Shown here: positions 1 to 64,000 of the stretch, one piece after another
How the letters are laid out: each line of letters begins with the position of its first letter
How positions within the stretch are numbered: position 1 is the stretch's first letter
Assembly: GCA_018240245.1 (NCBI GenBank)
Contig: JAFEGD010000122.1
Location: 1,901-65,900, forward strand
Direction: 5' to 3'
From: Spirochaetota bacterium
GTDB taxonomy: Bacteria; Spirochaetota; Leptospiria; Turneriellales; Turneriellaceae
Length of the DNA stretch: 64,000 nt
Translations under genes and position numbers: made by a program
The notes under the pieces: generated by a model
What the model saw: the letters and a program-made list of their open reading frames with translations, nothing else
Databases searched by the model: none
What the model was told of the DNA's origin: nothing

Positions 1-2
1 CT

Positions 3-1643
3 AGCGGGTCGCAATCCTGCCCGGGTGCGCAATCGGTGTCGGGTAACGTAAAATATAAACACGTGCAAATGAATGTCTCGACCTATCTAAATTTGTCGGC
101 GCCGACCGAGGTCGATCGTAATGTACGGCAAGCGGGTGTGCAAGTCGTCGATCCGGCGAACTCCGACGCTATCTTGGGCGAAGCGAATACCGATAATTCG
201 GGAAATTATTGCATTAACTATACTAATCCTATCGGTGCGAATATCAAAGTGCGTGTGCTGGCGCGCATCTATGCGAACGGCAAGAACTCCAACTATGCCG
301 CGACCGACACAACGGGCAATATTCTCGTGTCGGTGAAAGATAATACGAACTCGGGCGCTATTTATGCGCTCGCATCCGCTCCGTTTGCAAAATCGATCAC
401 GACGCAAAATCTGACGGCGCTCGGCGATTATACTCCGACGCGCACCTCGAGCCCGGCGGGGGCTTTCTCGGTTTTGAATACCGCGCTCGACGCTTACAAC
501 TATTTGAAATCCGCCGATGCGGGCGTCACATTTACGACACTGAATATTTATTGGTCGGTAAATAACGTGCCTTCGGGTAACAATAAACCTCTCGGCCAAA
601 TCGGTACATCGCATTGGGGCGCCGACACGATCACGAATGTGGGGAGTGCGCTTTTTATTTTAGGCAAGGCCGACAACGATACGGATGAATACGATATCCC
701 GGTTTTAGGACACGAGTTTGGGCATTATACCGAATCGACGCTCTTTCGCTCCGATTCGATTGGCGGTAGTCACACGTTCAGTTCGTATGTCGATCCGCGG
801 GTTGCGTTTGGCGAGGGTTGGGGTAATGCGTTCGGCGCGATTGTGAGCGGCGACCCCGTTTATTTCGACACGAGCGGGGCGAACTCGGCGAGTGGTTTTA
901 ATTTTTCGGTCGAGACCAACGAATCGGTTGCACTCGCGGGTAAGAAAGATTTTTACAACGAGAGCGCGGTACACGGTGTTCTATGGGATATTTTCGACGG
1001 CGTCGGGGTTGCATCGAGCGACGGCGATCCGCTGAATTGCGGTTTTGCGCCGATCTATGCGGTCATGCGCAATGCGCAGAAAAATACGGTTGCGCTGACG
1101 ACGATGTTGAGCTTTATTAAGGGTTTAAAAGATCTCGCGCCTTCTTGTGGTGGCACATTCTCGAATGCAAATCTGATAACGGTATTGGGTTTACAAAAGA
1201 TGTCCGATGTGACCGACGAATTTACTCCCGCGACGCAACCGAATACGAGCGCATCGACGCCGGCAAACTGCCGTACGCAGATGTATTATGACACCGCGCT
1301 TCTAACGTTTCCGCTTACCAACGTGCCGATGAACTTAGATTTTCATAACGGAGGCGGGTCGAGTAATAATAACAAATACTGCACGACCAAGTATTACAAG
1401 GGCGTGGGGGCTGGCACATCGGTCACGGTGACTGTGACACCGGGGGCAACTTGCGATGTCGATTTGGCGCTCTACCAAAATGGCAATCGCGTCGCGTTTG
1501 CCAATGCCGGCGGCGAAGGACAGGTCGATACATTTACTTATACAATGCAGGCGGGTGTGACGTATGTGCTCGAGACTCGGTTATTCACCGTCAGCACTAG
1601 TCCATCCACCGGCAACTGCACCTATACTTTGAATATGAATTAA
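3..1643 (+). CDS. Secreted zinc metalloprotease-like protein (HEXXH), 5' end probably cut by the window edge
   Basis: The reading frame stays open from nt 3 with no upstream stop, so the listed GTG at 36 is probably not the true start. HEFGH motif (VLGHEFGHYTE). The C-terminal ~100 aa (TVTVTPGATCDVDLALYQNG...TYVLETRLF) resemble a bacterial pre-peptidase C-terminal (PPC) beta-sandwich. Confidence 0.7.
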   Translation, partial: SGSQSCPGAQSVSGNVKYKHVQMNVSTYLNLSAPTEVDRNVRQAGVQVVDPANSDAILGEANTDNSGNYCINYTNPIGANIKVRVLARIYANGKNSNYAATDTTGNILVSVKDNTNSGAIYALASAPFAKSITTQNLTALGDYTPTRTSSPAGAFSVLNTALDAYNYLKSADAGVTFTTLNIYWSVNNVPSGNNKPLGQIGTSHWGADTITNVGSALFILGKADNDTDEYDIPVLGHEFGHYTESTLFRSDSIGGSHTFSSYVDPRVAFGEGWGNAFGAIVSGDPVYFDTSGANSASGFNFSVETNESVALAGKKDFYNESAVHGVLWDIFDGVGVASSDGDPLNCGFAPIYAVMRNAQKNTVALTTMLSFIKGLKDLAPSCGGTFSNANLITVLGLQKMSDVTDEFTPATQPNTSASTPANCRTQMYYDTALLTFPLTNVPMNLDFHNGGGSSNNNKYCTTKYYKGVGAGTSVTVTVTPGATCDVDLALYQNGNRVAFANAGGEGQVDTFTYTMQAGVTYVLETRLFTVSTSPSTGNCTYTLNMN

Positions 1644-1657
1644 GAAGGAGTTTTATC

Positions 1658-2167
1658 ATGAAAAAAATAATTTGTTATAGTCTCGTTATTTCATTCGCAG
1701 CTCTGACTGCTCATTGCTCGCTGCGCCGCGACGGCGGAACCGTTTCGGGTTCGTCGCCGAATTTTGGCAAGACGCGACCGCCGATTTTTCTTGAATATAC
1801 GATTAACAAATCGGTCGACCCCGGCGTTGCGGCGAACGTTTTGATCAAAGGGCGGCCTTTGACCGATGTACAGAAATTTCGTCTGTTGGCGCGCGTTCCG
1901 GCGGGAATCACAGTTGTTTCAGGGCAAGTTTCGGTCGAATCTGCGAATCTTGCGGCCGATACCCCGCTCACAACATCGTTTGCCGTGAAATCAGATGCCG
2001 TGGGCACCTATTACATCGCGCTCGACGGCGCGTTTGTCAAAGACGGGCAGAACGTCTCCGATACGATTAGCATTCCCTTTGTCGTCGGCGACGGCGGCGT
2101 CGTGCAAAAGCCGGGAAATATCAAAGAAACGCGCGGCGAGAAAATTATCGAGATGCCTGCGAAATAA
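1658..2167 (+). CDS. Predicted lipoprotein, function unknown
   Basis: Strong SD (AAGGAG) 7 nt upstream of the ATG. Signal peptide with a spirochaetal lipobox (FAALTAHCS). Lies 14 nt downstream of the protease gene. Confidence 0.75.
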   Translation: MKKIICYSLVISFAALTAHCSLRRDGGTVSGSSPNFGKTRPPIFLEYTINKSVDPGVAANVLIKGRPLTDVQKFRLLARVPAGITVVSGQVSVESANLAADTPLTTSFAVKSDAVGTYYIALDGAFVKDGQNVSDTISIPFVVGDGGVVQKPGNIKETRGEKIIEMPAK

Positions 2168-2267
2168 CCCTCCAGTCACACCCACACACCCTAGTCAGCG
2201 TAGCCAATAGCGCTTTACGGCAATGCTACCGATAGATTTTCTGCCAGACGATCGTTACGGGCATTGC

Positions 2268-3236
2268 ATGATGATTTCGCTGCAACAAGTTTCAAAAGAA
2301 TTTAAGATTCGGCGCGGGCTCTTGGCGCGCGAAACGCAGACTGTTAGAGCGCTCAGTACCGTCGATCTCGACATCGGCGCGGGCGAAGTGATGGGGCTTG
2401 TCGGCGAGTCGGGTAGCGGCAAAAGCACGCTCGCGCGCATTGTCATGGGGCTCTACCAATGCGACAGCGGGCATTTTTCGTTCGGCAATCTCGATAGCCG
2501 TACAATGCGGCGCGCCGATTGGCAACGCCTACGCGGCGATTTAGGCGTCGTTTTTCAAGACCCCGCATCGTCGATGAACCCGTGGATGAGCGTCGAAGAG
2601 ATTGTCGCCGAGCCGCTGATCATTCGGAAAAAAGCGCTTGGCCTTACGAAATCGGCACGGCGCAACCGCGCGGTCGAGATGCTCGAAGCGACCGGGCTTT
2701 CGAGCGCACATTTAGGTAAGAAGATTCATGAATTTAGCGGCGGGCAAAGGCAGCGCATCGCCATCGCGCGCGCGCTTATTCTAAAGCCGAGCTTTCTTAT
2801 TCTCGACGAGCCGATTAGCGCGCTCGATGTTTCTATCCAGGCGCAAATATTAAACCTGCTCGTCGATTTGCGTAAACAATACGGTTTTGCCGCGCTCTTT
2901 ATTACGCACGATCTTTCGATCGTCAGTTGGTTCTCCGATCGCGTTGCGGTGATGTACTTGGGCCGCATTGTTGAAACAGGTACGGCGGATGAAATTTTTG
3001 AAAAAAGTCGGCACCCGTATACGGCGGCATTAGCGCACAGTAAACTCGATATGGATTACTCGAAACGCGAATTCTATACTTTACCGGGAGAAATACCCTC
3101 GCCGGTAAACCAACCGCCGGGTTGCCCGTTCGCGCCGCGCTGCGATCGCGTCTTGCCCGAATGCACAAAACGCTTTCCCGAAAAGACGGTGGTGGGAGCG
3201 CAAAGTTTCCATTGTTTTAATCCGTTGGTCGCGTGA
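2268..3236 (+). CDS. Oligopeptide/dipeptide-type ABC transporter ATP-binding protein (OppF/DppF-like)
   Basis: Walker A GESGSGKST, signature FSGGQRQRIAIARAL, Walker B LILDEP, and a C-terminal Opp/Dpp-type extension (HPYT...PGCPFAPRC). The ORF opens at 2223, but the internal MMISLQQV start at 2268/2271 fits the family N-terminus. Confidence 0.85.
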   Translation: MMISLQQVSKEFKIRRGLLARETQTVRALSTVDLDIGAGEVMGLVGESGSGKSTLARIVMGLYQCDSGHFSFGNLDSRTMRRADWQRLRGDLGVVFQDPASSMNPWMSVEEIVAEPLIIRKKALGLTKSARRNRAVEMLEATGLSSAHLGKKIHEFSGGQRQRIAIARALILKPSFLILDEPISALDVSIQAQILNLLVDLRKQYGFAALFITHDLSIVSWFSDRVAVMYLGRIVETGTADEIFEKSRHPYTAALAHSKLDMDYSKREFYTLPGEIPSPVNQPPGCPFAPRCDRVLPECTKRFPEKTVVGAQSFHCFNPLVA

Positions 3237-3865
3237 AGATGTCGGCGCCGATGACCGTTTACGCCGAACACGCGCTCTTACAAAGTGCACTCGCGCGTTT
3301 ACGTGCTCAGGCGACAAGTCACGCAGCGTTTGCAAAAACGCTAACCGAGATTGGTACGATACTTTGTGCGCTCGTGAGCGCCGATATCGAGACGCAGCGC
3401 ATCTCGATTAGAACGCCGTTAGCGAGAGCAAAAGGCGTCGCACAGAAAAATTCGATTGTGCTCGTGCCGATCTTACGTGCGGGGCTCGGATTATTGCCGA
3501 GTTTCACGCAGCTCTTGCCCGATGCGCCGGTGGGTCATGTGGGTGTCGAGCGCGATCACGCGACGCTTGCGCCAAAGTTCTACTATTACAAAGTGCCGCC
3601 GCTCAAGGGACAAGAGGTTTGGTTACTCGACCCAATGCTTGCGACAGGGGGCTCGCTCGATTTCGCATTAGAAAAAATTAAGCACGAGGCTCCGAAGAAA
3701 ATTCGTGCGGTCTGTGTTATCGCCGCGCCCGAAGGCGTTGCGCGCATTCGCAAAGCGCATGGCGATGTTTTCTTGCATATAGCCGCGCTCGACCAAAAAC
3801 TCGATAAACGCGGGTATATTGTCCCCGGCTTGGGCGATGCGGGCGATCGCTTTTTCGGTACCTGA
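3233..3865 (+). CDS. upp: Uracil phosphoribosyltransferase
   Basis: UPRT motifs ILRAGLGLL, LLDPMLATGGS and the C-terminal YIVPGLGDAGDRFFGT. The start overlaps the upstream stop (GTGA). Confidence 0.92.
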   Translation: MKMSAPMTVYAEHALLQSALARLRAQATSHAAFAKTLTEIGTILCALVSADIETQRISIRTPLARAKGVAQKNSIVLVPILRAGLGLLPSFTQLLPDAPVGHVGVERDHATLAPKFYYYKVPPLKGQEVWLLDPMLATGGSLDFALEKIKHEAPKKIRAVCVIAAPEGVARIRKAHGDVFLHIAALDQKLDKRGYIVPGLGDAGDRFFGT

Positions 3866-4482
3866 TGTACAAAGCGGTAACGACACAGAAATCTCTAAAT
3901 CGATTGTTGGCGATGCACGTTGTCGCGCAATACGACCGCTTGAAAAGCATTCGTTTTTTATGTGCGCACCGGGCGATGCACTTGCGGGGGGTGATTCGCG
4001 AAGGGCAAGAAAAACTCTTGGGACTTAAAACGGGCGATATATATTTCGATTTCAAACTCTTGAAAGAAGAGGTGACTGCGCATACCGTCAAAATGCGCTT
4101 AACGCAATCGCGGTTTTTCAGCAGCCATAGGCCTGACATCGTCAAATGGAGTTCGCGTGTTTCGTCGAAATTGCAAGACACAATCTTGCGCCACATGACG
4201 CGCGGCGATTCGCCGTTTTTTATGGTGAACCAAAAGAAACGCTTTGTTGGGTTCGACTTGAATTTTATCTTGATGCAGATTCCGCCCGAGCTTGACGCCT
4301 TGGGCAAAGTAAAAATCGTCAACGTCGCATTCGAGTCGAAGCGCATCGTTTGGTACATCGACTCGAATCTGGTCTTGCAATCGCTCGTACAAATTTTCAA
4401 ACCCGACTATATCCAGATCGAGCAGATCGAATTAGAAAGCGACGCGCAAAAATTACTCACCGATATAAATCTTGAAATGTGA
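3865..4482 (+). CDS. Hypothetical protein
   Basis: The ATG overlaps the upp stop by 1 nt (TGATG), suggesting translational coupling. I recognised no motif. Preferred over the antisense ORF 3717-4400 because of this operon context. Confidence 0.5.
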   Translation: MYKAVTTQKSLNRLLAMHVVAQYDRLKSIRFLCAHRAMHLRGVIREGQEKLLGLKTGDIYFDFKLLKEEVTAHTVKMRLTQSRFFSSHRPDIVKWSSRVSSKLQDTILRHMTRGDSPFFMVNQKKRFVGFDLNFILMQIPPELDALGKVKIVNVAFESKRIVWYIDSNLVLQSLVQIFKPDYIQIEQIELESDAQKLLTDINLEM

Positions 4483-4569
4483 GTCGAAGTTTCACGAAAC
4501 GGCGAGGCTTGTAGTTTTCTGTTCAATTGTTATTGACGGTTCCAGACAAGCGGCCATGGTTACTTGACC

Positions 4570-5343
4570 ATGTACAATAGAAAATCGCCTGTCGGAAGAA
4601 ATATTTTTTTGATTCTTTCGATATTATTTATGACGATGCGGCCAATGCTCGACGATTCTGAAAGAGCGATGCCATTGAATGAGAAACACTTGTTGCAAGG
4701 TTTTTGGAATGCGGCGCCTGAACATCCTGGCCACGATCACAAGATTACCTTCAAAGGTGGCAAGTTCCAATGGGTAGATATTATCGCAGAAAAAGAAGCA
4801 CGTTATTCGGGTAGCTACAAGCTTGAGAAAAACGCACTTAGATTAAGCGGCGTGAAAGAAACCAGCGTTGGGGGCTCTTGGCCGGTGCCGACTGAAATTC
4901 TATGTTTTCTCGTACCCGATACCGATGCGCTAGAATTCGAAGAAAAGCTGGCTTGCGCTAATGCGGGTGGTGATGATTTTTCGGTCAACTTCACAAATAC
5001 AAAGGTCAAAACTAAGCCCGGTGCAGAGCGAGTCGTTTCTGATATACCCGTCATCTATTCACCCGGTGTCAAACGCCCAACTGCGACAGTGGTGCTGCGC
5101 AGCATGCCAGACACGTCGGCTGGCTACGTGACTTGGTTTACGCAAGGCAAGTCCGGCGATCCCGAAGCAAGGAAAAATTTACTCAAGGGCGAGAAGATTA
5201 AAGTACTAGCGCGTACCCAGAAAAAAATGAAGGTTGGCAAATTTAATAATTACTGGTATTACGTCGAGACAGATGGCATTAGCGAATTTGGCGGTGTGTC
5301 TCTGGGCATTCGTGGGTGGGCCTACGGGGAGTTCTTAAAGTAG
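4570..5343 (+). CDS. Membrane-anchored protein with a C-terminal bacterial SH3-like domain
   Basis: N-terminal hydrophobic segment (IFLILSILFMTM). The C-terminus KGEKIKVLARTQKKMKVGKFNNYWYYVETDG...GWAYGEFL has an SH3b-like pattern. A TTG at 4564 or the ATG at 4570 are both possible starts. Confidence 0.6.
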   Translation: MYNRKSPVGRNIFLILSILFMTMRPMLDDSERAMPLNEKHLLQGFWNAAPEHPGHDHKITFKGGKFQWVDIIAEKEARYSGSYKLEKNALRLSGVKETSVGGSWPVPTEILCFLVPDTDALEFEEKLACANAGGDDFSVNFTNTKVKTKPGAERVVSDIPVIYSPGVKRPTATVVLRSMPDTSAGYVTWFTQGKSGDPEARKNLLKGEKIKVLARTQKKMKVGKFNNYWYYVETDGISEFGGVSLGIRGWAYGEFLK

Positions 5344-5397
5344 ATAGTGGGTGCGGTTCAATGAATATTTAGCGACAATGGCACACAATGTTATTTT

Positions 5398-6231
5398 TCA
5401 GAAATCGTCTTTCATGTCGGCGCCGGGAATCAGTCTGTCTGCTGTGTCGGCGACGACGAACATGCTCGCAAGATTGAAAACCGACATGCCAGGTTGGTCG
5501 CGAAAATAGCTGGCGACTTTTATCCCGACAAACCAAAGTTCGAATTTGTTATGCTTCAGCGGGTTACGCAACCGCAAGTACGGCGGTATCACGACTTCAA
5601 AACGTTTCCAACCCGTATAATCGAGCGAGCAGACGAATATTTCTTGCTGCACCGAATTCGGACCGCGAAAAATCGCGAATATTTGGTGCGCGTGTCCTGC
5701 ACCGCGCACGAATAGCGAAAATAATCGGTTACGGTCTTCGAGCAAAATTTCTTTTTTAGGCTTGAGATAGAGCACGTCTTTACCCGGCTGTGCGACGTTC
5801 CAGCGGTATTCGATCGAATTAGCGATAAAAGAGAGTGGCGTTTTATTCGCGAGCTGCCGTGTGGCATTGACAAAATCCCAGTCTTTGGCAAATGCCGCTT
5901 TCGTCGTCGCACTCTTATCGGTCGCAGGGTGTACGGGCACAACCCGCGCGCTCACTTGGTGCGAATAACTTCTGTCGGGTGCGATCTGCTTAAGGCTGAA
6001 ATCGGTCACGAGTCTGAATGCGGTCTCGCGGTCGGGGGCGAGGCCATACCAAAATTGTTCGGTCGCTTCTGTCGTCGGTGGTGTTTTTTTTGCAACGGGT
6101 GGATTAACTTCTGTAATATCGCGGCTATCGGGTAGTCGGCCTGCCTGTGCAGTGATGTTGTCGGGCGGTAAAGCAGCGCCAGCGCACAATAGAGCCCATA
6201 GAACCGCTCGACGCCGTCTCGACAAAAACAC
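5398..6231 (-). CDS. Secreted protein, possibly FlaA-domain (flagellar filament outer-layer protein-like)
   Basis: Signal peptide (AVLWALLCAGAALP). The C-terminal pattern LDYTGWKRFEVVIPPYLRLRNP resembles the GWK..L.v.IP motif I associate with spirochaetal FlaA-domain proteins. This is recalled from memory only. Confidence 0.55.
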   Translation of the reverse strand: MFLSRRRRAVLWALLCAGAALPPDNITAQAGRLPDSRDITEVNPPVAKKTPPTTEATEQFWYGLAPDRETAFRLVTDFSLKQIAPDRSYSHQVSARVVPVHPATDKSATTKAAFAKDWDFVNATRQLANKTPLSFIANSIEYRWNVAQPGKDVLYLKPKKEILLEDRNRLFSLFVRGAGHAHQIFAIFRGPNSVQQEIFVCSLDYTGWKRFEVVIPPYLRLRNPLKHNKFELWFVGIKVASYFRDQPGMSVFNLASMFVVADTADRLIPGADMKDDF

Positions 6232-6248
6232 GAGGTGCTCTAACGGCG

Positions 6249-7292
6249 ATGAATCCCCTCGAAAAGCTTTATTCTTTCGGTAATCGCCTGCATCGGCGCA
6301 TGGTCAAAAGCGTGCGCATTCCCGGAACAAAAATTTTATCGATCGGTAACATCACGACCGGCGGCACGGGCAAGACGCCGGCGACGATTTATTTTAGTCG
6401 GCTGCTGCGCGCCGAGTTTCCGAACCAGGCGGTGCTGAGTCGCGGCTATGGCGGCAAGCTCGCACACGAAACCAATCTCTTATCAGACGGTTATCGTGTG
6501 CTTATGTCGAGCGGCGATGCGGGCGACGAGCCATATCTTATGGCAGTCAATCTGCCGGGCGTGCGCGTTGCCGTCGGGCGCAACCGCTTGAAGAACGCGC
6601 AGCGTTTGCTCGCAGAATTTTCGACAGGGCTTTTCTTATTAGACGACGGTTTTCAGCACTATCGCATCGCGCGCGACGCCGATGTGGTGCTTATCGACGC
6701 GACGAACCCTTTTGGAAGCGGCAAACTCTTGCCGCAGGGAATATTGCGCGAGCCGATCGAAAATTTAGCGCGTGCCTCGGTGATTGTTCTGACTAAAACC
6801 GATCTATTAGAACGCGCGGCGCTCGACGAGCTGAGAGAACGTGTGCGCCAAATTTCGGGTCTGTCGCATATTTTTCTGAGTCGACACCGCGCCGACGGCC
6901 TCGTGAAAATACCGCACGAATACACGCCGCAATACGTTGCTAAGGTGCAGAGCACGGCGCTCTTGAAACATGAAACGGTCTGGGCATTGTCGGCGATTGC
7001 GAACGGGCGCGCGTTTAGCGAAATGCTGCGCCGTGCGGGGGCAGAAAAAGTCGAGACAATCAGCTTCCGCGATCATCACGATTTTTCCGAGCGCGATATA
7101 CGCATGGTGTTAGAGCGCGTTAAGCCGTACGACATCGTCGTCACAACCGAAAAAGACTATGTGCGCCTAAGAAAGCATGCGGATGCACTCAAGTCGCTCA
7201 AGCAATTTTTCTATTTGAAAATTGAGTTCGAGGTTTTAGAAAATGAAATTCTCTTGAAAGAGGGGCTCAAGGCGCGACTCATGCATCATTGA
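6249..7292 (+). CDS. lpxK: Tetraacyldisaccharide 4'-kinase
   Basis: LpxK P-loop GNITTGGTGKTP followed by LSRGYGG. Length ~347 aa. Confidence 0.9.
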   Translation: MNPLEKLYSFGNRLHRRMVKSVRIPGTKILSIGNITTGGTGKTPATIYFSRLLRAEFPNQAVLSRGYGGKLAHETNLLSDGYRVLMSSGDAGDEPYLMAVNLPGVRVAVGRNRLKNAQRLLAEFSTGLFLLDDGFQHYRIARDADVVLIDATNPFGSGKLLPQGILREPIENLARASVIVLTKTDLLERAALDELRERVRQISGLSHIFLSRHRADGLVKIPHEYTPQYVAKVQSTALLKHETVWALSAIANGRAFSEMLRRAGAEKVETISFRDHHDFSERDIRMVLERVKPYDIVVTTEKDYVRLRKHADALKSLKQFFYLKIEFEVLENEILLKEGLKARLMHH

Positions 7293-8066
7293 CTATGGCT
7301 GCGCCCCCGCCGGTGCAAGCGCCGTCTTCTGAACGTCGCTACCCAACGAGTAATCGAATTGGTGTTTCTTGACGAACGTTTTTTCACCGCGCACCGTCTC
7401 GTGATATAAAATTTCAATAAGCTGCTTATTCGCGTTATAATGGTACTCGGCGTAGCGCGCACCGGTGAGCCCGCTTTTGACGCGCGTGGTCAGGAGACCG
7501 TTTTCAAATATCGATTCGACGCGCGAGGTTAGTTCGCCCTTGGCGTTGTAAATATTTTGCAGAACCCCTTTGGGTGTCGGCTGCAACCGAAACGATTCGG
7601 TCATCTTTTTTTCGACGATGCGTTTGCCGGCGACAAGCTTGCCCGCCTTGTCGTAGACGTAGCGCCATTCGATCTTGGCGTTGCCGCGCACGTCGTGAAT
7701 CAGCGTCTTATCGAGTCGTTCTTTCTTATATATAAGTTCGATGTCTTCGGCGAGATTGTCGGCGGCGTCGAAGAGTTGTTCGCGCACAAGGCGATTATTA
7801 TCGTATGCGTAGAGTGTGTGCCCCGTGGCAATTTTTTTTGTCGCGGCGAGGCGAAAATATTGCGCGCGCACGAGTAAATTATCTTTGTAATAAAATTCGG
7901 CGGTTTCGGTCGCGTTACCGGCGGTGACGGTTTCAGTCGCCGGCCGCGTAGCAAACGTATTGAGCTTTTTATACGCTTCGAGTGGGTCAAAAACTTCGGG
8001 ACCCGCCATCAACGCTGGGGTTAATCCCACGCACAAAAAAAGCAAATTAGTCGGTAAAAGCCTCAT
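7293..8066 (-). CDS. Secreted MORN-variant/YwqK-like repeat protein
   Basis: Repeated Y(Y/A)YD.N.L(V)....F-type units (FYYKDNLLVRAQYF, YAYDNNRLVREQLF, YVYDKAGKLVAGKRI, YHYNANKQLIEILY). A signal peptide begins at the internal Met (MRLLPTNLLFLCVGLTPALMAG), although the ORF extends to 8138. Confidence 0.6.
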   Translation of the reverse strand: MRLLPTNLLFLCVGLTPALMAGPEVFDPLEAYKKLNTFATRPATETVTAGNATETAEFYYKDNLLVRAQYFRLAATKKIATGHTLYAYDNNRLVREQLFDAADNLAEDIELIYKKERLDKTLIHDVRGNAKIEWRYVYDKAGKLVAGKRIVEKKMTESFRLQPTPKGVLQNIYNAKGELTSRVESIFENGLLTTRVKSGLTGARYAEYHYNANKQLIEILYHETVRGEKTFVKKHQFDYSLGSDVQKTALAPAGAQP

Positions 8067-8157
8067 GAGACATATTTCGGCCAGTTTGTTAAAAAAGTGA
8101 GAATTTTTTCTCAAGCCTTGAGTTACTCGAACCGACAATCAGAATGTGAGGGAGTCT

Positions 8158-8337
8158 ATGCAAGGGATTCAAGAAATCGGCCAGTGGCAACCCACTGTCA
8201 TCTCGCCAGAAGACCTCAAAGCTCTTCTGTACTTGACGATTAGGGGTGAAAACGGTCTGACACCGCAAATGGAAGCGCCTGCGAGCGCCGCAGATCGCGT
8301 GGTCGACGCAGAAAAAGGCGTCGATGTGCGTGCATGA
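8158..8337 (+). CDS. Possible small protein (59 aa), unknown function
   Basis: The ATG is preceded by GAGGGAG. The ORF ends 24-33 nt before yicC on the same strand. No recognisable motif. Confidence 0.3.
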   Translation: MQGIQEIGQWQPTVISPEDLKALLYLTIRGENGLTPQMEAPASAADRVVDAEKGVDVRA

Positions 8338-8370
8338 TCTCGGCGATACGGGACATACTTTGTGGAGAGC

Positions 8371-9261
8371 ATGACCGGATATGGCGAGAGCCATTTTAGC
8401 GCCGAAGGTGTACAAATTGTCTGCGCTGCGCGCAGTTTGAATAATCGTTTTCTCGACGTAGAATTAAATTTTCCGAACGAGCTCGCGTGGTTTCGTGCGC
8501 ACAGCGAAGAAATTATTCGCAAACGTTTCAAGCGCGGGCGCATCGAGGTATCTTTTCAAAGCGCCACGCCGCTACCCGTCGATATCGTGTTTAACAACGA
8601 CGTTATTATTCAATTCGAACGCTTCTTGTCGCAGCGTTTAGGCAAGAAAAAGATTTCGCTCGATGTGCGCGAGCTTTTGCAAATACCGGGGATTGCCGAG
8701 CAGCGTGTAAAAAATTGGCGGAGCTATCAAAGTAAATTCGATTTTCATCTAATGCGTGCGCTGATAAAAATGCAGCGAGCGCGTAGCGCAGAAGGTAAGC
8801 GCACGACACGCGCGTGCCTAACACATTTGCGCTATCTGACGCGGGTACAACGCCAAATCGGCGTTTTGCACGCGCAGTCGCTACGCAAAAAAATCTTAGG
8901 TTTAAGGCAGCGCATTTACGCCGATTTTTTTGCTACTTCGAACGAACCCTTACGCAACGAACGCGAAAAAATGCATGTCGCACGCATGATATGGAACGAA
9001 AAGAAAGACGAGATTGTGCGCTCGGTGCATAACGACGCAAGCGAAGAAATTAGCCGCATCGGCATGCACATTGCGCGCATGCTCGAACTTTTCAAAAAAG
9101 GCGAGAGTGCGGGTCGCGAATTAGAATTTTTTTTGCAAGAATTACAACGCGAGACGAACACAATCGCCGCGAAGGCGCAAGACGCCGACATCAACGGGCT
9201 CACGATCATCATGAAGACTGAAATCGAACGTCTGCGCGAACAAGTGAGAAATTTAGAATGA
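8371..9261 (+). CDS. yicC: YicC-family stress-induced protein
   Basis: N-terminal MTGYGE and a C-terminal DUF1732-like segment (RELEFFLQELQRETNTIAAKA...EIERLREQVRNLE). The ORF opens at 8362. Confidence 0.88.
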   Translation: MTGYGESHFSAEGVQIVCAARSLNNRFLDVELNFPNELAWFRAHSEEIIRKRFKRGRIEVSFQSATPLPVDIVFNNDVIIQFERFLSQRLGKKKISLDVRELLQIPGIAEQRVKNWRSYQSKFDFHLMRALIKMQRARSAEGKRTTRACLTHLRYLTRVQRQIGVLHAQSLRKKILGLRQRIYADFFATSNEPLRNEREKMHVARMIWNEKKDEIVRSVHNDASEEISRIGMHIARMLELFKKGESAGRELEFFLQELQRETNTIAAKAQDADINGLTIIMKTEIERLREQVRNLE

Positions 9262-9304
9262 GGTCGCGGTTGTTCGACAAGCTCACCAACCGCGGAGTCG
9301 AAGC

Positions 9305-9583
9305 GTGAAGCTCCTACACGTTGGGTTTTCGAATAGCGTTTCGATCGACAAGATCGTCGCGATTATCTCGCCTGAAACGGCGATCGCCAAGCGCCTGCGC
9401 GACTTGGGACGCGAGAGCAATAATCTCATCGATTGCACCATGGGGCGCAAGATGCGTTCGATGGTTTTGACCGACAGCGATTTTATTTTCATGTCGGCGA
9501 TGCGCCCCGAGGCGCTCATGCAACGCATGGAGCGACCGGGCGTAGCAGATGATGCGGACGCTGAATCGCAGGCGACGGATTAA
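9305..9583 (+). CDS. DUF370/RemA-like small protein
   Basis: LHVGFSNSVSIDKIVAIISPETAIAKRL...LIDCTMGRKMRSMVLTDSDFIFMSAMRPEALMQR matches the RemA/YlzA pattern. Its position directly after yicC is a commonly conserved pairing. Confidence 0.85.
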   Translation: MKLLHVGFSNSVSIDKIVAIISPETAIAKRLRDLGRESNNLIDCTMGRKMRSMVLTDSDFIFMSAMRPEALMQRMERPGVADDADAESQATD

Positions 9584-9594
9584 GGCGTCGCCTG
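9569..9594. terminator. Hairpin (9-bp stem, 8-nt loop) containing the stop codons of two convergent genes
   Basis: CAGGCGACG-gattaagg-CGTCGCCTG. The loop TTAA supplies TAA for the + gene (9581-9583) and TAA for the - gene (9580-9582). There is no U-tract on either side. Confidence 0.4.
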
Positions 9595-12207
9595 TAGTTG
9601 CTTTCGATAGAGCACGTATACGCGCCAAGCGACAATCGCTAAAAGCAGCCAAAAAATCGAGCGAAAAAACCAAATCGAATACGGCGGGTCGAAGAGCGTC
9701 AGTTTATGCGCACTGTTCGGCTTTTGGGCAGAGAGAGAAAACTCGGCGAAGGTGGCGTCTTCGGCGATAGATTCGGCGACATCGTATTTCGGCTTTTGCG
9801 CATATTCGCTGCCGTAATAGAGTATGATTTTTTTATCGCTATTCAATTTTTCGGGAATGCGAAACACAATTTGCTCGGGGTCGGAGATTGCCGTAAATTG
9901 CGAGAGCGTCAGCGCGGCATCGTCGTCGTTCTTAACGTGCAACTGAAGTTCTCCGGTCGTCGGTGCAAAATCGATAACGTGCGACACGGGTTTGCCGCCC
10001 TTGCGCGTGAGAGTCGTCGTTTTGAGTAGATTGGTGCTCTGGAACCGCGCCGCTTTTTGGTAGATACCGAGTTCGCGCGTATAGTCGTTTTCTTGGAAAA
10101 CAAGCTTAACCGCGCTCATCGGTATTCGGTCGAGATTTTCGAAAATATAAATCGACGTGTTTTCGCCGTCGACCGATGTCACGAGACTTGCCACGGAAAT
10201 ATTTTTTTCGATACGGTCGTTTTCGCCGTTTTTCTTCGCCTGCCGTGCATACGGTACAATCCTGCCGTCGTACGTCAGTCGAAGATCGTTTGTGCCGGCC
10301 GACTTATAAATGTCGGTATCGATCGAAAATCGACCGTACGTTTTGCTCGAGAGGTTTTCGCCTTTTGTAGTGAGTTCTTTTACAAATTTATAGCGATGCG
10401 GCTTGAACTTCTCGACGGCGTCGAGAGAACCCATCGGCAACGCGAGACCCGACAGGATTAATATCGCTCCTAACTCTTTGAATTTACCGCGAAATTTTTC
10501 ATAATAAAAACTGATGAGCACAAGACTACCCCCTAAAATTATGCCCGCAATAATGCGGACCGATTTATCCCACTGCCAGATATCGATAAAATAAAATTTC
10601 GCAATGGCAAGCCCCATAAAAAATAAGCCCGCTTGGCGAAACCAGATTTTTTGGCGACGAAAACCGATGACAAGCAAAACCAGAGCGTAAAAAGAAAAGA
10701 CCAATGTAATCATGAGTAGTCGCGCATCTTTACTTGTGACGATGCGTTGCAATTCGCTGACAACGACGATAAACGATGCCACTAACGCGACGCCCGTTAA
10801 TACGGGGCCGAAATTAAAATAGCGCGGCCAAAACGTTTTTTGCCGCATATAGATCGCCGCAACCGTATAGAGAATGAACCCCCCGGCTTGAAAATTGAGT
10901 AGAAACCAGCTATCGTTCGCGTGGCCTAACGTTGTCATGAGCGCAATCAAGTTGATGCCGTTTGCCGCTGCGCTACCATAATAAAGAAGACCGTCGTTAT
11001 ATTTACCCGCAAGCGCCATCGCGAGGAGCAACAGAAGCGCAACGACAATGCGTTCTGCGGGGCCGTGCATCGTGAGCATGATGCCGAGCGCCATGAGAAA
11101 CACGACGGCGAAGGCCGCCGCCGGGGCGTGGCGTACGCGCTCCGGTAAAAATTGTAATACGATCAAGTTAATCGCCGCTTGTGCGATGTAGGCTATGGCT
11201 AAGATGTCTGCCGAAAAATTGCGGTTAAGATTCACGACCGAGGCAATCATTGTCATATAAAGAAGATTGACGGATATAATCGCCGCAGGGCGAAAAAATT
11301 TTCCTGAGTTTTGACTCCATGGTGCTACGTGCGCGGCGTATAAGAGAGCCGCTAATGTAACGCCACAAAATAACAGCGGCGTTGTCGCATATTCGTTGTA
11401 CGCATTCGACCAACCCAAGACGCTCAGCGTATTCCCGAGAAGTATAATCCAAATACCGTGCGCATTTGCGCTGCCGCGTAAATAATTGAGTATTATAAAA
11501 AGTAAATTGACCGCCGTTAGATAGGTGAAGTAAATCTTCGCTTCGTTGATACCGCGTGAGTGTACTATCGGCAAAATAAAAAATGCGACGAAAAGAATCA
11601 TCGCGAGCGCATTCGAGCGAATGCGGCGCGCGTATAAGAGCGCGAGCGCCATCAGCGCAAACATCATCGCCATCGTCTCGCTCCGCCCTAAAAATCGATA
11701 GACGAAATGCGCCGAGTAAATTGCAATCGTGTTTGCCGCAAGCGCGCAAATCGCGAGCACTTCGGGAATATAGCGGTATTCTTTTTTGTAGAGTCGATAA
11801 CTCATGAAGCCCAGCGCCGCAAACGCTCCTTGTAGCATAATCAGCCGCACCCATTCGCTGAGCCAACCTTGGTCGAGTGCGTAGACCATGAAAAGCGCCG
11901 TCGATAGAATCAACGTGACGATACCGACCTTACCGATGATGTTGCCGCCGATGAGCCACTCCCATGAAAAACCCGTGTTGCTTTCGGTGCGCAGCTGTGG
12001 CGTAGGCGCTTTTTGTGTCAACGTTAGCGAGGGCGGGGGTGCGGGGGGATTAACTTTTGTCGCTATGGTATCAAGCGTGGATGGGGTGGCGCTCTGCGGC
12101 GCTGTATTTTCCCGTTTCGCGCGCTCGAGTTCTGAACGCAACGAAAATACGGCGCCTTCAAGCGCGCCGACCTTTGTTTCGAGCTCTTGCAAGCGGTTCG
12201 CGTCCAT
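9580..12207 (-). CDS. DUF2339-like polytopic membrane protein fused to a large C-terminal extracytoplasmic domain and a terminal TM anchor
   Basis: N-terminal coiled coil (MDANRLQELETKVGALEGAVFSLRSELERAK) and a Pro-rich linker. About 480 aa of repeated TM helices follow, then ~270 aa of soluble sequence and a final TM (IWFFRSIFWLLLAIVAWRVYVLY). The ORF opens at 12249, and the Met at 12207 fits the family start. Confidence 0.65.
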   Translation of the reverse strand: MDANRLQELETKVGALEGAVFSLRSELERAKRENTAPQSATPSTLDTIATKVNPPAPPPSLTLTQKAPTPQLRTESNTGFSWEWLIGGNIIGKVGIVTLILSTALFMVYALDQGWLSEWVRLIMLQGAFAALGFMSYRLYKKEYRYIPEVLAICALAANTIAIYSAHFVYRFLGRSETMAMMFALMALALLYARRIRSNALAMILFVAFFILPIVHSRGINEAKIYFTYLTAVNLLFIILNYLRGSANAHGIWIILLGNTLSVLGWSNAYNEYATTPLLFCGVTLAALLYAAHVAPWSQNSGKFFRPAAIISVNLLYMTMIASVVNLNRNFSADILAIAYIAQAAINLIVLQFLPERVRHAPAAAFAVVFLMALGIMLTMHGPAERIVVALLLLLAMALAGKYNDGLLYYGSAAANGINLIALMTTLGHANDSWFLLNFQAGGFILYTVAAIYMRQKTFWPRYFNFGPVLTGVALVASFIVVVSELQRIVTSKDARLLMITLVFSFYALVLLVIGFRRQKIWFRQAGLFFMGLAIAKFYFIDIWQWDKSVRIIAGIILGGSLVLISFYYEKFRGKFKELGAILILSGLALPMGSLDAVEKFKPHRYKFVKELTTKGENLSSKTYGRFSIDTDIYKSAGTNDLRLTYDGRIVPYARQAKKNGENDRIEKNISVASLVTSVDGENTSIYIFENLDRIPMSAVKLVFQENDYTRELGIYQKAARFQSTNLLKTTTLTRKGGKPVSHVIDFAPTTGELQLHVKNDDDAALTLSQFTAISDPEQIVFRIPEKLNSDKKIILYYGSEYAQKPKYDVAESIAEDATFAEFSLSAQKPNSAHKLTLFDPPYSIWFFRSIFWLLLAIVAWRVYVLYRKQLQATP

Positions 12208-12270
12208 AAAGCGGCAGGTTAGAGCCCCCATCTGCGCGGTCAATCGCATGTGGCGCGAGCTGCCAGAGTA

Positions 12271-12708
12271 TCAAATGAGTAGCGGCAAAGAGAATACTGG
12301 CGTGTTACCGCTCCAGAATATGAGAGATTCTTCCGCAAAACCCGCTTCGGGATCCCATTTCGTTGTTGTTGCAGAATAGTTACTACAAAAGTATCGTCGC
12401 ATCGCACGCCGCGAGGGCTTTTGCCAGAGTTTGATAAGGCCGTAGATGAGAAAGGAAACACTAACCCGCAACGCTGCGGCGATATAATGAAAAGTATCAT
12501 ACTCCGCCGTCGTGAATCGTGTTGTAGTTATTACAAATTTTTCGTCGGGCTTACGGTTATAGGTGCGCGTGACCTCGCGTCGCAGCTGATTGCGCATTTG
12601 AATCCGCAGATACCGCTCGCCAAATCGCAGAATCTCTCTCTTCTTGCTCCTCCATAGCAGTGCCGATGTTTCAGGCAGACTGACACTCGATATCAAAGTT
12701 TTTTTCAT
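12271..12708 (-). CDS. DUF1564-like (Leptospira-type paralogous family) hypothetical protein
   Basis: The patterns VSLPET... and TRTYNRKP...RFTTAEYDTFHYIAAALRVSVSFLIYGLIKLW resemble DUF1564 (TLLIPE ... YQ ... W..L..la...GVSRC.LF..LL.L). Recalled from memory. Confidence 0.5.
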   Translation of the reverse strand: MKKTLISSVSLPETSALLWRSKKREILRFGERYLRIQMRNQLRREVTRTYNRKPDEKFVITTTRFTTAEYDTFHYIAAALRVSVSFLIYGLIKLWQKPSRRAMRRYFCSNYSATTTKWDPEAGFAEESLIFWSGNTPVFSLPLLI

Positions 12709-12861
12709 TGCTTCTCCTCTATGGGTCTCTATATATTAAATACCAAAAAGTGAGCGTTTTTTCTCACTAATTTTGAAAAAAATAAATTTGAATATGATGA
12801 GCCGTAATAGTTATTACATCCATAATCCCCCCTTAATAGACGTATACGACACTTTAATTGG

Positions 12862-12885
12862 AAAATTTCAAAAATGTGCTATATT
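12862..12885 (+). promoter_or_regulatory. Putative extended -10 promoter (TGcTATATT) ending 6 nt before the ATG at 12892
   Basis: The -10 TATATT at 12880-12885 is preceded by TGc. A weak -35-like TTGGAA lies 16 nt upstream. No SD fits between the -10 and the ATG. Confidence 0.4.
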
Positions 12886-12891
12886 TAAGCT

Positions 12892-13398
12892 ATGACAATC
12901 CCCCCTGTGCGTGAACTTTGGAAACGCCTTGGCCGTGGTGTGCTCTACTTTGCCGGTTTTTTTGTCTTTGCCGCGCTCGTCAATTGGTACCAAGCTCCGG
13001 CGGTGAAAGATATGCCGCGCGTGGCATCGCTTGAGGTAAGCGCGCTTTCGGGTCAAAAGCTCATTCTCGATACCGCAAAGTACAAGAAGACAATTATCTA
13101 TTTCTTCGCGCCGTGGTGCGCAGTCTGCAAGGTGAGCATGGACGCGCTCAATATGTTCGCCGATAAAGAAAATTTGCAGGCGCTCGCTATTGGGCTCGAT
13201 TACCAAACGCCCGATGAACTCAAACCCTTTCAAGAAAAGCTACGCGCACCGATTTACGCGGGCAGCGAAGAATTGCAACGCCGCTTTCGTGTCGATCGCT
13301 ATCCCACCGTGTATATTGTGAACCGCGATGGCAGCATCGCGCATGTGATGGTGGGTTACACGAGTCGCTTAGGCATGTGGTTGCGCACGCTGCTCTGA
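12892..13398 (+). CDS. Membrane-anchored TlpA/ResA-like thiol:disulfide oxidoreductase (thioredoxin fold)
   Basis: N-terminal TM (VLYFAGFFVFAALVNWY). CxxC active site in the context FFAPWCAVCKVS, and a downstream YPTVYIV motif. Confidence 0.8.
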   Translation: MTIPPVRELWKRLGRGVLYFAGFFVFAALVNWYQAPAVKDMPRVASLEVSALSGQKLILDTAKYKKTIIYFFAPWCAVCKVSMDALNMFADKENLQALAIGLDYQTPDELKPFQEKLRAPIYAGSEELQRRFRVDRYPTVYIVNRDGSIAHVMVGYTSRLGMWLRTLL

Positions 13399-13868
13399 TA
13401 TTTCAACCACGCGCAGAAGGCGAGTCCCAAGCCGTCGGCGGCGTCGTCGATTTTCATCTGCGCGGGCAGTTTCAAGAGCTTTGCGGTCATGAGTTGCACG
13501 GTCTTCTTTGCTGCGCTGCCCGAACCCGTAATCGTCTTCTTCATCGCGCTCGGTGAAATTTCAGAATACAAAACGCCCGCCTGAAAAAGATTCATGACAA
13601 TCACGCCGCGTGCTTCAGATAGGCGAATGCCGGTCGTCAGATCTTTGCGCATGAAAACCTGCTCGAGCCCCGCATGCGTAATCGTGTGGGATTGAAAAAG
13701 TTTTTGTAATAACTGTTGCAGTTCGAGTAGGCGTTCGCCTTCTGCTTGGGTCGGGCTCGTCTCGAAGACTCCCGCATCGACGAACGCCGCGCGGTTGCCA
13801 TCGACTTCAATCAGGCCGTAGCCCAACCGCGCATAACCGGGGTCAATCCCCAGAAACTTTAGACCCAT
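13356..13868 (-). CDS. ruvC: Crossover junction endodeoxyribonuclease RuvC
   Basis: N-terminus FLGIDPGYARLGYGLIE and an overall RuvC pattern (...GSGSAAKKTVQ...DAADGLGLAFC). Confidence 0.9.
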   Translation of the reverse strand: MGLKFLGIDPGYARLGYGLIEVDGNRAAFVDAGVFETSPTQAEGERLLELQQLLQKLFQSHTITHAGLEQVFMRKDLTTGIRLSEARGVIVMNLFQAGVLYSEISPSAMKKTITGSGSAAKKTVQLMTAKLLKLPAQMKIDDAADGLGLAFCAWLKYQSSVRNHMPKRLV

Positions 13869-14074
13869 CGGCTACGCGCAAAGTGTACGCCCTCGGCTTT
13901 GATTTCGAGGCGGTATTCGTCTTCGGTGATATAGCCTGCGGTTTTCAAATCTTCAATCGCCGGGCGCAGGCTATGGATTTCCATAGCTAGCGGCGCTTCG
14001 AGATCGCCGATCGCGACGCGCTTGCCCCGGCGGTCGAAAAGATATTGCAAAATCAGTAACGCCGGCTCGCTCAA
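13859..14074 (-). CDS. Small hypothetical protein (71 aa), possibly winged-helix-like
   Basis: Lies between gpmA and ruvC on the same strand and overlaps the ruvC start by 10 nt. No firm motif. Confidence 0.45.
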   Translation of the reverse strand: MSEPALLILQYLFDRRGKRVAIGDLEAPLAMEIHSLRPAIEDLKTAGYITEDEYRLEIKAEGVHFARSRWV

Positions 14075-14084
14075 CGACGCTCCG

Positions 14085-14765
14085 CTACACGCGCTTTATA
14101 CCGCTCGGCGTTTTCTCGAACATAATCGGCTCGCCGGTTTTGAGCTCTAACTCCAGCACCTGCGCTTCGCTCAAGCTTTCGAGATACATGATAATCGCGC
14201 GCAGACTGTTGCCGTGTGCGGCGATGAGAATATTTTTGCCGTCGTTTAGTTTCGGTTCGATGTGCTTTTGAAACCACGGCACCGTGCGTTCGGCGGTGTT
14301 TTTGAGCGCCTCGCCCTGCGGTGGCGGCACGTCGTAGCTGCGCCGCCAAATTTTTACCTGCGCCTCGCCGAATTTTTTCGCAGTCTCTTCTTTATTCATG
14401 CCCTGCAATTCGCCGTACATGCGCTCGTTAAGCTCCCACGCCGAAAAAACGGGAATGCTGTCGGCGGTGGCAGCGGGCGAATAAATTCGGAACCACTCTT
14501 CTCCCTTCTCGGCGCGTGCCGGGTCTTTTTGTAAAATCGGCACCTTACCCTCTTTGTTTTCTGACATGACAATCATCGCGGTGGTGATTGCGCGAATCAG
14601 GGTGGATGTATAAATAATATCGAATTTTTCTTCGCTGAGGCGCTTGCCTGCGTCAACCGCCTCTTGTATGCCTTGCGCCGAAAGCGGCACATCGACCCAG
14701 CCGGTGAAGAGATTCTTGAGGTTCCACAGCGATTGGCCGTGGCGAATGAGCACGAGTTTTGCCAT
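14085..14765 (-). CDS. gpmA: 2,3-bisphosphoglycerate-dependent phosphoglycerate mutase
   Basis: KLVLIRHGQSLWNLKNLFTGWVDVPLSAQG (RHG catalytic motif) and later ILIAAHGNSLRA. The ORF opens at 14837, but MAKLVLIRHG at 14765 is the family-typical start. Confidence 0.92.
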   Translation of the reverse strand: MAKLVLIRHGQSLWNLKNLFTGWVDVPLSAQGIQEAVDAGKRLSEEKFDIIYTSTLIRAITTAMIVMSENKEGKVPILQKDPARAEKGEEWFRIYSPAATADSIPVFSAWELNERMYGELQGMNKEETAKKFGEAQVKIWRRSYDVPPPQGEALKNTAERTVPWFQKHIEPKLNDGKNILIAAHGNSLRAIIMYLESLSEAQVLELELKTGEPIMFEKTPSGIKRV

Positions 14766-14869
14766 GCGCGCAAATCTCTTTTTGAGAGCGCGCGTAAAGC
14801 AGCTTGGCGTAACGGGGGTGGCCGGGCGGGCAGTCACAAAAATAGCCTAAAATATATAGAATATAATTA

Positions 14870-14898
14870 TTGACTATTTGTGAATTTAATTCTATATT
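14870..14898 (+). promoter_or_regulatory. Near-consensus sigma70-type promoter TTGACT-17 nt-TATATT
   Basis: TTGACT at 14870-14875, an exact 17-nt spacer, and TATATT at 14893-14898. The ATG at 14907 lies 8 nt after the -10, implying a leaderless or near-leaderless mRNA. Confidence 0.5.
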
Positions 14899-14906
14899 AC
14901 CCAACA

Positions 14907-16085
14907 ATGGTCTTTCTAAGAAAGCTCTCCCGCGTTATCGCCGAAGATCTAACGCTGCGCCCGGCGATTGTCGTCACTGGGGCAAGACAAACCGGCAAAA
15001 CGACACTCCTGCAAGAAGAGTTCGGCAAATTTGATTTTGTCAGTCTCGATCTACCCGCAGTCGCCGACGAAGCCGAAAAGTCGGGCGAAACGTTTTTGGC
15101 GCGCTTCAAGAGACCCTTGATTATCGACGAAGTGCAATATGCGCCCGGCCTTTTTCGCTATCTGAAGCACGAAATCGACACGCACCGCAAAGACACCGGG
15201 CGTTTTATTCTAAGCGGCTCGCATAAACTGGCGCTCATGCAAAATATCTCCGAAACGCTCGCGGGCCGCATCGCCGTGCATTCGCTTTACCCGTTCTCGC
15301 TCGAAGAGATTGCCGCGCACACGAAAAAAAAATTGCGCCGCGAGCAAATTCTCGACTTTCTCTGGCGCGGCGGCTATCCCGAAGTACACACGAAAAAAAT
15401 TCACCCGAGCCGCTTCTACGCCGATTACACCGCGACGTACATCGAGCGCGATTTGCGGCAAATCGTCAACGTGCGCGACCTCAGGCAATTCAATCGCTTT
15501 ATGCGGCTGTGTGCGTCGCGCGTCGGCTCGCTCATTTCGGCGTCGGCGCTGGCGATCGACACCGGCATTACCGTTAACACCGCGCAGGCGTGGCTCTCGG
15601 CGCTCGAAACCTCGGGCATTGTGATTCTTTTGCCGCCGTATTTCAAAAATTTCGGCAAGCGGGTTGTCAAAGCATCTAAGCTCTATTTTGCCGACACGGG
15701 GCTTGCCGCGTTTCTGGTCGGCATTCCCTCGCTCGAACAACTTATGGGGCTTAGCATGGTCGGAGCCTTCTTTGAAAACATGGTCGTCGCCGAAGCGGTG
15801 AAGCGGCTTTCGTTCGTGGGTTCAGAACGCAATCTCTATTTCTACCGCGACCACCACGGCCGCGAGGTCGACCTCATCTACGCGCAGGGCAATTCGATTC
15901 ATCTCGCCGAGTGTAAATTCGTCGAACGCCCCGATCTCACGGTGCCGGGTTTTAACGAACTCGAAAAACTCGCGGCGCCGCATATATTATCGAAGACAAT
16001 TCTGACTCCAGCGCACCCACCGATACCCGCTAAGGGCAAGAGTGTTGCGGTGAGCAACGTGCTAGATTTTGGTTATTGGTTGTGA
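14907..16085 (+). CDS. AAA-family ATPase with a DUF4143-type C-terminal domain
   Basis: P-loop VVTGARQTGKTTLL and Walker B-like LIIDEVQY. Overall layout is typical of AAA_14 + DUF4143 proteins. The GTG at 14880 would lie inside the putative promoter, so ATG 14907 is preferred. Confidence 0.75.
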   Translation: MVFLRKLSRVIAEDLTLRPAIVVTGARQTGKTTLLQEEFGKFDFVSLDLPAVADEAEKSGETFLARFKRPLIIDEVQYAPGLFRYLKHEIDTHRKDTGRFILSGSHKLALMQNISETLAGRIAVHSLYPFSLEEIAAHTKKKLRREQILDFLWRGGYPEVHTKKIHPSRFYADYTATYIERDLRQIVNVRDLRQFNRFMRLCASRVGSLISASALAIDTGITVNTAQAWLSALETSGIVILLPPYFKNFGKRVVKASKLYFADTGLAAFLVGIPSLEQLMGLSMVGAFFENMVVAEAVKRLSFVGSERNLYFYRDHHGREVDLIYAQGNSIHLAECKFVERPDLTVPGFNELEKLAAPHILSKTILTPAHPPIPAKGKSVAVSNVLDFGYWL

Positions 16086-16216
16086 TGGTATAGCGAAGCA
16101 ATAAGCATTGCCATTCGCCGCAGTCTCACGACAAGCCGCGTTCGGTGTGAAGCTTACCGCGAGCTAAGCGAGGGCGATTTTCAATATCCATAAACGGTCA
16201 AACTATTTTATTGAGT

Positions 16217-18415
16217 TCAGCGTAACCCACCAAAGGCACCGCCGAAATTGTCAGGATTTGCAAATACAGTACAACCATTTATCATGTTGCAATAATATGG
16301 CGTAGTATTTTCGGGGAAAAGCGGTAGGCCTGAAGACGCTCCGAAAAACACGTACCCGGTGCCTTTGCTGCCTGCACCGGGGCTTTGTGGCGATGCTGCA
16401 CCTGAACCACTATTAGATAAAGCGCCGACAACAAGATCGGCGTACCCATCGGCGTTTAAGTCGCCGCCTACGATATTGCTAATGCCAAAATTGCCGCTAA
16501 AGTTATCGGGGTTTTCGATTACGGTGCAATCGGGCATTCCGCCGCAGTAATATGCGCTATTACTTTCGTCGTGTTTCGTTATTCCCGCCACCGAGCCGTA
16601 ATGCGCATAAACAGCTCCTTTACTCGCGGGGCCGGTAGTTTGTGGAACAGCCGCGCCGTTACCTGAGTTCAAGTAAGCACCGATAATCACATCGGAGTAC
16701 CCATCGCCGTTAATATCGCCTGACGACACACCGCTGCCGTAATTACCACCATTGTTGTCGGGATTAGCGATTACAGTGCAATCGGGTGGGCCGGCGCAGT
16801 AGTATGCCGTCGCATTTTCTGCATGGAGTGTGATACCGATTGCAGAACCGTAAAATACATACGCTGCACCTTTTGATCCGGCACTCGATGCAGTTTGGGG
16901 AACTGCTGCGGCAGAACCCGTATTATTGAACGCACTAATCACAATGTCGGAAAAGCCGTCGCCGTTTGTGTCGCCCGCAGAGTATGCGGCTACACCAAAA
17001 GAACCGCCAGAATTATCGGGGTTTTGTACAACGGTGCAATCGGGCGGCCCGGCACAGTAATAGGGAGTAGTATTTTCATAGTGTAACGTCAGGCCGTTTG
17101 CCGAACCATAAAATATATATGCGGCACCTTTACCCGCATTGCCGGCAGTTTGTGGTACCGCCGCTGCCGAACCCGAGTTGCCAAACGCACCGATTACTAC
17201 ATCGCCGAAACCGTCTCCGTTGAGATCGCCCGCATAGCCGCCGCTAACGCCGAAGACACCGGCATAGTTATCAGGGTTTTGCACGACAGTACAATCGGGC
17301 GGCCCGGAGCAATAATATGGGGTGTTATTTTCTATATGCGTTGTAATTCCGGCAGGCGAACCGTAAAAGATATATGCCGCGCCTTTCTGGCCGGCAGCTC
17401 CGGCAGATTGCGGTACGGCGGCCCCCGTACCGTTATTCGAGCGCGCGGTCATAAGAACATCGGCATAGCCGTCGCCGTTAATATCGCCGGTCGTGCTCGC
17501 ATTATAGCCCACACCGCCGGCATAGTTATCGGGGTTGGCGATGACTGTACATAGCGGAGGGCCACCGCAAAAATAAGCGGCAGAGCCTTCGTCGTGTCCG
17601 ACGATTCCATCGGGGCCGCCATAAAAAATATACAATGCCCCGCGATTACTGGTTCCGGCCGATTGGGGAGGAGTCGCGCCGGTACCGTTATTGTTGAGAG
17701 CGCCGACAACTATATCGGCGTAACCGTCGCCGTTGACATCGCCCGCCATACCGACACCTTGTCCGAAGCTGCCGCCAAAGTTATCGGGATTCACAATGAC
17801 CGTGCAATCGGGCGGCCCGGAGCAATAATATGCCGAATTATTTTCGTCGTGTTTTGTAATACCGTTCACGCCACCGTAAAATATATATATCGCACCTCGG
17901 GAAGAGATCCCTGCGGTTTGTGGCGCTGCCGCACCCGTACCGTTATTGGCGTTCGCCCCCACAACGATGTCGGGAAAGCCGTCGCCGTTGATGTCAAAAT
18001 TGGGTCGCCGTATAAAATCTAGACGAATCGGATTGCTAGCTAATCCGCTGTCACCGCTTGCACGGGCATACAAAGTATGTTTAGTCGCAAATTGCCAGCC
18101 ACCGGCGGCCGCAGAGCCTGTCGGAATAAAGATTTTCCATTGTGTACCGCTGATTGTCGCTCGCTGATAGTTTCCCGAGTTATCCCAAGCTATTTCTATT
18201 GCTGCCGCGCCATCGGGAACTTGGCCAAATACGGCACCACTCCATAGTTCGCCCGCATAGTACGGGTTCGTGGAGTTACCGAGGCTATGTAGATTCGAGC
18301 CGCTCGCGAAAGAAAGCGGAGAACCTGAATATTCCCAAAATCTTCCCCAGCTTTTGCAATGATTCCCCAGTAATGAGATCAAGAAAGGAATCATTGGTAC
18401 AGCATTTTTTGACAT
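16217..18415 (-). CDS. FG-GAP (integrin-alpha-like) seven-repeat beta-propeller lipoprotein
   Basis: Seven consecutive ~84-aa units of D(I/L/V)NGDG(Y/F).D(I/V)V(V/I)GA...NG(T/S)GAA.PQ(T/S)AG...GA.YIFYG...YYC.GPPDCTV..NPDN..G.FG. A probable lipoprotein signal lies at the internal Met (MSKNAVPMIPFLISLLGNHC), although the ORF opens at 18466. Confidence 0.85.
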   Translation of the reverse strand: MSKNAVPMIPFLISLLGNHCKSWGRFWEYSGSPLSFASGSNLHSLGNSTNPYYAGELWSGAVFGQVPDGAAAIEIAWDNSGNYQRATISGTQWKIFIPTGSAAAGGWQFATKHTLYARASGDSGLASNPIRLDFIRRPNFDINGDGFPDIVVGANANNGTGAAAPQTAGISSRGAIYIFYGGVNGITKHDENNSAYYCSGPPDCTVIVNPDNFGGSFGQGVGMAGDVNGDGYADIVVGALNNNGTGATPPQSAGTSNRGALYIFYGGPDGIVGHDEGSAAYFCGGPPLCTVIANPDNYAGGVGYNASTTGDINGDGYADVLMTARSNNGTGAAVPQSAGAAGQKGAAYIFYGSPAGITTHIENNTPYYCSGPPDCTVVQNPDNYAGVFGVSGGYAGDLNGDGFGDVVIGAFGNSGSAAAVPQTAGNAGKGAAYIFYGSANGLTLHYENTTPYYCAGPPDCTVVQNPDNSGGSFGVAAYSAGDTNGDGFSDIVISAFNNTGSAAAVPQTASSAGSKGAAYVFYGSAIGITLHAENATAYYCAGPPDCTVIANPDNNGGNYGSGVSSGDINGDGYSDVIIGAYLNSGNGAAVPQTTGPASKGAVYAHYGSVAGITKHDESNSAYYCGGMPDCTVIENPDNFSGNFGISNIVGGDLNADGYADLVVGALSNSGSGAASPQSPGAGSKGTGYVFFGASSGLPLFPENTTPYYCNMINGCTVFANPDNFGGAFGGLR
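16220..17995 (-). repeat. Seven in-frame tandem coding repeats (~250 bp each) encoding the FG-GAP blades
   Basis: Periodic recurrence at protein level of the DxNGDG ... YIFYG ... YYCxGPPDCTV ... NPDN blocks. These are diverged copies, not identical DNA repeats. Confidence 0.8.
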
Positions 18416-18420
18416 TGTTT

Positions 18421-19122
18421 TCACGGCCTGCCCAAGCAATACACATAGCTCATCGGAGTCGCACAACTACCGCTTGTACTCATGTTCGTCCAGTTGGCAT
18501 TGGTGGCGGTCGAGCTACCAGTTGTCGCAGTTGAGCCACCCGTCGAAGACCAATCTGCGGGTGTATTACCGCATGCAGTGCCGGTAGAATTGCCGCTCAT
18601 AGATGTTGCGGTAAAGATGCTCGTTGAACTCAGTGGCGCGCCCGTTTGGTCGTATTGAATGGCATTCGCGAGGTTACCGCTGAAGAGCTGAGCGTAGCCG
18701 TTCGCTACAACCTGTCCCGCGCGATTTTTCCAAGTCGGGCTGCCTTGCGGAATTGAACAGTTGACTCCCGACATACCCTGAATCCGACAGGTCATATCGA
18801 GCGGTGTTATGGCTCCGCTACCCGTGCTGAGCCAAGCGATATACATTTGGCCTGGTTGTGCGATTCCGTTTGAAACCGCGACAAAATTGCAATAGCAGTC
18901 TGCCGCCGCAAAACCCGTGCCGCTACAACCCATCGCGGCGCCGGCGGAAGCGAGCGGTGCCATGCTACCGTCGGTGAGCGTCGAGCCGACAAAAATCTGT
19001 AGCGAAATCCCCGAGCCACTATTCGTTATTGACGCCGGGTTAGCCATTTTATCGTAGAGGCCGTAGTTACTACAATTCACGGCGATGAGTGTTAGTGCGA
19101 TTGCCGTAGCGAGTACTTTCAT
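18421..19122 (-). CDS. DUF1554-like (Cys-containing, C-type-lectin/endostatin-like fold) lipoprotein
   Basis: Lipobox LIAVNCS. Pattern IFVGSTLTDGSM...GCSGTGFAAADCYC...AWLSTGSG...C ending YVYCLGRP. This parallels the RVFLT..GN.GG..AADAMC...FKAMIAS...LYCVEQ domain of the 24528-25994 product. Confidence 0.6.
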   Translation of the reverse strand: MKVLATAIALTLIAVNCSNYGLYDKMANPASITNSGSGISLQIFVGSTLTDGSMAPLASAGAAMGCSGTGFAAADCYCNFVAVSNGIAQPGQMYIAWLSTGSGAITPLDMTCRIQGMSGVNCSIPQGSPTWKNRAGQVVANGYAQLFSGNLANAIQYDQTGAPLSSTSIFTATSMSGNSTGTACGNTPADWSSTGGSTATTGSSTATNANWTNMSTSGSCATPMSYVYCLGRP

Positions 19123-19131
19123 AATCCCCCC

Positions 19132-20238
19132 TTAAAAAACTACCGAAAGTGAAAGTGTGCCGCCGATAGCCATCACCGGCTTCGGCGAGTCGTAATACAT
19201 TTTCCAATCGCCTTCGAGACCGAGCGAGAGAAAAGAGAATATCAAGAAATGCATACCCGTACGCGCGGTGATAAACGGACCTTTGACAATATCGGAACCG
19301 CTTGAGTAGCCCATACAATTGCCGGAACATTGCGGATAGTAGCTAAACTTGCCAACATAGTAACCGAGACCGGCGGCGTTCGTCCAGCGCCAGCGCGGCG
19401 AGAGATCGAAAAAATAACCCGCCATCGCGGCGACCGCACCAACATCGAAATTCGATTGCATCGGACTGTTATTCGCGTTGGATTTTACACTGCCGAAGTT
19501 GGCAAGTACGCCCCAGTGAAAATTATCGACGAATCGGCGATAGACTTGCAGCGATGCGCTTGGCTGTGCGTTGTCGATGTGTGCATTGTCGCGATTTAGC
19601 ATAAAAAAGCTGGGACCGATACCTACCGATATCATCCAATTTTGGTCGGCCCATGTCTTTGACTTCTCGGTGCGTTCGAGTTGAGTTTTCTTTTTCGCAT
19701 CGAGTTCGGCCTTGCCTTTCGCCTGTTGTTGTTCGAGCGCGACTTTAGTGATCTCGGCGACGATGTCGCTGGCGACGTGATCGGCCGCTTGAAAAATTGT
19801 GGCGTCGACGCGGTTTTCAGTCGGCGAGAGCGTGCGAAATTTATCGGTCGAGCCGAGCGAAATTTCTGTGTTAATCGAAATCTCTTTCTCGGTTTCGCTG
19901 AATGTAAAATTACCGTAGATTAAAATATCGATGTCGGCGAGGCGACAAACCTCTGCCGCCTCTTTGGCGCCAAAAACACCTTTACTCTGAGCGCGCACTT
20001 GTGCGATAAAAGGTTCGATCTTGCCGGGATCGACTTCAATAAACTCGAATTTCGTGTGCATCGATTTTGTGATCGCTTCTTGCAGCGACCCCGGCATGTA
20101 CTCGAAATTTTTCGTGCCGGTCTTATCGTCGTAACGCAAAATGACGACGCGCGCGGTATCGGGTTTCTTCGCGGCGTCTTCGGCGAAGCGTGGCGCGACG
20201 GCAAAAAACGCTAAAAATACGGCATACTTTAAGCTCAT
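19132..20238 (-). CDS. Predicted outer-membrane protein (N-terminal periplasmic domain + C-terminal beta-barrel)
   Basis: Signal peptide (AVFLAFFAVAPRFAED). The C-terminal half has alternating aromatic/glycine-rich strands and a terminal ...LSLSVVF. Lies 9 nt upstream of the next gene in the same direction. Confidence 0.6.
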   Translation of the reverse strand: MSLKYAVFLAFFAVAPRFAEDAAKKPDTARVVILRYDDKTGTKNFEYMPGSLQEAITKSMHTKFEFIEVDPGKIEPFIAQVRAQSKGVFGAKEAAEVCRLADIDILIYGNFTFSETEKEISINTEISLGSTDKFRTLSPTENRVDATIFQAADHVASDIVAEITKVALEQQQAKGKAELDAKKKTQLERTEKSKTWADQNWMISVGIGPSFFMLNRDNAHIDNAQPSASLQVYRRFVDNFHWGVLANFGSVKSNANNSPMQSNFDVGAVAAMAGYFFDLSPRWRWTNAAGLGYYVGKFSYYPQCSGNCMGYSSGSDIVKGPFITARTGMHFLIFSFLSLGLEGDWKMYYDSPKPVMAIGGTLSLSVVF

Positions 20239-20317
20239 TGTCTTCTATAGACGCGAGCAAGGCGACAATGTCAACAAAAAGAAAGAGCGACTGCCGACGT
20301 AATTGTTATGTTAACAA

Positions 20318-22426
20318 CTAAGTAGGATTTTCTTCTCTTCGCATGGGTGCGATCGAAAAGCGCAAGGCACCCAACCGAAAAAACTTTTTTTCACCGATCG
20401 GTAAAAGTAACAGCAACCCCATCGCGACAAAAAATGCAAACCCGGCCCACACCCAGCGCACCAAGGGGTTAATCCACAGTTGCAAGACAAGCTTGCCTTT
20501 CTCTTCGCCGCCCAACTGCAAATAAACGTCGCGAAAGAGCGTCGAGATAATCGCGGGCTCCGACGTGTTCTGCGTGTCGGAGTAACTGCCTTCGCGAAAA
20601 TTATACATCGGGTAGGTGCGAATTTCGGTCGTGTCGCGCCCCAAGAGCTTGTTGTCGCGGTAGACGGCTATCGTCACCATGCGCGTCGTGTAGAGCGGCA
20701 CCCTGGCGTCTTTGGGCATGCCGACCTCTTCAAACTTCTCGGCATGAATTTGGTAACCGGCAAAACTCTGCGCCTCGCCGGGTTGCAGCGTGAGCCGCGT
20801 CTCGTTCGCAAACGCGAGCCCTGCAAAGCCCGAAAAAAGAATTGCCAGCGAGATATGCACCATGTAGCCCAAAAAGCGGCGTTTGTTCTGAAACAGCGTA
20901 AGGATTATCCCCAGAACAAAATTTTCGCGCGTATAGGCGATACGCGCACGCGCAGCGGTGAGCCATTCTTCGAGCACGCCGGTTACGACGAATGCCGCAA
21001 CGCCGAAGGTCACGATCGCTAAAATTTTTCCTGTGCTCCACTCGATGCCGCCGCGTGTCACAATGAAGTATGCGACAGCGGCGGCAACGAGACCCGCAAG
21101 CGCGGGCCAGCGCATGCCTTTCAAAAGCGTGCGTACTTTTGTCACGCGCCACGTCAAGAGCGGCCCAATGCCGGTGAGTATGAGTATCACGATACCCATC
21201 GGGCCCATGAAGCGGTTGAACCACTCGGCGGTGACCGATTCGCGGCGTCCCGAAATCGCCTCGCTGATCGTCGGGTACATTGTGCCGAAAAATACGATAA
21301 AGAGCGACGCGAGTAAAAGTACGTTGTTGAATAAAAAACCGACTTCGCGGCTGAGTAGCGACTCGATCGGCTGCGCCGATTTGAGTAGGTCGTAGCGATA
21401 CCAGATTAGCCACGCGCAGAAGAGCGCTGTGATAAGAACGAACCCCATAAAAAAACCGCCGAGGTTCGATTGCGCAAACGCATGCACCGATTGCACGATG
21501 CCCGAGCGCGTGAGTGCCGTGCCGACGACAGTCATAATAAACGAAATCGAAACCAACACCATGTTCCACACCTTGAGCATACCGCGCCGCTCTTGCACAA
21601 TGATCGAATGCAAGAACGCGGTCGCAGTGAGCCACGGCATCAGCGAGGCGTTCTCGACCGGGTCCCATGCCCAATAGCCGCCCCAGCCAAGCTCTTCGTA
21701 CGCCCATTTGCCGCCGAGTAAAATTCCCGTGCCGAGAAAAAACCAACTAAAGAGCGTCCAGCGGCGCACGTGTTTCACCCACGAAATCTGCGAGGGCTGA
21801 GCCGCTCCAGATTTCGTCGCTAATAAATACGACATCGCGATGGCGAATGGCACCGCGAACGAAACATAGCCCAAATACAAAATCGGCGGATGGATAATCA
21901 TCGCCCAATGCTGCAATAACGGATTTAAGCCGCGCCCTTCGGCGTGCGCAAAGAGTTTATCCCCCGCGCTGAACACGCGAAACGGGTCTGAGGTCGGCGA
22001 GAAGCAACCGATCGCCGTGAAGAAAAGCGAGATCGTCATGAGAATCGCGATCATGTAAGGTTCGAGCGTCGGTTCGACTTTGCGAATATGGCGCACTGCA
22101 AGATAAGAAAATAAAATAACGAGAAAGTTCCACCACAACATCGAGCCCGCTTGCCCCGCCCAAATCGAGGTGAAGCGATAGAAGAGCGGCAATTGCAAAT
22201 TGACGTGTTCGGCGACATAGACGATCGAAAAATCGGCGCTCACCAACATATAGAGCAAGAGCGCAACACAAATCGCCGCCGCAATGAGGTGCAGTTCGAG
22301 TGCCGACCGCGAGAGTTTCAAATAGCGTGCGTTGCCCGATTTGCGCGCGGCGAGCACGGCCGTCAACGCCGAGTACGCCGCCGTCGCGAGCATTAAGTTA
22401 AAAATAACCGAAGCAAAGATATGCAT
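20318..22426 (-). CDS. ccmF: Cytochrome c-type biogenesis protein CcmF (heme lyase/heme-handling family)
   Basis: Trp-rich WWD motif WGGYWAWDPVENASLMPWL. About 15 TM segments and a length of ~700 aa. Confidence 0.88.
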   Translation of the reverse strand: MHIFASVIFNLMLATAAYSALTAVLAARKSGNARYLKLSRSALELHLIAAAICVALLLYMLVSADFSIVYVAEHVNLQLPLFYRFTSIWAGQAGSMLWWNFLVILFSYLAVRHIRKVEPTLEPYMIAILMTISLFFTAIGCFSPTSDPFRVFSAGDKLFAHAEGRGLNPLLQHWAMIIHPPILYLGYVSFAVPFAIAMSYLLATKSGAAQPSQISWVKHVRRWTLFSWFFLGTGILLGGKWAYEELGWGGYWAWDPVENASLMPWLTATAFLHSIIVQERRGMLKVWNMVLVSISFIMTVVGTALTRSGIVQSVHAFAQSNLGGFFMGFVLITALFCAWLIWYRYDLLKSAQPIESLLSREVGFLFNNVLLLASLFIVFFGTMYPTISEAISGRRESVTAEWFNRFMGPMGIVILILTGIGPLLTWRVTKVRTLLKGMRWPALAGLVAAAVAYFIVTRGGIEWSTGKILAIVTFGVAAFVVTGVLEEWLTAARARIAYTRENFVLGIILTLFQNKRRFLGYMVHISLAILFSGFAGLAFANETRLTLQPGEAQSFAGYQIHAEKFEEVGMPKDARVPLYTTRMVTIAVYRDNKLLGRDTTEIRTYPMYNFREGSYSDTQNTSEPAIISTLFRDVYLQLGGEEKGKLVLQLWINPLVRWVWAGFAFFVAMGLLLLLPIGEKKFFRLGALRFSIAPMRREENPT

Positions 22427-23347
22427 TTATTCTCCTTCAATCACAACACCGAAACCGTCGGGGTGCGCCTTGACTGTCCATTCGACGTGCGCGGTATTCG
22501 CGCCTTTGGTTTCTCTTAAGAACGAGGCTACGGCTCGCGCACGCATTGCGGCAAGATGTTTTGCGCGAGGAGCTTTCGCGTCGGCAAAGCCTTGAATACG
22601 AATGGCGGTATAGCGCGAAATTTCGAGCGCTGCCAGTTGCCGCCGCGCATCGCGCGAAATTTGCATCGAGCCGCCAGCAAATTCGATCTGTGCGAGAACT
22701 TGCGGCACGCTCGCGGCTTTTACAACGGCTTGCTCTGGTTTCAAATTTTGTGGAAGCGCTTTCAGTAAGTATTCGCTTGGCGTAAGCGCGATCGCCGATT
22801 GGCTTGCTCCAAAATCTTTTTCGAGCAGCATCAAGAACTCTGCGGCATAATAGCGCGCGGCAAAGCTCATGCGATTTTCATTAGCGTCGGCTTGCGCTGC
22901 ATTGACTCTAATTTGTGCGGTCATCTTACCGTTCTTATAACTGAACCCCGCAGGTGATAGAGAGAGTGCGCGGCTATCGGTATCGAACGTAAACGGTGCC
23001 CGTGCGGGGCATTCGCTCGCGATAATTACCGGCGCGGTAAAACCCGTAGCAATAAAAAGCGGTTCTTGAGGTTCTGTAATCTGTAGCGTGCAGACTACGG
23101 GGCCAAAGTGCATACGGTAGTCGGTTGTGAGTCTTTGGCTCTCGGCACCTTTCGCATATTCGGGGTTGGCTGCGCGCAACGCGACCAAGTCGTCGCTCAC
23201 GGCAAGGTAGAGCGCTTTTTCGGTCGAGCCTTGCGCACGCAACGCTTCGGCGCGAGCGATGATGTCGACAAAGGTGGGTGATTTTTTGTTTTCGGTCGCC
23301 GAGCAGGCGAGTGCGAAAACTGCGACGACAGAAAGAAAGAACCGCAT
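22427..23347 (-). CDS. Lipoprotein with a weak OmpA-C-like C-terminal domain
   Basis: Lipobox at the internal Met (MRFFLSVVAVFALACS), although the ORF opens at 23380. The C-terminus IRIQGFADAKAPRAKHLAAMRARAVASFL loosely follows the OmpA-C pattern (GhtD...N..LS..RA.aV). Its stop abuts the ccmF start with 0 nt gap. Confidence 0.5.
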   Translation of the reverse strand: MRFFLSVVAVFALACSATENKKSPTFVDIIARAEALRAQGSTEKALYLAVSDDLVALRAANPEYAKGAESQRLTTDYRMHFGPVVCTLQITEPQEPLFIATGFTAPVIIASECPARAPFTFDTDSRALSLSPAGFSYKNGKMTAQIRVNAAQADANENRMSFAARYYAAEFLMLLEKDFGASQSAIALTPSEYLLKALPQNLKPEQAVVKAASVPQVLAQIEFAGGSMQISRDARRQLAALEISRYTAIRIQGFADAKAPRAKHLAAMRARAVASFLRETKGANTAHVEWTVKAHPDGFGVVIEGE

Positions 23348-23408
23348 GCGATAGAACAGAAGAGTGCGATAAGGTGGCAACGAAGAAGAAGTTTACGTAA
23401 CGATTTAA

Positions 23409-23434
23409 TAGCGACGCGATGAATCGCGTCGCTA
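23409..23434. promoter_or_regulatory. 26-nt palindrome (12+2+12) ending 9 nt before the gcvT start codon
   Basis: TAGCGACGCGAT-ga-ATCGCGTCGCTA has perfect arms. It occupies the region where an SD would be expected. Confidence 0.35.
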
Positions 23435-23443
23435 CAGTATCGC

Positions 23444-24511
23444 ATGAAATCCACCCCATTAGAAGCCGAGCACAAAAACTTGGGCGCAAAATTTACCGAG
23501 TTCGCGGGCTATAATATGCCGGTCTCTTACGGCGCGGTTAAAGACGAGGTAACAGCGGTGCGTAGCGCTTGCGGAATGTTCGACGTATCGCACATGCTGC
23601 CGATTTCGCTGAAAGCGACAAGCCGCGAAAAACTCGTGCAAGCGCTCAATCGCATTTGCGTGCGCGCGACCGATAAGCTCAAAAGTGGCAAGGCGCAATA
23701 TAACGCATTCTATAACGAACACGCGGGGCTCGTCGACGATATTACCATCTCAGCGCTCTCCGACACGCATTGGCTCATTGTCGCGAACGCAGGTAATCGC
23801 GACGCCGATGTTGCGCACTTACAAAAGCATACCGCCGATCTTATCGAAATTCAGCCGTGGGCGGATTACACACTCATCGCAATTCAGGGGCCGAAAGCGC
23901 AGGTTTTTCTTCAAAAGAAATTTTCATTCTTAGACGATCTCTATTACTACGAAGCGAAACTCGCCAACGAAAAAACGTTCGTTGCGCGCATGGGCTATAC
24001 CGGCGAAGACGGTTTTGAAATTGCGATGCCCGCAAACGAAGGTATTGCTCTTTGGCGCGAACTGACTGCGGCGGGTGTGACGCCGTGCGGCCTCGCCGCG
24101 CGCGACGTGCTGCGTTTAGAGGCGCTGATGCCGCTCTATGGGCACGAACTCGCGACAACGCTGCGCCCGCAAGAGTCGGGTATTGCATTTATCTACAACG
24201 ACCATGAGTGCATTGCGCCGCGTGCGTTACGCGAAGCGCCCGTCGCAAATATAACCTGCGGCTTTCGCATGGTAGCCGAAGGCGTGCCGCGCCAAGGCTA
24301 TGCGATCGTCGCGGGCGACGGCAACCGAGTCGGCGAAGTTACGAGCGGTACGTTTTCTTTCACGCAAAATTACGGCATGGGTATGATGAGAATTTCGAGT
24401 GCAACTAAAGCGCAAGAGCTTTATGTAGAAATTCGCCAAGAAAAGAAGCCGATTGAAATTCTCGAAAAAGCACCAATCAGAAGCGGCGCAAGAAAAAGAC
24501 CGAAGGCATAA
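23444..24511 (+). CDS. gcvT: Glycine cleavage system aminomethyltransferase (T protein)
   Basis: N-terminal TPLEAEHKNLGAKFTEFAGYNMPVSYG...EVTAVRSACGMFDVSHM and a mid-region MGYTGEDGFEI. Confidence 0.92.
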   Translation: MKSTPLEAEHKNLGAKFTEFAGYNMPVSYGAVKDEVTAVRSACGMFDVSHMLPISLKATSREKLVQALNRICVRATDKLKSGKAQYNAFYNEHAGLVDDITISALSDTHWLIVANAGNRDADVAHLQKHTADLIEIQPWADYTLIAIQGPKAQVFLQKKFSFLDDLYYYEAKLANEKTFVARMGYTGEDGFEIAMPANEGIALWRELTAAGVTPCGLAARDVLRLEALMPLYGHELATTLRPQESGIAFIYNDHECIAPRALREAPVANITCGFRMVAEGVPRQGYAIVAGDGNRVGEVTSGTFSFTQNYGMGMMRISSATKAQELYVEIRQEKKPIEILEKAPIRSGARKRPKA

Positions 24512-24527
24512 AAGACTTTGAACGACT

Positions 24528-25994
24528 CTACTGTTCGACGCAGTAGAGAAAACCGGTGGACGAACTACAGGCTTGTGGGGCATTTGCGATTACCGCATTC
24601 GTTGTAATCGATGAAGAAAGCCCGGTATCGCCGTTTCCGGCAGTCGAAGTCCAGCCCGAACAATCGTTTCCACTAGGAGCAAAGGCTGTGGTCATGCCCG
24701 ACCATACAGCTTCGGAGACGCCGGTGAATGCGTTGGTGAGGGCGCCGGGAAAAATCGCCGCCGCAGTCGTCGTCGCAACAGGCAAGCCATCGCTCGCGCG
24801 AATATAATCTATATTCGGGTAAAGTACCCAATCGATTTGCGCTCCGGCACTACCGTTGCGCACACCCGTTGACGCGATCATTGCTTTGAAATCAGAAAGA
24901 AAATCGGGGTTGTTTGGGTCGGCGCTGCACATGGCGTCGGCGGCTGCGATACCGCCAAAATTACCCGCTGGCAAAGGCCCCGCAGTCAAAAAGACACGAT
25001 ACGTCGATTCATAAGTCGCGTTACCAAAATCGCCGTCGAGAACTAGCAACGTAAATAACGTGTGGCTATCGACAAAATAGAGATCGTTGTCGCCGTAGTC
25101 GGAGTACGCAGAAAATACGACACGGTCAAAGATATAGTACGGCTCTCTTAAAGTCGAGATGTACGTGATGTTGATATCAGCAGTGTCGAGCGCATTGTTG
25201 AAATTAACCATCTCTTGATTCATGCCGCTTTGCGTCGCTTGGTAGAGACGACCGAATAAGGGCAAGAGCACAGAGTCGGTGTAGCCGCTCACAGCTGCCG
25301 AGAGCGGGGTTGCACTATCGGCGTAGTATAAATTCTCATTCGAGACTATGCTACCCGGTTGCGATACCGCGAACGTAGAGGTGTAGACATCGACACCGTT
25401 GTTAGTAATAACTTGCATATTGCGAAAATCGGTATAGAGCATTGCGTCTGTGTAATGGTTGTTATTGGCAATCTGTCCCGGTGTACCGATATCGCCGGTT
25501 GTAAATGCAGGTGGGATAATCGCGCCTTGATAGATACCTGCGGGCGACTGGTACATGACAGCGACACCCTGCAAGCTCATCGTCGCCTGAACATTGATAG
25601 GTGTGGTGTCGATATTGAGAGCGTTACCGCCTTGGGATATAACGATGGGATCGTTAAACGTCGGCAGCTCGTCGTCGCCGGGATAATAGGCATCGGTCGA
25701 CTCGGTGATAAAAATATTATAATAACCAGTCGTACACGTGCCACAAGGGCGGTCGGAGACAAAGAGGAGAACTAAAAGTCCGTTCGGCTCGTGTAGCAAA
25801 ATTGGGTTCAGATCGTCGTAGCCGTCGAGCGAGATGGTCGAGCCGTCGGCGAGCATGAGGCTCGCTCTCGCTTTTGAGAGATCGACGCCGTCCGAAGGTC
25901 TTGGGGCGCAATGCACCGCAACGAATAAAACCATCAATACAACAATCAATCCACGCATTGTTAATACTTTCATTAGCGAACGGTATATTGTCAA
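24528..25994 (-). CDS. Lipoprotein with a C-terminal DUF1554-like domain
   Basis: Lipobox LFVAVHCAP. Alternative Met starts at 25973 and 25958. The C-terminal ~160 aa are YRVFLTAGPLPAGNFGGIAAADAMCSADPN...FKAMIAS...CSGWTS...ACSSSTGFLYCVEQ. Confidence 0.65.
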   Translation of the reverse strand: MTIYRSLMKVLTMRGLIVVLMVLFVAVHCAPRPSDGVDLSKARASLMLADGSTISLDGYDDLNPILLHEPNGLLVLLFVSDRPCGTCTTGYYNIFITESTDAYYPGDDELPTFNDPIVISQGGNALNIDTTPINVQATMSLQGVAVMYQSPAGIYQGAIIPPAFTTGDIGTPGQIANNNHYTDAMLYTDFRNMQVITNNGVDVYTSTFAVSQPGSIVSNENLYYADSATPLSAAVSGYTDSVLLPLFGRLYQATQSGMNQEMVNFNNALDTADINITYISTLREPYYIFDRVVFSAYSDYGDNDLYFVDSHTLFTLLVLDGDFGNATYESTYRVFLTAGPLPAGNFGGIAAADAMCSADPNNPDFLSDFKAMIASTGVRNGSAGAQIDWVLYPNIDYIRASDGLPVATTTAAAIFPGALTNAFTGVSEAVWSGMTTAFAPSGNDCSGWTSTAGNGDTGLSSSITTNAVIANAPQACSSSTGFLYCVEQ

Positions 25995-26045
25995 ATAATT
26001 TAATCTTCATGCAAGGGAATGTCTTGACGACCTGTCTTTTCTTTT

Positions 26046-26098
26046 ATTTGTTTCAAACACAGAGAGGGGCAAAGCCCCTCTCTGTGTTTGAAACAAAT
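26046..26098. repeat. Perfect 25-bp-stem palindrome with an AAA loop, ending 1 nt before tRNA-Cys
   Basis: ATTTGTTTCAAACACAGAGAGGGGC-AAA-GCCCCTCTCTGTGTTTGAAACAAAT. No U-tract follows on either strand. Confidence 0.85.
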
Positions 26099-26099
26099 T

Positions 26100-26170
26100 G
26101 GTGTCGTAGCCAAGTGGTAAGGCAGAGCTCTGCAAAAGCTCCACCCCCGGTTCAAATCCGGGCGACACCT
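26100..26170 (+). tRNA. tRNA-Cys (anticodon GCA)
   Basis: Hand-folded cloverleaf. Acceptor GGTGTCG/CGACACC, anticodon stem GAGCT/AGCTC with loop CTGCAAA, T arm CCCGG-TTCAAAT-CCGGG, short variable loop. CCA is not encoded. Confidence 0.9.
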
Positions 26171-26179
26171 CAAAGGTTT

Positions 26180-26224
26180 GTTGAAATATGAATGGGGTGC
26201 AAAGCACCCCATTCATATTTCAAC
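26180..26224. repeat. Perfect 21-bp-stem palindrome with an AAA loop, between tRNA-Cys and tRNA-Leu
   Basis: GTTGAAATATGAATGGGGTGC-AAA-GCACCCCATTCATATTTCAAC. It shares the TTTGTT...GGGG(T)GC-AAA-GC apex architecture with the 26046-26098 element. Confidence 0.85.
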
Positions 26225-26236
26225 TTATCTAAAAGA

Positions 26237-26320
26237 GCCCGTGTGATGGAATTGGTAGACATACAGGACTTAAAATCCTGGGGCAGCAATGCCGTGCCGG
26301 TTCAACTCCGGCCACGGGTA
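26237..26320 (+). tRNA. tRNA-Leu (anticodon TAA)
   Basis: Hand-folded. Acceptor GCCCGTG/CACGGGT (G1-U72 wobble), anticodon stem CAGGA/TCCTG with loop CTTAAAA, long variable arm (GGGCAGCAATGCCGT), T arm GCCGG-TTCAACT-CCGGC. Confidence 0.88.
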
Positions 26321-26347
26321 CATATTGACGCAGACGGCAATCCATCA

Positions 26348-27127
26348 GTGCCGCTCATCGACGGGCATTGCCATCTCGACATGGTCGTCGAGCGCGGGCT
26401 TTCGGCCGACGAAATCACGCAGGGTCTCGAAGAGAACGGCGTCGTGAGCCTCGTCGAAATCGGCGCCGATAAGCAGGCGATGCTATGGGCGCGCACCCTC
26501 GCGCACACTGCGTGCCGCTTCGAGGTCTATTATACGATCGGCCATCACCCCGGCGAGGCGGCGACGGCCGACGCCGAGTTTGGCCTTAAGTTTATCGACG
26601 AAAATAAAAACGATGCGCGCTTTGTCGCGGTCGGAGAGATCGGTCTCGATTATTATTACCACAAAGACCAGAGTGAAATTCAAAAAAAAGTTTTTACTGA
26701 TTTCGTGCGAGCGGCGCGCAGAGTCAATCGCGGTATTGCGATTCATACGCGCGAGGCGCACGCCGACACGATGGAGATATTGCGCCGCGAAGCGCATGGG
26801 CTAAAAATTTTGATTCATTGTTTCACGGGTAATGCGCAAGAGATGGCGGATTTTCTTTCGCTCGGTGCTTTTATTTCGTTTTCGGGAATCGTCACATTCA
26901 AAAACGCTGCGGCGTTACAAGAAGCGGCAAAAATCTGTCCTGAGGAGCGCATGCTCGTCGAGACCGATGCGCCGTTTTTGGCGCCGGTACCATTTCGCGG
27001 TAAAGTCAATCAGCCGGGCTATGTTAGGCACACGCTCAATTTTTTGGCCAAACTGCGCGGCGTTGAAGCGAATACGCTCGCTGCTCAATGCGTAAACAAC
27101 ACGCATGAATTTTATAGCATCGTTTAG
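26348..27127 (+). CDS. TatD-family metal-dependent hydrolase/DNase
   Basis: (M)PLIDGHCHLDM N-terminal motif, later GEIGLDYYY, IHTREAH, ETDAPFLAP. The listed ORF start (26192) runs through tRNA-Leu, so the in-frame GTG at 26348 gives a family-typical 259-aa protein. Confidence 0.85.
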   Translation: MPLIDGHCHLDMVVERGLSADEITQGLEENGVVSLVEIGADKQAMLWARTLAHTACRFEVYYTIGHHPGEAATADAEFGLKFIDENKNDARFVAVGEIGLDYYYHKDQSEIQKKVFTDFVRAARRVNRGIAIHTREAHADTMEILRREAHGLKILIHCFTGNAQEMADFLSLGAFISFSGIVTFKNAAALQEAAKICPEERMLVETDAPFLAPVPFRGKVNQPGYVRHTLNFLAKLRGVEANTLAAQCVNNTHEFYSIV

Positions 27128-27223
27128 GCGAGGCACGTACCCGCACGCCTAAACGACACTCAAAAAATTCTTGGCACGGCTTGTGTCGCGCGATACATGG
27201 TAACGCTTGAGTCTTGAATAATT

Positions 27224-28156
27224 ATGCGATCCCCCATAAGAAAACTCATTCTTTGCGTGTGCCTTGTGGGAACAAATTTATTTGCCATCGAGTTCGACGA
27301 TGCAAAAGACGAACTCGATTTGCGTAGCCCATTTTATATGCCGTACGCCGGCGATTGGGTTGCGCGCATGCAGGCGCAGTACACGTCGCAAAATTTTTCG
27401 ATGAATTTAGCGTTTCCGCAAGGCAGCAAGTCGGCCCAGACCGACGACTATTCTTCGATAATTACTTTAGTCTACGGTATTACCGATCGTATTTCGATGG
27501 CCGCTTCGACAAAATATACGCTCGCTCAAGAGTATAACGAAACAAACACGGGTGCCTTCGCGGCAAAGGGCGACGAGCATTCTACGAAGTCGGGTTTTGC
27601 CGATCCGACAATTTCTGTCACTGGGCGTCTATGGGGAACCCTACGCGACGAGTGGACGCTCAACGTTGCTGCGGCGTTTACGCCGGGTATCACCGACGCG
27701 AACAATTTTCGCATATCGACTCCAAATAATAGATTTGCCACGAGTGTATTGTTCGGTAGAAATTTCAATAATATTACTTTGGGAATTCAAGAATCTTTTA
27801 GCTATTATCAAGATTCTGCAGTCGATTCGACGAATCAAAAAAATGGCCAACAGACTCTCGCTTCGGCGCTAGTCGCACAATACGATTTTTTTAGTTTTTA
27901 TATTCAGGCGACGGGTGCAATCATAAACTTTGTCGATGCGCGTTCGCAAAGCGACGGCCTCCGCAAACAGCCGCTGGGCAATTTTGGCGCGACGTTCGGG
28001 GTTGAGTGCAGCGAGAGCTTGCTATTCTCGGCAAATTTTTCGTGGACTACTGGCCTGCAAGGGCAAAGCAGCTTACCGTCAGGGATAAACTACTCAGCCT
28101 CTGCAAAACCGACAATGGTTGGGACTCTTGCGATATTATATAAATATGGCGAATGA
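27224..28156 (+). CDS. Predicted outer-membrane beta-barrel protein
   Basis: Signal peptide (LILCVCLVGTNLFAIE). Alternating amphipathic strands throughout, with a possible resemblance to MetA-pathway/transporter-type OMPs. Not verified. Confidence 0.55.
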   Translation: MRSPIRKLILCVCLVGTNLFAIEFDDAKDELDLRSPFYMPYAGDWVARMQAQYTSQNFSMNLAFPQGSKSAQTDDYSSIITLVYGITDRISMAASTKYTLAQEYNETNTGAFAAKGDEHSTKSGFADPTISVTGRLWGTLRDEWTLNVAAAFTPGITDANNFRISTPNNRFATSVLFGRNFNNITLGIQESFSYYQDSAVDSTNQKNGQQTLASALVAQYDFFSFYIQATGAIINFVDARSQSDGLRKQPLGNFGATFGVECSESLLFSANFSWTTGLQGQSSLPSGINYSASAKPTMVGTLAILYKYGE

Positions 28157-28183
28157 AATCGGGCGAGACGTAAGCCGTGGCGT

Positions 28184-29440
28184 TTACGCTAACTTCTTTT
28201 CGATAGCTGCCCAATCGATATTGCCGTCTGCTGTTTGGTGGTATTCTAAAAGTGCGGCGACGAGGCGGCCAGCGGCGACACCCGAACCGTTGATCGTGTG
28301 GAGGTATTCGTTCTTGCCGGCGGCGTTCTTGTAGCGAATCTTCGCGCGGCGCGCTTGAAAATCTTTGAAGTTCGAGCACGAAGAAATTTCGAGCCAGCGC
28401 TTGAGTCCCGGCATCCAAATTTCTAAATCGTACGTAATCGACGATGTAAAACCCATGTCGCCCGAACAAAGCGCGACGACGCGGTAGGTAAGCCCCAAAC
28501 CTTTCAAGATATTCTCCGCGTCGGCGGTTAAGCGCAGCCATTCTCTTTCAGAATCTTCGGGGCGCACAAATTTTACGAGCTCGACTTTATAGAACTGGTG
28601 TACGCGCACGAGACCGCGCGTGTCTTTGCCTGCGCTGCCTGCCTCGCGGCGAAAGCACGGCGTGAACGCCATGAGACTAATCGGCAGCTCGGTCTCGCTC
28701 AAAATTTCATCGGCGTAAATATTCGTAAGCGGCACCTCGCCCGTGGGTATCAGCGAAAGGCCGTCTTTTTCCATGCGGTAGTACTCGTCGGCGAATTTCG
28801 GAAACTGCCCGGTGCCGAACATGCACTCGTCTTTGACGACGAGCGGCACCATGCGCTCGCTGTAACCCGCCGCCGCGTGCTTGTCGAGCATATAGTTCGC
28901 GAGGCGGCGCTCTAAACGCGCGATGCGTTCGTTATAGACATAAAAACGCGCACCCGAAATTTTCACGCCGCGCTCGAAATCGACGAGACCCTGCGCTTCG
29001 GCGACTTCGTAGTGCGGCTTCACGTCGAATGCGAATTGGGGGATTTCACCCTCCTTTCTCACGACGACGTTGGCGTGTTCGTCTTTGCCGTCGGGCACCT
29101 TGTCGTCGAGCAGATTTGGTACGCGGGCGAGCACGTGTAAAAAATTTTCTTCAACCTTGGCTTCTTGTTCTTTCAAGACCTTTAAGCGATCGGCGACTGT
29201 TTTCATTGTTTCGCGCAGCGCATCAAACTCGGCCTCTTTGCCTTGTGCTTTGAGTTCGCCGAGTTTTTTCGATTGCACGTTGCGCTCGTTCGCCAACGCC
29301 TCGACTTCGCGAATCGTCGCACTACGTTTTTCGGCGACGGTCTTCAGTTCAGCCGCTGCGGATGTGTCGCCACGGCGAGCGAGGCTTTTAAGCACACGAT
29401 TTAATCCCTCTTCTGTTTTAAGAAGCTGAAAATCGATCAT
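28184..29440 (-). CDS. serS: Seryl-tRNA synthetase
   Basis: N-terminal coiled-coil arm (MIDFQLLK...). Class II motifs: FRREAGSAGKDTRGLVRVHQFYKVE and a C-terminal GSGVAAGRLVAALLE. Confidence 0.93.
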   Translation of the reverse strand: MIDFQLLKTEEGLNRVLKSLARRGDTSAAAELKTVAEKRSATIREVEALANERNVQSKKLGELKAQGKEAEFDALRETMKTVADRLKVLKEQEAKVEENFLHVLARVPNLLDDKVPDGKDEHANVVVRKEGEIPQFAFDVKPHYEVAEAQGLVDFERGVKISGARFYVYNERIARLERRLANYMLDKHAAAGYSERMVPLVVKDECMFGTGQFPKFADEYYRMEKDGLSLIPTGEVPLTNIYADEILSETELPISLMAFTPCFRREAGSAGKDTRGLVRVHQFYKVELVKFVRPEDSEREWLRLTADAENILKGLGLTYRVVALCSGDMGFTSSITYDLEIWMPGLKRWLEISSCSNFKDFQARRAKIRYKNAAGKNEYLHTINGSGVAAGRLVAALLEYHQTADGNIDWAAIEKKLA

Positions 29441-29478
29441 GCGGAAAGCTTCAATTTTGCGATAGGGCGCAAAGCAGG

Positions 29479-30174
29479 TTATGAACCTTGTAGAGACGCG
29501 ACAAGCCGCGTCTCTACCGTCGGATTAGAAATCCGCTGGGCGAGAAAGGCGCACAGTGTCTCGATCGTCGTGGGTATTTCTTTTTCGATATCTTCGAACG
29601 ACGTCGTCACAATGTTGTAGTCTGCGTATAATTTTGCGAGTAGATCGAAGAAATCGTTAAGGTCATTGTTACCAAAGTTAATCCGCCCGAGCGCACGGTG
29701 CAGCGTATGGTCGGATGCCAAGCGTGAGTACGCAAAGAGCGACGCTTTTTCGGCCCAGCGGATAAATGCTGGGCTATACGCGCGCCGCTCTTTCGCGAGG
29801 CAGTCGTAGCTGAGGCAGATACCCTCGCCGTAGAACGAAAAATTCTGTGGGTGCGGCCAGAGACCGATCTGCGGGTGCGGCGAACCGGTGGGGTGCAGAA
29901 GGCAGCCGGCGAGGCGGGGTTGCGTTTTGACAAACCCGACAAAGGGGCACACATAAATGTCGTCGCGCTTGCGGAGCGGCAGCGTCGCCGCTTCGCGCGC
30001 TTTACGAAATGCGACAATGTTTTCGGAATGTGCGAGATCGAGCGCGAGAAAATCGTGCGTGTTGGTTTCTATCCATGCGCGGCGCGCGCCGTCGTCGAGA
30101 TCGAGATTGAAGATACCGCAACACGCGCTGCACGATTGCTTTGCGTTCATGCAGACGTTGGCTGAATCGATCAC
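29479..30174 (-). CDS. Cys-rich hypothetical protein, possibly YkgJ/UPF0153-like cysteine-cluster protein
   Basis: CSACCGIFN near the N-terminus, then YVCPFVGF and CLLHP. The start overlaps the ALDH stop by 4 nt. Confidence 0.45.
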   Translation of the reverse strand: MIDSANVCMNAKQSCSACCGIFNLDLDDGARRAWIETNTHDFLALDLAHSENIVAFRKAREAATLPLRKRDDIYVCPFVGFVKTQPRLAGCLLHPTGSPHPQIGLWPHPQNFSFYGEGICLSYDCLAKERRAYSPAFIRWAEKASLFAYSRLASDHTLHRALGRINFGNNDLNDFFDLLAKLYADYNIVTTSFEDIEKEIPTTIETLCAFLAQRISNPTVETRLVASLQGS

Positions 30175-31754
30175 ACAATCTGGCAGTAATCGAGTAGCCC
30201 CTGCTTGCCGCCTTCGCGGCCAAAACCCGATTCTTTGTAGCCGCCAAAAGGCGATGCGGGGTCGAATTTATTAAAGGTGTTAATCCACACCACGCCTGCT
30301 CGAAGTGCGTTCGCCATTTTCATCGCCTTCGAGCCTTTGTCGGTCCAAATGCCCGCCGAGAGACCGTACTGCGTGTTGTTCGCTTTTTCAATCGCCTCTG
30401 CGGGGGTGCGAAACGTCATCACTGAAAGCACCGGGCCAAAGATTTCTTCGCGCGCGATGCGGCTCGACGGCGTTACGTTGGTGAAGAACGTCGGTTGAAA
30501 CCAAAAGCCCTTTTCGGGCAACTTGCCCGCCTTTTGGTGCATTACCGCACCCTCGGCGACACCCGACTCCGTTAGCTCACAAATTTTACCGAGCTGCATT
30601 TTCGAATTAATCGCGCCGATGTCGGTATTCTTATCGAGCGGATTACCGACGCGCAACGTTTGCAAGCGGCGAAAAAGTTTTTTAACGACAGTATCGTGGA
30701 TAGATTCTTGTACGAGTAGGCGGCTACCCGCGCAGCAGACATGCCCTTGGTTAAAATAAATACCGTTGACGATACCTTCGACGGCTTGGTCGAGCGCCGC
30801 GTCTTCAAAAACGATATTCGCCGCTTTACCGCCGAGTTCGAGTGTTGTTTTTTTGCCCGAGCCGGCGAGCGCTTGTTGAATCTTTTTACCGACAAGCGTC
30901 GAGCCGGTAAATGCAACCTTGTCGACGTCGTCATGCGCAACCAGCGCTGCACCGGTCGCGCCAGCGCCGGTAATGATATTCACGACACCGTCGGGAAGTT
31001 CGGCTTCTTGTAAAATTTGCGCAAGAAAGAGTGCGGTTAAGGGTGTCGTCTCGGCGGGTTTCAAGACGACGGTGTTGCCGCACGCGAGCGCCGGCGCGAG
31101 TTTCCACGCGGCCATGAGTAACGGAACGTTCCAGGGAATCACTTGCCCGGCGACGCCTAAGGGAGCGAGCTTGCGTCCGGGAAAAGCATAGTCTAATTTA
31201 TCGGCCCAGCCCGCGTAATAAAAAAAATGCGCCGCCGCCAATGGGACATCCACATCGCGCGACTCGCGAATGGGCTTGCCACCGTCGATCGATTCGAGTA
31301 CGGCAAGTTCGCGCGCGCGGTCTTGCATGAGGCGCGCAATGCGGTATAAATATTTTGCGCGCTCTTTGCCGGGCAGTTTCGACCAGACTTTGCCGTACGC
31401 AGTACGCGCGGCACTCACCGCCGCATCGACATCCTTAGCGTTCGCCTCGGCGACATCGGCAATTTTTTGCTCTGTCGCCGGGTTTACCGTAGCAAAATAT
31501 TTGCCACTTTGCGGCGCGACAAATTTTCCGCCGATAAAAAGATTATACTTTGGCGCGAGTTTCACGATGCTCGACGACTCGATGCTTTCGGCGTAGTCCC
31601 ATGCGTTACCGAATTGAATGATGTCGCCGCTCGCGCCTTTTTCGCCTGAAGCCGAAGAGACTCTATGTCCCGTTGCCGTTGTGCGCGGAGTGATTTTTTT
31701 ACGACGGGGTGAGGGGGCTTTTTTTGTCATATCAGCGTTGCTTATTTTTATCAA
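30171..31754 (-). CDS. NAD(P)-dependent aldehyde dehydrogenase with a ~60-aa basic N-terminal extension
   Basis: ALDH motifs FTGSTLVGKKI, ELGGKAANIVFEDA, NQGHVCCAGSRLLV (catalytic Cys) and EEIFGPVLSV. An alternative start is the Met at 31730. Confidence 0.88.
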   Translation of the reverse strand: MIKISNADMTKKAPSPRRKKITPRTTATGHRVSSASGEKGASGDIIQFGNAWDYAESIESSSIVKLAPKYNLFIGGKFVAPQSGKYFATVNPATEQKIADVAEANAKDVDAAVSAARTAYGKVWSKLPGKERAKYLYRIARLMQDRARELAVLESIDGGKPIRESRDVDVPLAAAHFFYYAGWADKLDYAFPGRKLAPLGVAGQVIPWNVPLLMAAWKLAPALACGNTVVLKPAETTPLTALFLAQILQEAELPDGVVNIITGAGATGAALVAHDDVDKVAFTGSTLVGKKIQQALAGSGKKTTLELGGKAANIVFEDAALDQAVEGIVNGIYFNQGHVCCAGSRLLVQESIHDTVVKKLFRRLQTLRVGNPLDKNTDIGAINSKMQLGKICELTESGVAEGAVMHQKAGKLPEKGFWFQPTFFTNVTPSSRIAREEIFGPVLSVMTFRTPAEAIEKANNTQYGLSAGIWTDKGSKAMKMANALRAGVVWINTFNKFDPASPFGGYKESGFGREGGKQGLLDYCQIV

Positions 31755-32532
31755 CCGGCAAATCGGGTAAGTTCAATGCCTCGATTGCCTCGTGTAAAAA
31801 CATGACTGTAAAACGCGCCGCTTCGCGAACACTTTTCCCTTGAAAGAAATTTGTCGCTTCGAGGCGCGTGTCGATCTGAATGCTATCGTCTTTATTAAAG
31901 CACTTCGGGCCGTTCGATTGAATGTCTTCGTAAACGCTGCGCCAAAATTCGTGAATTTTCTTGAGAAAAGTACCGCCGTCAAACATGAACTGGCGCTGCT
32001 GCCGCGTGCGCATGTCGCGCAGCTGCACTTTCGAGTCTTCGCGTACGGCGCGCGTTGCATCTTCGATTGTTTCGGCCAGAATTTTCATTTGCCGTTTAAG
32101 ACCTTCGAGTACGGCAAAATGGCTATCGCGTTCTGCGGAGAGCGCAAAGTCGAGTTTAATTTTACCGAGCGCAGGGTAGAAAGTATTTTCCCAAGCGTTG
32201 AGAACGCTACCGAGAATATTGATCTCGATTTCGTCGGAGTTCGGTGAGATCTTGACCATCGGCATTTTGCCGAGTGTCGGGTAGGTTTCGCCGATGTCGT
32301 CGATGCTCTTTTTTTTGCCGTAGGCGGGCGCAGCAGAGGGAGTGCCTTGTAAAAATCGTTCTGCTTCGCCGCTACCGCCGATAGACTCGATTTTATCGCG
32401 AATCTTTTTCAGTTCGATCTTGGCTTTATTTTGTTGTTCGATATTGCGTGAAGTACGGATAATACCTTCATACTGGCGTGAAAGCTTTTGTAACGTGAGA
32501 AGCTCCGTCTTTTGGTCTTCGCTAAGCGGCAT
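31732..32532 (-). CDS. Hypothetical protein (predicted helical/coiled-coil)
   Basis: Long ORF co-directional with, and abutting, the ALDH gene. No recognised motif. Confidence 0.5.
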   Translation of the reverse strand: MPLSEDQKTELLTLQKLSRQYEGIIRTSRNIEQQNKAKIELKKIRDKIESIGGSGEAERFLQGTPSAAPAYGKKKSIDDIGETYPTLGKMPMVKISPNSDEIEINILGSVLNAWENTFYPALGKIKLDFALSAERDSHFAVLEGLKRQMKILAETIEDATRAVREDSKVQLRDMRTRQQRQFMFDGGTFLKKIHEFWRSVYEDIQSNGPKCFNKDDSIQIDTRLEATNFFQGKSVREAARFTVMFLHEAIEALNLPDLPVDKNKQR

Positions 32533-32601
32533 GTGTTAGGCCGTGCGCGGCGGAGTAAGTGTAAAGCAAATTCGGCAGTTTAGTATGCGGTAGCCGACAG
32601 A

Positions 32602-33789
32602 CTAAACAAACAATGATTTGAATTCGTCGAATACAATCGCCGCGTCGCGCGGGCCGGGTGCCGCTTCGGGGTGGTACTGCACGCTCAAAATTTTATACTT
32701 GTCGCCGAGGATTCTGAAACCTTCGGCGCTCAAATCGTTCGCATTGATTTCAAAGTTCGCCGCCGGAATTGCATTCTTCAATGCATCTTCGGCGACAGCG
32801 AAGCCGTGGTTCTGCGATGTGATAATCACTTGCTTGCGATAATCCGCTTTGACGGGTTGATTGCCGCCATGGTGGCCGAATTTTAGTTTGTACGTTTGCG
32901 CTCCTAAGGCGAGTGCGAGCATCTGGTGCCCTAAGCAAATGCCCAAGCAGGGTTTGCCGGTGTCGATCAATTGCCGAATATTTTGAACGCCGCGTTCGAC
33001 GACTGCCGGGTCGCCGGGGCCGTTACTAAAGAAGAAGCCGGCGTAGTCGCTTGCATGAAATGACTGTTGATCGGCGAGAGCGATATCGCCGGCAAATACT
33101 TGCGGATTGAACCCTGCGGCGATGAGTTCGCGCAGAATGTTATATTTAATGCCGAAGTCGAGCACGGCGATTGGCTTCAGCTTGGTTTGATCGATTTTTT
33201 TTGTAGCGAAATAATGCGCGACGAAGCGATTGGCCGCGACGCCGTCGAAATCGGCAACGAGGTTGAGGCCTTCCATGACTGGGCGCGCGGTAACTTTTGC
33301 GGCAAGCGCTTCGGCTTCTGCCTGATTTTTGGGAGCGGCAAAGATGCCCGCAGTCTGTGCTCCGCCGTCGCGAATCTTGCGCACGACCGCGCGGGTATCG
33401 ATATCGCTGATTCCCGTGACACCTTGCTCGGATAGGAAAGTCGCGACCGGTTTATTGCTACGAAAATTACTCGGTATTTCGCACAGGTCGCGTACGACGA
33501 CACCCGACAGCCACGATTTTATCGACTCGTTGTCGTCGTCGTTCACGCCATAATTGCCGAACGAAGGGTACGTAAAGCAAACGATTTGGCCTAAATAGCT
33601 GGGGTCGGTGAGTACTTCTTGGTAGCCCGACATTGCGGTCTGAAAAACCGCTTCGCCGAAGACACCGTCGGGCGCGGCTTTTGCGCCAAAGAGGCGACCG
33701 TGAAACAATGTGCCGTCCGAAAAAGCGAGAACCCCTTTATCGGCTGCGGTTTGCATGCCGACATCTTCAAGACGCGCGACACGCGGCAA
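32602..33789 (-). CDS. carA: Carbamoyl-phosphate synthase small (glutamine amidotransferase) subunit
   Basis: The GATase triad context PCLGICLGHQMLALALG, plus SQNHGFAV and VQYHPEAAPGP. An alternative start is the Met at 33756. Confidence 0.92.
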   Translation of the reverse strand: MPRVARLEDVGMQTAADKGVLAFSDGTLFHGRLFGAKAAPDGVFGEAVFQTAMSGYQEVLTDPSYLGQIVCFTYPSFGNYGVNDDDNESIKSWLSGVVVRDLCEIPSNFRSNKPVATFLSEQGVTGISDIDTRAVVRKIRDGGAQTAGIFAAPKNQAEAEALAAKVTARPVMEGLNLVADFDGVAANRFVAHYFATKKIDQTKLKPIAVLDFGIKYNILRELIAAGFNPQVFAGDIALADQQSFHASDYAGFFFSNGPGDPAVVERGVQNIRQLIDTGKPCLGICLGHQMLALALGAQTYKLKFGHHGGNQPVKADYRKQVIITSQNHGFAVAEDALKNAIPAANFEINANDLSAEGFRILGDKYKILSVQYHPEAAPGPRDAAIVFDEFKSLFV

Positions 33790-33841
33790 AGCGTTAAGTG
33801 ACTAGGCGGAAACTCGCTGGCGCGATTTCCCGTATAGTCAC

Positions 33842-35197
33842 TTAATACAACTTCAATTCGCGCGCGAGTTCGAAAATATTACCGACTTCTTTTTGCCGCT
33901 GAATCAGCGCGTCTTCGGATAAAATTTTACGCACCGCCGCTTCGGGCAAATTTTGCATGCGGTGAAAATTCTCGCGATAAAATCGCAACGGCAGTTTGCG
34001 GCAAAAAATATGGCTTTGAAAATAAAAGACTTGGTGTGCGATCAGAAATCGCATCGTATCGTAATCGTCGACGGCTTCGGCGGTGATAATCGCCTCGCGG
34101 TTGTCGGCAAGGCGAATACAGTAGTCGATAAACGCGAGGTTGTCGAGAAATTTTGTCTGGTCTTCTTCGGGCTTGAACTTGAAGCTGATCGGGTCGAGTT
34201 TGAACTCTTTAATCATCTCGCCGAGATCGAGAATCACTTGATGGCTCTGGCTTTTGACGCCGAAGTCGTCGGCGGCAAAAGAAATACCAAATTGAAAAAA
34301 ATAATGGCAGACGTCTTTGAGTTTAATCTCTTTTTCTTCGTACGGCTTCTCGACAAGCTCTAAACGCACATTTTGTGGATTCAGTTTTTGCCGTGTGAGT
34401 AGCTCGTTAAAACGAAATACTTTCTCGGCCGACGGAAAAGTGTCGATGAGCGTCTGCGGCGAGACGTTAAACTTCAAGAGGCCGGGCGCTTCGTGGCAGG
34501 CAGCGACAATTTTTTCTAAAATTAGAAGCTCGATACGGTTGGTATCTTGGTCGTTCGGTATGTCGCGCAAGAGCTCGGCATAGCTTGCATAGAGTTCGCC
34601 GCCGACGAATACCTCGCCGCCCTTGACCGAATACGTTTCTTTTTTTGCATCGAAATGAATAATCGGTTGAATTACCGCATTCGCCTCGACGTTGGCGAAA
34701 TAGTCGTTCGCGCGGTTGAGGTATGTCCAGCTCCAGCGGACAAGATTATCTTTGAGATTCTTATGCGCCGCCTGCACTAATTCGTCGAAAATTTCTTGCG
34801 CATCGGAAATATAGTTACATTGAGTGCGACCGATGCCGAAGTCGAAGCTCCCATCGCCGTCTTTCGGTGCCTCGCCGTGGTATTTGCCCATCGCGCCGTC
34901 GATATTCGGCAAGAAGCCCGGCGCATCGTCTGCGGGTACAATGCCGACGTAAAACCGCTGCTCGTCGCCGAGCACGTACATCTGTATCGACTGGTTGGTC
35001 TCGGTGTTGACGCGGCGAACAAAATCGGGAATTTTTTTAAGGAACTCGTCGATGCGCATGCCCTTGAGATTTTCGACGAGCATGAGAAAGAGTGGCTTAC
35101 CGCGATTGCGATCGATGAACGTCGCACGAAAATTTTTTTCGGCATCGGCGAAACCGAAATTCTCGACAGTCTTTTGTAGAATCGAACGCAATTGCAC
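33842..35197 (-). CDS. Protein with a divergent C-terminal EAL-type (c-di-GMP phosphodiesterase-like) domain and an unknown N-terminal domain
   Basis: Ordered EAL-domain landmarks: IQPIIHF...GGEVFVG (EVF in place of EAL), RLELVE, FAADDFGVKSQS, IKEFKLDP, ITAEAVDD, YFQSHIF. Confidence 0.6.
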   Translation of the reverse strand: MQLRSILQKTVENFGFADAEKNFRATFIDRNRGKPLFLMLVENLKGMRIDEFLKKIPDFVRRVNTETNQSIQMYVLGDEQRFYVGIVPADDAPGFLPNIDGAMGKYHGEAPKDGDGSFDFGIGRTQCNYISDAQEIFDELVQAAHKNLKDNLVRWSWTYLNRANDYFANVEANAVIQPIIHFDAKKETYSVKGGEVFVGGELYASYAELLRDIPNDQDTNRIELLILEKIVAACHEAPGLLKFNVSPQTLIDTFPSAEKVFRFNELLTRQKLNPQNVRLELVEKPYEEKEIKLKDVCHYFFQFGISFAADDFGVKSQSHQVILDLGEMIKEFKLDPISFKFKPEEDQTKFLDNLAFIDYCIRLADNREAIITAEAVDDYDTMRFLIAHQVFYFQSHIFCRKLPLRFYRENFHRMQNLPEAAVRKILSEDALIQRQKEVGNIFELARELKLY

Positions 35198-35372
35198 TAC
35201 GCTGCCTTATGGGTTTGCCCAACTCTGCGTAAAGGTCAAATTGCTGGGTATAAATCGGCGGGACTGCATACGATAGGGCTGTGGCTCAGTAGTTTAATTG
35301 CCCCCAGCAAGGAGGAGTGCCAAAAAGAACAAATGTTTACGAACAAAATAACTATAGGACTCTCAGCGCATT

Positions 35373-36380
35373 TTAGTTATTACTCAGTTGCACAACCTTC
35401 GTATCGAGCCCCAATTTTCGTCGCGCGTCTTGAATCGCGCGCGCGCGCGAATAGGGCGCCTTTTCGGCTGCGGGTAGCGTATCAAAATTGGCGATGAGAC
35501 AGAGTTGCGGCGCACGCAAGATTTCGGGCATCAGTCGCGCCGCCAGCGCCATTTCGCGCGCGGCATACGCGCGTGCCGCATCGCTAAAAAGAGGGCGCCC
35601 TTGCGCATCTTTCATGCCGAGCAGACGATAGTTCTCGGCGACGACCTTGAGATCGAGCAAGCCAATCGCCGAAAACGATTGGAGCGATTTGCGCGTTATG
35701 AGCTCCAACGAATTGACGCCCCGCAAATCGGGGGGATTGATAACGGCGACGCAATTTTCTTTGAGTTCGATTCTTTGGCCGAATCGATACGCGCGCATCA
35801 AATCGTAAGTAGAAACTCCGCCGAGCGTCTGTTGGCGCTTGAGGTATTGTAATGGGCTTGCGAGCGAAGTTGCGATCGCGAAAAAAAAGACGGTCGCGAC
35901 GACAGTGAGAATGGTTTTTGTTAGCAGCGCATAGTTTTGCCGCCACGGAAATAGTCGCCGCAGCAAACGTACTGCGACGATCAGTAAAAGCCACGCGCTC
36001 GACCACACGAGTATCGGTTCGCCCCAAAAGGGCACTGCGGCGGCGAAGGCGATAAACACGAGTTGCGTCACCAGGCGCGCGCGCGTTAAGAGCGCCGCTT
36101 GCAATAGCAGAATCAAACCCCACCAAACGCGGCTGCCGATTCCGCCGATCACCGCGAGCATAAAGTTTGCCGCAAAGCCGAGCGGTTTTTCAAACAGCGC
36201 CGCGTCGCGATATTGGTAGAAGAGTAAAGTATCGAGGCCGACGCGCCGCTCTGCCGCGAGCGAAAGCGTATTTTCGAGCGGCGTGCCGGTAATAAGCAGC
36301 CAGAGCGCGAGGAGGGCAAAAACGGCAACGACGACAACCGCGCGCCCTTGTCTTATTTTCAGTTCGCTGTTCTGTATCAT
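35373..36380 (-). CDS. Polytopic membrane protein (about 5-6 TM) with a ~150-aa C-terminal soluble domain; third gene of the MNIO operon
   Basis: Hydrophobic segments AVVVVAVFALLALWLLITG, FAANFMLAVIGGIG, VWWGLILLLQAALL, LVFIAFAAAVPFWG, ILVWSSAWLLLIVAV and ILTVVATVFFFAIATSLA. The start overlaps the upstream stop by 4 nt. Confidence 0.65.
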   Translation of the reverse strand: MIQNSELKIRQGRAVVVVAVFALLALWLLITGTPLENTLSLAAERRVGLDTLLFYQYRDAALFEKPLGFAANFMLAVIGGIGSRVWWGLILLLQAALLTRARLVTQLVFIAFAAAVPFWGEPILVWSSAWLLLIVAVRLLRRLFPWRQNYALLTKTILTVVATVFFFAIATSLASPLQYLKRQQTLGGVSTYDLMRAYRFGQRIELKENCVAVINPPDLRGVNSLELITRKSLQSFSAIGLLDLKVVAENYRLLGMKDAQGRPLFSDAARAYAAREMALAARLMPEILRAPQLCLIANFDTLPAAEKAPYSRARAIQDARRKLGLDTKVVQLSNN

Positions 36381-37945
36381 GCGAGAATGCCTGGGAGCGC
36401 TAAAATACGAAAAACTTTTTTCACCGCTGCCGCCGTGATTTTTTTCTGTACTTCGGCGGTGGTAATGTAATCGGCGAGTAGGCGCGGCTTTGCGAGCCCC
36501 GCGATAAAATCGAATTCGGCGCGGCTCAAGATTTTGGCTTCAACTGCAAACGTGCGACGGTAGAGCAAAACGTATTGCGGTGTTTGCGTTGGCCTTTTGA
36601 CGAGCCTTAAACTTGCGGCGGCTGTATTGTGGAACAACGTAGTGGCGCTCGACCACAAATAGGCGTTCTTGGAGAGGCGAACTTTACCCGCAAACAAATC
36701 TTGCGGGCTTTGGTCGAGCGCTTGGCAATAAAGGTTATAGCGAGCAAGTTCGAGCAGCGCCAGATCGGCAAGGTAGGGTCGATGCGGAAAGTGCTTCTGC
36801 AAGAAACGCGGTAAATCTTCGCCATAGCGCCCTAAGTCGGCGTGCGTCGGTGTGTGCGCGGCGATATATTTTTGCGCTAGTCGCAAAAAGGCTTTGTCGC
36901 CTAAGCTTGCTTTCACGAGAAAATATTTTTCTTCAAGCGCCTGCGTGTGGCGCAGCGTATGCGCGGTGCGGTAGACTTTCTGCGCGCCCGTGGGCGTAAG
37001 ACTACCCGCCGCGCGCTCGCCGCGCTCGGCTTTGCGCGAATAGATATATTTTTGCCAGCGCGTTTCTTCTTTTAGACGCTTTCGGGTGGCAGCGCCACCT
37101 GAATGCATTTTATTGGCATAGCGCGCAGGCATCGGTTTCGGTGTTAGCGACTGCGCGCGCAAAATTTCGCGTTCGAGCACTCGAAAAGAAGGAATCGCCG
37201 CGTCGCGCTCGAGACTAACGGGCTTGTCGCCAATGTGGTAGCGCGCCTCGCGGTAAAGTTGTAGCACAGGAGACGAAATTTTCGCCGCGTGCGTATCGAA
37301 GAGATGCGTTGCTAAATCGGTGAAGCCCGCCAAATGATAGCCGGCGACATGTGCGGGATTAATCCCCCGGATAAAACGGCGCGCGTTGTAGCGAAAGTTC
37401 GTCGCGTTGACGAAGACGTTGTTGATATCGAGCAGAATCTTGCAGCCCGATTTTTCGGCGATAAAATTCAGAAACTCGACTTCGCTCATTTCGTTGTGCG
37501 GGTACTCCATATACGCCGAAATATTTTCGAAGACGAGCGTGCGCTTGAGGTACGCTTGCGCGGCATCGATATTTTGCACGGCACGCTTGGCCATCGCATG
37601 CGTCAGCGGCAGCGGCAACAGCTCGTGGTACTCTTCGCGGCCAAAACGCGAAAAGCAAAAATGATCGGAGATTTGAAACGGTTCGATGCGTTCGGCGAGA
37701 CCGCGAATTTTTTTTAGTAGTTCGCGGCGCACGCCGTCGACGCTGCCGATTGAGAGCGCGACGCCGTGCAGCGCCACGGGATATTTTTTGCGAATTTCAG
37801 TCAGTACGTAGAGCGGCGCGCCGGTGGTATCGATAAAGTTTTCGGTGATCGCCTCAAACCAACCGATGTCGGTTTGGGGCTCTGTCAGCAAAAAGTTAAA
37901 ATGCTCGCCTCTGAGGCCGAGCCCGACTAGATTTTTCGGGGTCAC
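36377..37945 (-). CDS. Fusion protein: DUF692 multinuclear non-heme iron oxidase (MNIO; MbnB/BufB-like) + DUF2063 (BufC/MbnC-like partner) domain
   Basis: N-terminal ~280 aa carry the DUF692 landmarks GLGLRGEHF, WFEAITENF, VALHGVALSIGS, QISDHFCF, LVFENISAYM, ILLDINNVFVNA and GYHLAGF. The C-terminal ~230 aa follow the DUF2063 pattern (...LGDKAFLRLAQKYIAAHTPTHADLGRYGEDLPRFL...PYLADLALLELARY). The GTG start overlaps the precursor stop (GTGA). Confidence 0.85.
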   Translation of the reverse strand: MTPKNLVGLGLRGEHFNFLLTEPQTDIGWFEAITENFIDTTGAPLYVLTEIRKKYPVALHGVALSIGSVDGVRRELLKKIRGLAERIEPFQISDHFCFSRFGREEYHELLPLPLTHAMAKRAVQNIDAAQAYLKRTLVFENISAYMEYPHNEMSEVEFLNFIAEKSGCKILLDINNVFVNATNFRYNARRFIRGINPAHVAGYHLAGFTDLATHLFDTHAAKISSPVLQLYREARYHIGDKPVSLERDAAIPSFRVLEREILRAQSLTPKPMPARYANKMHSGGAATRKRLKEETRWQKYIYSRKAERGERAAGSLTPTGAQKVYRTAHTLRHTQALEEKYFLVKASLGDKAFLRLAQKYIAAHTPTHADLGRYGEDLPRFLQKHFPHRPYLADLALLELARYNLYCQALDQSPQDLFAGKVRLSKNAYLWSSATTLFHNTAAASLRLVKRPTQTPQYVLLYRRTFAVEAKILSRAEFDFIAGLAKPRLLADYITTAEVQKKITAAAVKKVFRILALPGILA

Positions 37946-38205
37946 ATCTCCATCGTCATCGCTTGAAATTTACCTTTCTTCGCTTTGCACTCGGCGGCAG
38001 TCATTTTTTTCCAACCTTGGCCTTTGCATGCATTCATGCCCGCACAACTATGCGCTTTGCTGCCGCAATCGCCTTGGCCTTTGCAGCCGTTGATGCCGTG
38101 GCATTCGCCTTTTTTCGCTTTGCTCTTCGCTTCTTTTGCGCCGACACCGCCGGCAAGTGCGATACCCGCGAGCGCTGCAGTCATGAGTAGACTTGTTTTT
38201 TTCAT
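37942..38205 (-). CDS. Bufferin-like RiPP precursor peptide (Sec signal peptide + Lys-rich 6-Cys core)
   Basis: MKKTSLLMTAALAGIALAGGVGA|KEAKSK... gives a signal peptide with an AxA-like site. The core has six Cys in the duplicated module C-H-G-I-N-G-C-K-G-Q-G / C-A-G-M-N-A-C-K-G-Q-G. An SD-like AAGGGGA lies ~9 nt upstream. It sits directly 5' of the MNIO gene. Confidence 0.8.
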   Translation of the reverse strand: MKKTSLLMTAALAGIALAGGVGAKEAKSKAKKGECHGINGCKGQGDCGSKAHSCAGMNACKGQGWKKMTAAECKAKKGKFQAMTMEM

Positions 38206-38323
38206 TGCTGAGTTTCCCCTTTATGTCGTTAATGAACTAATCATGTACGCAGGCGCGATGTGGTGGAAAGCGTAAATCTGGTGGTCGGCATGTCGAAAGA
38301 ATACTCTATAGCAATATCTATCT

Positions 38324-39619
38324 ATGCTTAACAAGAATATACCGACCCTTGCATTGCTACTTGCGGCTACAGCGTGGCTTGCCAGTTGCGCTTCGATCGA
38401 TCTTTTGCCAAAGATTATCGCTCCCCCTGTAGCTAAAGAGCAAATAAAACCCAAACCCGCAAAGAAAGTGGCGGCGATGCAGACAACCCTACCGGGGATT
38501 GAAACCGTACTGGCGCATCCGATTGTGGCGAAAGATAAAGATCGCTTTTTTGATTGCGTCGAAAATTCGGCGGCGACGCGCCCCATCCATTTCCCAATTC
38601 CCGAATTTCAATTTTTTGATGCCGACGAGCATACCAAGCGCCGTTTCTATCTTACCGAAGAGAACGGTTGGCCGTTTGTCGTCGGTTACCACGCGACCGA
38701 GCGCGCAATGCCCAACGGCACTTGGGTCGTGGCGATGCGCGGTGAGGCGTCGGCGTTTCATAAGTCGGCGCTGTCGTCGCCCTTAATCTCTTTGATGGAG
38801 ACTCTACCCGGCGCTGCGCTCATCACGGTCGACGAATATATCTATAACGGCAAAAACGGCGAACACAAGCGGTTGAATCCGATTTGCCATCGCAGCGTTT
38901 ATGGCTCGCGCTACATCGGCCCTGAAACCCCCGGCTTTGAAAACGGGGGAGCGACCCGCGTGCTACGAAAAATATTACCGATGAAGAACCCCGTTGTGTT
39001 CGTTTCGTATAGTAACGCAACGTCGCCGCGCGGCGAATTTGTCGCGCGTAAGTTACGCGGCAGAGAAAAAATCGATTACCGTGCGTTTCGCGACCCGAAA
39101 GAATTTTTGACAGCCTACATCTTGAAAACAAGTTTCAACGAGAACGTTTACGCCGGTATCAAAGGTTTTGTCGATATCGAAGGTAACTTTGAATATACCA
39201 AATCGTTTTGGGATCTCATGGCGTTCATCAAATTAGAAATTGAGCGCAACCCTAAAAAATTTTTTTACAGCGCCGTGCGTGTCGAGAAGCCCGACGCTTT
39301 TCCAGTGCAGACGACGATGATTCGGTTATTTAGCCTCAAGGGTGTCGAAGGCAACGATGGCGTTATTCGTTACAAAAATCCTGCGGGCAATATCGTGATC
39401 GATGTCTTAACGAACCCGTACCAGCCGCATTATGCGGGCGTGGGCGGCGATTTGCGCCATACGACACAATTTACTCCGGCAGATGCAAAAACTGTTCACC
39501 GCGCATACGTTTCTCACATTGGCATGCCCGCATGGACGCTCAAGCGCATCGCGAGCACAACGAAATTTTTTGATAAGGAGATGCAGCGGTACCCACAGAA
39601 AGCAATGCTTAATCCATGA
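38324..39619 (+). CDS. Predicted lipoprotein, unknown function (431 aa)
   Basis: Lipobox TAWLASCAS. Divergently transcribed from the MNIO operon. No recognised domain. Confidence 0.6.
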   Translation: MLNKNIPTLALLLAATAWLASCASIDLLPKIIAPPVAKEQIKPKPAKKVAAMQTTLPGIETVLAHPIVAKDKDRFFDCVENSAATRPIHFPIPEFQFFDADEHTKRRFYLTEENGWPFVVGYHATERAMPNGTWVVAMRGEASAFHKSALSSPLISLMETLPGAALITVDEYIYNGKNGEHKRLNPICHRSVYGSRYIGPETPGFENGGATRVLRKILPMKNPVVFVSYSNATSPRGEFVARKLRGREKIDYRAFRDPKEFLTAYILKTSFNENVYAGIKGFVDIEGNFEYTKSFWDLMAFIKLEIERNPKKFFYSAVRVEKPDAFPVQTTMIRLFSLKGVEGNDGVIRYKNPAGNIVIDVLTNPYQPHYAGVGGDLRHTTQFTPADAKTVHRAYVSHIGMPAWTLKRIASTTKFFDKEMQRYPQKAMLNP

Positions 39620-39640
39620 AAATAATCCGCCCGATAAGCA

Positions 39641-40792
39641 ATGAAGATTCGCCCTAGTTTTTCTGTTTTTTTTGCGGTTACAACTTTATTTTTCACACTT
39701 TCTTGTTCGAGCAGCAATATTCTCAGGGTAACGCCCGAGCATCAAGAATATCTGCGGCATGTCGACGACGACGTCTTTCGCGACGGCGGCATCGAACGGC
39801 TCTTCACGAACCTAGGCACCGAAGGCGATATAATTTGTAACATGATTTTGGGGTATGCTCCATACGATGCGGCGACTGCGCAATCGTTTTCAACGACGCT
39901 CAATTTTCAGAAAACGCCGAAACAAAAATGGTACGATAACGTTATTCCCTCGCTCATCGCGGGTTGCTTTAATTTTTACAAGATGAACGACCGCGGAGTG
40001 CATACGGTGTTCGCGCTTTTAGAGAAACTATATCCCGAACCCAAAGACTGCTATACGGTTGGGTTTTCGCAATATTATTTAATGCGTCAGTTTATGCGTT
40101 GCGACCGTTTGACTGCGATCGACGCCGATTGGCGTATTCTCAAAGCGCATTACGATTTTCATCAGCAGATTCGTAAAAAAGATCTGGGTGCTGATGCGCT
40201 TTCGCTATTACGCAATATCGAACTTGCGTGGGTCGCGCACTTCGATGTGAGACCAGAACCGCGCGAGAGTGTCCGCAACGAAGTCAATTTCTGTATGCAA
40301 ACCGAGCGTGCGTATTGCTTGCGCGCCTTCGACGCCTTTGTCGCTTTGCCCGAATTGCCCAAGAGCGAACTATTGCTCGGCTTTATTCACGATGCGGAGT
40401 TCAAACCGCGTAGAAATAATATGAGCGTGGTTTTTGCGAGTAATGCGCTCGATGTCGATTACACTAGCAAAGAAAAATTCGACAAAATGCTTGCGGCAAT
40501 GAAAAACTATTTGCCCGAAGGCAAGCGCGTTGCCGTGATTTATCAAGCGGGCGACAGCGAAGATATTGCGGCGTATGAAATGCTCAAAGGCGAGGGCGAC
40601 ACATTCGAGGTGTCTATTCGTTGCCGAGACAATATTCGCTGGTCCGATCGTTATATTAAGCTTATGCGCGACAAACCGATTGTTACATGGTTCGATAAAC
40701 TCTTAGATTATCGCTCGCTGAAGGGAGTGCCGCGCTGTCATGCGGGCGGTACGCGCCGCTACGTCACCGACCCGTCGAAGAAAAAAATATAA
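39641..40792 (+). CDS. Predicted lipoprotein, unknown function (383 aa)
   Basis: Lipobox FFTLSCSSS. Lies 21 nt after the preceding lipoprotein gene. It has segments that look alignable with the C-terminal half of the 41568-43316 product. Confidence 0.6.
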   Translation: MKIRPSFSVFFAVTTLFFTLSCSSSNILRVTPEHQEYLRHVDDDVFRDGGIERLFTNLGTEGDIICNMILGYAPYDAATAQSFSTTLNFQKTPKQKWYDNVIPSLIAGCFNFYKMNDRGVHTVFALLEKLYPEPKDCYTVGFSQYYLMRQFMRCDRLTAIDADWRILKAHYDFHQQIRKKDLGADALSLLRNIELAWVAHFDVRPEPRESVRNEVNFCMQTERAYCLRAFDAFVALPELPKSELLLGFIHDAEFKPRRNNMSVVFASNALDVDYTSKEKFDKMLAAMKNYLPEGKRVAVIYQAGDSEDIAAYEMLKGEGDTFEVSIRCRDNIRWSDRYIKLMRDKPIVTWFDKLLDYRSLKGVPRCHAGGTRRYVTDPSKKKI

Positions 40793-41565
40793 TCGCTCAG
40801 CCAGCGACCTTGGACAAAATCGGTTTCGTGCCCGGCGAAAACGATGGTATCTTTATCGAGCGACCGTAGAAATGCGCGACTATTTTCTACAGAAAAAGCG
40901 GCGGCGCGCGGTAACGGTATTTTCTTTTGGCAACTTTCGCGAAAGTAACACTCGTCGCCGGTGAAAAGAAACGTGCCGCTTATGCCTCTGTAATACACAA
41001 CTTGCGAACCCGAGGTATGCCCGGCAACGAGCTCTACGGAGAAATTTGTATGTAACGGCGTATTGCCGTCGATAATTTTCAAGTGTCTTCGCGATTGCAA
41101 AGACATCAACTTGGACTTGAGAACTTTATCTTGTAGCGATGCAACTTCGCGCTGCTGTACAACAACAGTGGCATTGGGGAATTTATCGACATCGAGCGCG
41201 TGGTCGAAATGCGCATGCGTCAACACGATATATTTTATAGCTTGAGGGGTTAATCCTAAATCACCGAGCAAGCTTTCTACCGAACGAAAATTGCGCAGCG
41301 AAAAGCGCCGGCGGAGCGCAGCGTCGGAAAAGCCACAGTCGACGAGCGTATTATCTCCCGAACTGTCGCGCACGAGGTAAGCGAGCCAGTTCAGTTTTAC
41401 CGTGCCGCTTTTTTGAAGACCGTTGACGAGCTGCGCCGGGTAATCGCTCACCGCATAGCGGAGCGCATAGATTTGCGGCGCTAAGACGGCATTCTTGTTT
41501 TGCGTATTATGGCAGCCGAGCGCGACGCACCAGAATATGCACGCGAGAAAAAAGCATGCGCGCAC
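40759..41565 (-). CDS. Metallo-beta-lactamase-fold hydrolase lipoprotein (lactonase-like)
   Basis: Lipobox CVALGCHN. MBL motif VLTHAHFDHALD plus LVDCGFSD and a C-terminal GHT/GHE histidine. Confidence 0.8.
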   Translation of the reverse strand: MRACFFLACIFWCVALGCHNTQNKNAVLAPQIYALRYAVSDYPAQLVNGLQKSGTVKLNWLAYLVRDSSGDNTLVDCGFSDAALRRRFSLRNFRSVESLLGDLGLTPQAIKYIVLTHAHFDHALDVDKFPNATVVVQQREVASLQDKVLKSKLMSLQSRRHLKIIDGNTPLHTNFSVELVAGHTSGSQVVYYRGISGTFLFTGDECYFRESCQKKIPLPRAAAFSVENSRAFLRSLDKDTIVFAGHETDFVQGRWLSDYIFFFDGSVT

Positions 41566-41567
41566 CG

Positions 41568-43316
41568 CTATCGATCTTGCTCGAGAATACCTTTCGGTAT
41601 CGCGGCGGGAATCTCAATCGTGCTGAAGTCGGCCCGCTCTTTCGAGACGACTCGATACATCTTGAAGTAATCCATAAAATCGTAGTGCGGTAATAAGAGT
41701 TTCTTCTGATAATTATACGCGCCGTGGACTACATAATGCCAGAAGCCCTTGAAGCCTTTACGCCACGCCGGGTGCCACGGGTATTCGTGTACCGAACGAA
41801 ATGTAATCGAAGCTTCGTCGAACGGCAGCGAGAGAACATTACGTTTGTAGTTCGCATCGTTCGTGCTGTAGTCCCAGAACTCTTCGGCGTTCGAGGGATA
41901 ATAAACGCGAATCGGTACGCCGAGCGCTTTCGCCGCTTTGCCGATCGAGCGCATCGATTTATCTTTCAACATATCGCCGGGCACAATTGCGATGCGATCT
42001 TGCGTATAGAGCAAACGAATATAACGATAGTTCTCTGCGTGGCGCAACCACCCGAAATCGCCTTGCTTTGCGTCGGCGCGCGCGCTCATGCGATAGTGCT
42101 TGAGCAAGTTCGGCGCATTGTTGCGATAAACTTGTTGTATGAAATCGAGATCGCTGCGCTCGCTATAATACTTGGCGAGAATGTCGAGCGCTGCTTTAGA
42201 ATTTCTCTTCTCGAACTTGGCGAGAAAATCGGCGACGCTCGGCGATTCGACGACGAACGCGCGAATAATTCTGTGCAGCGCGTTGATATTTACGTCGAAA
42301 TCGAATAGCCAAACGAAGCGGCTCTTCGCCAGAGCGATATACGAATAGTTCGCGTCGGCGGCGACACCCGCATAACCGCCGCCGAGGTTGCGAATATACG
42401 GCGCGAAAAAATAATTCTGCGACTCGTTCGGCGTAAAATACGTCACCGGGTCTTTGCAGTGTGCGGGCGACGTGTACTTCGCTTTGCAGATCGGTTTATT
42501 GAGCGTGTCGGTCGCTTCGAGGTTCTGCAAGAGCTCGCGCTCTTTTGCCGAAAGCGGGCCGGGGTCGCCGAGCGGTGCCGGTGGGTTTTTCAGCATCCAT
42601 GGCGGGGCTTGCGTGGGGGGATTATTATCGGAAGCGCAGCGGAACGCTAATTGTGTTTTTGTCGCGTACGCAATCGCTGCGGTCTCGTTCGTGTTGGGGT
42701 TAAAAGTCTTTTTTAATTTCAAAGATTTGTCGCAGGGGAAAACTCCACTACAAATACCCAGCGGGTTTGCGGGTTCGCAAATATTTTTATTTTTTACCGT
42801 GCACGACGCGCCCGGCGAAAGCTGCCAACTGTTCGACCATTCGGCAAATGCGCTTTTTTGGAAATCGGTATGCGCAGCGCCCGCTTTCAGTTCGGCGAGC
42901 GTCGGTAGCCGCCCCCCCGCCCACGCGCAATAGCGGAGCGTAGCTTCGATATTGAGTCCCAGCGCCGGCGATGCTGCATTTGCGCGACTATCGCCCGGTT
43001 TGTAATAACTATTCGCATCGCATTGCAGGTCGGCAACGCAGCGCGCGTAGTCGGCATTGGTCACGACCGCCGCTTCGATGAGAACGTTATTCGACACGGC
43101 AGGCGCAGCGTCGACGGCGAGTTCGCGATCAATCGCCTTCGCCTCGAGACAAAGATGGCGCGCATCGATATTTTTACAGTCGTTTAGATCGCTGCTAGTG
43201 AATGAAAAATCATTTGCCGCCGACGCGGATGTCGTTTTAACCTTAGCCGAACTACAATTGGCTAAAAAAATCGCCAGCGGTATTATAAAGAAGCTGCGCA
43301 GCGTGAGCGATTGCAT
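41568..43316 (-). CDS. Lipoprotein with an N-terminal FGE/SUMF1-like (sulfatase-modifying-factor-type) segment and an unknown C-terminal domain
   Basis: Lipobox IFLANCSS. The segment VTNADYARCVADLQCD...YCAWAGGRLPTLAEL resembles the FGE-sulfatase domain core (A..YC.W.GgRLPTeaEW). The stop lies 2 nt before the MBL gene start. Confidence 0.55.
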   Translation of the reverse strand: MQSLTLRSFFIIPLAIFLANCSSAKVKTTSASAANDFSFTSSDLNDCKNIDARHLCLEAKAIDRELAVDAAPAVSNNVLIEAAVVTNADYARCVADLQCDANSYYKPGDSRANAASPALGLNIEATLRYCAWAGGRLPTLAELKAGAAHTDFQKSAFAEWSNSWQLSPGASCTVKNKNICEPANPLGICSGVFPCDKSLKLKKTFNPNTNETAAIAYATKTQLAFRCASDNNPPTQAPPWMLKNPPAPLGDPGPLSAKERELLQNLEATDTLNKPICKAKYTSPAHCKDPVTYFTPNESQNYFFAPYIRNLGGGYAGVAADANYSYIALAKSRFVWLFDFDVNINALHRIIRAFVVESPSVADFLAKFEKRNSKAALDILAKYYSERSDLDFIQQVYRNNAPNLLKHYRMSARADAKQGDFGWLRHAENYRYIRLLYTQDRIAIVPGDMLKDKSMRSIGKAAKALGVPIRVYYPSNAEEFWDYSTNDANYKRNVLSLPFDEASITFRSVHEYPWHPAWRKGFKGFWHYVVHGAYNYQKKLLLPHYDFMDYFKMYRVVSKERADFSTIEIPAAIPKGILEQDR

Positions 43317-43452
43317 TTGGTAGCAAAGGCGATTTTAGACACACCGTCAATGCGAGCTCAAAGCAATTATCGCGGTGCGAACTCGCATAGCGAATTCGCA
43401 CCGCGACCCGCAATTCGGCTTGACGTTTTGTGCGGCGCGTAAAAAATGTTCT

Positions 43453-43728
43453 ATGGAGACGACTGCGACGGTTCGTTCGACAGAAGAAACTGCGCCGCCC
43501 GATTATGTCTTTAATTTAATCCACATTTCAATTTTGGCGCAGGCGGGCGATGTGAGTGCCCTAATCGCCGAACTAGAAATTGCACGCGCACGCGGTGCCG
43601 ATAACCGCGAAATTTTGCGTGCGATGTTTCGTAGCGACGACGCTTTCGTTGCCGGTGTGCAGAGCAATGAATTTTTGCGTATCGCCGAAACGCTACAGGC
43701 GGGACTAACCCCTGCGTTGTCTCTTTAG
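43453..43728 (+). CDS. Small hypothetical protein (about 92 aa)
   Basis: The ORF opens at 43375, and the internal METTATV start at 43453 is equally plausible. It ends 1 nt before the next gene's ATG. Confidence 0.4.
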   Translation: METTATVRSTEETAPPDYVFNLIHISILAQAGDVSALIAELEIARARGADNREILRAMFRSDDAFVAGVQSNEFLRIAETLQAGLTPALSL

Positions 43729-43729
43729 C

Positions 43730-45253
43730 ATGCGCAAAATTTTCGTATGTCTTGCGATTTTTTTTATTGGCCATTGCCGTGAGGCGACACAACGCTTAGT
43801 GGGAGATCATAAGACACCCGAGTCGGGGTTCGTGCTTGCGGCGGAAACGAAACTCAAAGGCGATTTTCTAACGGGTGAACAAACGCTATACTTGCGTCTC
43901 AAAGTCGACTCGCCCACAATGCTGCGCGCCGAACTCAGTGCAGCGATAGGCGTCGATACCGCGCTCGCATTATTTTCGAGCGACAAACGATTATTGGCGT
44001 CGACAAACGACGGCGGCGTGGGTGCGGCAGAAGAGATTTATCCCATCTTTCTCGAAGCTGGCGAATATTTCGTGCGCATTACCGGCAATGCCGAAACGGC
44101 CGCACCGTTTACATTTTTTTACCGCCTGTTCAATGCGCCGAGTAAAGTCGAGCGCGAGCCGAACTTCTTTCTTGAAAATGCGAGTGTCGTCGAAAGTCTC
44201 GCTACCGCCGGCTTTTACGGGCCACAATTCTTTTTCGATAAAGGCAATCGAGTACCCGAGCGCGATTGTTATGTAAAAGAATTAAAGGGCTTTGAAAAAA
44301 AGCAACTCTCGCTCAAAGTCACGGCGGTCGACGGTGTGCGGCCGCTGCTAACGATTTTCGACGAGCAGGTAAAAGAGGCCAGCCGCCACGAAGCAAGTCG
44401 CGACGGGGCGGCATTAGAAACTCCGGCATTTGCGCAGCCGAAGGGAAATAAAATTTTTGTTTGTGTATCTGCCGCTGGCGCGCCGCAGCGCACGAGTCGC
44501 GACTATTACGAATTACTCTTTAATTTTAGCGATAGCGTACAAAGCGGCGAGAGCGAACCCAACAATACGGCCGCGACAGCGAACGAAATTACGCAAGAGA
44601 AATTGAGCGGGCAAATTGCGTCGAACGATGTGAGCGATTTTTTTATTTGGCGCAATCGGCGCGATTACCCGGTGCTCTTGCGCGTCGAACTCGAGACGAG
44701 CGAGTTGCAACTGGCGCATCTCGCCGTTCAGAAAGAAAAAGAAAAACCGACACTTTTTGAAGATAGCGCGCCGCAGCGCGAGATTGCAGAGAACATCCAC
44801 CTCGACGTCGGCGAAAGCGTTTATCTGAATATAAAATATCGCGCGGCGTTAGCGAAAAAAAAGTATAAGCTCGTGACGTACACTTTGAAGCTACACGAGA
44901 CACCGTTTAGCGATGAAAACGAACTCGAGCCGAACGATACCGTTCAAGCCGCCGACTTCTTACTCGACCAGACGCAGAAATGGGGCTTTATCAACCCGGT
45001 CGGCGATGTGGATTACTATCGCATCAACATGACTCTACCGGGTGATCGCATCTTGCGCTTCGACAGTAAAATCGACTGCCGACTACATTTTGAACATTTG
45101 CGTTCGGGAAAAAAAATCGCACAGCAAGATGCCGTAAAGTCGTTCGCCTATCGCGGGGCGTTTGCGAAAGACGACTGGGTTAAGGTGCAATGTTTAGGGC
45201 AAAAGGGCAATCCGCCCGAGCGCGTGTATCGCATTGAACTCGCCGAGCCGTGA
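43730..45253 (+). CDS. Lipoprotein with multiple PPC-like (pre-peptidase C-terminal type) domains
   Basis: Lipobox-like IFFIGHC. Recurrent E(P)N..(T/A)..A domain-start motifs (EREPNFFLENASVV, SEPNNTAATANEI, LEPNDTVQAADFL), each followed by ~100-aa beta-rich segments containing D(V/Y)D/F(Y/F) motifs. Confidence 0.6.
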   Translation: MRKIFVCLAIFFIGHCREATQRLVGDHKTPESGFVLAAETKLKGDFLTGEQTLYLRLKVDSPTMLRAELSAAIGVDTALALFSSDKRLLASTNDGGVGAAEEIYPIFLEAGEYFVRITGNAETAAPFTFFYRLFNAPSKVEREPNFFLENASVVESLATAGFYGPQFFFDKGNRVPERDCYVKELKGFEKKQLSLKVTAVDGVRPLLTIFDEQVKEASRHEASRDGAALETPAFAQPKGNKIFVCVSAAGAPQRTSRDYYELLFNFSDSVQSGESEPNNTAATANEITQEKLSGQIASNDVSDFFIWRNRRDYPVLLRVELETSELQLAHLAVQKEKEKPTLFEDSAPQREIAENIHLDVGESVYLNIKYRAALAKKKYKLVTYTLKLHETPFSDENELEPNDTVQAADFLLDQTQKWGFINPVGDVDYYRINMTLPGDRILRFDSKIDCRLHFEHLRSGKKIAQQDAVKSFAYRGAFAKDDWVKVQCLGQKGNPPERVYRIELAEP

Positions 45254-45265
45254 ACTAATCGCTCA

Positions 45266-45754
45266 TTATAGTCTATAGAATGCCGACAGCGCGAGCTGAA
45301 ATTCGTTCGCTTGATTTTTTGTGTAGATCGCCGCCCCGACATGCAGCTTCAAAAACCAATGCTGGCGTGGCGGCAGTAGAAACGCCAGCCCGAAAGGAAA
45401 TCCATAATCTGCAGGGTCGTTGCCGCCGCTATTCGATTGAAAGCCGCCGTACGCGCCGAAGAAAAGAAAATAACCTTCGACGGTTGCGCGGGCCATGAAT
45501 TTGGCATCCTGCATGCGGTAGCCGCCTTCGACGGTGCCGAAGTAGCTAATGAGTCCCGTGTTCCCTTTTGTCAACGCCAGCGCGGGGGTGAAGTTACCAA
45601 CCGACCCCAGCTCGAAGCCGGTCGTGAACCCGACAGCCGTCACAGGGGTGGATGACACTCCGTCGGCAAATAGGGATGCGTAGCTCACGAGGCAGCAGAG
45701 CAGAGCGAGGTTCAATTTATTCTTACGTAGCAATAGCACGCGGCAACTTTTCAA
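45266..45754 (-). CDS. Small predicted outer-membrane beta-barrel protein
   Basis: Signal peptide (LALLCCLVSYASLFADG). Gly/aromatic-rich alternating strands and a C-terminal ...LSAFYRL. Confidence 0.55.
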   Translation of the reverse strand: MKSCRVLLLRKNKLNLALLCCLVSYASLFADGVSSTPVTAVGFTTGFELGSVGNFTPALALTKGNTGLISYFGTVEGGYRMQDAKFMARATVEGYFLFFGAYGGFQSNSGGNDPADYGFPFGLAFLLPPRQHWFLKLHVGAAIYTKNQANEFQLALSAFYRL

Positions 45755-45860
45755 TGAGTGGACACGTGAGCAACAATCGTGTTCAATTAAGTTTTGCAGC
45801 GGTCTGACATTATAGCTCCTTCGCCTTGACGCAATGCGCGGAAAAGTAGACGCTCCCTAC

Positions 45861-46913
45861 ATGAGAAAGATTCTCAATTACAAAAAGAAGACTATTATTA
45901 TAGTCCTCATTATCTCCGCTGGCGTTACATTTTTTGCTCTGAAAAAACGCTCCCCCGCTCCCGAACTCACCGCGAAGGGTACGAACACCCGAGGCGCAAA
46001 GCTGATTCTCGCCGGGCCGCCTGCGGCGGTGTCGTTTCCGCTCGCGTACGCGGTTGCGACGGGCGAATTCAAAGACCTCGACAAAGATATCGAGTTCAAA
46101 ATTTGGATGAATCCCGACCAGTTGCGCACGCTCGCGATGAGCGCTGCGCCGGCGATTGTCGCGATGCCCTCGAACGTTGCGGCGAATCTCTACAACCGCA
46201 ACATTGCGGTGCGTCCGGTGAATATTTCGACGTGGGGTATTCTTTATATTCTGTCGCGCGACAAAAATAAAACGCGCTTGGCGGATTTCAAAAATCAAGA
46301 AATCGCGGTACCGTTTCGGGGCGACATGCCCGATATTGTATTGCAAATTTTGGCGAAGGCGCAGGGGTTCGACGTGCAGCGCGATTTTAAGTTTCGCTAT
46401 GTCGCGACGCCGTTCGACGCATTGCAGCTTTTGCTCACGCGCCGCGTCGATAACGTACTTTTGCCAGAACCCGCTGTTTCAATGGCGCTGCGCAAGGCGG
46501 GTTCTTACCCTTTGAAAATTATCGCTCCCACGCTTTTTCGCAGCGTGTCGCTGCAAAAAGAATGGGGAAATATTTTTAAGCGCGACGCCTCGATGCCACA
46601 AGCGGGTATTGTCGCCGTGGGCAAAGCGACGCACGATTTGGCTCTCATGAATCGTATTAATGCCGGTTACACAAAAGCTCTTGCCGTGTGCAAAGCCGAT
46701 CCTGTCAAATGCGGTAATACCGTCGCGCCGTATTTTGATCTGCTCACCGCCGAGGCGATCGCCGATTCGATGCAAAGTAGCCAGCTCAATGTCGTCGCCA
46801 TCGACAAAGCGCAGGTGGAGCTCAAAGACTTTTATAAAAAATTATTTGAAGCAGAACCGGCGTCGATTGGCGGCAAGATGCCCGCCGAAGATTTTTATCG
46901 ACCGCTGCAATAA
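45861..46913 (+). CDS. ABC transporter substrate-binding protein (NitT/TauT, NMT1-like family)
   Basis: N-terminal TM/signal (IIIVLIISAGVTFFAL). KLILAGPPAAVSFPLAYA and the general layout match sulfonate/nitrate/taurine-type SBPs. The ORF opens at 45834. Confidence 0.7.
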   Translation: MRKILNYKKKTIIIVLIISAGVTFFALKKRSPAPELTAKGTNTRGAKLILAGPPAAVSFPLAYAVATGEFKDLDKDIEFKIWMNPDQLRTLAMSAAPAIVAMPSNVAANLYNRNIAVRPVNISTWGILYILSRDKNKTRLADFKNQEIAVPFRGDMPDIVLQILAKAQGFDVQRDFKFRYVATPFDALQLLLTRRVDNVLLPEPAVSMALRKAGSYPLKIIAPTLFRSVSLQKEWGNIFKRDASMPQAGIVAVGKATHDLALMNRINAGYTKALAVCKADPVKCGNTVAPYFDLLTAEAIADSMQSSQLNVVAIDKAQVELKDFYKKLFEAEPASIGGKMPAEDFYRPLQ

Positions 46914-47710
46914 TGAAGGCGGTCGTAAAAATTTTTACAACGACCGCCAACTATCTCTGGAGCGGCTGGGGGGCGGCTGCGTCGATTTTTCTTTTCATCG
47001 CGCTGTGGAGTTTTGCCGCAGAAGGCTATCCCGATTTGATTTTGCCGGCACCCGAGAAAGTATTTGCAAAACTCTTCACCATGTTGCAAGATACGTCGGC
47101 GCTTGCGAATATTGCGATCACAACGCGGCGCGCACTGTTGGGTTTTAGCGCGGCGTTTGCGTTTGGTCTCGCAGGCGGGCTCTTGGCGGGTTCGACTGCC
47201 GTCGGTGCGATGTTCGCGCGCCCGTGGATGAGTATACTCTTGGGGACACCGCCCGTCGCTTGGCTCGTCTTGGCGATGCTGTGGTTCGGCATGGGCGATG
47301 GTGCACCAATTTTAACTGTCGCGCTTGCGTGCGGCCCTGTGATATTTCTACAATCGATGCAAGGCGCGCGTACCTTAAACGGCGAGCTTTCCGAGGTTGC
47401 AAAAATTTATAATTTGCCGTTCGCGATGCGTTGGCGGGTCGTCTATCTACCGCATATTCTTTCATACGTTTTGCCCGCTACGATTACCGCGCTCGGTATC
47501 GCGTGGAAAGTCGTGGTGATGGCAGAGCTGCTCGCGACTAGCGATGGCGTCGGTGCCTCGCTCGCAGTAGCGCGCAGTTGGCTCGACACCCCCGCTGCGC
47601 TCGCTTGGATTACCGCGATTGTGACTCTTTTGCTGATCGTCGAGTATGCAGTACTCGAACCGATAAAAAGATTTACCGAGCGCTGGCGCGATATTTCGCT
47701 CGCAGCATAA
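46913..47710 (+). CDS. ABC transporter permease (NitT/TauT family)
   Basis: Six predicted TM segments with a BPD-transporter EAA-like loop region (...ARTLNGELSEVAKIYNLP...). The ATG overlaps the SBP stop by 1 nt. Confidence 0.8.
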   Translation: MKAVVKIFTTTANYLWSGWGAAASIFLFIALWSFAAEGYPDLILPAPEKVFAKLFTMLQDTSALANIAITTRRALLGFSAAFAFGLAGGLLAGSTAVGAMFARPWMSILLGTPPVAWLVLAMLWFGMGDGAPILTVALACGPVIFLQSMQGARTLNGELSEVAKIYNLPFAMRWRVVYLPHILSYVLPATITALGIAWKVVVMAELLATSDGVGASLAVARSWLDTPAALAWITAIVTLLLIVEYAVLEPIKRFTERWRDISLAA

Positions 47711-47716
47711 GACGAC

Positions 47717-48481
47717 ATGAAGCAAATAAATTCTGAAAACGATTATTTGTTGCGCGTTGAAAATCTTGCGCACAAATTTGGTCGCGAGAAAGTCTTAGAA
47801 GGAATCAACTTCACCGTGCGCGCGGGCGATGCAGTCGCGATTATCGGCGCATCGGGCTGCGGCAAGACGACGCTATTGCGCATTTGTTCGGGGCTGCTTG
47901 AAAATGAAACGGGCACGGTCGAGCGCACGACACGCAATATCGGTTATATGTTTCAGAACCCACGGCTCTTGCCGTGGACGAGTGCGCGAAAAAATATGGC
48001 GCTCGCATTGCGCGCTCGCAGGACACCTCTTGACGAAGCACACGAACGAGTGAGTTACATGGCTAAATTTTTGGGACTATCTGAAGACGACTTAGAAAAA
48101 TATCCGTACCAACTTTCAGGCGGTATGCAAAGCCGTGTGGCGATGGGGCGCGCACTTGTTATCGAACCAGATTTACTCTTACTCGACGAACCTTTTACCG
48201 GGCTCGATATTGGGCTCAAGAAAGAACTCATGTGGGCGCTCAAGAAAGAAAGCGAAAAAAAGACCGCACTGCTGATGATTACGCACGATCTTTCTGAGGC
48301 GTTAGAACTTGCGCAAGAAATTCTTGTCTTGCACGGCAAGCCGAGCGCAATTACGCTGCGCTATAGAATCGCTACGCCGGTACTCGAAAGAAAAGCATCG
48401 TACATCAACTCGCAACTCGATGCGCTCTTGCGGCAAGAAGAAGTTGCAAGCGCGTACAATCTTGATCTCAAAAAATTATGA
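47717..48481 (+). CDS. ABC transporter ATP-binding protein (NitT/TauT family)
   Basis: Walker A GASGCGKTT, signature LSGGMQSRVAMGRAL, Walker B LLLLDEP. Confidence 0.9.
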   Translation: MKQINSENDYLLRVENLAHKFGREKVLEGINFTVRAGDAVAIIGASGCGKTTLLRICSGLLENETGTVERTTRNIGYMFQNPRLLPWTSARKNMALALRARRTPLDEAHERVSYMAKFLGLSEDDLEKYPYQLSGGMQSRVAMGRALVIEPDLLLLDEPFTGLDIGLKKELMWALKKESEKKTALLMITHDLSEALELAQEILVLHGKPSAITLRYRIATPVLERKASYINSQLDALLRQEEVASAYNLDLKKL

Positions 48482-49695
48482 AATTGCCAGTCAAAGAATT
48501 TCTCGAAAATTTTCTCGAACATCCGCTCTGGTACGCGGCGTTTCGCCCTTTCTTTACGTTGAGCGCAACGTTTTCGATTATGGTTATGCTCGCGTGGCCG
48601 TTCGTCTATTATTACGGACTGCAACTGCCCGGGCAAGCAAGCAATCTAAGCTTTGTCAACTGGCATGCGTATAATATGCTCTTCGGTTTTGTCGTTGCCG
48701 CACTCGCGGGTTTTGTACTCACCGCAATCGCCGAATTTACCGATACGCCGTTTCTCTCGCGTAAAAGTGCTTTTGTCTTGATTGCGCTGTGGCTATTTGC
48801 GCGTGTATCTTTTTTTCTCCCGGGAAAAATCGGCGCATTTCTTATCGCTGTGCCCGATATAGCGATCGTTGTTTGGCTTTTGTTCTTCACTCTCCAGCGT
48901 TTGAATCGTTTGGGTTGGAGAAAATATTACGACTTCACGTTCGGTTTGTTCTTGATGCTGATTGTGGTTGCCGGTTATCACTACGAAGCGATTATCGCAA
49001 CGCCGACGCTCCGCTATCTGCGCGCGATGACCGGCATATGGATGATGCTCATCGTGGTTGCGATGAGTCGCATTTCGATGCGCATCATGAACGACGCGCT
49101 CGAAGCGCACGGCTCTGATCTTAAATACATCGCGCGGCCGCCGCGCAAAAATCTAGCGCTGCTTACGATTTTCTTATACACAGTTGCAGAATTTTTTTAT
49201 GCTCCAGTGTCGCTCGTGGGCTGGCTGGCGCTTGCGGCAATGGCGGCAATCTTTAACTTGCTCAACGATTGGCATTTAAGCAAGGATGCTATCAATAAGT
49301 GGACGGCAATTCTTTACGGTATTTATTTTACGTTAGGTATGGGATTCGGATTCTTAGGTCTTACAAAGCTCTTGCACTGGTCGATCGCTATCGAGAGCGC
49401 CGCTCGGCACACAATGCTCATCGGGGCTGTCGGTGTCGCCGTCTTTATGGTCTTCACAATTGCGGGGCGCAATCACAGCGGGCATACGCTCGACGAGCGC
49501 CGTTGGATTCCCTTCGGAGTAGTGCTACTTTTCGCGGCAATGGTCGCGCGTTTCGTGTGGGCGCTTCAACCAATTGCCGTATTTTTTTGGCTCGCCGCAC
49601 TGCTTTGGATTGCAGCGTTTGCTTTGAGTCTATATTTCATGCTTCCGATATATTTGCGGTCGCGGCCAGACGGCAAGACCGACGCTAGCGGATGA
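48478..49695 (+). CDS. nnrS: NnrS-family heme/copper-containing membrane protein
   Basis: About 12 TM and 405 aa. The N-terminal HPLWYAAFRPFFTLSA...W matches the NnrS pattern (..fRpfFl.a...a....W). The ATG overlaps the ATPase stop (ATGA). Confidence 0.65.
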   Translation: MKLPVKEFLENFLEHPLWYAAFRPFFTLSATFSIMVMLAWPFVYYYGLQLPGQASNLSFVNWHAYNMLFGFVVAALAGFVLTAIAEFTDTPFLSRKSAFVLIALWLFARVSFFLPGKIGAFLIAVPDIAIVVWLLFFTLQRLNRLGWRKYYDFTFGLFLMLIVVAGYHYEAIIATPTLRYLRAMTGIWMMLIVVAMSRISMRIMNDALEAHGSDLKYIARPPRKNLALLTIFLYTVAEFFYAPVSLVGWLALAAMAAIFNLLNDWHLSKDAINKWTAILYGIYFTLGMGFGFLGLTKLLHWSIAIESAARHTMLIGAVGVAVFMVFTIAGRNHSGHTLDERRWIPFGVVLLFAAMVARFVWALQPIAVFFWLAALLWIAAFALSLYFMLPIYLRSRPDGKTDASG

Positions 49696-49698
49696 ATT

Positions 49699-49731
49699 GC
49701 GCTAACGATGCACAACGGGCATCGTTAGCGC
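49699..49731. terminator. Hairpin between convergent nnrS and acyl-CoA ligase genes (13-bp stem, 7-nt loop)
   Basis: GCGCTAACGATGC-acaacgg-GCATCGTTAGCGC. The 3' arm includes the ligase stop codon. There are no flanking U-tracts. Confidence 0.45.
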
Positions 49732-51356
49732 GAACCATAATTCTCGACAATCTTATTCTTCTGAATCTTGCCTGTTGCGGTTTTCGGGAAGGCCGCGACG
49801 AACTCGATCACCTTCGGCATCTTGTAGTTGGCGATTTTTTCGCGTAAAAATGCGCGAATATCTTTCGCCTCGAGTGCCACGCCTTCTTTGGGGATAATAA
49901 ACGCGCCGACGACTTCGCCGTAGCTCTTGTCGGGAATGCCGACAATCGCACATTCTGAAACCGCCTCGTGCTTGTAGAGCGCCTCTTCGATTTCTTTCGG
50001 ATAAATATTTTCGCCGCCTTGAATAATCATTTCTTTTTTGCGGCCGGTGATGTAAAAGTAGCCGTCGCTGTCGCGTTGGCCCAAATCGCCCGTGTGCAAC
50101 CAACCGTCGACGAGCGTCTGCCGATTCGCCTCGGGCTTCTTGTAGTAGCCATTCATCATGTTCGGGCCTTTAATGACGATCTCGCCGATCTCGCCATCTT
50201 TCAAAAATATATTTTTATCGTTAATGTTGGGGTTGACAATCGCTGCGTTGCCATCCGTGGCCGCAGCGACTTCGCCACCTCGTATGGCTACAATCGCCAT
50301 CTCTTGTCCCGGTATCGCGACACCGATCGAACCAATCTTGCGCGTGCCATGCAACGGATTCAGCGACGATACGCACGTGCCTTCGCTGAGACCATAGCCC
50401 TCGATAATTTTTGCTTTGAATTTTTCTTCGAACTTATTGAAGACTTCGACGGGCATCGGTGCCGCGCCGCAGACGCACGCTTTGAGAAATGAGAGGTCGG
50501 CACCGTCGGCGTCCTTTAATTCATTCAAAAAATTATAAATCGTCGGCACCCCGCTGAACGTCGTGCAACGATATTTCTTGAGAGTGTCGATAAAACCGCG
50601 CGGCTTGAAACCTTCTTCGAGCACGACCGTCGCCCCCGCCCATAACGTCGCCATCATCGAGGCGATTTGTGCGTTGACATGAAAAAGCGGCATGATGCAC
50701 AATGCAGTGTCGTTTTCTGCCAAGTCGATCATCTGGTGCGCGACAAAACTGTTATAAAGAATATTTGCGTGCGTGAGTAAAACGCCTTTGGGATGTCCCG
50801 TTGTGCCTGAGGTATAAATCATCGAAGCGTAATCGCTCCCTTTAAGGTCTTTTGCGTCGAAGCGTTCGGCTTTTTCGATTTCTGTACGCAAGATTTTCGC
50901 GTCGGGATAATGGGCGTCGGCTTCGGTGAGAACGACGGTCTTGAGTTTTGTCAGGCGCGGCCACACGGCTTCGAGCGCCTTGCGAAAGGTCGGTGTTGTA
51001 ACCAAGATTTCGGCGTCCGAATCGTTCAGAATATATTCGAGTTCTTCTGCTTTTAAGAGCGTATTGATCGTGACAGCGGTGAATCCCCCTTTCATGCTGC
51101 CGAACCACGCTTCGAGAAATTCAAGCGAGTTGGGGATTAATACCGCAATATGATCGCCTTTGTGCGCGCCGAGCGCGTGGAGCATACCCGCAGCCTTGCT
51201 TGTTAATGCATCGAATGCGGCATAACTATGCGCCTTGTCTTGCCAGTAGAGGTAGGTTTTGTCGGCGTGCGCTTTGGCGCGTTCGTGCCACAGCTCGTTG
51301 ATTGTCTTGCAGGGAACTTCAGTTATTATGTGCGCGAGTGGATTCATAAACGCCAC
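49725..51356 (-). CDS. Long-chain-fatty-acid--CoA ligase (AMP-binding family)
   Basis: AMP-binding signature MIYTSGTTGHPKGV, plus GYGLSE, TGDLG and a C-terminal PKTATGKIQK. Confidence 0.9.
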   Translation of the reverse strand: MAFMNPLAHIITEVPCKTINELWHERAKAHADKTYLYWQDKAHSYAAFDALTSKAAGMLHALGAHKGDHIAVLIPNSLEFLEAWFGSMKGGFTAVTINTLLKAEELEYILNDSDAEILVTTPTFRKALEAVWPRLTKLKTVVLTEADAHYPDAKILRTEIEKAERFDAKDLKGSDYASMIYTSGTTGHPKGVLLTHANILYNSFVAHQMIDLAENDTALCIMPLFHVNAQIASMMATLWAGATVVLEEGFKPRGFIDTLKKYRCTTFSGVPTIYNFLNELKDADGADLSFLKACVCGAAPMPVEVFNKFEEKFKAKIIEGYGLSEGTCVSSLNPLHGTRKIGSIGVAIPGQEMAIVAIRGGEVAAATDGNAAIVNPNINDKNIFLKDGEIGEIVIKGPNMMNGYYKKPEANRQTLVDGWLHTGDLGQRDSDGYFYITGRKKEMIIQGGENIYPKEIEEALYKHEAVSECAIVGIPDKSYGEVVGAFIIPKEGVALEAKDIRAFLREKIANYKMPKVIEFVAAFPKTATGKIQKNKIVENYGSR

Positions 51357-51410
51357 GTTAATAAAATGTGCGCAAACCCGTCACGCTTTTTAAGCCGTTG
51401 TGCCTTGCGT

Positions 51411-53186
51411 TCAATTCCGGTTGTCGTAAATTTCAAAGCGACTTCGTTCTACACTTATATCGATGGTCGACAATTGTTTTGCCACCTTGAGAGGAATCAG
51501 CAGCGTGCGTTCGACTTCGCGCACGTCGATACCTTGAAAAATCTGGATAAGCTCAAGTCCCTCTTCTGTTAAACGCATCACGCCAAAATCGGTCGCGTAA
51601 AACACGCGCTTGCCTTTTTCGAGCGCGCGCCGTGCGTTAAACGTAATTTCGTCTAATACCGGCACGAGCTTGGGTATGCCGTGGGTGGCGATCGTGACGC
51701 GCTCGTCGGCGACAACCGTGTTTCCGCGCGCCATGTAGCTACCGACAAAGATAATCGTTCGTGCGCCTTCGCAAATGTCGATGAAGCCGCCGGGGCCGAT
51801 CGTGCCTTCGGCTGTCTCGCCGCGCTTCGAGACGTTGACGTTACCCGCGGCGTCGATTTGCAAGAAACCTAAAACGGTAACCGCAAGTTCTTTTTTATAG
51901 CGCTGGAAGGTTTCGTACGAGCTCTCGAGGCGTTCGGGATAAATCGCCGAGCCGAAAAAAATACCCGGCGCGGGAGCGCCGCCCAACGCACCGCTCTCGA
52001 CCGAAAATGTAACTTCGCTGTCTAAGCCTGCGTCGCAAAAAATCCCGCCGACTTCTTCGGGAAGCCCGACACCTAAATTCACGACGTCGCCCTTCTTTAT
52101 ATTTTCTGAGACAAGACACGCCGCGACGCGCGCTAAAATAGCACTTATCGCATTGCGCTTTGCGGTGATGCCTGCCACAGTATTAACGAAGCGCAGCGCG
52201 GCATACGCTTGTTTTTTGGCTGCATTCGTCGCCGACGTGTTCGGCGGTAAAAAAATATTCCACGCATGCTCGAGTGCAAGGCCGCCGAGTTGCTCGTATT
52301 GCGGATGCACCACGATGTGATCGACTTGATCGGCAGCGAGAATTTTCTTAAGCCCCGCACTCTCGCGCACCGCTTGCACGACGGCAATCACCTTGCCGCC
52401 ATTCTGGCGCGCGGCCGCTGCGGCATCGACAATTTCTGAAAGCGCGGCAAAACCATCGGCGTAAAGGTTGCCGTCTGTATCGGCGAAAGCGGCTGTAATA
52501 ACTACTACATCCAGCGTGGGGATAGTATAGCGTATCGCGTCTGCGGTGCGCTCGGCAAGACTCGGCTCGTCGCCAAACGCGAGCGACCCCTTGCCGTGCG
52601 GCGCTTCGGTATCGAGAAACGTACCCAAGCCTGTAGTAGTTATTACATTTTTTTCGCCGCGCGTTTGCGCTGCGACAAGTTCGGTCAAAACACCCTGCGG
52701 CAGCGTGTGGATTACCATCTTGCCCGTCTTGGCAAGCGTAATAAACGTCGGCACCGTTTCGATGTGCGCGCTAATGTAGCGCGCGATAATACCGGGATGC
52801 GCCAATTCTTCGATCGAACCCGGTGCCTGCCCGCGTGCGCCCGCAGCCGTCACCGTCACCCAAGTAAGTTTTAGCGGGCGCAAAGTTTTCTTCGCTTGCG
52901 TCGCGAGCGCAATATAAAATAGCGAAGGCCGCGCGATACCGCCGAAGCCCGTACTGAGTATCGTCTGGTTTGGTTTGATGAGTTTCGCCGCTTGGCGCGC
53001 GCTGACAATTTTTTGCACCACCGCACCCCACGATGCAGAAATGGGCGGCGTGAAATCTAGATCGCCTTCGATGCCGACGACGCGCGCGCGGGCGAGGTGC
53101 AGCAGCGGCTCGAGTTCTGCAACGTTCTCGGTGGCGGCGGCAAGTTCGAGTGCGCTCTTCGCGAGCGCGGCAAAATCGGCCATCAC
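51411..53186 (-). CDS. Fused alpha/beta family-I CoA-transferase (acyl-CoA:acetate/3-ketoacid CoA transferase-like)
   Basis: A 591-aa single chain. The N-half is alpha-subunit-like (GFGGIARP...). The C-half is beta-subunit-like, with FSVESGALGG in the position of the (S)ENG catalytic Glu motif. Confidence 0.7.
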   Translation of the reverse strand: MMADFAALAKSALELAAATENVAELEPLLHLARARVVGIEGDLDFTPPISASWGAVVQKIVSARQAAKLIKPNQTILSTGFGGIARPSLFYIALATQAKKTLRPLKLTWVTVTAAGARGQAPGSIEELAHPGIIARYISAHIETVPTFITLAKTGKMVIHTLPQGVLTELVAAQTRGEKNVITTTGLGTFLDTEAPHGKGSLAFGDEPSLAERTADAIRYTIPTLDVVVITAAFADTDGNLYADGFAALSEIVDAAAAARQNGGKVIAVVQAVRESAGLKKILAADQVDHIVVHPQYEQLGGLALEHAWNIFLPPNTSATNAAKKQAYAALRFVNTVAGITAKRNAISAILARVAACLVSENIKKGDVVNLGVGLPEEVGGIFCDAGLDSEVTFSVESGALGGAPAPGIFFGSAIYPERLESSYETFQRYKKELAVTVLGFLQIDAAGNVNVSKRGETAEGTIGPGGFIDICEGARTIIFVGSYMARGNTVVADERVTIATHGIPKLVPVLDEITFNARRALEKGKRVFYATDFGVMRLTEEGLELIQIFQGIDVREVERTLLIPLKVAKQLSTIDISVERSRFEIYDNRN

Positions 53187-54484
53187 TCGACCTTAGCTAA
53201 GACTGCGGCGGCGCCCAAGCCGCCGGCGGCGCAGATGCCTAAAACGACGCGCTGCGCGTTGCCGCCTGCAATCTCGTTCGCCATCGTGTTCACCATGCGC
53301 GCTCCGGTTGCGCCGAAAGGGTGGCCGAGCGATACCGACCCACCGTGAATATTAATTTTGTGCGGAGGTATCTCGGCGGCTTCGGCTCTCGCCGATGCGT
53401 GGCGTTTGACGAATGCCGGGGAAGCCAGCGCTTTCAAAACGCAGAGCACTTGCCCCGTAAACGCCTCGTGGATATCAAAGAGGTCGATGTCGGCCATCTT
53501 AAGCCCCGCGCGCTCGAGCGCCAAGGGCATCGAAATTGCCGGGCCGATCAAGAGTTGGTCGCGTGGGTCGACGCCGCTATAGTGCCATGAAAGAAAACGC
53601 GCACGCGGTTTGAAGCCGAGTTCTTTGGCTTTGCGATAACTCATGATAAGTGTCGCCGCGGCGCCGTCGGTCAACGCCGACGCGTTACCGGCGGTAATCG
53701 TGCCGCCGCGCCGAAACGCGGGCTTCAATGCCGCCAATTTTTCAAATTCGATATTGCCGCGCACGATGCTGTCGGTATAAACCGTCTTACTTGGTCTCGC
53801 TTCAACGGGAAAAACTTCGTCGCGAAAACGGCCTTCGCGCAGCGCCCGCGCGGCGTTGGTGTGCGAGCGCAACGCAAACTCGTCTTGCGCGGCGCGCGTA
53901 ATGCCGTTGCGCCGACACATGTCGTCGGCCGATTCGCCCATGAGCTCGCCCGTCAAACGCTCGGCGACGCGCGGCATTTTGGGTATAAGATCGTTAAAGG
54001 GGATTAACTGCGCGAGCGCGCCTAAATAATCGAGCGGGGACGATTTGCCGTTCATGACGACCGGCGCCAACGTTTGGATAAGTTTTTTGGGCAGCGGCAC
54101 TTCGGCGTTCGACACCGATTCGGAGCCGCCCGCAATCACGCACTCGAATTCGCCGCGCTCGATTGCCGCCGCCGCTTGCGTGATCGAAAGCAAACTGCTC
54201 GAACACGCGCGCGTCACGGTAAACGCCTCGGCCGTTGGGCGAATCGCCGTTTCGAGTGAAATCTCGCGCGCTAAATTAGGCGTCGTGCCCGGTAAAATCA
54301 CACCGCCCCAAATGACGGCATCGACATCGCGCGCGACACCCGTGCGCGCCAGCAGCGCTTGCACCGCGCGGCGGCCGAGTGCGATCGTGTCGAGCGCGGT
54401 AAACTCTTGAAACGCGCGCACGAACGGGGTTCTAATGCCGTCGACGACGACGGCGGTGCTGTCGGTTAAAGGCTTTGGTTTCAT
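53183..54484 (-). CDS. Acetyl-CoA C-acyltransferase (thiolase)
   Basis: Active-site Cys context VTRACSSSLLS and C-terminal thiolase signatures NIHGGSVSLGHPFGATGARM and GICAAGGLGAAAVL. Confidence 0.9.
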   Translation of the reverse strand: MKPKPLTDSTAVVVDGIRTPFVRAFQEFTALDTIALGRRAVQALLARTGVARDVDAVIWGGVILPGTTPNLAREISLETAIRPTAEAFTVTRACSSSLLSITQAAAAIERGEFECVIAGGSESVSNAEVPLPKKLIQTLAPVVMNGKSSPLDYLGALAQLIPFNDLIPKMPRVAERLTGELMGESADDMCRRNGITRAAQDEFALRSHTNAARALREGRFRDEVFPVEARPSKTVYTDSIVRGNIEFEKLAALKPAFRRGGTITAGNASALTDGAAATLIMSYRKAKELGFKPRARFLSWHYSGVDPRDQLLIGPAISMPLALERAGLKMADIDLFDIHEAFTGQVLCVLKALASPAFVKRHASARAEAAEIPPHKINIHGGSVSLGHPFGATGARMVNTMANEIAGGNAQRVVLGICAAGGLGAAAVLAKVE

Positions 54485-55891
54485 TTATGCTCCCAACAAG
54501 CTGCCGCCGCAGATGCGCAGCGTTTGCCCGTTCACGGCATACGCTGCCGGTTGCGTCAAAAACGCCACAACCTGCGCGACGTCTTGCGGCTGGCCGCCTT
54601 GGCCTAAGTTGTTGAGGCGGCGGCCGACTTCGCGCGTAAAGAACGGAATCGATGCGGTCATTTTGGTTTCGATAAAACCGGGCGCGACTGCGTTGATCGT
54701 CGAGCCGCTTTTTGCGAGTTCTGGCGCCGTCGCCGCGACAAAACCTCTGAGCGCCGCTTTCGACGCCGCATAGTTAGTCTGGCCGAAATTTCCGGCGACT
54801 CCCGCAATCGACGAGAGGCAAACCACACGCGCAAAAGCGTTGAGGGATTTATCGGCGACCATGCGCCGCGTGATCGTCATCGGCGCGCGTAGGTTGATAT
54901 CCATCACGCGGCGCCAACTTTCGACCGGCATATTTTTTAGCGTCTTGTCGAGCGTGATGCCCGCATTGTGTACGACGATGTCGCAGCCTTTGAACTTTGT
55001 CGTAAAGTACGCCGAAATTTTTTCAGCGGCGCTCGCCTCGGACAAATCTTGATAGAAAATATGGCTGTCGATTTTGCGCGCGGTCGCCGCCAGCGCCTCG
55101 CCTTCTTGCGAGCGGTCGAGGCACACGACGTGAGCGCCTTCGAGCGCCAACGCTTGCGCAATCTCGGCGCCGATGCCGCGCGCAGCGCCCGTGACGAGCG
55201 CGACTTTGCCTTTGAGGCTTTGCGCGCGTAAAATTTCTTTTGGCTTTTGCGCATTCGCGGCGAGCGGCAAGACTTGGCCGGTGACATAGCACGCTGCGCG
55301 CGAAAGAAAAAATGCGAGCGGCCCCAGCAGCGCGTCGTCTGCGGCATCGGCGCGAATAATTAGATTCGCCGTCGCGCCGCGCGCGCCGATTTCTTTTGCG
55401 AGACTGCGCATAAAACCTTCGAGCGCGCGCACATACGTCAAATCGCCGTTTGCCGGAGTCGTTGCGATTATCACGACGCGACCATTCGTCGCTAGGCGGC
55501 GCAGATGTTCGTGAAAAAACTCATATACGCTTTCGAGACTCGCGATGTCTTGAATTGCGCTGCCGTCGAAGACGAGCGCGTCGAGCGTCTCTTTTTCTTC
55601 GAGCGTCGCCAAGCGGCGAATCTGGCGACCGAAGGCGACGAGATGCGCCTCGATTTCTTTCGCGACACCGTGCTCGCAATAGATGTTCGCCCCCGCTTCG
55701 GCGAGCGCGGTTAGCACGGCTTCAGAAGTTTTGCCCGAAGCGGTCACGAACGCAAGCCTTTGGTCTTTGAGGGGGATTTCGGAAAGCGCGCCCGATTGCC
55801 GTTTCAGCGCAACCGGCGTTGGTACGCCCACCTCGGTTAAGATTTTTTTAATCAGCGGGTTTTTTCCCGCCGAAAGTAAGAGGTCGTTCAT
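54485..55891 (-). CDS. Two-domain short-chain dehydrogenase/reductase (FabG4-like 3-oxoacyl reductase)
   Basis: The C-terminal SDR has GKVALVTGAARGIGAEIA and YAASKAAL (YxxxK). A ~200-aa N-terminal extra domain gives the 468-aa architecture reminiscent of mycobacterial FabG4. Confidence 0.8.
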   Translation of the reverse strand: MNDLLLSAGKNPLIKKILTEVGVPTPVALKRQSGALSEIPLKDQRLAFVTASGKTSEAVLTALAEAGANIYCEHGVAKEIEAHLVAFGRQIRRLATLEEKETLDALVFDGSAIQDIASLESVYEFFHEHLRRLATNGRVVIIATTPANGDLTYVRALEGFMRSLAKEIGARGATANLIIRADAADDALLGPLAFFLSRAACYVTGQVLPLAANAQKPKEILRAQSLKGKVALVTGAARGIGAEIAQALALEGAHVVCLDRSQEGEALAATARKIDSHIFYQDLSEASAAEKISAYFTTKFKGCDIVVHNAGITLDKTLKNMPVESWRRVMDINLRAPMTITRRMVADKSLNAFARVVCLSSIAGVAGNFGQTNYAASKAALRGFVAATAPELAKSGSTINAVAPGFIETKMTASIPFFTREVGRRLNNLGQGGQPQDVAQVVAFLTQPAAYAVNGQTLRICGGSLLGA

Positions 55892-56802
55892 GCGTTACTC
55901 CTGGCTGTCGGTTGCGCATAGGCGGGTGCGATCGTGATGTGTCCCGTCGAAAATGCGAGGCCGCCCTTCGCTGCGCCTAAATAATAGTCGCCGTCGTCGG
56001 TTAAGAACACGCGGCAAACCTGCGGCAAGAAAAACGGTTTTTCGAAGCGAATCGAAATTTCGCTGAGCGGGTCGGCGACACCGGCAAAAATATTTTTTCG
56101 TAAACCCTCGTAAACGCGCCCCAACTGCGCGAAACCGTGCAGAATCGGTCGCTTAAAACCGAACGCGCGCGCATACGGCGGCAGGTAGTGAATGGGGTTG
56201 AAATCCCCCGAAAAGAAAGCGTACTCTAACCCGCTGCGTTCGTGCGCAGAGAACGATGCGACTTCGCGCGCATTGTCGGGCACGACGGCGTCGGCTTTCG
56301 GTATTTTATTTTGCTTGGGTGCAAGCGTGCGGCGCACGATCGACGTCTGCGTAACGGCAATCGCATTGCCTTCGCTATCGCGCGTCACCAGTTCTTGGTT
56401 CAAGATAATTCTGCGCTCGCCTTCGTCGAGAGAGACGAGCCGCGCGGTCACAACGAGTTTACCTTTTGCCGAAAGCGACTTGCCGAGCTTTACGCTGCAG
56501 CCGCCGTTCATGATCGCGGTGAGCGAATACGGTAAATCGGTCAAAGTCTGCATGAGTGCGGGAAATCCCCATTGTGGAAAAAGGTGAAACGGCAAGCGCC
56601 CGCGATAATCGGCCGCGTTGCCGCCGCAGCTTTTCACATAATCGGCGACAAGATTTTGCGAGGGGGGATTGCACGCTGTGCCGTATTCTTTCGGCGCAAA
56701 CGTATAGGCGCTCTCGTCTTTCGCACCGCCTAAGCTCGAAAGCGCGGCACGCGCGAGCGTCATGAGCACGGGCAACTGTTCGGGAATATACGCGAGGTTC
56801 AT
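55888..56802 (-). CDS. MaoC-like (R)-specific enoyl-CoA hydratase/dehydratase, double hot-dog
   Basis: Hydratase-2 motif FFSGDFNPIHY in the C-terminal half. A length of 304 aa is consistent with a double hot-dog fold. Has 4-nt overlaps with both neighbours. Confidence 0.8.
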   Translation of the reverse strand: MNLAYIPEQLPVLMTLARAALSSLGGAKDESAYTFAPKEYGTACNPPSQNLVADYVKSCGGNAADYRGRLPFHLFPQWGFPALMQTLTDLPYSLTAIMNGGCSVKLGKSLSAKGKLVVTARLVSLDEGERRIILNQELVTRDSEGNAIAVTQTSIVRRTLAPKQNKIPKADAVVPDNAREVASFSAHERSGLEYAFFSGDFNPIHYLPPYARAFGFKRPILHGFAQLGRVYEGLRKNIFAGVADPLSEISIRFEKPFFLPQVCRVFLTDDGDYYLGAAKGGLAFSTGHITIAPAYAQPTARSNA

Positions 56803-58004
56803 TTGAGCTCCTTCGAAGTTTTACCCAGAAGGCGGCGCGCAATCACGAGTTTTTGAATTTGCTGCGTGCCTTCGAAGATGTCGAAAATTTTCGAATCACG
56901 CGCCCATTTTTCGAGCAGCAAATCTTCGCTATAACCCATTTGGCCGCAAAGCTCGACGCAGCGCAGCGTGAGTTCGTTGCCGACACGGCCCGCTTTCGCT
57001 TTCGCCATCGACGCTTCGAGCGAATTGGGCATACCGTTGTCGGCCATCCAAGCGGCTTTGAGCACAGAAAGTCGTGCGGCTTCGAGTTCGGCCTCAAGTC
57101 GGTAAAGTTCGGCTTCGATCGCGGGTAGATCCCACACATTTTTTTCGTAATGAAACGTGTACCCGGCTTTTTCAAAAAGTTCGCGCGTGACCTCGAGCGA
57201 CGCCTGCGCCACGCCCAACGCCATTGCGGCAATAAGGGGGCGCGTGTTATCGAACGTCTTCATCGCGCCCGAAAAACTCTGTTCTGTTTCGATGGTCTCG
57301 CTGCCTAAAATATTCGTGCGCGGAATGCGGCAGTCGGTAAAAACCAAAGTCGCGGTATCGGACGCGCGAATGCCCAATTTTTTTTCGAGGCGTTCGACGC
57401 GCATGCCCGGCGTGCCGTGCTCGACGACGAACGATTTGATCGCCGCCTTGCCTTTCGCTTTGTCGAGCGTCGCCCAGACGACGACGAGCTTTGCGCGTTC
57501 GCCGCATGTCACAAAAATTTTCTCGCCGTTCAAGACCCACGAATCGCCGTCGAGGCGCGCCGTTGTAGAGATGTTTCCCGAATCGGAGCCTGCGCCGGGT
57601 TCGGTAATCGCCATCGACGCCCATTGGCTCGCGAAACGCGCCTTCTGTTCGTCGTTTGCGACCGCCGCAATCGCCGCGTTGCCGAGCCCTTGTCCGGGTA
57701 TCGTCAAGAGCAGACCCGCGTCGCCCCGGCACATTTCAATCGTATTCAAGACCAGTCCCATATTCTTGCCGTTGCGAATTTCGCCCGGCGTCGGCGCTTT
57801 CTTGTCGCGGGTCGCGCCGCTCGCACCCAAGCTCGCGCCGCCTTCTTCCATACCGCGCATAATCGACTCGAACATATCGAGTTCGACTGGGTATGCGTGC
57901 TCGGCGCTGTCGTATTTACGCGAGATTGGGCGAAAGGTGTTTTCGGCGACCTGACGCGCGAGCAGCGTGATGTCGGTATATTTCTTGGGGATTTCTAAAT
58001 TCAT
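56799..58004 (-). CDS. Acyl-CoA dehydrogenase
   Basis: MAITEPGAGSD, a C-terminal IFEGTQQIQ, and an SD GGAG upstream. Confidence 0.9.
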   Translation of the reverse strand: MNLEIPKKYTDITLLARQVAENTFRPISRKYDSAEHAYPVELDMFESIMRGMEEGGASLGASGATRDKKAPTPGEIRNGKNMGLVLNTIEMCRGDAGLLLTIPGQGLGNAAIAAVANDEQKARFASQWASMAITEPGAGSDSGNISTTARLDGDSWVLNGEKIFVTCGERAKLVVVWATLDKAKGKAAIKSFVVEHGTPGMRVERLEKKLGIRASDTATLVFTDCRIPRTNILGSETIETEQSFSGAMKTFDNTRPLIAAMALGVAQASLEVTRELFEKAGYTFHYEKNVWDLPAIEAELYRLEAELEAARLSVLKAAWMADNGMPNSLEASMAKAKAGRVGNELTLRCVELCGQMGYSEDLLLEKWARDSKIFDIFEGTQQIQKLVIARRLLGKTSKELK

Positions 58005-58019
58005 GGTGTTTCTCCTTAA

Positions 58020-58058
58020 ATAGTTATTACATTTTGCGAAGCAAAATGTAATAACTAT
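58020..58058. repeat. Perfect 18-bp-stem palindrome with a GAA loop (apex GCGAAGC) between the two acyl-CoA dehydrogenase genes
   Basis: ATAGTTATTACATTTTGC-GAA-GCAAAATGTAATAACTAT. It includes the upstream gene's stop codon (58055-58057). Confidence 0.85.
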
Positions 58059-59416
58059 ACATATAACGCTCCTTTAAGAATGGCGCTCGCTCTGAGCTGC
58101 CGATACCATAACTCGACCGGATGCTCGCGCGTGTAGCCGTGGCCGCCTAAAAGTTGCACCGCGTCGGTCGCAATCTTCATCGCATAGTTACTCGCCTGTA
58201 AGTCGGCGAGGTATGCTTCGCGCTTAAAGTCTAACCCGTGCTCGGCGCGACTGGCGGCGCGGTAGACCATGAGCCGCAGCGCCTCGTATTCGGTCGCCAT
58301 GTCGGCGAGCATAAACGCGACGGCTTGGCGGTGCGTAATCGGTTCACCGAACGCTTCGCGCGCGTTGCAGTACTCGATGGCATAATCGATCGCGGCTTTC
58401 ATCGTACCCACGGTGAGCGCTCCCAACGCGATTTGGCTCGACGCCATAAAGTGTTGCAAATCGAATTTGGTTTTACCTTCGCCTAAAAGACTGTCTTGCG
58501 GCAAGAGCGCATTCTCGATACGTAAGGTCGCAAGCGATGCCGCGCGTAATCCCATGTGGCGCTCTTCGTGCCAAGAAACACCCGGCTGGTCCTTTTCGAT
58601 AATAAACGGCACAACGCCTTCGCCGGCAAGGCGCGCGAAAACTAGCACTGCGTCGGCGCTTTCACCCGCAACGACCATACGCTTTTCGCCGGTCAGCCAA
58701 AAGCCGCTGTGCGCGCGCTCGGCGCGGGTCGTGATTTTGTCGTAATCGAAGCGCAGCGTGTTTTCCATCACCGCGAGCGCAGCTTGTACGTACCGGTCGC
58801 CGGTAAAGGGCGCTAAAAAACGGGCACGCTGCGCATCGCTGCCACAATCATTGACGAGGTTCACGAACGAAAGCGATGCAAGAATTTTAAGCGCGAGCGC
58901 ATAATCACCCAGCCCAAGTTTTTCTGCCAGCAGCGCAACGGTGACCGGGCTGCGTTCGTAGGCGGCACCGCCCGCCGCTTCGGGAATCGTCGCACCGAAG
59001 ATTCCCGTTTGTACAATTTTATCGTAAAATTCGGCGGTGAGAACTTCGCCCTCGTCGGCGGTTTTGCCAGTGGGGCGCAGCACCCCCTTAGCAAACTCTT
59101 CGATCATGTCGCCGATCATCTGCTGCTCTTCGCTAAAAGTAAGATCGAAGAGCGGCTCGGCTTTTTTTTCGGGACGGTTAAGCTTTGAGGTGGGTACTAA
59201 ATTTTGCAGTTGCTTAAAGACGCCCGTGAGTTCGGCGCCCGCTTTGAGCGCGGTACGCGATCCTAAATAGAGCGCTTCTTTGAATAAGGGCGCGACGCCC
59301 GTATCTTGCGCGAGTTGCGACCCGGCAATGCCGTTCATGACGCGCAGCCCGACAGCGGCGGCGGTTTCAATAATGTTGGCATTCGATTTTTTGGGTTTTG
59401 TTTTGGGCAAACTCAT
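58055..59416 (-). CDS. Acyl-CoA dehydrogenase with a ~85-aa N-terminal extension
   Basis: The ACAD core runs from FDLTFSEEQQMIGDMIEEFAKG onward, with a C-terminal LGGHGYTREHPVELWYRQLRA. The start codon is uncertain because there is no SD at 59416. Confidence 0.85.
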   Translation of the reverse strand: MSLPKTKPKKSNANIIETAAAVGLRVMNGIAGSQLAQDTGVAPLFKEALYLGSRTALKAGAELTGVFKQLQNLVPTSKLNRPEKKAEPLFDLTFSEEQQMIGDMIEEFAKGVLRPTGKTADEGEVLTAEFYDKIVQTGIFGATIPEAAGGAAYERSPVTVALLAEKLGLGDYALALKILASLSFVNLVNDCGSDAQRARFLAPFTGDRYVQAALAVMENTLRFDYDKITTRAERAHSGFWLTGEKRMVVAGESADAVLVFARLAGEGVVPFIIEKDQPGVSWHEERHMGLRAASLATLRIENALLPQDSLLGEGKTKFDLQHFMASSQIALGALTVGTMKAAIDYAIEYCNAREAFGEPITHRQAVAFMLADMATEYEALRLMVYRAASRAEHGLDFKREAYLADLQASNYAMKIATDAVQLLGGHGYTREHPVELWYRQLRASAILKGALYV

Positions 59417-59418
59417 TA

Positions 59419-59434
59419 TGGATAATATTATCCA
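59419..59434. promoter_or_regulatory. 16-bp perfect AT-rich palindrome TGGATAATATTATCCA at the head of the beta-oxidation-type operon (candidate operator)
   Basis: Begins 3 nt upstream of the annotated first start codon (59416). It lies in the 168-bp intergenic region preceding the seven-gene operon. Confidence 0.4.
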
Positions 59435-59584
59435 ATAAGCAACAGCACGTCAACAAAAATGAACTTTTGTTCAAGTTCGTGTTTTGTAAGCACCCTGAGC
59501 TGTTGTACGCAAATTCTCTGGCGAAATACGCAACATGTGATAAAAAAAGCTACGGCGTTTATTTTTCTTTACATTTTTCAACCG

Positions 59585-60283
59585 TTACTCGTAAAAATGA
59601 TTCACGAAAGCAGTTTTCCTCTTTTCGAGCATCTTCTCTAACTGTTCGAAATGCATTTCTGTTGCCGCGAACCATTCGGCGGGGATTTCACGCAACACCG
59701 CAAGATAGTCGAACGCGATCAGCTTCGCCAGCGACTCGCTTTCGCGTACAGGCAGATGCGCGAACAGATGATTCTTTGGCAATTCGAGCGGCAAGTCGGT
59801 CGGTTGCGTTGTAATAAATTGGCAACTGCCGTGGTCGATGAGCCATATTCGCCGATTGCGATCGATCAAAAAATTCTGGCTGAGCTCGGTGCGATCGAAA
59901 TTGCGAAAAAAACTATCGAGTGCCAGCATTTCTTCAAACGCTCGAGCATCCTCCGCAAGGGGAGCTATAGCGGTCAATGCCTCGGCGTTCGCAATAAATT
60001 CAATTCCCAAATTTGTGCCAAAACTTTTTTGCAAGATGTCGTCGAATTCGTCGGTGCCGAATCGCCAAGGATACCCGTGCGGAATGTCGATGACCTGCGC
60101 GTCGGGCACCGAGAAACCCAAGAGCGCCGCTGTTCTATTCACGATAAACTCTTGCATGAGACTCTGCGCGCCGTTGCCCGCGCCGCGCATTTTCAAAACG
60201 TATTGTTTCTCGTCGCTCGTGCGTATTCGCGTCGGAAACGAACTACCGCGATATTGCAATTCAAACTCGGCTAATGTGAGCAT
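59585..60283 (-). CDS. HipA-family/PI3-4-kinase-fold small kinase (the type usually paired with a DUF3037 protein)
   Basis: YVLKMRGAGNGAQSLMQEFIVNRTAALLGFSVPD matches the K(F)RGAGQG..AL.aE.i...la..lGL.vP pattern. A catalytic-loop-like NFLIDRNRRIWLIDHGSC follows. Confidence 0.65.
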   Translation of the reverse strand: MLTLAEFELQYRGSSFPTRIRTSDEKQYVLKMRGAGNGAQSLMQEFIVNRTAALLGFSVPDAQVIDIPHGYPWRFGTDEFDDILQKSFGTNLGIEFIANAEALTAIAPLAEDARAFEEMLALDSFFRNFDRTELSQNFLIDRNRRIWLIDHGSCQFITTQPTDLPLELPKNHLFAHLPVRESESLAKLIAFDYLAVLREIPAEWFAATEMHFEQLEKMLEKRKTAFVNHFYE

Positions 60284-60290
60284 GCCCCGC

Positions 60291-62531
60291 TCACACGCGC
60301 TTCAACTGCGTAAATTTCAACAGAAATTTGCGCGTCTTGCCGTCGTCGAAAAAAATATGAATGCGCGCCGCATCGCCGTCGCCTTCGACTTTGAGCACAC
60401 GCCCGCGCCCGAAATTGCCGTGTTCGATTTTCTCCCCGTTGGCGAAGGCGCCGCCCTTGGCTTGCGGATGGATTGTCGAACCAAAATCTGTTCTCGTGGG
60501 TTGAGCAGGCGTTTGCGCTTTGGGCGCGCGCGGAATAAAAGATTGCCGCACCGCACTCAGAGTGTGGCGACCCATCGAATAACTTTTCTCGAGGCGCACC
60601 AACCCTTCGGGAATTTCCGAAAAAAACGGCGAGACGCGCGCGGCTTCGTAAAAGCCCTGCGCCATGCGCCGTTCGGCAGCGGTGAAAAATAACCGCGTTT
60701 TCGCGCGCGTGACTGCGACGTAGAAGAGGCGTCGCTCTTCGCTGATATCGCCATCGCGCTCGGCTAAAAAATGTGGAAATAGATTTTTCTCGAAACCCGC
60801 AATAATCACGGTTTGAAACTCTAACCCCTTCGCGTTGTGAACCGTCATGAGGCTCACCGCGCCCGTTGCCGCATCTTTTTCTTCAGACTCGGTGTTCGTG
60901 ATGAGCGAGATTTGTTGCAAATATTCGCCGAGGTTGGCGTTTTCGCTCGTGCGTTGGTACGTTAAGAGCGAATTGCGCAGCTCGCCGACATACTCCATGC
61001 GGCCCGTTTGCAAAAGGCGATCTTCTTCTTCGTACATTTTTGCGAGCCCCGATTTTTCTAAAAGTTCGTCGAGGAAAAATCCCAAATCGATCTTGTCTGT
61101 CGCCTTCTTTCTAAATCCCAATAGGTCTTTGGCGAAGCTTGCCGCCGCGTCGCGAGTTTTGCCAGAGAGGGGATTACCCTCTTTACTCGATAGTAAACCC
61201 AGAAAGTCGCTTTCGCTGCGCTCGGTACGCGCGCTAAAAATTTTTTCTAGCGACTTATCGCCGATGCCGCGCGCGGGGTTATTGATCGCGCGCGCAAACG
61301 CCGCCTCGTCGCTGCCGTTGACGATGAGGCGCAGGTACGCTAAGATATCTTTGATTTCTTTGCGCGCAAAGAACGACAGCCCGCCGTAGACACGATACGG
61401 AATTTTGGCTTGTAGCATCGCTTCTTCGATGAGACGCGATTGCGAATTGGTGCGGTAGAGCACGGCGATTTCTTGGGGTGCGGTATCTCTGAGCGCATTC
61501 TGCACGAGCGACACCACCTTCGCCGCTTCTTGCACATCGTCGCCCAACGTATAAAGAACCGGCGTCTCGCCGCCTGCGCGCTGGGTAAAAAGTTTTTTCG
61601 CCATGCGCTCGAAATTATTTTCGATAACGGCATTCGCAATATCGAGAATTATTTTTGTCGAACGATAATTTTCTTCGAGTTTGATGACTGCGGCGTCTTT
61701 GAAATCGGTTGCGAAATCGAGAATGTTTTTAACGTCGGCGCCGCGCCAGCCATAGATTGCTTGGTCGTCGTCGCCGACAACGCACAAGTTGCGATCGCGT
61801 GCGGCGACGTGCTGCACAAAACGATATTGCGCATAGTTCGTGTCTTGGTATTCGTCGATGAGCCAATAGGGGTAGCGATTTTGCCAGCGCTCTAACAGTT
61901 CAGGGTTCTTATCGAACAAGTGGCAGGGGAGCGAGATGAGATCGGCAAAATCGACGGCAAACGACGCACTTTTTTTCACTTCGTAGAGTCGATAGATTTC
62001 GGGTAAAATGTCGCCGAACTCGTATTCATCCAAATCGATCTCTTCGGCGAGGTTTTGCGGCGTCACCAGTTTATCCTTAAAAGAAGAAATCGTATTCGCA
62101 AAATAGCGATATTGCGTCTTCGTGTACTTGCCTTCGAATTTTTCAAGAATCTGCGACAACGCCTGTTGCTGGTCGCTGTCGTCCCAAATTGAAAAATTTT
62201 CGGGATATTCGAGCGCCTGCGCGTTGCGGCGCAAAAGATAAAGCCCGAGCGAATGAAAGGTGCGCACCGTGCATTCGGCACCAATCGGGCCTGCGGTATG
62301 CAAGAGCCGCTCGCGCATCTCGCCCGCCGCTTTGTTCGTAAACGTCACCGCCGCGAGTTTATATGCGGGCACTTTTTCGACATGAATGAGATACGCCATG
62401 CGGTGAATAATCGTGCGCGTCTTACCCGAACCTGCGCCTGCGAGTATCAAGAGCGGGCCTTCAGTCGTTTGCACCGCTTGCTGCTGCGGGGGATTGAGCT
62501 TTGCGAGAATGGTTTCTTTCCAATCAGACAT
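60291..62531 (-). CDS. uvrD: ATP-dependent DNA helicase UvrD/PcrA
   Basis: SF1 motifs: I AGAGSGKTRTI, II LIDEYQDTN, III VVGDDDQAIYGWRGA, V-VI TVHNAKGLEF ... YVAVTRAK. C-terminal Tudor-like tail. Confidence 0.92.
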   Translation of the reverse strand: MSDWKETILAKLNPPQQQAVQTTEGPLLILAGAGSGKTRTIIHRMAYLIHVEKVPAYKLAAVTFTNKAAGEMRERLLHTAGPIGAECTVRTFHSLGLYLLRRNAQALEYPENFSIWDDSDQQQALSQILEKFEGKYTKTQYRYFANTISSFKDKLVTPQNLAEEIDLDEYEFGDILPEIYRLYEVKKSASFAVDFADLISLPCHLFDKNPELLERWQNRYPYWLIDEYQDTNYAQYRFVQHVAARDRNLCVVGDDDQAIYGWRGADVKNILDFATDFKDAAVIKLEENYRSTKIILDIANAVIENNFERMAKKLFTQRAGGETPVLYTLGDDVQEAAKVVSLVQNALRDTAPQEIAVLYRTNSQSRLIEEAMLQAKIPYRVYGGLSFFARKEIKDILAYLRLIVNGSDEAAFARAINNPARGIGDKSLEKIFSARTERSESDFLGLLSSKEGNPLSGKTRDAAASFAKDLLGFRKKATDKIDLGFFLDELLEKSGLAKMYEEEDRLLQTGRMEYVGELRNSLLTYQRTSENANLGEYLQQISLITNTESEEKDAATGAVSLMTVHNAKGLEFQTVIIAGFEKNLFPHFLAERDGDISEERRLFYVAVTRAKTRLFFTAAERRMAQGFYEAARVSPFFSEIPEGLVRLEKSYSMGRHTLSAVRQSFIPRAPKAQTPAQPTRTDFGSTIHPQAKGGAFANGEKIEHGNFGRGRVLKVEGDGDAARIHIFFDDGKTRKFLLKFTQLKRV

Positions 62532-62565
62532 ATTCAGGTTCTACGCAGAATTTGCATCGGCCGAG

Positions 62566-63762
62566 TTAATCTTGCGCGTCGATTTGCATTATAGTTTTTT
62601 TCATCGAGTTGTGAATCGTTTTTTGATTTTGCGAACGGCGATATTGCAGCGGTGTCATTTGCATCGCTTTGAAAAATACCGAATTAAAATTCGATTTGGT
62701 ACCGAAACCCGAGGCGAATGCCACCTCGATCACGGTAATTTCTGGGCTCTCGCGCAACATCCGTTTGGCCTCGGCGACGCGATATTCGTTCATGAGCACC
62801 GAAAAATTCTTTTGTAAGTGGCCGTTGATATATTCGGAAAGCTGGTGCGGCGTTAGCCGTAAAAGTTGCGCAAGTTTTTTTAACGAAAAACGATCGTCTA
62901 ACCAGACTCTTTCCTCGCTTAACAAGATTGTTAAGTCTTTTGCAATCCGCTCTGTATCGATACCGCGCAGTTGCGAATTGAAATATTTTTCGTGCCGCGC
63001 TTCTTCTTGCAACGGCAAGAAAAATTCGGGATAGCGAATCGAAGCGACGTAGCCGAAGACGACACTGAGCGCAATCAGCGTGCAGCTCACGCTCAACAGG
63101 TCGATGCTGTGTAGAAAAATACTCGCTAAGGCAATTGTCGGCGTCACTATCGAACCCACCACAAAAATAATAATATAAAGCCGTATCCCTGATAGTTCGG
63201 CGCGCGGTAGGCGAAATACGAAGCGCACCGCATAGGCGCTATAGAGATAATAACCGATATTGAAAACAAACGCGAGCATTGCCAACAGATCGTGAACGTC
63301 GTAAGATTTTATCGAAAAATTTTCACGCAGCTCGGCGATCGACAAGTGCCGTTCGGGATAAAGTGGCGAGGCAACATAAAATAGACAGAGAACGGCGGGA
63401 AGCCACTGTAGAACGATGACCGGCAGAGGGACATCCTCGTCGGGGAGTAGCGAAAATTTCAAGAAGTAATGAATCGCCGGCCCGAGCGTAAACAATACCG
63501 GCAAGTGCCAGTGCAGCCACGCCGGTTGCGGAAACACCGTTCGGTCGACCAGCGTACCCGCAAAGTAGAGAATATAGCCGAGCGACGCGAGCGTTAATAA
63601 TAAATAACGGTGGCGCGGTGTGTGACGACCCAAAGACGCGCGTGCAATAAGTTGCAAGAGCGCGAGCAATGCACAAAAGATGAAGAAATAGCCGAGCACG
63701 TATCGAGTTTTGGCGCGGTATTTTGTCGGTAAACCGTAAAAAGTGGATTGCTCGCGGTGCAA
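62566..63762 (-). CDS. AraC-family transcriptional regulator with an N-terminal multi-TM sensor-like domain
   Basis: About 7 hydrophobic helices in the first 260 aa. C-terminal HTH_18: LKKLAQLLRLTPHQLSEYIN...ITVIEVAFASGFGTKSNFNSVFFKAMQMTPLQYRR. Confidence 0.85.
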   Translation of the reverse strand: MHREQSTFYGLPTKYRAKTRYVLGYFFIFCALLALLQLIARASLGRHTPRHRYLLLTLASLGYILYFAGTLVDRTVFPQPAWLHWHLPVLFTLGPAIHYFLKFSLLPDEDVPLPVIVLQWLPAVLCLFYVASPLYPERHLSIAELRENFSIKSYDVHDLLAMLAFVFNIGYYLYSAYAVRFVFRLPRAELSGIRLYIIIFVVGSIVTPTIALASIFLHSIDLLSVSCTLIALSVVFGYVASIRYPEFFLPLQEEARHEKYFNSQLRGIDTERIAKDLTILLSEERVWLDDRFSLKKLAQLLRLTPHQLSEYINGHLQKNFSVLMNEYRVAEAKRMLRESPEITVIEVAFASGFGTKSNFNSVFFKAMQMTPLQYRRSQNQKTIHNSMKKTIMQIDAQD

Positions 63763-63797
63763 TGGCGGGGTGCGTTATTAAAAATTGCGCTTTTGAA

Positions 63798-63819
63798 GAC
63801 CATTTTTATAAAAATGGTC
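63798..63819. promoter_or_regulatory. 22-bp perfect palindrome GACCATTTTTATAAAAATGGTC in a divergent intergenic region (candidate operator)
   Basis: Lies 36 nt upstream of the AraC-family gene start and ~100 nt upstream of the next + strand gene. Confidence 0.35.
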
Positions 63820-63920
63820 GATTTTCAAGAAAATTCACGGTAAACACCGGCTATGGAATTCCACAGCTGCGCTTGCGCTTGCACAGTGGGGGGCCAAATT
63901 CTATTTTTGAGGAGTTAAAC

Positions 63921-64000
63921 ATGAGTACAATCGCTACAACAGAAAGAACAGCTAAGGATTTCAGCCGGTCGGGCGCAACTGTCCACAACGGGCGCTATAC
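63921..64000 (+). CDS. 5' end of an unidentified CDS running off the window
   Basis: The ATG is preceded by GAGGAG (7 nt spacing) and the frame stays open to the window end (MSTIATTERTAKDFSRSGATVHNGRY...). Confidence 0.4.
   Translation, partial: MSTIATTERTAKDFSRSGATVHNGRY

Follow-up and report, generated by a model that had tools for sequence, protein, structure and literature searches.

Three genes are chained on the minus strand of the window (the whole 64,000-nt stretch of DNA analysed here): bufA2, coding for a bufferin-type precursor, bufBC, coding for a fused maturase, and memX, coding for a membrane protein (Table 1). An earlier note on this DNA had described a chain of three minus-strand genes with 4-nt overlaps, and reading of the junctions shows that both overlaps are real. 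At the bufA2/bufBC junction (...ATGTGAC...) a GTG start overlaps a TGA stop (GTGA), while at the bufBC/memX junction (...GCATGATAC...) an ATG start overlaps a TGA stop (ATGA). Judged from these junctions, bufA2, bufBC and memX are translationally coupled, memX being bound to the operon through its own 4-nt overlap with bufBC.

Table 1. Coordinates of the operon, its upstream region and the domains of its products (positions counted along the window)
Feature	Position	Strand	Remarks
intergenic region upstream of bufA2	38206..38323	-	shared with the divergent gene at 38324; ribosome-binding site inside
bufA2, 87-aa bufferin-2 precursor	37942..38205	-	ATG start; NF050166 match
bufBC, 522-aa MNIO + DUF2063-type fusion	36377..37945	-	GTG start; Pfam PF05114, PF09836
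MNIO (DUF692) catalytic domain, bufBC residues 7-267	37145..37927	-	PF05114
BufC-equivalent partner region, bufBC residues 312-521	36383..37012	-	PF09836 and Leptospira BufC alignment
memX, 335-aa predicted inner-membrane protein	35373..36380	-	ATG start; unannotated lineage-specific family
memX predicted membrane region, residues 14-174	35859..36341	-	AF2 helices, hydropathy, alignment, charge per loop
memX C-terminal alpha/beta domain, residues 176-335	35376..35855	-	alignment, AF2 model

A Shine-Dalgarno sequence, AGGGG, is found at 38216-38220, 10 nt before the bufA2 ATG. The operon promoter should lie within 38206..38323; no sigma-70-type consensus was found in this interval, nor any upstream motif common to the homologous loci, whose upstream regions are too diverged for alignment. 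The 64-kb window contains no homologue of the ECF sigma factor or of p75, a small protein, both of which are encoded in many related operons (see below).

Comparison with the closest relative of the window, locus L001, reveals strong purifying selection on all three genes. The two bufA2 products share 100% amino-acid identity, with 19 synonymous and 0 non-synonymous differences between their genes; dN/dS is 0.13 for bufBC (0.07 in its MNIO half) and 0.17 for memX (0.12 in its C-terminal domain). This pattern of synonymous and non-synonymous changes is evidence for the genes being expressed and functional.

The precursor and the fused maturase

The bufA2 product scores 72.3 bits against the NCBIfam BufA2 model (NF050166; cut-off 60), the match covering residues 9-80, and so passes as a bufferin-type precursor on profile search. 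By inspection, its N-terminus is a Sec-type signal peptide, in which MKK is followed by a hydrophobic stretch of 13-18 residues; the candidate cleavage sites ALA/GG or VGA/KE would give a signal of approximately residues 1-18 or 1-23. The core is Lys-rich and contains exactly six Cys (C35, C41, C47, C54, C60 and C73), all of them invariant in 11 homologues from Spirochaetota, Omnitrophica and a metagenome; His52 is invariant as well. The ORF itself, its inspection and the Cys count thus agree with the earlier description of an 87-aa ORF combining a Sec signal with a Lys-rich six-Cys core. bufA2 directly precedes, and overlaps by 4 nt, a gene that carries both the MNIO and the DUF2063 domain.

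That gene, bufBC, had been read as DUF692 in its N-half and DUF2063-like in its C-half, and both halves exceed the Pfam gathering scores: the match to PF05114 reaches 282.7 bits (cut-off 25) over profile positions 2-261 of 263, and that to PF09836 (DUF2063) reaches 49.3 bits (cut-off 27.2) over residues 317-382. All the MNIO motifs quoted previously are present in the 522-aa protein (LHGVALSIGS, ISDH, FENIS, LLDINN and YHLAG). Among the NCBIfam MNIO subfamilies the best match is BufB (NF050167) with 284.9 bits, followed by HvfB with 206.6 and MbnB with 51.9. The score falls just short of the BufB equivalog cut-off (310), yet BufB is the best subfamily by ∼80 bits, and for these reasons the enzyme half is best described, from its profile scores, as BufB-like.

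All 24 fused homologues compared keep H60, D94, H95, E140, D173, N175/N176, H204, D217, H219 and E246. Seven groups among them, namely H60, D94/H95, E140, D173/N176, H204, D217/H219 and E246, are matched by the same amino acids in the solved MbnB structure, and the first six (H60 through D217/H219) in 3bww also, the structure hit with E = 4e-63 when a profile of these homologues (A6) was run against PDB sequences. We take the invariant residues to be candidate iron ligands, the ligand positions being known from published MbnB structures.

A linker of ∼20-45 residues separates the enzyme from its partner. Residues 312-521 of bufBC can be aligned with residues 28-247 of BufC from Leptospira, a stand-alone protein of 261 aa (E = 4e-17), residues 383-521 falling in the C-terminal half of that protein. 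We infer that the C-terminal ∼140 aa may form an RRE-type domain, as in stand-alone partners; the profile search of PDB sequences with the 24 fused homologues did not reach NGO1945/3dee, which had served as a check for such a domain. The GTG start of bufBC is supported, because the Pfam match begins as early as residue 7 and an 84%-identical homologue is likewise 522 aa long. A 504-aa database gene call starts too late.

The fusion is not peculiar to the window locus. Of the 120 top-scoring protein clusters, ∼58 have both domains on one protein, Omnitrophica and Terriglobales being among their sources, and on this count the MNIO-DUF2063 fusion is recurrent across phyla. The fused protein of Turneriella parva had already been counted in Table S4 of PMC12452194, and no mention of natural BufB-BufC fusions was found in the main text of the literature searched on this point. 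A scan of the genome collection with the fusion protein as single query returned no locus.

The memX family and its gene neighborhoods

memX has no match in Pfam, NCBIfam or PDB sequences. An exhaustive profile search of 1.84 billion proteins yielded a family of 22 representatives, as against 3-4 proteins from word-indexed searches. The memX loci were collected by an alignment-based scan of the genome collection, and their named sources are Turneriella or Spirochaetota genomes. As far as these searches show, memX is a small, unannotated membrane-protein family and the only new feature of the window locus.

The 335-aa product had been described as polytopic, which agrees with the five transmembrane helices predicted in residues 14-174 by AF2 and hydropathy. 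This region also contains a conserved 36-aa loop with ENTLxLAA...YRFR; short members of the family have no helices 3 and 4. In the C-terminal domain (176-335) there is an invariant Cys pair, C210 and C294, and the residues D218, E226, D243, K245, N250, E276, E306, R312, R314 and R320 are invariant too. A first model, from 3 sequences, was unusable (pLDDT 41); the AF2 model from 22 sequences has a pLDDT of 93.4. Foldseek with the latter found nothing at E ≤ 0.001 in PDB or BFVD, and the nucleoside 2-deoxyribosyltransferase and DUF7768 folds were set aside, their similarity being weak (E > 0.1). A divergent DoxX was likewise rejected (no PF07681 match at E ≤ 10 for the window protein or at E ≤ 1 for 15 family members), as was NrsF (PF06532), with no Pfam match and a probability of 0.1% in hhalign against Leptospira NrsF. 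The topology is ambiguous, since hydropathy and loop charge point both ways: loops 2 and 4, both of them short, are rich in K/R, favoring a periplasmic C-domain, but the segment right after helix 5 is K/R-rich also and the C-domain is basic overall, which counts against such a placement.

Thirteen intact copies of memX have sufficient sequence in front of them, and each is preceded by bufA2. The two genes occur together in four different gene layouts among these loci, and the sole memX found away from bufA2, in L010, carries a truncation and a frameshift. The maturase gene is absent from the operon in three of the 13 (L006, L021 and L007), whose precursors still score above the BufA2 cut-off. 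The gene order is bufA2-sigma-p75-memX in L006 and L021 and bufA2-memX in L007; in L006 the absence is a clean one, as the flanking genes are the same as in L002.

Among the 14 loci in which the sequence right before memX can be read (the 13 plus L022, whose contig is too short to reach bufA2), 10 have genes for an ECF sigma factor and for p75 directly ahead of it. The contiguous sigma-p75-memX block is found in L002, L005, L006, L009, L016, L017, L018, L020, L021 and L022, and in L002 the gene for p75 overlaps memX. The window, L001, L003 and L007 each have an intact memX but no sigma and p75 genes next to it. p75 is a 75-aa protein that has no membrane segment and carries the motif C3...H29-x3-C33-x2-C36 (C-x25-H-x3-C-x2-C), conserved in 4 loci. 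It matches the NCBIfam anti-sigma model NF052368 with 38.9 bits and E = 5.5e-10, below the cut-off of 50, and has no match to Pfam zf-HC2. p75 is a candidate ZAS-type anti-sigma protein with a putative zinc-binding motif.

Interpretation of the operon

Sequence comparison identifies the locus as a Buf2-type bufferin cluster, which can be recognised as belonging to bufferin 2, a family described before. The class was described in 2024-2025 and has dedicated NCBIfam models. The earlier note had placed the locus in a bufferin-type class, which the BufA2 score above cut-off and the MNIO and DUF2063 Pfam matches support; it had also called the genome spirochaete-like, correctly so, since the nearest named relatives are Turneriella and Spirochaetota MAGs. 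Its remark on a non-canonical layout holds only in part: the fusion and the absence of doxX are real, but the layout is less unusual than was thought, because the fusion recurs across phyla and buf2 of Caulobacter has no doxX either. Nor is the product chemistry wholly unknown, as had been stated, since analogy with Caulobacter Buf2 would predict four thiooxazoles and an outer disulfide.

As a whole, the locus is very probably explained as a three-gene Buf2-type bufferin operon of a Turneriella-like spirochaete, in which the part of memX as an effector is a guess. Following the Caulobacter analogy, the partner half of bufBC would bind the precursor core in the cytoplasm, and the iron domain, with O2, would convert the central C41, C47, C54 and C60 to 5-thiooxazoles. 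The modified precursor would then exit via Sec and have its signal peptide removed, a C35-C73 disulfide would form, and the final peptide of ∼64-69 aa would chelate periplasmic copper. The natural B-to-C fusion may simply enforce a 1:1 enzyme-partner complex. As for memX, our guess is that it acts at the inner membrane together with bufferin after its export, outside the modification chemistry, where it might dock the peptide, hand over the metal or keep thiols and disulfide in the right redox state, perhaps filling the slot held by DoxX in many other bufferin clusters.

The ECF sigma and putative ZAS genes directly before memX in most loci suggest that a regulatory role would fit at least as well as that of an effector. 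memX could be the membrane or sensor part of an ECF sigma-p75-memX regulatory module, like CnrH-CnrY-CnrX or Caulobacter SigF-NrsF, the operon of the window having lost its sigma and p75 genes, or these having moved to another place in the genome. We consider this possible, if doubtful. It would account for the contiguous block of three genes, the p75/memX overlap in L002 and the ZAS-type motif of p75 with its below-cut-off anti-sigma match, and p75, itself without a membrane segment, could sense the periplasm only through a partner in the membrane. The SigF-NrsF pair controls bufferins in Caulobacter, and the neighboring lineage Leptospira places sigma-NrsF beside its Buf2 cluster, which makes the slot look regulatory. 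However, four loci including the window keep memX intact without adjacent sigma and p75 genes, in the window and L001 under purifying selection, and no homologue of either is present in the 64 kb; memX is also unlike NrsF, and if its C-domain is periplasmic only ∼28 of its residues would be cytoplasmic for p75 binding. A bolder and rather unlikely version would have memX, the ECF sigma factor and p75 form an undescribed cross-envelope signaling or handling device dedicated to a ribosomal metallophore, the alpha/beta domain with its invariant Cys pair binding or acting on the exported bufferin; memX could, for example, read the metal-loading or redox state of the peptide and feed back to transcription. 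If this were true, bufferin would be a sensed ligand and more than a passive copper buffer.

The operons of L006, L021 and L007, in which the maturase is missing (cleanly so in L006) while the precursor still passes the BufA2 model, raise another question. The BufA2-like protein might be mainly an unmodified, metallothionein-like Cys/His-rich binder of periplasmic metal, with memX as its real partner and the maturase optional, and the remark that numerous precursors are encoded nowhere near an MNIO gene (PMC12452194) goes in the same direction. In the window, however, the maturase is intact, coupled to the precursor and most strongly constrained in its MNIO half, the three other genomes may encode a maturase outside the operon, and we regard this reading as improbable. 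It is very improbable indeed that memX is an unrelated passenger merely sharing the transcript: no annotation or structural relative links it to metal or peptide biology, which would suit a passenger, but it keeps its place with bufA2 through four gene layouts in 13 loci, its overlap implies translational coupling, and the copy away from bufA2 has decayed.

It should be noted that the core finding, a Buf2-type operon, brings nothing new: a further spirochaete lineage is added to those with bufferin 2, which by itself is routine annotation. memX, of which every intact copy found belongs to an operon with bufA2, those without a maturase included, offers a lead on the fate of bufferin after export, and its loci may also bear on the regulation of bufferin clusters outside Proteobacteria.

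Comparison with known systems

The buf2 system of Caulobacter vibrioides (bufferin 2, formerly BUF_6/12Cys; PMC11626156, PMC12452194) shares with the window a six-Cys Sec precursor accepted by the BufA2 model, an MNIO enzyme whose nearest subfamily is BufB, a partner of the DUF2063 type, the order A-B-C and the lack of doxX. The Caulobacter operon, in which the family was first characterised, comprises just bufA2B2C2, and Buf1 can do without DoxX; Buf2 is copper-induced and Sec-exported, and its shift of -18 Da corresponds to four modified central Cys plus one disulfide (PMC11626156). Unlike Caulobacter, the window has B and C in one polypeptide, an extra coupled membrane-protein gene and a host in the phylum Spirochaetota, and most loci related to it encode in the operon an ECF sigma factor and a small, putative ZAS protein, as against SigF/NrsF of Caulobacter. 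The nearest unfused relative examined is the Buf2 cluster of Leptospira meyeri (L015), of the classical A-B-C kind, where an ECF sigma factor and NrsF are divergent from bufA2, the MNIO protein (287 aa) and the DUF2063 protein (261 aa). Its precursor is 54% and its MNIO domain 41% identical to those of the window, and its partner can be aligned from end to end; it differs in the separate genes for enzyme and partner, in the presence of NrsF and in having no memX.

DoxX (BufD), whose gene completes the core set of four in many bufferin clusters, resembles memX in being an inner-membrane protein encoded at the operon end, but the two have no sequence similarity, and memX combines five predicted helices with a 160-aa alpha/beta domain whereas DoxX is a small helix bundle. 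The metal-sensing CnrYXH/NccYXH and SigF-NrsF are ECF sigma systems that invite comparison with the sigma-p75-memX loci, since an ECF sigma factor, a small anti-sigma protein and another membrane protein are encoded beside metal-stress genes. The likeness to CnrYXH/NccYXH is one of gene content and concerns the related loci only, the window being without sigma and p75, and for SigF-NrsF the comparison of memX with NrsF was negative.

For bufBC the closest parallel is man-made. The engineered HvfB-HvfC fusion of Haemophilus influenzae is a functional mimic of the 1:1 complex and surpasses the two separate proteins in activity (bioRxiv 10.64898/2026.07.17.739211). The order is the same in both, the MNIO C-terminus being joined to the partner N-terminus; the engineered protein is artificial and acts on oxazolin (HvfA), whereas bufBC is natural and paired with BufA2. 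Since the artificial fusion solves the problem of a weak complex, an obstacle in studies of these enzymes (bioRxiv 10.64898/2026.07.17.739211), the natural BufB-BufC fusions of several phyla are possible reagents, ready-made candidates for structural and mechanistic work.

The operon and its products

The locus is very probably a Buf2 bufferin operon. By analogy with described bufferins, the precursor would be modified in the cytoplasm by the fused maturase, carried out by Sec and then trimmed, and the mature product would buffer copper in the periplasm. The earlier note had proposed three overlapping minus-strand ORFs, and their coordinates and lengths are confirmed exactly; the start/stop overlaps are GTG over TGA at the bufBC start and ATG over TGA at the memX start.

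Features of the operon and its flanks in the window
Feature	Position	Strand	Remarks
carA	32602-33789		after the EAL gene
EAL protein	33842-35197	-	451 aa; EAL (cyclic-di-GMP phosphodiesterase) domain in C-terminal half; directly downstream of operon
memX	35373-36380	-	ORF, 335 aa
bufBC	36377-37945	-	ORF, 522 aa, GTG start
bufA2	37942-38205	-	ORF, 87 aa
lipoprotein-like protein	38324-39619	divergent from operon	431 aa, no family match
lipoprotein-like protein	39641-40792	divergent from operon	383 aa, no family match
protein with Lactamase_B counterparts	40759-41565	divergent from operon	268 aa; counterparts in related loci have a metallo-beta-lactamase fold
582-aa ORF	41568-43316	divergent from operon	matching gene in L002, L016, L018

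A ribosome-binding site (AGGGG) lies 10 nt 5' of the bufA2 ATG. The 87-aa ORF is clearly a genuine gene: the BufA2 protein is 100% identical in the closest relative, metagenome contig L001, despite 19 synonymous differences in the DNA. The genes adjoining it share 80-84% protein identity with L001 (dN/dS 0.13 for the 522-aa and 0.17 for the 335-aa gene). The precursor exceeds the cut-off of the NCBIfam BufA2 model NF050166 (72.3 versus 60 bits), so the family-profile check proposed earlier came out positive. The 11 precursor homologues compared all keep, without change, the six Cys (C35, C41, C47, C54, C60, C73), His H52 and a repeated G-x-N-x-C-K-G-x-G motif.

As had been read from its landmarks, the 522-aa protein combines DUF692 and DUF2063: PF05114 (MNIO) matches residues 7-267 over the whole profile (282.7 bits) and PF09836 residues 317-382 (49.3 bits). 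BufB is the top MNIO subfamily, yet its 284.9 bits are slightly below the equivalog cut-off of 310; HvfB (206.6), ApyH (68.6) and MbnB (51.9) score lower. Residues identical to the iron ligands of solved MbnB structures are found at the aligned positions, which are invariant across 24 fused homologues. Because the alignment of residues 312-521 spans the full length of the stand-alone 261-aa Leptospira BufC (E = 4e-17), the fusion appears to hold the entire partner protein, beyond its N-terminal domain alone, with a putative RRE fold in the last 140 residues. The public gene call of the maturase, 504 aa, starts 18 codons 3' of the GTG (window 37892-37945) and loses the conserved GLGLR with which the MNIO domain begins. 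Both the Pfam alignment and the 84%-identical homologue support the longer version of 522 aa.

memX and its association with bufA2

The window MemX protein has no match in Pfam, NCBIfam or PDB sequences, nor do 15 family members in Pfam and NCBIfam scans or a 22-sequence profile in PDB. Among 1.84 billion representatives, an exhaustive search by profile yielded 22 proteins, and a genome scan yielded seven loci, in Turneriella or Spirochaetota MAGs, plus an eighth match, weak and partial, in an unclassified MAG (L011). The AlphaFold2 model from the 22-sequence alignment is confident (pLDDT 93.4, pTM 0.88); it has five transmembrane helices, a structured loop of 36 aa and, at the C-terminus, an alpha/beta domain of ~160 aa. 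Foldseek with this model gave no match at E <= 0.001 in either PDB or BFVD. In the alignment two Cys of the C-terminal domain, C210 and C294, are invariant, as are a number of its charged residues. Short members lack exactly two helices, so topology is kept.

Besides the window, the operon genes were traced in 20 other, distinct loci.

Layouts of memX operons (L numbers denote comparison contigs or loci)
Gene order	Loci
bufA2-bufBC-memX	window, L001, L003 (same contig as L004)
bufA2-bufBC-sigma-p75-memX	L002 (same contig as L008), L005, L009, L016, L017, L018, L020 (partial)
bufA2-sigma-p75-memX, maturase absent	L006, L021
bufA2-memX	L007

Every intact memX copy with enough upstream sequence (13/13) lies inside a bufA2 operon, and we regard memX as firmly tied to bufA2. 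The sole copy without bufA2, truncated and frameshifted, is a second one in Turneriella sp. Bin_83R (L010:7896-8524); its N-terminal membrane region is missing, the frameshift lies near the C-terminus, no bufA2 is nearby, and the copy is probably a decaying duplicate.

Three operons lack the maturase (L006:2928-4998, L021:213-2083, L007:7719-8810). The flanks of L006 match those of L002 (KdpD/KdpE downstream), and the gene is therefore cleanly absent from L006. Precursors of all three still exceed the BufA2 cut-off; either the maturase is encoded elsewhere in the genome or the peptides work unmodified.

The sigma factor of memX loci is of the ECF type, and p75, soluble and 75 aa long, has a motif of the ZAS type (C3...H29xxxC33xxC36) and matches an anti-sigma family below threshold (E = 5.5e-10). 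This pair lies inside Buf2 operons at L002:6503-7310, with equivalents in L005, L006, L009, L016-L018 and L020-L022; in the 2025 survey sigma/anti-sigma genes are reported for Buf1 clusters only (PMC12452194). In Leptospira meyeri (L015:3416-4566) sigma and NrsF genes adjoin a Buf2 cluster. Homologues of sigma and p75 were not found in the 64-kb window.

The usual position of memX, 3' of the sigma and p75 genes, would suit a role as the membrane part of this sigma/ZAS regulatory unit. We consider this main rival less likely, since memX is kept where both genes are missing. Its persistence there and in operons without the maturase leads us to slightly prefer an effector acting on or with the exported peptide, as does the large domain, which is more likely periplasmic. 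The charge of the short loops favours an N-in/C-out orientation; the segment that follows helix 5 is basic as well.

Flanking genes

The gene order of the divergent block (38324-43316) is conserved in L002, L009, L016 and L018, which may reflect mere relatedness of the loci. Precomputed Pfam annotation marks FGE-sulfatase and DUF7790 in homologues of the 582-aa ORF; the window protein scores below cut-off against LIC_10091. As FGE-type enzymes are copper enzymes, a functional link of the block to the bufferin operon is conceivable. On the other side, the EAL protein is 97% identical to that of L001 (dN/dS 0.03), and its N-terminal half has no family match. No terminator consensus was found in the 175-bp gap separating its gene from memX.

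Relation to described bufferins

Both Pfam domains occur in ~58 of the 120 best protein clusters found with the fused maturase, including proteins of Turneriella, other Spirochaetota, Omnitrophica and Terriglobales. In L012 (Omnitrophica) and L013 (a metagenome contig of another phylum) the fused gene lies 3' of a precursor above the BufA2 cut-off; in L014, a third other-phylum contig, no precursor gene is called beside it. A YceI-family gene precedes the clusters of L012 (3056-3661) and L013 (2925-3605) and is absent from spirochaete loci. Leptospira is the nearest unfused relative among those examined. An artificial HvfB-HvfC fusion of the same order is more active than the separate proteins (bioRxiv 10.64898/2026.07.17.739211), which suggests natural BufB-BufC fusions as plausible reagents; fusions of this kind are not rare.

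The description of bufferins dates from 2024 (PMC11626156), and a survey followed in 2025 (PMC12452194). Copper induces these peptides and Sec exports them; DoxX is dispensable for Buf1. Buf2 shows a mass shift of -18 Da: each of four central Cys loses 4 Da, a modification identified on Buf1 by NMR as 5-thiooxazole, and a disulphide joins the two outer Cys (PMC11626156). The main text of the survey covers several fusions, the MNIO-DUF2063 fusion not among them. Its Table S4 credits Turneriella parva with one Buf2 precursor and with a single accession entered under both MNIO and DUF2063 (PMC12452194), the same fused architecture as in the window.

The earlier note was thus right to place the locus among bufferins, given the precursor, MNIO and DUF2063 matches, and overstated its novelty, the Buf2 class being published and T. 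parva already tabulated. Of the unusual layout it proposed, the fusion within one ORF stands, though not as a rarity. The missing doxX is no departure, since the Caulobacter buf2 operon, bufA2-bufB2-bufC2, also lacks it (PMC11626156). The core of the locus is therefore a further member of an already described class; its only new element is memX, a lineage-specific accessory gene without structural match that is worth modest follow-up.

Follow-up and report, generated by a model that had tools for sequence, protein, structure and literature searches.

A probable bufferin 2 precursor encoded beside a fused MNIO–DUF2063 maturase in a Turneriella-like spirochaete

In the window, by which we mean the whole 64,000-nucleotide (64-kb) stretch of DNA analyzed here, we observe three overlapping genes on the minus strand. 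The first, at positions 37942 to 38205 including the stop codon, encodes a precursor of 87 amino acids and was annotated as bufA2, a bufferin 2 precursor gene, from the open reading frame listing, its match to the family model NF050166 and its pN/pS values; its translation, MKKTSLLMTAALAGIALAGGVGAKEAKSKAKKGECHGINGCKGQGDCGSKAHSCAGMNACKGQGWKKMTAAECKAKKGKFQAMTMEM, agrees exactly with the precursor proposed in an earlier sequence-only reading of this DNA. A Shine–Dalgarno-like element, AAAGGGGAAA, can be read on the same strand at 38213 to 38222, ending 7 nt upstream of the bufA2 ATG, and comparison of upstream regions places AAAGGAG at the equivalent position in relatives. The stop codon of bufA2 overlaps by 4 nt (GTGA) with the GTG start of bufBC (36377 to 37945, minus strand), in whose 522-residue product Pfam and NCBIfam models identify a fusion of an MNIO maturase (BufB) with a DUF2063 partner (BufC). 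The stop of bufBC in turn overlaps by 4 nt with the start of a gene for a 335-residue membrane protein (35373 to 36380, minus strand), probably the third gene of the operon. The operon lacks a DoxX gene, and we found within it neither a copper-responsive regulator nor any further copper gene. An Rfam scan of positions 33000 to 40000 gave no match, a sigma-70 scan found no promoter, and terminator-like sites were no more frequent than in shuffled sequence. Alignment of the upstream regions of 11 loci revealed no convincing common promoter, with a loose TTTGAC...TCTGACTAA likeness in three relatives only.

The bufA2 gene is under purifying selection, with pN/pS values of 0.15–0.27 against nine relatives. 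The sequence-only reading had suggested looking for a broken reading frame in close relatives; all nine carry an intact 87-residue frame, and the single frameshift belongs to one singleton relative (P0021). A motif scan of the 64-kb window found no second precursor of the bufA2 type. The export signal, whose absence had likewise been named as a reason for doubt, is present as judged by simple rules of hydrophobicity and the −3/−1 positions: residues 1–23 (38137 to 38205, minus strand) show the features of a Sec-type signal peptide, in which an MKK start precedes a hydrophobic stretch at residues 4–22 with a peak Kyte–Doolittle value of 2.3, and Val and Ala occupy positions −3 and −1 of a putative cleavage site at VGA/KE. 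Across the BufA2 family this n-h-c layout is retained over differing sequences, with a lipobox cysteine in some relatives.

Composition and family alignment delimit a predicted mature core of 64 residues (37945 to 38136, minus strand) that contains 6 Cys and 14 Lys, in keeping with the abundance of Lys remarked on earlier, and that has a net charge of +9 and a pI of 9.5. The view that so basic a composition is unusual holds only in part. The whole family is basic, with a median net charge of +4 among 96 homologues outside the Turneriella clade; that clade lies at the upper end of the range with a median of +7, as does the window peptide, whose Lys content of 22% exceeds the family median of 14%. 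The suggestion of a nucleic-acid association finds no support, because the precursor is equipped to leave the cytoplasm through Sec. The core ends in a clade-specific tail, M-T-M-E-M-COOH (37945 to 37959, minus strand), recognized by comparing homologue C termini: an [ML][ST]M[EDG]M ending is present in 20 of 20 homologues from the Turneriella clade, and two or more Met within the last eight residues occur in only 4 of the 96 homologues outside it.

The six cysteines of BufA2 lie at residues 35, 41, 47, 54, 60 and 73, and the translated reading frame reproduces the spacing C-5-C-5-C-6-C-5-C-12-C given by the sequence-only reading. A motif scan, with counts over the homologues (column counts in 116 of them for the first module), defines two modules on the minus strand: C35-H-G-I-N-G-C41-K-G-Q-G (38071 to 38103), which holds CysI and CysII, and C54-A-G-M-N-A-C60-K-G-Q-G (38014 to 38046), which holds CysIV and CysV and is followed by the invariant Trp65. 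CHGINGCKGQG and CAGMNACKGQG are identical at 8 of 11 residues, a level attained only 12 times when the 64-residue core was shuffled 20,000 times with its composition kept, and at the DNA level the two modules share 24 of 36 bases, including an exact run of 14 nt. Among the 120 best homologues, 116 conform to the two-module, six-Cys arrangement, written as C.G.N.C-x5-C-x(4-8)-C.G.N.C. An alignment of 39 BufA2 sequences shows no variation at the six Cys, the paired Gly and Asn residues, Lys61, Gly64 and Trp65. The family-wide part of the module is C-x-G-x-N-x-C-K-G; the exact CKGQG string is found in module 1 of 45 of 116 homologues versus module 2 of 113 of 116, and the Trp that follows module 2 is kept in 113 of 116. 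The motif N[ASG]CKGQGW occurs at no fewer than 576 loci of GTDB species genomes from many phyla, so that the expected conservation in related loci is borne out. On all three points that the sequence-only reading gave as grounds for refutation, namely export signal, motif conservation and intact frames, the outcome speaks for a real gene. Of the internal duplication proposed for this peptide, the two module copies stand; a local duplication event does not, as the repeat unit, C-x-G-x-N-x-C-K-G, is conserved throughout the Buf2 family as its substrate and ligand motif.

The MNIO (DUF692) domain of BufBC spans residues 7–267 (37145 to 37927, minus strand) and matches PF05114 with 282.7 bits (Pfam cut-off 25), and the DUF2063 (HvfC_N/BufC N-terminal) domain spans residues 317–382 (36800 to 36997, minus strand) and matches PF09836 with 49.3 bits. 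The BufB model NF050167 aligns end to end (1–262 of 262) with 284.9 bits, 25 bits under its cut-off of 310. BufBC is 54–58% identical to the fused orthologues in loci L005 and L008, and the BufB::BufC fusion is confined to the Turneriella clade. The HG, SDH, EN, D-x-NN, H-x-AG, DTH and ERD stretches, which we take to be the metal-ligand and catalytic motifs of MNIOs, are conserved in the alignments. Residue 249 is Ala in the window protein (E-R-D-A), compared with E-R-D-D in L005 and L008 and E-W-D-D in the Leptospira locus L004. MNIOs of the 'Cys-Lys' group carry an Asp directly after the catalytic Asp (the BufB2 Asp251 site), which is proposed to contact the substrate Lys (PMC13097082); the window BufBC departs from this pattern. 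Points against a Buf2 reading of the locus are Ala249, the NF050167 score under its cut-off, the lack of copper genes in the operon and, as described below, the missing sigma/anti-sigma pair, the moderate confidence of the precursor model and the residue numbers printed for Buf2.

Together with the NCBIfam match, these features very probably identify the precursor as BufA2, a bufferin 2 (BUF_6/12Cys, 'Cys-Lys' captophorin) that would act as a Sec-exported periplasmic copper chelator after modification by an iron enzyme. The precursor scores 72.3 bits with the model NF050166 (Cu_RiPP_BufA2; cut-off 60; E 2.7e-20; model positions 5–78 of 79), which all 39 aligned relatives match too. The placement in the 6/12-Cys rather than the DUF2282 subgroup, first put forward from the Cys count, is upheld by this score; the precursor has six Cys, not the four of BufA1, and gave no PF10048 match at E ≤ 0.01, nor did the 39 relatives even at E ≤ 1. 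In most of the motif loci examined, an MNIO match lies directly downstream of bufA2, as does DUF2063 in most. In several relatives, by contrast, the 5–6 kb around bufA2 contain no MNIO gene. The C-x-G-x-N-x-C-K-G repeat, the six Cys and the MNIO/DUF2063 linkage are already known hallmarks of Buf2, and 'NACKG', or Cys-Lys, is a recognized precursor class (PMC13097082); the precursor as such raises no new question.

The closest characterized system is bufferin 2 of Caulobacter vibrioides (BufA2, CCNA_03001; NF050166), with which the window peptide shares the six Cys at family spacing, the twofold C-x-G-x-N-x-C-K-G unit, a Sec-type signal and a precursor gene placed directly upstream of MNIO and DUF2063 genes in an operon without DoxX (PMC11626156). 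It differs in that its host is a Turneriella-like spirochaete, the maturase and partner are fused in one protein, the peptide is richer in Lys and ends in M-x-M-x-M, and the third gene encodes a clade-specific membrane protein, to which relatives add ECF sigma and ZAS anti-sigma genes, in contrast to the Buf2 clusters surveyed in PMC12452194. Bufferin 1 (BufA1, DUF2282/PF10048) is likewise small, exported by Sec and a substrate of MNIO and DUF2063 proteins, with a disulfide between its outer Cys, thiooxazoles at its inner Cys and a similar predicted strand–loop–strand–helix topology (PMC11626156), but it has four Cys rather than six, and its clusters usually include DoxX and are regulated by SigF/NrsF. 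Oxazolin/HvfA, fontiphorin and gonophorin ('Lys-Cys' captophorins) share related PME-type-1 MNIOs and thiooxazole copper chemistry (PMC13097082), whereas the window peptide lacks EGKCG repeats and has C-K-G where they have G-K-C-G; FonBC failed to process an NACKG substrate (PMC13097082). Methanobactin (MbnA/MbnB/MbnC) is also ribosomally made, and its Cys are likewise turned by an MNIO into a copper-binding heterocycle with sulfur, but it is a short leader–core peptide secreted for copper scavenging, with oxazolone–thioamide chemistry and MbnC as partner.

Other candidate identities were considered and rejected. An oxazolin/HvfA (EGKCG) peptide is at odds with the lack of GKCG, the Lys that follows Cys and an HvfB model score of 206.6 bits against 360; a methanobactin, with an MbnB model score of 51.9 bits against a cut-off of 325 and with a DUF2063 partner in place of MbnC. 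A PDB sequence search with the precursor returned a spurious, signal-peptide-driven match to cytochrome c (E 0.014), and Pfam matches of the precursor and its relatives to DUF7640, SspO, DUF7155 and a defensin-like family were all sub-threshold and disregarded.

The AF2 model of the precursor, of moderate confidence (mean pLDDT 62), consists of a strand bearing CysI, a long loop holding CysII–V, a strand, a helix bearing CysVI and a final strand. This topology agrees with what PMC11626156 describes for Buf1 and Buf2; a Foldseek search with the model returned no match. In Caulobacter Buf2, which is induced by copper and protects from it, CysI and CysVI stay unmodified, probably joined in a disulfide, and the four central Cys lose 4 Da each, for a change of −16 Da (PMC11626156). 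The Buf2 residue numbers printed there, Cys24/Cys50, are at odds with the CysI–CysVI spacing of the family. By analogy, the overlapping bufA2 and bufBC would be co-translated, and in the cytoplasm the MNIO::DUF2063 fusion would oxidize C41 (CysII), C47 (CysIII), C54 (CysIV) and C60 (CysV) to 5-thiooxazoles, at about −4 Da each. The modified peptide would then enter the Sec pathway through its N-terminal signal, with cleavage predicted after Ala23. A disulfide between C35 (CysI) and C73 (CysVI), suggested by the topology of our AF2 model and by the published one, would hold the short helix against the first strand and leave the thiooxazole loop free to wrap copper. Two modification and metal sites of equal kind, as envisaged by the sequence-only reading, are not expected in the strict sense, because Buf2 homology and the AF2 model make the first Cys of module 1 a structural, disulfide-bonded residue and that of module 2 a modification target. 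The four thiooxazoles could nevertheless form two Cu sites, since Buf1, which binds Cu 1:1 through 2N+2S (PMC11626156), uses two thiooxazoles per Cu. Among bufferins, only those of Caulobacter are known to bind copper and to protect against copper stress (PMC11626156).

The companion membrane protein, assigned to the operon from gene overlap and co-occurrence, is predicted to have about five transmembrane helices and a conserved C-terminal domain. It gave no Pfam or NCBIfam match, and a Foldseek search of its AF2 model (pLDDT 91) against the PDB found no analogue (best E 0.059, TM ≤ 0.2). An exhaustive search of 1.84 billion proteins, used in place of a word-index search that returned 3 proteins only, recovered just 19 representatives of the family. 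Homologues adjoin bufA2 in every Turneriella-clade locus examined, even where no MNIO lies nearby, and in the fuller loci of relatives the membrane-protein gene follows ECF sigma and ZAS anti-sigma genes, which we searched for in the window and found to be absent. The positive-inside rule, a simple hydrophobicity rule, places the C-terminal domain, with its invariant C210 and nearly invariant C294, in the periplasm. This clade-restricted pairing, together with the Met tail and extra Lys in the same clade, is compatible with a bufferin of the same family and chemistry that works mainly with the membrane protein, as a copper-loaded sensor or receptor ligand or as a metal donor rather than as a free buffer, its Lys surface and Met tail serving contact. 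We hold that reading to be quite improbable: its basis is co-occurrence, the function of a fold with no known analogue cannot be read from it, the sigma/anti-sigma pair is missing from the window, and the topology comes from the simple rule. An unlikely but more specific form would make the Turneriella-like Buf2 one half of a periplasmic pair dedicated to copper handling or copper sensing, in which the Lys-rich, M-x-M-x-M peptide docks at its periplasmic domain onto the orphan-fold membrane protein, which would in turn talk to the ZAS protein and the ECF sigma factor that control the operon in the fuller loci. If true, the metallophore would be a signaling ligand, a role not described for bufferins.

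A modified bufferin 2 is also favored over a periplasmic Cys-rich protein that binds metal unmodified, through thiolates or with three disulfides, its MNIO being inactive or acting elsewhere. The bufA2 genes that stand apart from an MNIO, the Ala at residue 249 in place of Asp and the BufB score under its cut-off are what such a protein would lead one to expect. We nonetheless judge it very unlikely, as stand-alone precursors have been reported for both bufferin families and maturases are believed to act on several substrates (PMC12452194), bufA2 and bufBC overlap in the window, the putative MNIO ligand motifs are conserved, and FonB still yielded product with an Ala or Asp substitution at the site equivalent to BufBC 249 (PMC13097082). 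A secreted, defensin-like antimicrobial or envelope-active peptide, its charge targeting anionic membranes, would suit the core charge of +9, the six Cys on 64 residues, the export signal and the sub-threshold defensin-like Pfam matches of a few relatives (best E 0.028), but it is the least credible alternative, given that those matches fall far under the cut-offs, the family HMM, maturase linkage and published function (PMC11626156) indicate metal binding, genes for immunity or for dedicated export are lacking, and most family members are only mildly basic.

Our assignment of the precursor to bufferin 2 adds a Turneriella-like spirochaete to that family and marks the duplicated Cys motif as the signature of the family. 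The Turneriella clade has elaborated on this plan with extra Lys, an M-x-M-x-M end, a fused maturase and the companion membrane protein. Three variations of the operon are absent from the bufferin surveys consulted, namely the BufB::BufC fusion, the Met-rich tail and the membrane protein with ECF sigma/ZAS genes. The natural fusion would be handy for in vitro work on cooperation between maturase and partner, and the Met-rich C-terminal tail could add a methionine site for Cu(I). The narrowly distributed membrane protein travels with bufA2, and in relatives brings sigma genes into Buf2 clusters, from which such genes were reported absent (PMC12452194).

Translation of the open reading frame at 37942..38205 on the minus strand, bufA2, gave the 87-residue sequence first read from the DNA, with cysteines at residues 35, 41, 47, 54, 60 and 73 in the claimed spacing of C-5-C-5-C-6-C-5-C-12-C. 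The protein matches NF050166 (NCBIfam, "BufA2 family periplasmic bufferin-type metallophore") at 72.3 bits, above the cut-off of 60 bits and over nearly the full length of the model, and this model is also matched by all 39 of the diverse relatives that we aligned. A Pfam search of the protein returned no match, DUF2282/PF10048 (BufA1) included, and PF10048 found nothing in the 39 relatives even at E ≤ 1, which rules out a DUF2282 identity and bears out the earlier preference for the 6/12-Cys subgroup. The BUF_6/12Cys family was defined by Leprevost et al. with Caulobacter BufA2 as its type (PMC11626156), was renamed Buf2 in a later survey (PMC12452194) and has been described as the "Cys-Lys" group of the "captophorins", with NACKG among the common 5-mer motifs (PMC13097082). 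Our protein search recovered 287 homologues; the closest named ones come from Turneriella MAGs (about 72%) and Leptospira (55–57%), followed by Bacteriovoracaceae, Elusimicrobia, Alphaproteobacteria and Binatia.

The two cysteine modules, CHGINGCKGQG (CysI and CysII) and CAGMNACKGQG (CysIV and CysV), are identical at 8 of 11 positions, a level that only 12 of 20,000 shuffled versions of the 64-residue core attained. Their DNA agrees at 24 of 36 positions, 14 nt of this as one uninterrupted exact run. This run, TGCAAAGGCCAAGG, forms a direct repeat of two in-frame copies 57 nt apart (38014-38085, minus strand); recombination between the copies would remove 19 codons, so that a peptide with one module and three Cys would remain. 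The sequence-only reading took the modules for an internal duplication. Their similarity stands, but it marks a family-wide signature instead of a local event. The two-module, six-Cys pattern fits 116 of the 120 best homologues, in these proteins both modules retain C, G, N and C and, almost always, K-G, and the C-x-G-x-N-x-C-K-G pair is universal in the family. Module 2 is almost frozen, with CKGQG in 113/116 and a Trp next in 113/116, and module 1 is looser (CKGQG in 45/116; its penultimate position takes Q, K, T or H and its last one G or S), so that perfect CKGQG pairs are common among the family's spirochaete, Bdellovibrionota and Elusimicrobia members. In the alignment of the 39 relatives, all six cysteines, G37, N39, G56, N58, K61, G64 and W65 are invariant. 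The motif is thus conserved in homologous loci, and N[ASG]CKGQGW occurs at no fewer than 576 confirmed loci in GTDB species genomes of many phyla; a six-frame scan of the 64-kb window turned up no further copy.

bufA2 is a real gene under selection. A Shine-Dalgarno-like AAAGGGGAAA lies 5' of its ATG on the minus strand, with AAAGGAG in the same place in relatives. The 87-codon frame is intact, free of frameshifts and stops, in all nine relatives compared from Turneriella-like genomes, and these comparisons gave pS of 0.60-0.89 and pN of 0.12-0.17 (ratio 0.15-0.27). The only frameshifted case among about 22 close relatives is P0021, a metagenomic singleton of 105 aa from a JGI contig, which is frameshifted after CKGQG and continues in the frame that runs into the MNIO gene; a sequencing error or a pseudogene would account for this single case.

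The next gene, bufBC (36377..37945, minus strand; 522 aa), starts at a GTG with a 4-nt overlap with the bufA2 stop. It encodes both an MNIO domain (residues 7-267; PF05114, 282.7 bits) and a DUF2063 domain (residues 317-382; PF09836), and is therefore a BufB::BufC fusion. Among NCBIfam models, BufB fits it best; the score of 284.9 bits is 25 bits below the cut-off, with the alignment covering 1-262 of 262. Alignments to 3BWW, MbnB and relatives show conserved HG, SDH, EN, D-x-NN, H-x-AG, DTH and ERD stretches, which we take to be the MNIO metal-ligand and catalytic motifs. Among the 49 related loci in which both domains are detectable, they are fused in six loci of the Turneriella clade and one of Omnitrophota (L070) and separate in 42. 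At residue 249 (37199-37201, minus strand), bufBC has Ala after the presumed catalytic Asp (E-R-D-A), where relatives have Asp (E-R-D-D, E-W-D-D). For Cys-Lys substrates, an Asp at this position has been proposed as the contact of the substrate Lys, although FonB tolerated either of Ala and Asp at its corresponding residue (PMC13097082).

By homology, BufBC would oxidise C41, C47, C54 and C60 in the cytoplasm, the oxidised peptide would be exported by Sec and its signal peptide cut after A23, and a C35-C73 disulfide would form, with the thiooxazole loop chelating copper. This four-step proposal draws on the Caulobacter data, the predicted topology and the Sec-like N terminus. Caulobacter Buf2 is copper-induced and protective against copper, its central cysteines carry a −16 Da change, and its disulfide has been assigned to CysI and CysVI; in Buf1, two thiooxazoles supply the 2N+2S that bind a single Cu, at an affinity that is femtomolar or tighter (PMC11626156). 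The AlphaFold2 model of the precursor (mean pLDDT 62) has a strand at 32-36 (CysI), a long, low-confidence loop at 37-64 (CysII-V), a strand at 65-69, a helix at 70-75 (CysVI) and a strand at 79-82, the same topology as described for Buf1 and Buf2, and the N terminus follows the n-h-c plan of a Sec signal, with Val at −3 and Ala at −1. The suggestion of two equivalent sites per peptide is weakened, as the first Cys would be structural in module 1 and a modification target in module 2. The four heterocycles could provide two Buf1-like Cu sites; we found no published value for Buf2 copper stoichiometry in the cited bufferin literature. A caveat concerns the Buf2 numbering, which is printed as CysI = Cys24 and CysVI = Cys50, 26 residues apart (PMC11626156, PTM section). 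The family spacings, as taken from homologues, are 38 for CysI-CysVI and 26 for CysIII-CysVI, and in the core numbering of the window peptide CysIII is 24 and CysVI is 50, the same figures as those printed.

The core of bufA2 is Lys-rich as described (14 Lys, net charge +9, pI 9.5). Counted from 12 residues before CysI through the C terminus, net charge has a median of +4 (range −3 to +10; Lys 14%) in 96 homologues outside the Turneriella clade and +7 (Lys 21%) in its 20 members, which makes the family generally basic, with this clade at the upper end. The peptide at +9 is indeed near the top, equalled or exceeded by only 8/116, but basicity as such is not unusual, and the conserved C-K motif itself accounts for part of the Lys content. 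Nothing points to nucleic-acid binding by a Sec-exported peptide, which makes that idea weak; association with the anionic envelope or with a partner membrane protein is speculation. The protein ends in MTMEM-COOH (37945-37959, minus strand). All 20 BufA2 proteins of the clade end in [ML][ST]M[EDG]M-COOH, and outside it just 4/96 homologues carry at least two Met among their final eight residues. To our eye the M-x-M-x-M tail is akin to the Cu(I) motifs, rich in Met, that are seen in copper-handling proteins, and it could form an extra Cu(I) Met site.

The third gene (35373..36380, minus strand) has a 4-nt overlap with the bufBC stop and encodes a 335-aa membrane protein without a match in Pfam or NCBIfam. 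The protein combines about five TM helices with a conserved C-terminal domain in which C210, D218 and E226 are invariant and C294 nearly so, and of 1.84 billion cluster representatives only 19 belong to its family. The AlphaFold2 model is confident (pLDDT 91, pTM 0.85), and a Foldseek search with it returned no PDB analogue. Homologues adjoin bufA2 in every clade locus examined, including loci without a nearby MNIO gene. Such stand-alone pairs, with no MNIO gene within 5-6 kb, occur in L001/L012 (Turneriella sp. Bin_83R), L007, L010 and L011, some of which also carry sigma/anti-sigma genes.

Fuller loci of relatives run bufA2, bufBC, an ECF sigma factor (185 aa), an anti-sigma factor of about 80 aa with a ZAS motif (H-x3-C-x2-C), and the membrane protein. 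The pair is flanked by bufBC (or bufA2) on one side and the membrane gene on the other in L008 (7760-9379), L013 (6822-8601), L014 (6871-8658), L016 (6694-8321) and L010 (5261-7016); both genes are absent from the window. In L005 (7865-7957), the membrane protein opens with 31 residues that share 52% identity with the sigma N terminus of L008, seemingly what remains of a sigma gene that was deleted. Sigma/anti-sigma genes are reported as present in Buf1 clusters and absent from Buf2 clusters (PMC12452194), so the clade arrangement appears unreported; an ECF sigma gene also follows DUF2063 in some Elusimicrobia and Endomicrobium loci. At 3-5 kb from bufA2, on the same strand, lie genes for a 582-aa FGE-sulfatase-like and DUF7790 protein (41568-43316) and a metallo-beta-lactamase-fold protein (40759-41565), an arrangement that is syntenic in L008. 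Fusions of Buf1 to FGE-sulfatase domains have been described (PMC12452194), and a tie between this neighbour and the bufferin would be conjecture. The bufA2 product is a further member of an already known, widespread bufferin family, and the moderately new material is confined to the clade-specific companions of its operon.
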